A stretch of DNA of 19,277 bases from positions 180,858,356-180,877,632 of the forward strand of contig JANKJI020000004.1 in NCBI GenBank assembly GCA_024626585.2, written 5' to 3'. Numbering within the stretch: the stretch's first letter is position 1; each line of letters begins with the position of its first letter. The position numbers and the translations under genes are program-made. The stretch comes from Ginkgo biloba. Taxonomy: Eukaryota > Plantae > Ginkgophyta. Below the pieces are notes generated by a model. That model ran no database searches, had not been told where the DNA came from, and saw nothing but the letters and a program-made list of their open reading frames with translations. This document shows positions 1 through 19,277 of this stretch, piece after piece.

Positions 1-399
1 GATTCTAGGTGAAAAATCCTTTAGTGAGGAAGGGTTGATTATCAATTCTTTGACTATGGAAGATACTCGAATGGGATTATTGTCTTTAGTGGCAGATGAA
101 GATAGAGGTAAAAAGTGTTTAGAGTAGGGACACATGGCATGGTTAAGCTGCAGGTTTGAGAGGAATTAGCATGGGGAGATTAACACCAAAAAAGTATTTT
201 AGGCATTGCTTATATCTGAGCTCAAGTGGATCAAGAGGGGACATTTTTTGAAGGTGTGTCAATTTGCGATAGCCAACAACAGTCGGGTAGCTTAATGATG
301 TCTCATCGCTAGGGTTATGATGACCAAGAGAGAACGTTGGAAGATTAGAGTGAGACTTATTCACCCCAGTGAAAAGACAAGGATCAAAGGATGGATGCT

Positions 400-649
400 G
401 AGGAGGTTCAATCTCATGCTTTCTTTGGATTGATCCATCTTAGGGAGTCAATGTAGGAGGTAATTTCAAAGGTAAGATCAAATTTATTCCTTAATTCCCT
501 AAGTGGGTCTTAAATTAGGGCGCCTAGTTTTAGGGATTTATAAAGCCTATTTGATGCTATTTTAACATTCCTTTAAGTATACCTTAACCTTAGGCCTTGT
601 TGGAAGCCACTCTTGGGAATCCTTGGTCTTGTTGTATCTTTACACAATA
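400..649 (-). repeat. LTR-like repeat, homologous to the element starting at 9968 (inverted orientation)
   Basis: Reverse complement TATTGTGTAAAGATACAACAAGAC...AAATAGGC...GGCGCCCTAATTTAAG...TTAGGGAATTAAGGAATAAA aligns by eye to 9968-10150. Confidence 0.75.
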
Positions 650-2686
650 AATTCTNNNNNNNNNNNNNNNNNNNNNNNNNNNNNNNNNNNNNNNNNNNNN
701 NNNNAACTTATAAATAGGAAAAAAATGTTTAATTCAAAAGGATGAAAGTTACCACCTTAAGCACTGATTATAAAGTGACTTGCATTTTTCACTCCATGTG
801 ACCTTTTTTGCATCTTCAAGCTCTATTTTCCATATTTTTCATGCTTGTCTGCTTTATTTTTCAACAACTTTAGCACATATTACCTTATTGTGGCCAGTCT
901 CTTGTGATTTTTATTATTTTCTTAGTTTTATTTCCTATTTTTTATATTTTTCATTAAAACTACAACATAAAAACCATAAACTGAGGAAACCCCCCCTCAT
1001 TTTTTTATCCTTTTAGTACTCGCTCCCTTCTAGAGGGACTGATAGATTTTCAATTTACTTAGAANNNNNNNNNNNNNNNNNNNNNNNNNNNNNNNNNNNN
1101 NNNNNNNNNNNNNNNNNNNNNNNNNNNNNNNNNNNNNNNNNNNNNNNNNNNNNNNNNNNNNNNNTTTGAGTTCCCCTACATCCCTGCGTCTTGTTGCTCT
1201 CGCTCTGAGTGTTTTACCAACTTTTCTCTACTCTCCAAGCACCCTAGTGGCCTCCTCTTCCCATTATTGGCGTCTTAGCCCCTGCCCAGGGCACCCACGG
1301 GCACCCCTATCCTTCTTGGGCTCGCTGCATGGCCTGGCAGGGCTGCGTGACCCATCCCAACATGCCGCAGCCTGTGTAGGCCCGTCGTGAGGCCCCTGTT
1401 ACATCGAAAAGCCGTAAATGATAAAATTTAAAAATAATACAAAATAATTAACCACTAAAGTTGATTAATTCTTTCCTTGGCCCTTTGTCCTTTACTTCGA
1501 TCACGTGGAGACTCCTAAAAACCATCTCTGGGGGCTTAAGAGACCTTTGGGTGCTAAGCTTATTTTTTTCACCCTCCCATAAGCCTTTTTTGGATTTAAA
1601 AGCTATGAAGGCACGTCTTTTCTTACCTAGGCCTGTATGTCCACCTTGGGAGTGGTCTTCATCCCATTTTTCCTCCGAAAACCTTTAAGTTGTATTAAAA
1701 TATTATAGCCATGAAGGATCTTTATGTATCAAGGCCTATTTTTTGGGTACCCATCCATGTAAGCAGTATCCATCCCATTTCAGAAGGCCTTTCTCTCTCT
1801 TCCATTCAAAAACATCGACTACGCCACATTAAAAATTATAAAACACTTGAAGCTCTCTAGTTCACTTTGAAAACCATGTCGAAACCATTGAAAATCACCA
1901 AACTAAATCAACCAAACAAAACAAAAGTAAAATAACACGAACAAAAGTAATTAACGCAGGCTTCACCACTCACCCTTTTCTCTCCCCAGTATATTACAAT
2001 GACACGATAACACCATTTTATAAAATAGTAATAATCTGAGGTTGTTGATGTCGGCCTTCTACTGCCACGTGTCGATGGGCACGCAGTGGTAAATTTTTAG
2101 CGTCAACACCAACCTCTGCCTCAACTTGGGTTGGGACTTATTCCTCTAAAACTCTAAAATTTATGAGTTCTACCTCTCCAACTTGAGATACTTTCATATT
2201 GATTATATCCATAACCTTTAAAATTATNNNNNNNNNNNNNNNNNNNNNNNNNNNNNNNNNNNNNNNNNNNNNNNNNNNNNNNNNNNNNNNNNNNNNNNNN
2301 NNNNNNNNNNNNNNNNNNNNNNNNNNNATCTTGAAATTGGAAGAAAGCTTCCAAGGATTGTCCCGAGTCCCTAAAGAGACACCAAAATTTTCCACATATT
2401 TCATAAAAGACTATGCATTTGAAAATAAAACGATCATTAGTCTCCATCTCCTGAAAGCAAAGTTGGCATAGTCTCTCATCTCTTGGAATGTGGTGGTCTG
2501 TCTCGATCCTCAATTGATGAGAACCAACTTGCATTTGGCCAAGGGGAATTCTAAGTCCATGATACCAACGTTGCCAAAGATAATCCAGGAGAAGAACATC
2601 TCTATCACATACTTGGAAATATGGATGCATAATGATACAATTTTGGGCTCAAAGGCCCAAGTGGAGAAATCCAAGTGTGTTGGATA

Positions 2687-3042
2687 TGTTGGACTAACCA
2701 CCACACCTTTGGGAATCGATTTCGTAGACTAACCATCACCCTGGAAACTTATGCCTAACTGCGCACTCAAGGTGATGTTGCTGGGTTTGGAAATTTACTA
2801 ACACCTGTAGGTTTTGGTGTAATGGCAAACTCTAACATGGTATCAGAGCTTCGATCCAGGTTCGATTCCCCCGAGTTACATCGAAGGGGGGGTGTTGAAC
2901 TAACCACCACACCTTTGGGAATCGATTTCGTGGACTAATTGCCACCTTGGGAACCTAGGACTAACTACCCACTCAAGGACTAACTGCCAAGTTTGGAAAT
3001 TTATTAACACCTACCGGTTTTGGTGTAGTGCAAACTCTAACA
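2687..3042 (+). mobile_element. Complete TRIM (terminal-repeat retrotransposon in miniature), 356 bp
   Basis: LTR1 2687-2837 and LTR2 2893-3042, both TGTT...AACA. PBS TGGTATCAGAGC at 2838-2849 (tRNA-iMet). PPT GAAGGGGGGG at 2883-2892. 5-bp TSD GGATA at 2682-2686 and 3043-3047. Removing the element and one TSD restores the LINE frame (DIYRAYI-QHTWISPLG). Confidence 0.96.
2815..2869 (+). promoter_or_regulatory. tRNA-type (type 2) Pol III internal promoter candidate: box A 2815-2825, box B 2859-2869
   Basis: TGGTGTAATGG fits TRGYNNARNGG; GGTTCGATTCC fits GGTTCRANNCC; starts are 44 nt apart as in tRNA genes (positions 8 and 52). Confidence 0.6.
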
Positions 3043-3569
3043 GGATATAGGCCCTATAAATGTCCTCTTGAATGCATTTGTTAATTTCCTTTTGACCCAC
3101 TCTGACATTGGGAGCCCTCCAGGAAAACTTGAATGGTGGAAGATTATCAATAGAGATACTAGTAGTCTGTAGGAGAGAGTTCACACTAGTCAACCAACAT
3201 TTTTTTCCCTGTTTAGAGAGCTCCAAAGAGGATAAGTAAGAACAATAAGGATACCTCGAATTACCCTCACGTCTATCTACAAAATCTCGTTATCTGTGCA
3301 AATAACAGACAATCCTGAAAATAGTGTCTAACATGAGAGGCTGAGCATCAAATTCAGCTTGAACAATACACTGAGAAACTGTGTTTTTACATCGAATAAC
3401 TCTGTAAAGAACAAAATTTGTAATTATTTCATAAGAACCCATTTGGTACCAATCAGATAAGACCCCCAAATCTCATAGCCATAAAAACAATTGACCAAAC
3501 AAGAATATAAAAAATATTCAACTTGGTACAAGTATCATTAAAAATGTAGCTGAAAACAAATTTAATTAA

Positions 3570-4370
3570 CGGACTCTTAGCAGCATAAGAGAGAAGACCG
3601 GGTTGCCTTTCAATAATACGGAAAAGACCCTACACGAATGATATCGGGACCGAGTAAGGAAAAAGTCAAAGATGACTCAAAGGCAAGTGAGCTCTCCGAA
3701 GATACGGTTTTCATGGATCGGCCATTCATTTGTGTCGGGTGGCTTTTATCAAAGAATTTCATTTGTTCTCTCTTAGGGTGTCAAGGGATTGGACTAAAAT
3801 TATATTAAGAATTTCATTTGCTTCTTTTAGTACTAGAAATTCGACCGAAATATTTCAATATTTGTTCGACACATTTAAATTGTGGAGAACATAGAATCTC
3901 TTTTACATTTTTAGATAGTGTCAATCTTCCAAGAAAGAATAGGAGAAGATGGGAATCTTTCGAATACTTCTTATTCATTTGAAAATCTTTATCCAAAATG
4001 AATTCGTATCAAACAAGGTAGGAAAGATAATTTGATTAATGATCTCAGGAATCGAATAGAAGCTATAGGCAAGGGGTATTCTGTTAAAGATTCATCAAAA
4101 GGAATTAATCATCACTGATATTCAAGGGCACTTGGCTTGGCTTAATCAAAGGGAAACAATTGGAAGGCGGCGGGCGACCCCGGACAGACATGTCCGAGAG
4201 GCAGAAAGCTGAGACCCTGGTAATGGAATAGATGAGATATCCCGATCTTGAAACAATGATGAAATATACACCATATGGGCTGTCGGGCTACGAGGTTACC
4301 GGTAGGAACCGTGCTGACCATTTATCGGTAGGAACACGTTGGATAGAGTTGAGAGAACATATTCGACCAC
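3570..4370. other. Organelle-like inserted block (CpG-rich flanks around ycf1 fragment)
   Basis: Abrupt shift to CpG-retaining, GC-richer sequence at 3570-3760 and 4120-4370 between an AT-rich intron and a CpG-poor LINE; boundaries approximate. Confidence 0.5.
3801..4118 (+). pseudogene. ycf1: Decayed plastid ycf1 (Tic214) fragment in nuclear DNA (NUPT or plastid piece within a NUMT)
   Basis: With frameshifts it reads YIKN / EIFQYLFDTFK / CGEHRISFTFLDSV / IFQERIGEDGNLSNTSYSFENLYPK*IRIKQGRKDNLINDLRNRIEAIGKG. This is collinear with the conserved Ycf1 block RYIKN...EMSQYFF.TC.SDGK.RISFTY...ELY..W...NNL.NEF.NRIEALDKG (from recall). Confidence 0.8.
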
Positions 4371-4551
4371 CTGCAAATGTTATAAGTTAAAAATCTCTAT
4401 GTTCCGACTTTGTATACGTTTTTCTCGCTTTTCCAATACCTCGCTTGGAAGCTACTGAAAATATAAATTTATTTATTTTTTTAACAGTAGCCATATTTTG
4501 AAACACACCGTTGAGAATAAATTATTTAATGTTTTCTTAACACTTCATCAC

Positions 4552-4666
4552 CTTCATAACGTCTGAAGATAGTGTGCTCGGTCCGCGCGATGAGAAGTAG
4601 GCGACCATTGGTGCAGGTACATTTTTTAAAACTGTTTTACTTGGATTCAACTGAACAACCGGAGAT
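4552..4666 (-). CDS. SBT exon 8 (SPVVQLNPSKTVLKNVPAPMVAYFSSRGPSTLSSDVMK)
   Basis: gcag|A acceptor, AAG|gtgatg donor at the conserved K|PD intron position. Confidence 0.92.
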
Positions 4667-7071
4667 CTGCGCAAATTTCAGCATACGAATGAAATTCTGA
4701 CAAAAGAACCTATATGTAGGCACATTGAAAACGTCGTCATATTTCTTCAAACTAATATGCTAACTGCAATATGCAATGTCGACTCTTTATGTTTCCTTCT
4801 GGCAAATAATATTGCTATCCCGGGCAATTCTATGAAAACTTACCTAGATGACAGGTAATACGAAAGGATTTTTGTCCCCTGCTCCAGATCTATAAACACT
4901 ATTGGAATGAATGAAACTTCTGGAATAATTCTCGTGGGTACTTCCGAGAATATCAATCCGGCTCCACCAGCTTGGTATACGGCTACAGCTGCGCTTAAGC
5001 TAGACTCTCCACCAGAGGTGCTGAAGCATAACACAACTTTCCCTCTGACCAATCTCGGTATTAGGGATCCCACAGAGCACCGGCTAATATACATAGATTC
5101 AGTAATCAGTTGTAAGTATGTGATGATATTGAAACTTGAAATCCATTCTCTAGCTACGTTTAATCAATATTAATATTAGATTCAACTTAGAGGAAATGAT
5201 AAACTGTATACAGAGTACATACATACCCAGATCGTGAGACAGAAGATTCATCTACAAGCGGCTTGAAAGAAGTGTTTAGTCCATCGGTATTTAAGGCTTC
5301 TCCCTTAAAAGAAAATAGAAAAAAGTTTTAGGTTACTGCAAATGCAGCCAGAAGTATTCCAACTGTCAAACAAATAAAATAAGAGTTGAAAGCCATGTGC
5401 ATGGTGTGACACCTTGATAGATACGTTGTTGCCTAACACAAGGTTTGTTGGAAAGCTACGATCAATAGTGCTGGCTGCCACGGAGATACCCCAAGGTTCG
5501 GTGTTGGCGACAGAAGCAGGATATGGGCCGTCGTTCCCGGCAGAGAACACGACCGTCACGCCTTTCTCCATTGCGTGGAAGGAACCGATGCCGGAACTGG
5601 ATTTAAAATAGTCTTGTAGAGGTGGCGTTGAACCCAAAGAAATGGAGATTACGTCCACTCCGTCGTTCAAAGCATCGTCAAATGCCGCAAGGATATCTGC
5701 TTCGGTGCAAACACCGGAATCCCAGCATACCTTGTACATTGCTATACGAGCTCCAGGTGCGCCGCCTCTGGCCACTCCATTGGCGAAACCGAAAAAGCTC
5801 GCCGCATTCACAATTGCACCACCTGCTGTAGAGGCTGTATGCGTGCCATGCCCATTGTGATCTCTAGCTGAACGGAATTCCGGCGTTTTCGTTGTGTTGA
5901 GTGGTGATCCGGTGGCTTCTTCATAGCCTTTGACGTACCAGCGTGCTCCAATCAGCTTTTTGTTGCAGTTGGAGGAGTTGAACTTTTCTCCTTTCTGGCA
6001 AACACCCTTCCAACGACTAGGAAGCGGCGGCATCGAGGCATCCCGGAAACTTTGAGACTCTGGCCAAATGCCTGTCCAATATGAGACACATTAGCGGGAG
6101 CAAAACAATATCGATGATCAGCTCAATTCTAATGTCAATAAATATATGCATGGGGGACTCACCTGAATCCAAAATGCCGATGATAACCTCTTCTCCATAT
6201 TTACTGTTGGGCAGCAGAGCTTGTGTTGCATCCAAACTGAGTCCCATGAAGTCCCAACTGTGTGTTGTGTGCAACTTCGCCTCAGTGCTTTTGAAAACGG
6301 ACACGATGCCTTCCATTGCTGTCATAATTCATATTCAAAGGAAATAATCATTGTCAAAAATAATGTCCACAATAAGATGAACTTGCGCCACAATGACGTC
6401 AGGAGCTACAAGAGTGATCTTTGCAAAAATTACATGATAAAGCCGCAACGTGAGTTGCATTAAGCTTCGCCGCGAATCCGGAAAAGCTATGGCGGTAGCT
6501 GTAGATCATCGCTTTCTCCGTAACATCATGTCTGTTTCATCACATTGTGTAGTGAATTTAGACATGTATAGTCATCTGTCTAATATTGTAACGCCATAGG
6601 GAAAACTATGACATTTCATAAAAGAAGCTGATACCTTCCCAGAACTGATTTCAAAATATTATAATGCAGTTCAGTATTGAGATGCGGCTCTTCAAATCGC
6701 TTTCGTCCCATGTATACAATGTAGACCTGTATACATTCATGCAACATAGATCGGACTACATATATATTTGCTTTGACTACTACTGTGTAAATTAAAATTA
6801 CAATAATATGCCTATTTACTTTCTAATATGACTATTACAGAATGTCACGCATATGCGTAAAATTGAAGATCTTTTTCTCCTACCTTTTTCACCTAAATAA
6901 ATAACAAATTAAATACAGTCGCAAACATGATTACACTATGAACATGGAAATGAAAGATATTTAGCATCAACTTATTACATCGTCTGCACCAATAGTTTGC
7001 AGAAACAACAGAAAGGAGAAGAGGACACCCAATGCAGCTGTGCATCCAACGGTGGTGCTGGGCAGTTCCAT
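4552..7071 (-). CDS. SBT3.18: Subtilisin-like serine protease (S8A, SBT3.18-like), exons 1-8; 3' exons with catalytic Ser not present in window
   Basis: Manual splicing: join(7071-6979, 6726-6635, 6531-6434, 6318-6163, 6071-5413, 5303-5227, 5083-4844, 4666-4552) = 1530 nt / 510 aa. All introns are GT-AG, phases are consistent and there are no stops. Motifs: hydrophobic signal peptide, VYIVYMG and YSYRHSFSGFAAKL (I9), LHTTHSWDFMGL maturation site, ILDSG (Asp), HGTHTAST (His), SAGNDGP (oxyanion Asn), GKVVLC (PA), YFSSRGP. CTEADILAAFDDA...GSTPPL...SSGIGSFHAM resembles the SBT3.18 clade (subfamily call from recall, less certain than the family call). Confidence 0.93.
4844..5083 (-). CDS. SBT exon 7 (PA domain, CSVGSL...GKVVLCF...GGAGLIF)
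   Basis: ORF 4840..5094; attag|C acceptor, AG|gtaagt donor. Confidence 0.93.
5227..5303 (-). CDS. SBT exon 6 (GEALNTDGLNTSFKPLVDESSVSRS)
   Basis: ttttaag|GGA acceptor, GG|gtatgt donor; phase-compatible with both neighbours. Confidence 0.88.
5413..6071 (-). CDS. SBT exon 5 (GIWPES...HGTHTAST...AGNDGP...LGNNVSIK)
   Basis: Contains most of ORF 5305..6033; acag|GC acceptor, AAG|gtgtca donor. Confidence 0.96.
6163..6318 (-). CDS. SBT exon 4 (prodomain cleavage site HTTHSWDF, catalytic Asp in ILDS)
   Basis: Part of ORF 6017..6325; acag|CA acceptor, G|gtgagt donor. Confidence 0.95.
6434..6531 (-). CDS. SBT exon 3 (I9 prodomain, AMIYSYRHSFSGFAAKLNATH)
   Basis: acag|A acceptor, T|gtaatt donor; conserved YSY..SFSGFAAKL motif. 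Confidence 0.93.
6635..6726 (-). CDS. SBT exon 2 (I9 prodomain, VYIVYMGRKRFEEPHLNTELHYNILKSVLG)
   Basis: acag|GTC acceptor, AG|gtatca donor; conserved I9 motif; missed by ORF track. Confidence 0.93.
6979..7071 (-). CDS. SBT exon 1 (signal peptide MELPSTTVGCTAALGVLFSFLLFLQTIGADD)
   Basis: ATG at 7071, hydrophobic core, donor GAT|GTAATA, phase 0 into VYIVYMG. Confidence 0.85.
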
Positions 7072-7167
7072 AATATTAATCACAATGCCACTCAGAGTGT
7101 CCTCGGGCCAGAGCCAAATTGGTTGGCTTTCCTTTTTGCTAATGGTAAACGTTAGTTTCTTGATTTG

Positions 7168-7175
7168 TTTAAATA
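7168..7175 (-). promoter_or_regulatory. Candidate TATA box (TATTTAAA) of the SBT gene
   Basis: CCTATTTAAAC about 100 nt upstream of the ATG in non-repetitive-looking upstream DNA. Confidence 0.45.
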
Positions 7176-8019
7176 GGCCAACGTATTCCTCCAACGTTAA
7201 GTTTGATCACTGTGATAAAATGAATTAATTGTTTCTCGGTCGTTTTGGAGTTGTCGATGTCCGAGAGTGTGGATGTCAGGAACTTGTCTTGCACGGAACG
7301 GCTGTTACAAATTGCAAACCAGATATTCATTGCTTCTGTCGATATCTATGCCCATCACTTTTAGGGAAACTCAAGATTTCATTTACCATATAGGGACCTC
7401 TTCCCATGTCTGCACAGTGCATATACGTATAATTTATACAGGTCAACTTCATATTGCTTTCAGAAATTGCCAAAGAAAGAACTCTGTGCCTCGCAATAGA
7501 CATGAAATATTGAGGGGAATTATGGTATTCAGATTACTCCCGGTCTTAATCTCTGATCCTTCAACTATTATTCTCTTTGACACTTATACACGCTTGGGTG
7601 TGCCTTGCCTTGCAATGGACTCTTTATTGATGATGTAAAAAGTAATAGTGGAAACATGTCAGACATGAAATGAGAACTGATGTGTGACAAGGGGAATTAT
7701 TTGACCCACATGAATAATTACAAAACGGTATCGACTGTTTTCTCAATTGTATCCACTCTTGGCGGCTTCTCAAGCCTTCCTGAACATGGTGTGCTATATA
7801 TATCAGTTGCTTAAATTAGTTAATGCCCAAACAAGTATTTAAAACTAAGATTTCTTTTACAGCAGCAGGTGCATACAAAGTTTACTTTTCAAATCTTCTC
7901 CGAGATATATTTTTAGTTCATTGAGATGGAGCGTTGGATATAATTCAATGATTTATTGTCCTTTATAGGGAGCTAGCACATAGCATTCATTTATTATTAT
8001 TATTAATATTTTTAAGGTT

Positions 8020-8511
8020 GAAATATGATTTTTATTACTCTTTCATTTCAGTAAAAATTTAGAAGGGGAGAAGATGATCTAGACTTCACACTCAAAGAAT
8101 TTTTTTTACATAAGAAGGTTTGTATATTAATGAAGAAATAATTCATACAAGCTCTAACATAATGAATGTCAAAAGAAAACGCCAGATCTTATCATATGAG
8201 AATGAAATAAATTAACCTACTTATACAAGTGTGAAGAATAAAAGGAAGGGAAAGGTTACATAGCTACAAAGTTGACACCTCACAAGTTGGAGTTACTCAC
8301 ATGTGAGTTTGTATGTGAGAGAATATGTTTAATATAGAAAATGAGGAAAGGACATATGGATGGCAGAGTTATTAAAGAGCCTAAAAAATGACTCTTATAA
8401 CTCACAAACCCAAATTAAAGGTTTGATCTCAAATTTAAGAAATAAATGTTATGAACAATATTTGTAATACAAGACTTATGAATCAAACATTATTCTTAAC
8501 ACCCCCCCATA
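8020..8511 (-). mobile_element. PPT + 3' LTR of a Copia-like element (LTR starts 8501)
   Basis: Minus strand AACATTATGGGGGGG|TGTTAAGAATA, same junction motif as at 9579-9597; lower LTR boundary approximate. Confidence 0.6.
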
Positions 8512-8684
8512 ATGTTAGGATTGTGCAGTAAAAGAAACTCTGATTTTTTCTCAGTTGTGACAAAAAGGAAGAAGTGGGGCTTCTNNNNNNNNNNNNNNNN
8601 NNNNNNNNNNNNNNNNNNNNNNNNNNNNNNNNNNNNNNNNNNNNNNNNNNNNNNNNNNNNNNNNNNNNNNNNNNNNNNNNNNNN

Positions 8685-9967
8685 ACTTAATGATAACTCT
8701 AAATTTTACTAAGTCTTCCATGAGCCCTTATTTATAGACCATAAGTTTGAATAATTTTTGAAAGGCATCAATAATTAGAATTTATGTTTAATGGGATGCA
8801 AGTTTCTCTACACTCTAGAGCATTGCTTTCAATTGACAATTATTCTCTCTTATGAATCTAAAGATAGACCAATAATCTAGATACGTCTCCAAAAACTTAT
8901 AAATAAAGTCTTTAAAGATAAATATAATTGTTGTTGAAAATTTTGTAGGTGCATTTATCAATTAAAATGGAAACATCTTATATGTAGAGGATCACCAATT
9001 AGTGTAAAATGTGGTATTTAATTGATCATTTGGATGGATTTGCATCTAATTATAACTAGACAATCAATCTATAAAAGAGTATATTTCTCTTCTTCCCACA
9101 TTTCCCAACACCTCTTATATGAATTTGTAGTAAATGGATATTTTTTTAGCATCATATTTTTCTTTTTTTCTATCACAATTAAAGATACGCATTCATATAA
9201 AATATTCTCAACTAGGTATAGGAGTTTCTCATATAAAATATTCTCAATTTAATCATATATAACCTTCTTGTATAACTTATATTTATCATCTTGTAGTAGT
9301 GTTTTCTTGCTTAATAGTTTTCAAATTGGAGAGCTTGCTTGGCTTCCTCCATTCTTGGATGGCTTGTTTCTTCAGAGTTTGCTTATTAACTTTTCCATGG
9401 GGTTGCTTATGACTTGGTCAATTTGCTTTGTTCTCGCTTTTTGATGTTATGTCCTTGATTTAAAACAGAGATTTACGGTTCCTTTGTAATGTCTTATTAT
9501 ATTGTATTCCTTTGACGTAATTTCGACAACTTTGATAATAAAATGCCAACTTCAATAAAAAAAATATATATTCTTAACACCCCCACCCATAATGTTTTAT
9601 TTATTATATCTCACATTAAGAAGATTTCTAAACTTTTCAAACTTCTCCTGACTTAATGCTTTAGCGAGAATGTCAACAATCTGATCTTTAGTTGAACAAT
9701 ACACCGACTCAACTTGTTTACATTATACTTACTCCCGAATGAAGTGATAATTCACTTCCACGTACTTTGTCCTAGTATGAAACATTGGGTTCTTCAAAAA
9801 TTGAATTGCACTTTGATTATCACAAAAGAATTGTATAAGATCATTCTGTGGAAGCCAAAATGACAAAGAAGCCTTCTTATCCAAATTGCCTCATAAGTAG
9901 CTGTAAATATTGATTTATATCCTGTTTTAGTGGAAGATAAATAATATGTAGCTTGTTTCTTACTACA
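8685..9967 (-). mobile_element. Ty1/Copia retrotransposon 3' end: decayed RNase H (about 9967-9610), PPT (9580-9590), 3' LTR from 9579
   Basis: SKKQAT..LSST....EAIWIRRLL / FCDNQSAIQFLKNPMFHTRTKYVEVNYHFIRE*V...VYCSTKDQIVDILAKAL; ATGGGTGGGGG|TGTTAAG; TATA-like CTATAAATA near 8730. Confidence 0.88.
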
Positions 9968-10304
9968 TGTTGTGTAAAAATACAACAAGACTTACAAACC
10001 CTATTTGTGGCCTTAACTAGGCCCCAGGATAAAGCTCCCTTAATAAAAGTCAAAATAAGGGACAAATAGGCTCAAGAAAAGCCCCAAAACAAGGCACCCT
10101 AATTTAAGGGATAATTAGGGATTTAAGGAATAAAGTAGAGTCTACTTTTGAAGGGTTGTGACTCTTAGTGTAAGGCACCCTCTTTCTAGTGTTAGAAATA
10201 TTTATTTATTGTAATATTTACATGTCAAATTATTGTAAATAGGGTCACAACTTAATGTCGTGATACCTATGTCCTTTAGAAGGGTTAAAGGGTCATTAGG
10301 GTGA
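9968..10304 (+). mobile_element. LTR beginning TGTTGTGTAAAAATACAACAAG, inserted into the Copia RNase H region
   Basis: TG start exactly where the Copia RNase H frame breaks; second copy at 400-649; right end lost in gap. Confidence 0.7.
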
Positions 10305-10403
10305 NNNNNNNNNNNNNNNNNNNNNNNNNNNNNNNNNNNNNNNNNNNNNNNNNNNNNNNNNNNNNNNNNNNNNNNNNNNNNNNNNNNNNNNNNNNNNNNN
10401 NNN

Positions 10404-11342
10404 NCTCCATAAGAAAAAATTGATCAAAATAATATTATCTACATTTTAGTAAAATTTCACAGTGATAAGAGAAAGTTTAATTTGGCATGCTTCCTGAGGT
10501 CATACAAAAAAATCGTATGGAAGCATAATTTATTCCAACTATAGATATTGGATATCATTATATCTAACTTTTGTGAAAATTTTAGGTTATAAATAATCTT
10601 ATTTCTACCACTATGATATTTAGATGCCTTGCTTGCCCGATGAAATCCCAAAAAATTTTAACCAGGATAATATGATCTTGAACTACAACAAAGATGATTT
10701 AAAAAAAANNNNNNNNNNNNNNNNNNNNNNNAAATAAAAATAATCAGAACATTATACCTTTGCGATTAGCTATCTATGAAAATGGGCCTAAGATTATCTC
10801 TGATACCACTTGCTATGAACCTTTCCACACAATTCTAGAATTGAATACAATAGAATGAAAAAGACCTCTTGATAACAATCCACTTCAAGGGTGGAAATAT
10901 CCCAATACAATAATCCACTTCAAGAGTGAAAACCTCCTAATGCAATAATTATCAATACAATAANNNNNNNNNNCAAGAGGCTAACATGGGGGTTATTATA
11001 TGAGAAGAAGTGCCTCGCATGTGTAACAAGTGTTTATTACAAGAAGAAGAGATCTACATGTATGCCAAGTATGAGAAGAAGGTACATATATGACAAGTGT
11101 GAAGAGAGAGACAGGTAAAGTAGGTGGATGTGGGTATAAGAATAAGAATATAAGAACTAGGTATTGGGTACATAACATAGCCCCCCTTTAAAGTTTATAG
11201 GAATAAAACCTCCCCTATAAAGTGCTAAGCCGCCTAAGGCTTACAAGCCCCTATTAATCATATCATAGGACCTCATACTAATTCCTTAAGCCCCTACTAG
11301 ATCATAAGTTGCTGGTATAAATTGGTGACTATTCTTGTAGCA
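10404..11342 (-). mobile_element. 5' LTR (11342-10811) + tRNA-iMet PBS (10808-10798) + start of internal region of an LTR retrotransposon
   Basis: Inverted termini TGCTAC...TAGCA, 2-nt spacer, then TGGTATCAGAG; internal sub-repeats in the LTR (AATCCACTTCAAG x2). Confidence 0.8.
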
Positions 11343-11614
11343 TCATTTAAGCAATTGATAACCATAAATTTAAGTACTAATAGAAGGAATAAATAATATC
11401 CATAGATAAAAATTTAAAAGGAATATAACTTAGATATTCTTAGAGAATAGGATCTTAAATCATGTTCTTTCTTTGTTATGAGATACACGTTAAACATATC
11501 AAGGAAGGATCCTCCAAAGCATGTCACATACATTGAGCAATTCATAAACAATGAACAATTGTATATCTGTTACTATAGATAATATGGATTAGTTCAAGTA
11601 CTACATGTACTATT

Positions 11615-11975
11615 ATGTCATCACTAAGAGTATTCATTGGTCTTTAGTCAACCTTTTAATCCTAGCTAGAGAAGATAAAATACCAGAAGATGATTAGTAT
11701 GCTCTTATATCATCATTGAGAGGATTCCTTAGTTCTTAATGAGACTAACTAGAAAAGGAGAATATCATATCCTAATTGGTCAACTATCATATCATCACTA
11801 AGAAAATATCTTAATCCCTAGCAAGCCTTACGAGATTAACCAAAGAAGGGAGATTGCTATATGTCGATTGGTTAGCTTTCATATCATTATTGAGAAGATT
11901 CTCTGGTACCTAATGATCCTTATTAGCCCAACTAGAAAATCAATACCATTGGATGTTAATTGGTTGGTTATCTCT
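11615..11975. repeat. Degenerate tandem repeat, about 4 x 80-95 bp
   Basis: Recurring TCATCA(C/T)T(A/G)AGA...ATTGGT(C/T)A motif near 11617, 11710, 11792, 11884. Confidence 0.55.
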
Positions 11976-13844
11976 AGATGCCATCCCTTATTACTTTTTA
12001 GTTTAGAAATACTAAAATGTGTTCGATACAATCCAACCCATTTCGGTTATAACGAATTAATGTTTGACTTCATCTCATTTATTGCTTTAAAATGTACTTA
12101 TTCTTAGACTCAATTTTTTATCTTAATAGCTTGGTACTGGTAGATGGATCAACCTAAGCTAATGATCTAGTAATCATCTTCATTTTTGGTGTATCATCCT
12201 TCATGAATCCTAACATTTGAGTTGCATTCTATTAGAGTAGGAAAAAACATTTCATTACTTTAACTCTTCCATTCAATTCCATTCTAGTGGTGTTTATTAT
12301 CACTAAGATATGTCTTGATAACTCATAAATGATTACTAGGAATACATTGTGCTCTGCCTAATATTATTGAATGGAAAATACTCACTATCAAATCCTTGAT
12401 CATGCTAGCTCTGTACACAAATCTCTACACTTAAACTCTTTTGTGCAATATTATCTTTAGCATCATGATTCAAAATTACAAGTTCTTCAATGATTACTCT
12501 AATCATATCTAATTTGGCATATTAAATCCAAATGAATGAGATTAGATCATATTATAAGGTACACCCACTCTAATTGAAGTAGTTACGATGGGTTTAGCTA
12601 ATTGAATACCAACCTATTAAGATCCTAACGTGACTTAAGATAATAGTCAATCTCGATTCCATTTTCATCATCAAGTAATTTAGCTAACCATTTGTCATAT
12701 ATCGATACTAGCCTTTCCAATTCCATCCTCTTCAGTTCAATTTTATTCTAATTGTATTGTTATCATAGAATATATATCTTCTTGACTCCATATTTTAATT
12801 GAGTATGAGGTGTGGATGTTAACTACATGAGTTCTCTCTCCTCCTTGATATGTAAACTAGTGGGTGAGAAGACCCACGCTCAGTCGTTAGAGGATTTGTT
12901 GTTGAATTTACAGCGAAAACGATTTAACAAAACCAAGGGGATGATCGTCTATCCACTCTTCAGCCTTCTGGAGCTCAGAAACTCATGGAACTGGTCAGCA
13001 ACTGGAGGAAAAATGCTTCTTGNNNNNNNNNNNNNNNNNNNNNNNNNNNNNNNNNNNNNNNNNNNNNNNNNNNNNNNNNNNNNNNNNNNNNNNNNNNNNN
13101 NNNNNNNNNNNNNNNNNNNNNNATCAATGATGTTGGCTCCTCGCCCAAGTATAATGGAAGATATGGCAGAGGAAGAAGAGATGGCAATATAACAGGTAGG
13201 AGGTATTTCAGAAACCCGGTGAGCAAGTAAGATGCATACAGGGGAAGGCATCATGTTAACAGAGGAAGAAACAATGCAAATGTGAATACTAGAGTTAGAG
13301 TAGAAAATATAGAGAAATCCCCAATAGGAGGTGTAACTAATAATCCACCATCAGACAGGGAGAAAATTTTAATTATGCATCAAAGTTATGATGAAGGATT
13401 GTCGAAATTAAAATATGCATTAGCCACTAGATGGACTCAATCGTATCAAATACCTGTTATGCAGGTGATGGGTTGGGGTGATAGTGATTCACATGAAGGG
13501 TCTCAAAATAAATAATCTTTACTTACTACTTCGGTTTATATTTTGGGGATACAAAGGCTTCAAGTAGATACAATTTTAGCATAGAAGTGAAGTGTAAGAA
13601 AGTAATATTTGGTTCCTACAATTTTAGAGGTGAATTTAAAATAGGGCATAGGGGTAGAATTTTGTTGAGGTAAATTTGAAATAGGTTGTGGGTCTGCATA
13701 GAATTTTTTTGATATGTGTTTATGGATCCTTCAATTTTTAGGTGATTATTTGCTGATATAGTAGAGATAGCACCTTGTTGAGAAGATAACTATTAAGATC
13801 ATCTCAAGTTTAATATTTAATAGAGCAACTCTAATGGTTTGATG

Positions 13845-14385
13845 TGGTATAAAAAGTTGCACATTGAACTAGTTTTTAGGTCTAAATAGTCATCTAATGA
13901 ATTCCTTTAGGTTTTGGCAGGTCACAACATTCCTCTAATAAATTCCTTTAGGTTTTGGCTTGTAGCCCTTGAGGGAATACTATTGGTAAATATATCTACT
14001 TTGTATTACTGTGTAATAGAGAATCTTTGGTGGTCTTCTATGGTATAAAAAGTTATAAAATTTAGACCAGTGTTTGGGCCTAAATAGTCCTCTATTTTAT
14101 TCCTTTAGGTCTCAAGTGACACATGTGTAGACATGGCACATGGACAAAACCTTATGCGATGTTAGTTGTGAAAGTTTTTTAAAATGTTTATTTAGTTTTT
14201 CTCTGGTAAATTTTATTGTACAGAGGATAATGTATATAATTATTCAGATGAGGCAGGTTATGTAAAGAGTTGAACAATTAAGATAAGTAAACATTTTATG
14301 CATGCTTTGTGATAAATTTTGATTTGTGGTAGGTTTTGGCTTACAGCCCTAGAGGGAAGATTGTTTGTAAATATATCTACTTTAA
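13845..14385 (+). repeat. Dispersed short direct repeats in AT-rich TE-derived DNA
   Basis: GGTATAAAAAGTT...CTAAATAGTC...TTCCTTTAGGT near 13846 and 14042; AGGTTTTGGCTT..AGCCCT.GAGGGAA...GTAAATATATCTACTTT near 13950 and 14332. Confidence 0.6.
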
Positions 14386-14495
14386 TATAAAAAATNNNNN
14401 NNNNNNNNNNNNNNNNNNNNNNNNNNNNNNNNNNNNNNNNNNNNNNNNNNNNNNNNNNNNNNNNNNNNNNNNNNNNNNNNNNNNNNNNNNNNNNN

Positions 14496-16761
14496 AAACA
14501 AATGGTCTATCCTTTCTAAGTAACTTTTCAAGTGGACTTGTAATCTTTGCATATCCTTTAATCAACTTTCTATAGTGTCCACAATATTCCAAGAGCTTTT
14601 TTACATAAGATCTATTCATATATTATTGGAGATGAAGGATCATTCTTACTTTACTTGGGTCAACAATCAATCCTTCTTTATATAGAATATGTCCTAAGGT
14701 TTCTATAAAATGCCAGAAGATTATATTTTGTAAAGTTTAATGATAGTCCTATTTCTTTGCACCTTTACAACATTGCTCTCAAATAAGCAATGTGATCTTT
14801 AATTTATCTAAAGATATACTAATTAACCAAATAATTTTAAAAATTTATAGATGAAGACTTTAAATATAGTTATGACTATTCTAGAAAATGTTGTTGATGC
14901 ATTTAGTAACCTAAATGGCATCATCCCATATGCCTGGGATCCCCATTCAATTGCAAATGTAGCATTTAAATGGTCATCTAAATGAATTTGCACTTGATTA
15001 TATCAATAAAATCTATCTATGATGAAGTAAAAATTATTTTCTACTACCCTTGCTAGTACCTCTACTATAAATGGAGTTAGAAAGGATCCTTTTCTGTGGC
15101 ATTATTCAACTTCATCAAATCCGCAAAAATCCTTAATTTTCTATTATTTCTTTTTTTTGTAACTATTGGAAAAAACTACTCACTTTATTTTATAGGATAA
15201 ATACATCTTGCAACTAATAAATTCTCAATCTCCTCTCAAACAACTTTGTTATATTTTCAATTCATAGGTTTTGATCCCTCCTTTAATTCAAATTTTAATT
15301 CACTATGTCCATATTTGAGAGTGAAAAGGGCATGAAGATCGATATCAAAATGCCTAATAAAGAGGTCAACAAGTTATTGGAAAGTAGATATTGAGTTTTA
15401 TAGTAATCTATAGAACCACTTAAGTGCCTCACCCATGAGTGAAGTGGGAGAATTTTCAATACCATGTTATTATAGGGTATACACTCTACACAAGTTAATG
15501 TATAATCATTTATTTGAGTAATAAGGTTAGAACCTAAGGACACATTAAACTTTGGAAGTTATAGAATGGGGTGTGGGAGGATAGTTAATGTGGTTACCAT
15601 TGATAAGGTATTTTTCATGTAATTGATGTAAGATTTCCTAAAACTTATCATGGATTGAATAATTTGGTTTGGATCATGATTTAAACATTTGTTTGAGATG
15701 TTATAGGTTTTTGGAAATTAATGGGGGTTTACTAATATAATGGCAGTGGTTGTTAGGTGAAGGTTTACCATGCATATAATAGTTACTACATGTTTAATGG
15801 TTGTCCTTGTATAACATCGTGTGTTATGTAAGGTATGAAAGGGTTTTATTACGATGGAGATTAATGTTGTAGGACACGTGTGATATTAGATCTGTATATA
15901 GATTGTCCAAAATTTATGTTGTATAAGGTGTGATATAGCACCCATGACTTGTTGTGGGATATGTTGTTGTTGCAAAGGCCTTTAGGCAGTGGTAAAATGA
16001 TAGCCGATGGGACAAATATCGGGATGGAGTCATGGTTGAACTAGACTGTTGCAAGGTTCAAGAAATTTCTTGGAAGCATCATTGTTGGAGATAGTTCATA
16101 GAAGGAATTGAGATCTATAAAAATCCATAGGAGGTTTCTATTATGCTATGACACCATATTGTGAGTCATAGTGAGCTTGAGAGGAGTTTGTAGGTAGATG
16201 TTATGTTGAGCAAAGTCGTGTAGAGTTGTAAAGCCATTGAGAGAGTAGTAGGGCCTTAGGGCCGCATGTAGAGCATGGGAGGTGGTTTGAAAATGAAAAA
16301 CAATTCCAAGGTGATGTAGGGTGGTAGGACACCGATCTAGATTCATAGAAACAATGAAGAAACCTCAAAAAATCAACCAAAAAAAAAAGGATTTAAAGTA
16401 CAAGAATCGCACAAAAATGCAAAAACATCAAAAAATAATTTTAAAATATTTTTAATTTTCTAAAGTTATCATTCAATTAAATTGAATTTGATAAAATTTC
16501 AAGTCTAAAAACTTAAAAACCATAAGCACCCTCCCTAGTCACATGGAAGAAGGGGCTAATACCCTTTTATAACACCCTAACAGTCAAAATTGAACACTAA
16601 AAATATAGTTGGAATTTTTTTTTTATTTTCTACCTACTAGACAAGGTCATATGAATGATATGATAGATACCTACATCTAGACCAAGGATTTTATGTTCAT
16701 TGATAATTCCGGTGCCCTACAAGGTGACTAAAGATAGCATTTTTTCCCAAAGACATTAAAA
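14496..16761 (-). mobile_element. Decayed Ty3/Gypsy retrotransposon: leader, gag (core about 15460-15340) and RT (about 15300-14496)
   Basis: gag LMGEALKWFYRLL*NSISTFQ*LVDLFIRHF; RT RKLRIFADLMKLNNATEKDPF, YNQVQI...TFAIEWG..AYGMMPFRLLNASTTFSR; connection GHYRKLIKGYAKITSPLEKLLRKD; many stops and frameshifts; upper boundary approximate. Confidence 0.88.
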
Positions 16762-18779
16762 NNNNNNNNNNNNNNNNNNNNNNNNNNNNNNNNNNNNNNN
16801 NNNNNNNNNNNNNNNNNNNNNNNNNNNNNNNNNNNNNNNNNNNNNNNNNNNNNNNNNNNNNTAAGCTTAACTCCATAGAACCAAAATCTAGCTCCTCATT
16901 GGCTAGGATGGCACATTGAACTTACTAAAGAACTAATTATAGACACAACCAAGGTTTCAATGATACGAAAGATTTGTTAAAGGAAGGGGACATCAAAATA
17001 GTTTGTCGAATTAGTAAATAAATTCTTCACTCAAAGACCACTTGTAAGAATCAACATGATTAAGGGAATCCATGGTTAACCCATAAATACAACCACTCTT
17101 AAAGGAAAATTTAATCGCAACACTATGGAGATCACACCACGTAATTGGGAGCTTAAATTTTTTAAAGATAAAATTTTCCACTAAGATTATCCTTTATCTC
17201 ATCTAGCTACCTTCTCTAATTATTGCAAGTTGGACAGGTAAGACATATTGTGAGGTCAAGGATTGACTACTTCTAGGTTTATGTTAAAATTGACTAATAT
17301 CTATGCAAGAATAAAATTCAATCAAAAGCAGGAGGTTATGTTCGAAAAAAAGGATAAGGAAAGAAGGGAAAAATATTATTGTAGTATCCCTAATGAGTTT
17401 TAGGATATTCCTTGGAATTAATGCCTTGATCCCTTTCTAATTATGAACTATGTTTAGGTTTGTGTGTTTTATCAAAGATCAAAATCTTGGAGTTATTGAG
17501 CACAAAGTCACCTTGAGGCTATGGACCCAATGAAAATATGTACTTACATTTAATGCTCCCTTAAGTTATCTCATTAGGAAATCATAGTTTGGGAATCGGT
17601 GCATGGGATTATGAAAGGTGGTCTATGACTCTGACCCTGTAGACCTAATGAAATATGAATTATGGTGAATTAAATATCAGGATTTTTCAAAGAAAGAATT
17701 TCACTTTCAACTGAGGTTCTCCTAAATCCCCAACAAAGAAAAGGCACGTGTTCACATGTGATTGGAGGCCATTCTAGCTAATAATAGGATCACATATCAT
17801 AGTACGAACTCTAGGGAACTACTTCATATCTCATGTGAATATAATTCACAGGGTGACAGAGTTGACGTGTTATGATTAATATGGAAATGGCCCATTAATG
17901 TTCCCATTTTTTACGATTTTTCAAGAAACACTTCTATTTCTTAGATAGTTTGAAAGCATAGGCTCAAACAAAAGAAGAATATTGAGCATTGAATAAAGAA
18001 AACTTTATTTTCTATAAGCCTTATCTATATTTGAAGGATATATGGACGAACAGAGAAGTGGTATAGTTGATATCACATGAGTCATGTAGGTTCTTAATAC
18101 CTCATACACATGCAGGGCTGATGTCAGATTCATATATGAAGATTTTGCAAAGATGTCAAAGGNNNNNNNNNNNNNNNNNNNNNNNNNNNNNNNNNNNNNN
18201 NNNNNNNNNNNNNNNNNNNNNNNNNNNNNNNNNNNNNNNNNNNNNNNNNNNNNNNNNNNNNNTGCTTCAAAAGAACGGATTTCAAGAAAAATTTAATAAT
18301 GATTAAGTTTGTAAATTTTTTTTTTTAAATGACCATTGGAAAGAATTTTCGTTGGTTTGCTTCGTCGCCTGCACACCTTGCTGTGTCTTCCCCTGCGCAC
18401 CTCGAGTGAATCTTCCACGCTTCTACATGTTTGATTGACTGCTCACCTTTGCGTTCTGGTCTTTGCCATAATCTCTCAAAGACCACAATATCTCCTATTG
18501 GCCTGCTCCCATGCAAAGCGGCTTTTTCTTTCGGGGCTATTCACATGCAGTGCGACATTTTCCATCCAATGGTACCTCCCGTCAGGATCTCTTTCCTCGT
18601 TGGATTTGGCCTCCGTAAGCTTCCAACAATATATCTATAGTAACTTCTTGCCTCAAATCCACCTGAGTTACAACCTCCTCATCGCTTCTTTTTATTGGAT
18701 AGTTATCGTAGATCTAACCATAGGGAATAACGAGCCTATCGAGGCTAACTCCTCTAAGCTAATTGGTTGGTAGAGGGTA

Positions 18780-19277
18780 TGTAATTATTTACTGCTAGAA
18801 TAAATTTGTGTATTTATTTTATGTTGGATGAGGCTAGCTCTTCACAAATACATGCTAGTTACCTTGCTCGGTGTGCTCCCATATTTACAATCATAGAAGC
18901 ATTTGCAAGGGATTGAGTGATAAATGCGATCCCATACGAAGGCCTTGATATTAAACAAAAAGAAATATAGACAAAATCCAAGACCACATAGTAGAGGGAA
19001 ATATTCATCAAACTATCCTTCCTTATCACCCAATACTAAATGGATTCATCTCCCTCTTCTATAAACAATACCATTAACTATAGGGATAGAGTTACTAAGG
19101 CCAAAGGGAGCATAGGTATGCACATAGTGCGGTCTTCTTATTGTACCAAGTAAGCTTGGACTATGGAGGACAAATGAAAAGAAGGAGACAACCAGCTCTG
19201 ATACCAAAGTGAAGGCAGTAATGGCAGCAAGCATTCAATGCAGGAGAATAAATGAAGGCATGAGAAAAGATGAGGAC
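18780..19277 (-). mobile_element. LTR 3' end (19210, continues beyond window) + tRNA-iMet PBS (19206-19195) + 5' internal region
   Basis: Minus strand ...CCTTCA CTT TGGTATCAGAGC; extent of internal part approximate. Confidence 0.7.

Follow-up and report, generated by a model that had tools for sequence, protein, structure and literature searches.

TRIMs are widespread in plants, where they often lie in or near genes, and we know of no account of how ordinary TRIMs are transcribed. The classical plant TRIMs of the Katydid type were reportedly described by Witte et al. in 2001. The element analyzed here shares with them its size, its short LTRs with TG..CA ends, a PBS for the initiator tRNA-Met (tRNA-iMet), a polypurine tract (PPT), a 5-bp target-site duplication (TSD), and the lack of coding sequence, but its internal region comprises only 55 bp. 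A survey of plant TRIMs is available (PMC4717578).

Among the systems with which the element can be compared, Cassandra/Ajax likewise couples Pol III expression, which is proposed here, to LTR-type reverse transcription. The LTR of Cassandra/Ajax contains a 5S rRNA promoter (box A, IE, and box C), and the presence of a Pol III terminator in both LTRs poses the same problem as the T4 runs considered below. The present element has no match to 5S rRNA (Rfam, E ≤ 10), and its promoter would be of type 2, not type 1, and would be split at the LTR boundary. The tRNA-derived SINEs (SINE2) likewise have an internal A/B-box promoter that is carried in the transcript, and they have kept the letters of the boxes while the tRNA stems decayed; however, SINEs lack LTRs, a PBS, and a PPT and depend on the machinery of LINEs. 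Extended contacts between primer and template are known from boxes 0, 1, and 2.1 of Ty1, the bipartite PBS of Ty3, and the PAS of HIV-1. In these elements, as in ours, the template can pair near the PBS with the T arm of the primer tRNA; in ours, the stretch concerned is also an exact box B on the sense strand. To our knowledge, such extended contacts have been shown for no plant TRIM.

Helenus is a non-autonomous LTR element with a PBS, a PPT, and a 5-bp TSD, for which tRNA-type A and B boxes have been proposed as a Pol III promoter; both boxes are located inside the LTR, as the first-pass annotation of our locus had stated, so that the whole unit is present in every LTR (PMC10886601). In plants, Helenus has been reported only in Selaginella, and the screen covered LTRs only (PMC10886601), which means that a split unit would have been missed. 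Cassandra and Helenus/Ajax are precedents showing that there are TRIMs with Pol III promoters. The element described below differs from Helenus in that box B follows the PBS, outside the LTR, and in that the LTR gives no tRNA-like match. With box B outside the LTR and no 5S match, it is neither Helenus nor Cassandra/Ajax. Our literature search, outside which Witte et al. 2001 fell, found no TRIM with a split A/B promoter, no post-PBS motif, and no follow-up of 'TRIMp3'.

Structure, insertion, and family of the TRIM

The window, i.e., the whole stretch of Ginkgo biloba DNA that was analyzed (19,277 nucleotides), contains a complete TRIM of 356 bp at positions 2687–3042, in which all the defining features of a TRIM are present, among them LTRs of about 100–250 bp, a total length below 1 kb, and a TSD of 4–6 bp. 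Its features are all given on the + strand. The 5′ LTR (2687–2837; 151 bp) and the 3′ LTR (2893–3042; 150 bp) are direct repeats of each other with TGTT..AACA ends, and thus carry TG..CA termini; they are ~81% identical, corresponding to a divergence of ~19%. Between them lies the internal region (2838–2892; 55 bp), which has no coding capacity. It begins with the PBS TGGTATCAGAGC (2838–2849), complementary to the 3′ end of the initiator tRNA-Met, and ends with the PPT GAAGGGGGGG (2883–2892), which abuts the 3′ LTR. The iMet PBS is named as such in PMC4717578, and a 16-nt form of it, TGGTATCAGAGCCAGG, is given in PMC13308828. The element is bordered by the two copies of the TSD, GGATA, at 2682–2686 on the left and 3043–3047 on the right.

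The upstream, U3-like part of the LTR contains sub-repeats with the motif GACTAACCA(C/T)CAC, which is concentrated in the TRIM; a repeat search identified two units in the 5′ LTR (2692–2739) and four in the 3′ LTR (2898–2990). The two LTRs diverge most in their middle parts (2752–2790 versus 2958–2995).

The insertion could be examined with Logan contigs from two public DNA runs of the same organism, which were placed at 80% likeness. In both runs, there were contigs with an empty site, in which positions 2681, 2682, or 2684 were joined to positions 3043, 3044, or 3046, respectively, with 361 bp skipped. Because 361 bp is the length of the 356-bp TRIM plus one copy of the 5-bp TSD, these contigs provide independent proof of the insertion. 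They represent paralogous empty sites in copies of the surrounding repeat. Together with the LTRs, the PBS, the PPT, and the GGATA duplication, these empty sites confirm the first-pass annotation in its claim of a complete 356-bp TRIM with only 55 bp of internal sequence. The TRIM at 2687–3042 is an old, decayed copy that was inserted into another high-copy repeat. The flanks on both sides (2450–2680 and 3043–3260) consist of a very high-copy repeat, in which the summed contig depth reaches thousands, as against hundreds in the TRIM. An ORF in the flanking repeat (2154–2630, − strand) had no Pfam match and showed a faint RING-like match to NOT4. The assembly is gapped around the TRIM, and the window as a whole contains 11 runs of N (e.g., 2228–2327 and 13023–13122), mostly 100-base gaps, with a total of 882 N.

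The TRIM belongs to a multi-copy family. In each of the two DNA runs, the 3′ part of the LTR was covered by 40–55 distinct contigs and the internal region by about 16–36. Some of the family joints in these contigs went back by 150–200 bp, which fits tandem arrays of the TRIM, and such arrays have been described (PMC4717578). Family variation was assessed at the best-supported 40 of 133 variable sites, as single majority letters and not as an assembled consensus. Compared with the family majority, the copy at 2687–3042 has many differences, mostly transitions; these differences and the LTR divergence of ~19% indicate that this copy is probably dead. Among the family contigs, drift was seen in the 5′ LTR at 2726–2763, and the 3′ LTR had an extra GACTAACTGCCAA unit in place of GTGATGTTGC.GGG.

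A tRNA-gene-like module at the LTR/PBS junction

A tRNA-gene-like module is carried by the terminal 23 nt of the LTR together with the PBS and the 30 nt that follow it. A box-A-like motif, TGGTGTAATGG, is located at 2815–2825, within the final 23 nt of the 5′ LTR, and an exact box B, GGTTCGATTCC, at 2859–2869, where it matches the pattern GGTTCGANTCC and is contained in a T-arm-like stretch, CCAGG TTCGATT CCCCC (2856–2872). The two boxes are spaced by 44 nt from start to start. Both positions and the spacing are as claimed in the first-pass annotation, and box B is exact. The 3′ LTR has a box-A-like motif of its own, TGGTGTAGTGC (3021–3031), with no box B downstream. The only runs of four or more T in the TRIM are the single T4 of the 5′ LTR (2812–2815), which overlaps the first T of the box-A-like motif, and the single T4 of the 3′ LTR (3018–3021). 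This observation also stands as originally made, but the absence of T4 runs between the two, over 202 nt, is not significant (P about 0.25) and is not evidence for a promoter.

Apart from 2859–2869, the 19-kb window has no match to GGTTCGANTCC, even with a tolerance of one mismatch. The motif TGGTGTAATGG fits TRGYNNARNGG, and most of the family copies end in GA at this motif; the reference consensus is TRGCNNAGTGG, at ~30–60 nt upstream of box B. The frequencies expected by chance were estimated from sequence with the dinucleotide make-up of the TRIM. On the + strand, 356 nt would contain 1.6e-4 exact box B matches; for TRGYNNARNGG at a usable distance (35–70 nt) upstream, the expected number is 0.004, and for the family-majority form of box A, ending in GA, it is 0.012. 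Both together, an exact box B and a box-A-like motif in the right place, have a chance of about 1e-6 per element. These estimates indicate that the pair, even though it was noticed after the fact, is no trivial coincidence. Taken by itself, the box A consensus is loose: the window has 5 matches versus 3.6 expected.

In the vicinity of the boxes, the family majority differs from the present copy at five positions: 2809 A>G, 2825 G>A, 2850 T>C, 2852 C>T, and 2855 T>C. Of these, position 2825 corresponds to G19 in box A, and A is found there in 85–89% of the family contig depth. Among the best-supported 40 of the 133 variable sites, no majority difference was found within box B or in the T4 at 2812–2815, and none of these 40 sites lies in 2856–2897, which is no proof that this segment is invariant. 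The lack of a majority difference in box B among these 40 sites counts in favor of an inherited tRNA-gene-like module.

The partial tRNA-like pairing that had been noted in the first-pass annotation is not above chance. With default settings, ARAGORN called no tRNA in the TRIM, and no Rfam model matched it at E ≤ 10, the tRNA and 5S models included. The minimum free energy folds of 2803–2882, 2806–2880, 2790–2892, and 2838–2892 were no more stable than those of shuffled sequences (z = −0.6 to +0.8). When the threshold of ARAGORN was lowered to 80%, the segment 2806–2882 was called, with 12 calls in the whole window at the same setting; for comparison, plant DNA (245 kb) has a background of 0.43 calls per kb, and 3% of shuffles are called. 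Because the relaxed calls are near background, they were set aside as a sign of tRNA identity. Of the five pairs in the T stem, two are left in the TRIM at 2687–3042. We take the letters of box A and the T stem to resemble those of a tRNA-iMet gene, with transitions, and entertain descent from that gene as an idea only.

A metagenome scan with the LTR end and the PBS returned 27 plant contigs, of which only one, L020, carries a relative of the TRIM at 2687–3042; the other contigs carry different, unrelated iMet-primed elements. Pattern scans of genome and viral contigs based on the PBS gave only chance matches, in bacteria and phages. The relative on L020 (4553 to about 4830), presumably a TRIM of the Katydid type, has the same LTR end, CTCTAACA. 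Its PBS is followed by CTTGATGACCAAGCGGTCACGAGTTCGAATCTCAC, which gives the layout PBS, CTTGA.., and GAGTTCGAATCTC. The family-majority letters at 2850, 2852, and 2855 turn the letters that follow the PBS in our TRIM into CTTGAC.., matching L020, and L020 and the family-majority TRIM have in common the PBS with CTTGA and then the core GTTCGA(A/T)TC. Between PBS/CTTGA and the T-loop core, L020 has an additional 12-nt hairpin, and it is the absence of this hairpin from the TRIM at 2687–3042 that results in the tRNA-like spacing of 44 nt. The box-A-like block of the TRIM aligns with TGGGTTGAGTTGG in L020. No alignment is left at the LTR starts or downstream of box B. Still shared are the LTR end, the PBS, CTTGA, the box B core, and the box-A-like block (TTGG.T..A.T.GG), which suggests that these blocks are under constraint.

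Further resemblances extend to the tRNA-like layout. The T-stem pair at positions 52–62 is G-C in the TRIM at 2687–3042 and A-T in L020; i.e., both sides have changed and the pair has been kept. Positions 4600–4682 of L020 align end to end with the tRNA-Sec (long-variable-arm) model, with a score of 14.1 bits (E = 1.5) that is far below the gathering score. Under relaxed ARAGORN, the two elements had a common layout that places the anticodon loop where LTR and PBS meet. In L020, TATAAAT occurs ~30 nt upstream of the tRNA-like start. There is moderate evidence, based on one related copy only, that a tRNA-gene-like module straddling the LTR/PBS boundary has been inherited in this TRIM lineage.

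The proposed split promoter and rival readings

We propose, tentatively and at less than an even chance, that the junction where the 5′ LTR meets the PBS is a functional split Pol III promoter. The module would be an internal promoter of type 2 (the tRNA/SINE type) that is split by the LTR/PBS boundary. Since box B is outside the LTR, the promoter, if real, would be complete only at the 5′ LTR/PBS junction, where the internal region adjoins the LTR, and the solo and 3′ LTRs would be without box B. Box B and box A would be bound by TFIIIC, and transcription by Pol III would begin ~12–18 nt upstream of box A, near 2797–2803. As both boxes would lie downstream of the start, the RNA would include them, and each new copy would regain them, as in SINEs. 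Reverse transcription, with tRNA-iMet as the primer and with the PPT, and integration, with the 5-bp TSD, would be supplied by an autonomous element, probably of the copia type. The decay of the stems and the retention of the box letters in the TRIM follow the pattern of SINEs, an analogy that would make the promoter, and not the tRNA fold, the object of selection.

The claim of a split promoter in the first-pass annotation gains from the geometry of the boxes, the improbability of the box pair, and the layout in L020, whereas the T4 before box A, the A at 2825, and a rival explanation that fits the box-B letters weaken it. The T4 at 2812–2815, which is flanked by G, is located between the predicted start and box A. 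As this is within the first 10–15 nt of the proposed RNA, Pol III would need to ignore the signal at the 5′ LTR and to stop at the same signal in the 3′ LTR. A G-flanked T4 is an efficient Pol III stop in animals, and plants may tolerate T4 in Pol III transcription. The predominance of A at 2825 in the family copies, the lack of a match to a tRNA model, and folding at the level of shuffled sequences also count against the promoter. The upstream half of the LTR contains two to four GACTAACYRCCAC sub-repeats, of a kind that is common in Pol II LTR enhancers, and TATAAAT upstream of a start is as fitting for Pol II as for plant Pol III genes; in view of the GACTAACYRCCAC motifs and the TATAAAT of L020, an ordinary Pol II promoter is also possible. 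Public RNA runs decide neither way, as one run had 0 reads on the TRIM and a poly(A) run had 2 reads, both in the flank.

The box-B letters can also be understood as a signal for reverse transcription. In this explanation, which we consider the closest rival of the promoter but less probable than it, the TRIM would be transcribed by Pol II, from the LTR, or by read-through from the host, and the RNA of the box-B-like stretch, as a cis-acting signal, would base-pair, outside the 12-nt PBS, with the T arm of the primer tRNA-iMet; the near-palindromic T loop would account for the likeness to box B, and chance or a signal in U5 for the box-A-like motif. The pairing itself is strong: between CCAGGTTCGATTC and the T arm of tRNA-iMet, RNAduplex predicts 13 bp, interrupted only by one bulged A (one of A58–A60), at −18.4 kcal/mol, compared with −7.7 ± 2.4 kcal/mol for shuffles, of which 1 in 2000 was as good, and with −13.1 to about −5 kcal/mol for twelve unrelated iMet-primed elements. 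The T loop AUCGAAA is textbook knowledge for eukaryotic initiator tRNAs, and it is a weakness of the calculation that the 5′ strand of the T arm and the loop in the query were taken from such knowledge. The 3′ strand of the T arm, on the other hand, is fixed by the 16-nt PBS (PMC13308828). The CCA at 2856–2858 lengthens the pairing although box B does not require it, sequence retained in an internal region of 55 bp is likely to be needed for reverse transcription, and the enhancer-like sub-repeats in the LTR also accord with primer docking. However, L020 keeps the T-loop core, yet its pairing with the T arm is at chance level (−8.4 kcal/mol). The departures of our TRIM from the perfect complement GGTTTCGATCC are, moreover, exactly those that make an exact box B, and a box-A-like motif at the tRNA spacing, expected only 0.004–0.012 times by chance, is left unexplained. 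The letters of box B fit both a Pol III promoter and a docking site for the primer tRNA, and the two readings may coexist.

It is also conceivable, but unlikely, that the module was captured from a tRNA or a tRNA-derived SINE early in the TRIM lineage and is now functionless, having been kept by descent and recent amplification. Such a relic is compatible with the decayed stems and with the layout that the two relatives share in their weak tRNA-model and relaxed ARAGORN alignments; drift would be expected to leave a T4 within the unit and, in most copies, an A at 2825. The box B core, however, is nearly perfect in both elements despite the far divergence between L020 and the family, which is hard to account for without constraint, and an internal region of 55 bp leaves little room for a passenger. 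Coincidence is very unlikely. In that case, both motifs would have arisen by chance in an ordinary TRIM transcribed by Pol II or read-through and would have been picked post hoc among many elements. They were indeed noticed post hoc, box A is loose (5 matches in the window versus 3.6 expected), and neither the cloverleaf nor the T-run argument is significant; nevertheless, the joint probability of the box pair is about 1e-6 per element, and the box B core occurs at the same place in the independent relative L020.

The broader form of the split-promoter reading is somewhat more doubtful in our judgment: SINE-like expression would then be a property of a lineage of classical plant TRIMs, in which box A belongs to U5 and box B follows the PBS; only full elements would be transcribed, at their 5′ ends, and the T-arm-like letters might double as a dock for the primer tRNA. 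If true, this would be a third, structurally distinct coupling of Pol III to LTR retrotransposition, after Cassandra/Ajax and Helenus, and would help to explain the small size of such TRIMs. A real split promoter would offer a testable answer to the question of how TRIMs are transcribed, bring seed plants into the 'TRIMp3' class, with a form that is invisible to LTR-only screens, explain silent solo LTRs, and mean that many potential TFIIIC/Pol III sites have been added to plant genomes. If primer docking is right, the TRIM would provide a plant example of the tRNA–template contacts known from yeast Ty elements and retroviruses. In either reading, the 30 nt past the PBS are a defined experimental target.

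Other short LTR elements and a neighboring gene

A second PBS for the initiator tRNA-Met, TGGTATCAGAGC, was found near the end of the window (19195–19206, − strand), and it probably belongs to another LTR element, the LTR of which extends beyond the window. A still smaller type of TRIM was seen on contigs L004, L005, L007, L018, L022, and L023 (e.g., L005, 13349–13400). Here, no more than 18 nt (TAGATCAATCTAGTGGGG) separate the PBS from the next LTR start, TGTTTGAG, giving an internal region of ~30 bp. Another type, found on L016 (8762–8870, − strand) and on L001, L010, L011, L021, and L026, consists of TRIMs in which the ~80-bp LTR is a near-perfect hairpin, TGTTAGAAGTGGGCTTTAAGCCTAACTC...GAGTTAGGCTTAAAGCCCACCTCTAACA, with a GGTTTTG loop; on L016, two such elements are arranged head to head. 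The only models matched by the LTR of the L016 type were hairpin models resembling miRNA precursors, and these miRNA-like matches are attributable to the palindromic nature of the LTR itself.

Within the window, an ORF on the − strand (5305–6033) encodes the catalytic part of a plant subtilase (Peptidase_S8, 1.4e-21), with matches to cucumisin/SBT3-like structures down to 7e-61. This subtilase gene is located ~2.3 kb from the TRIM.
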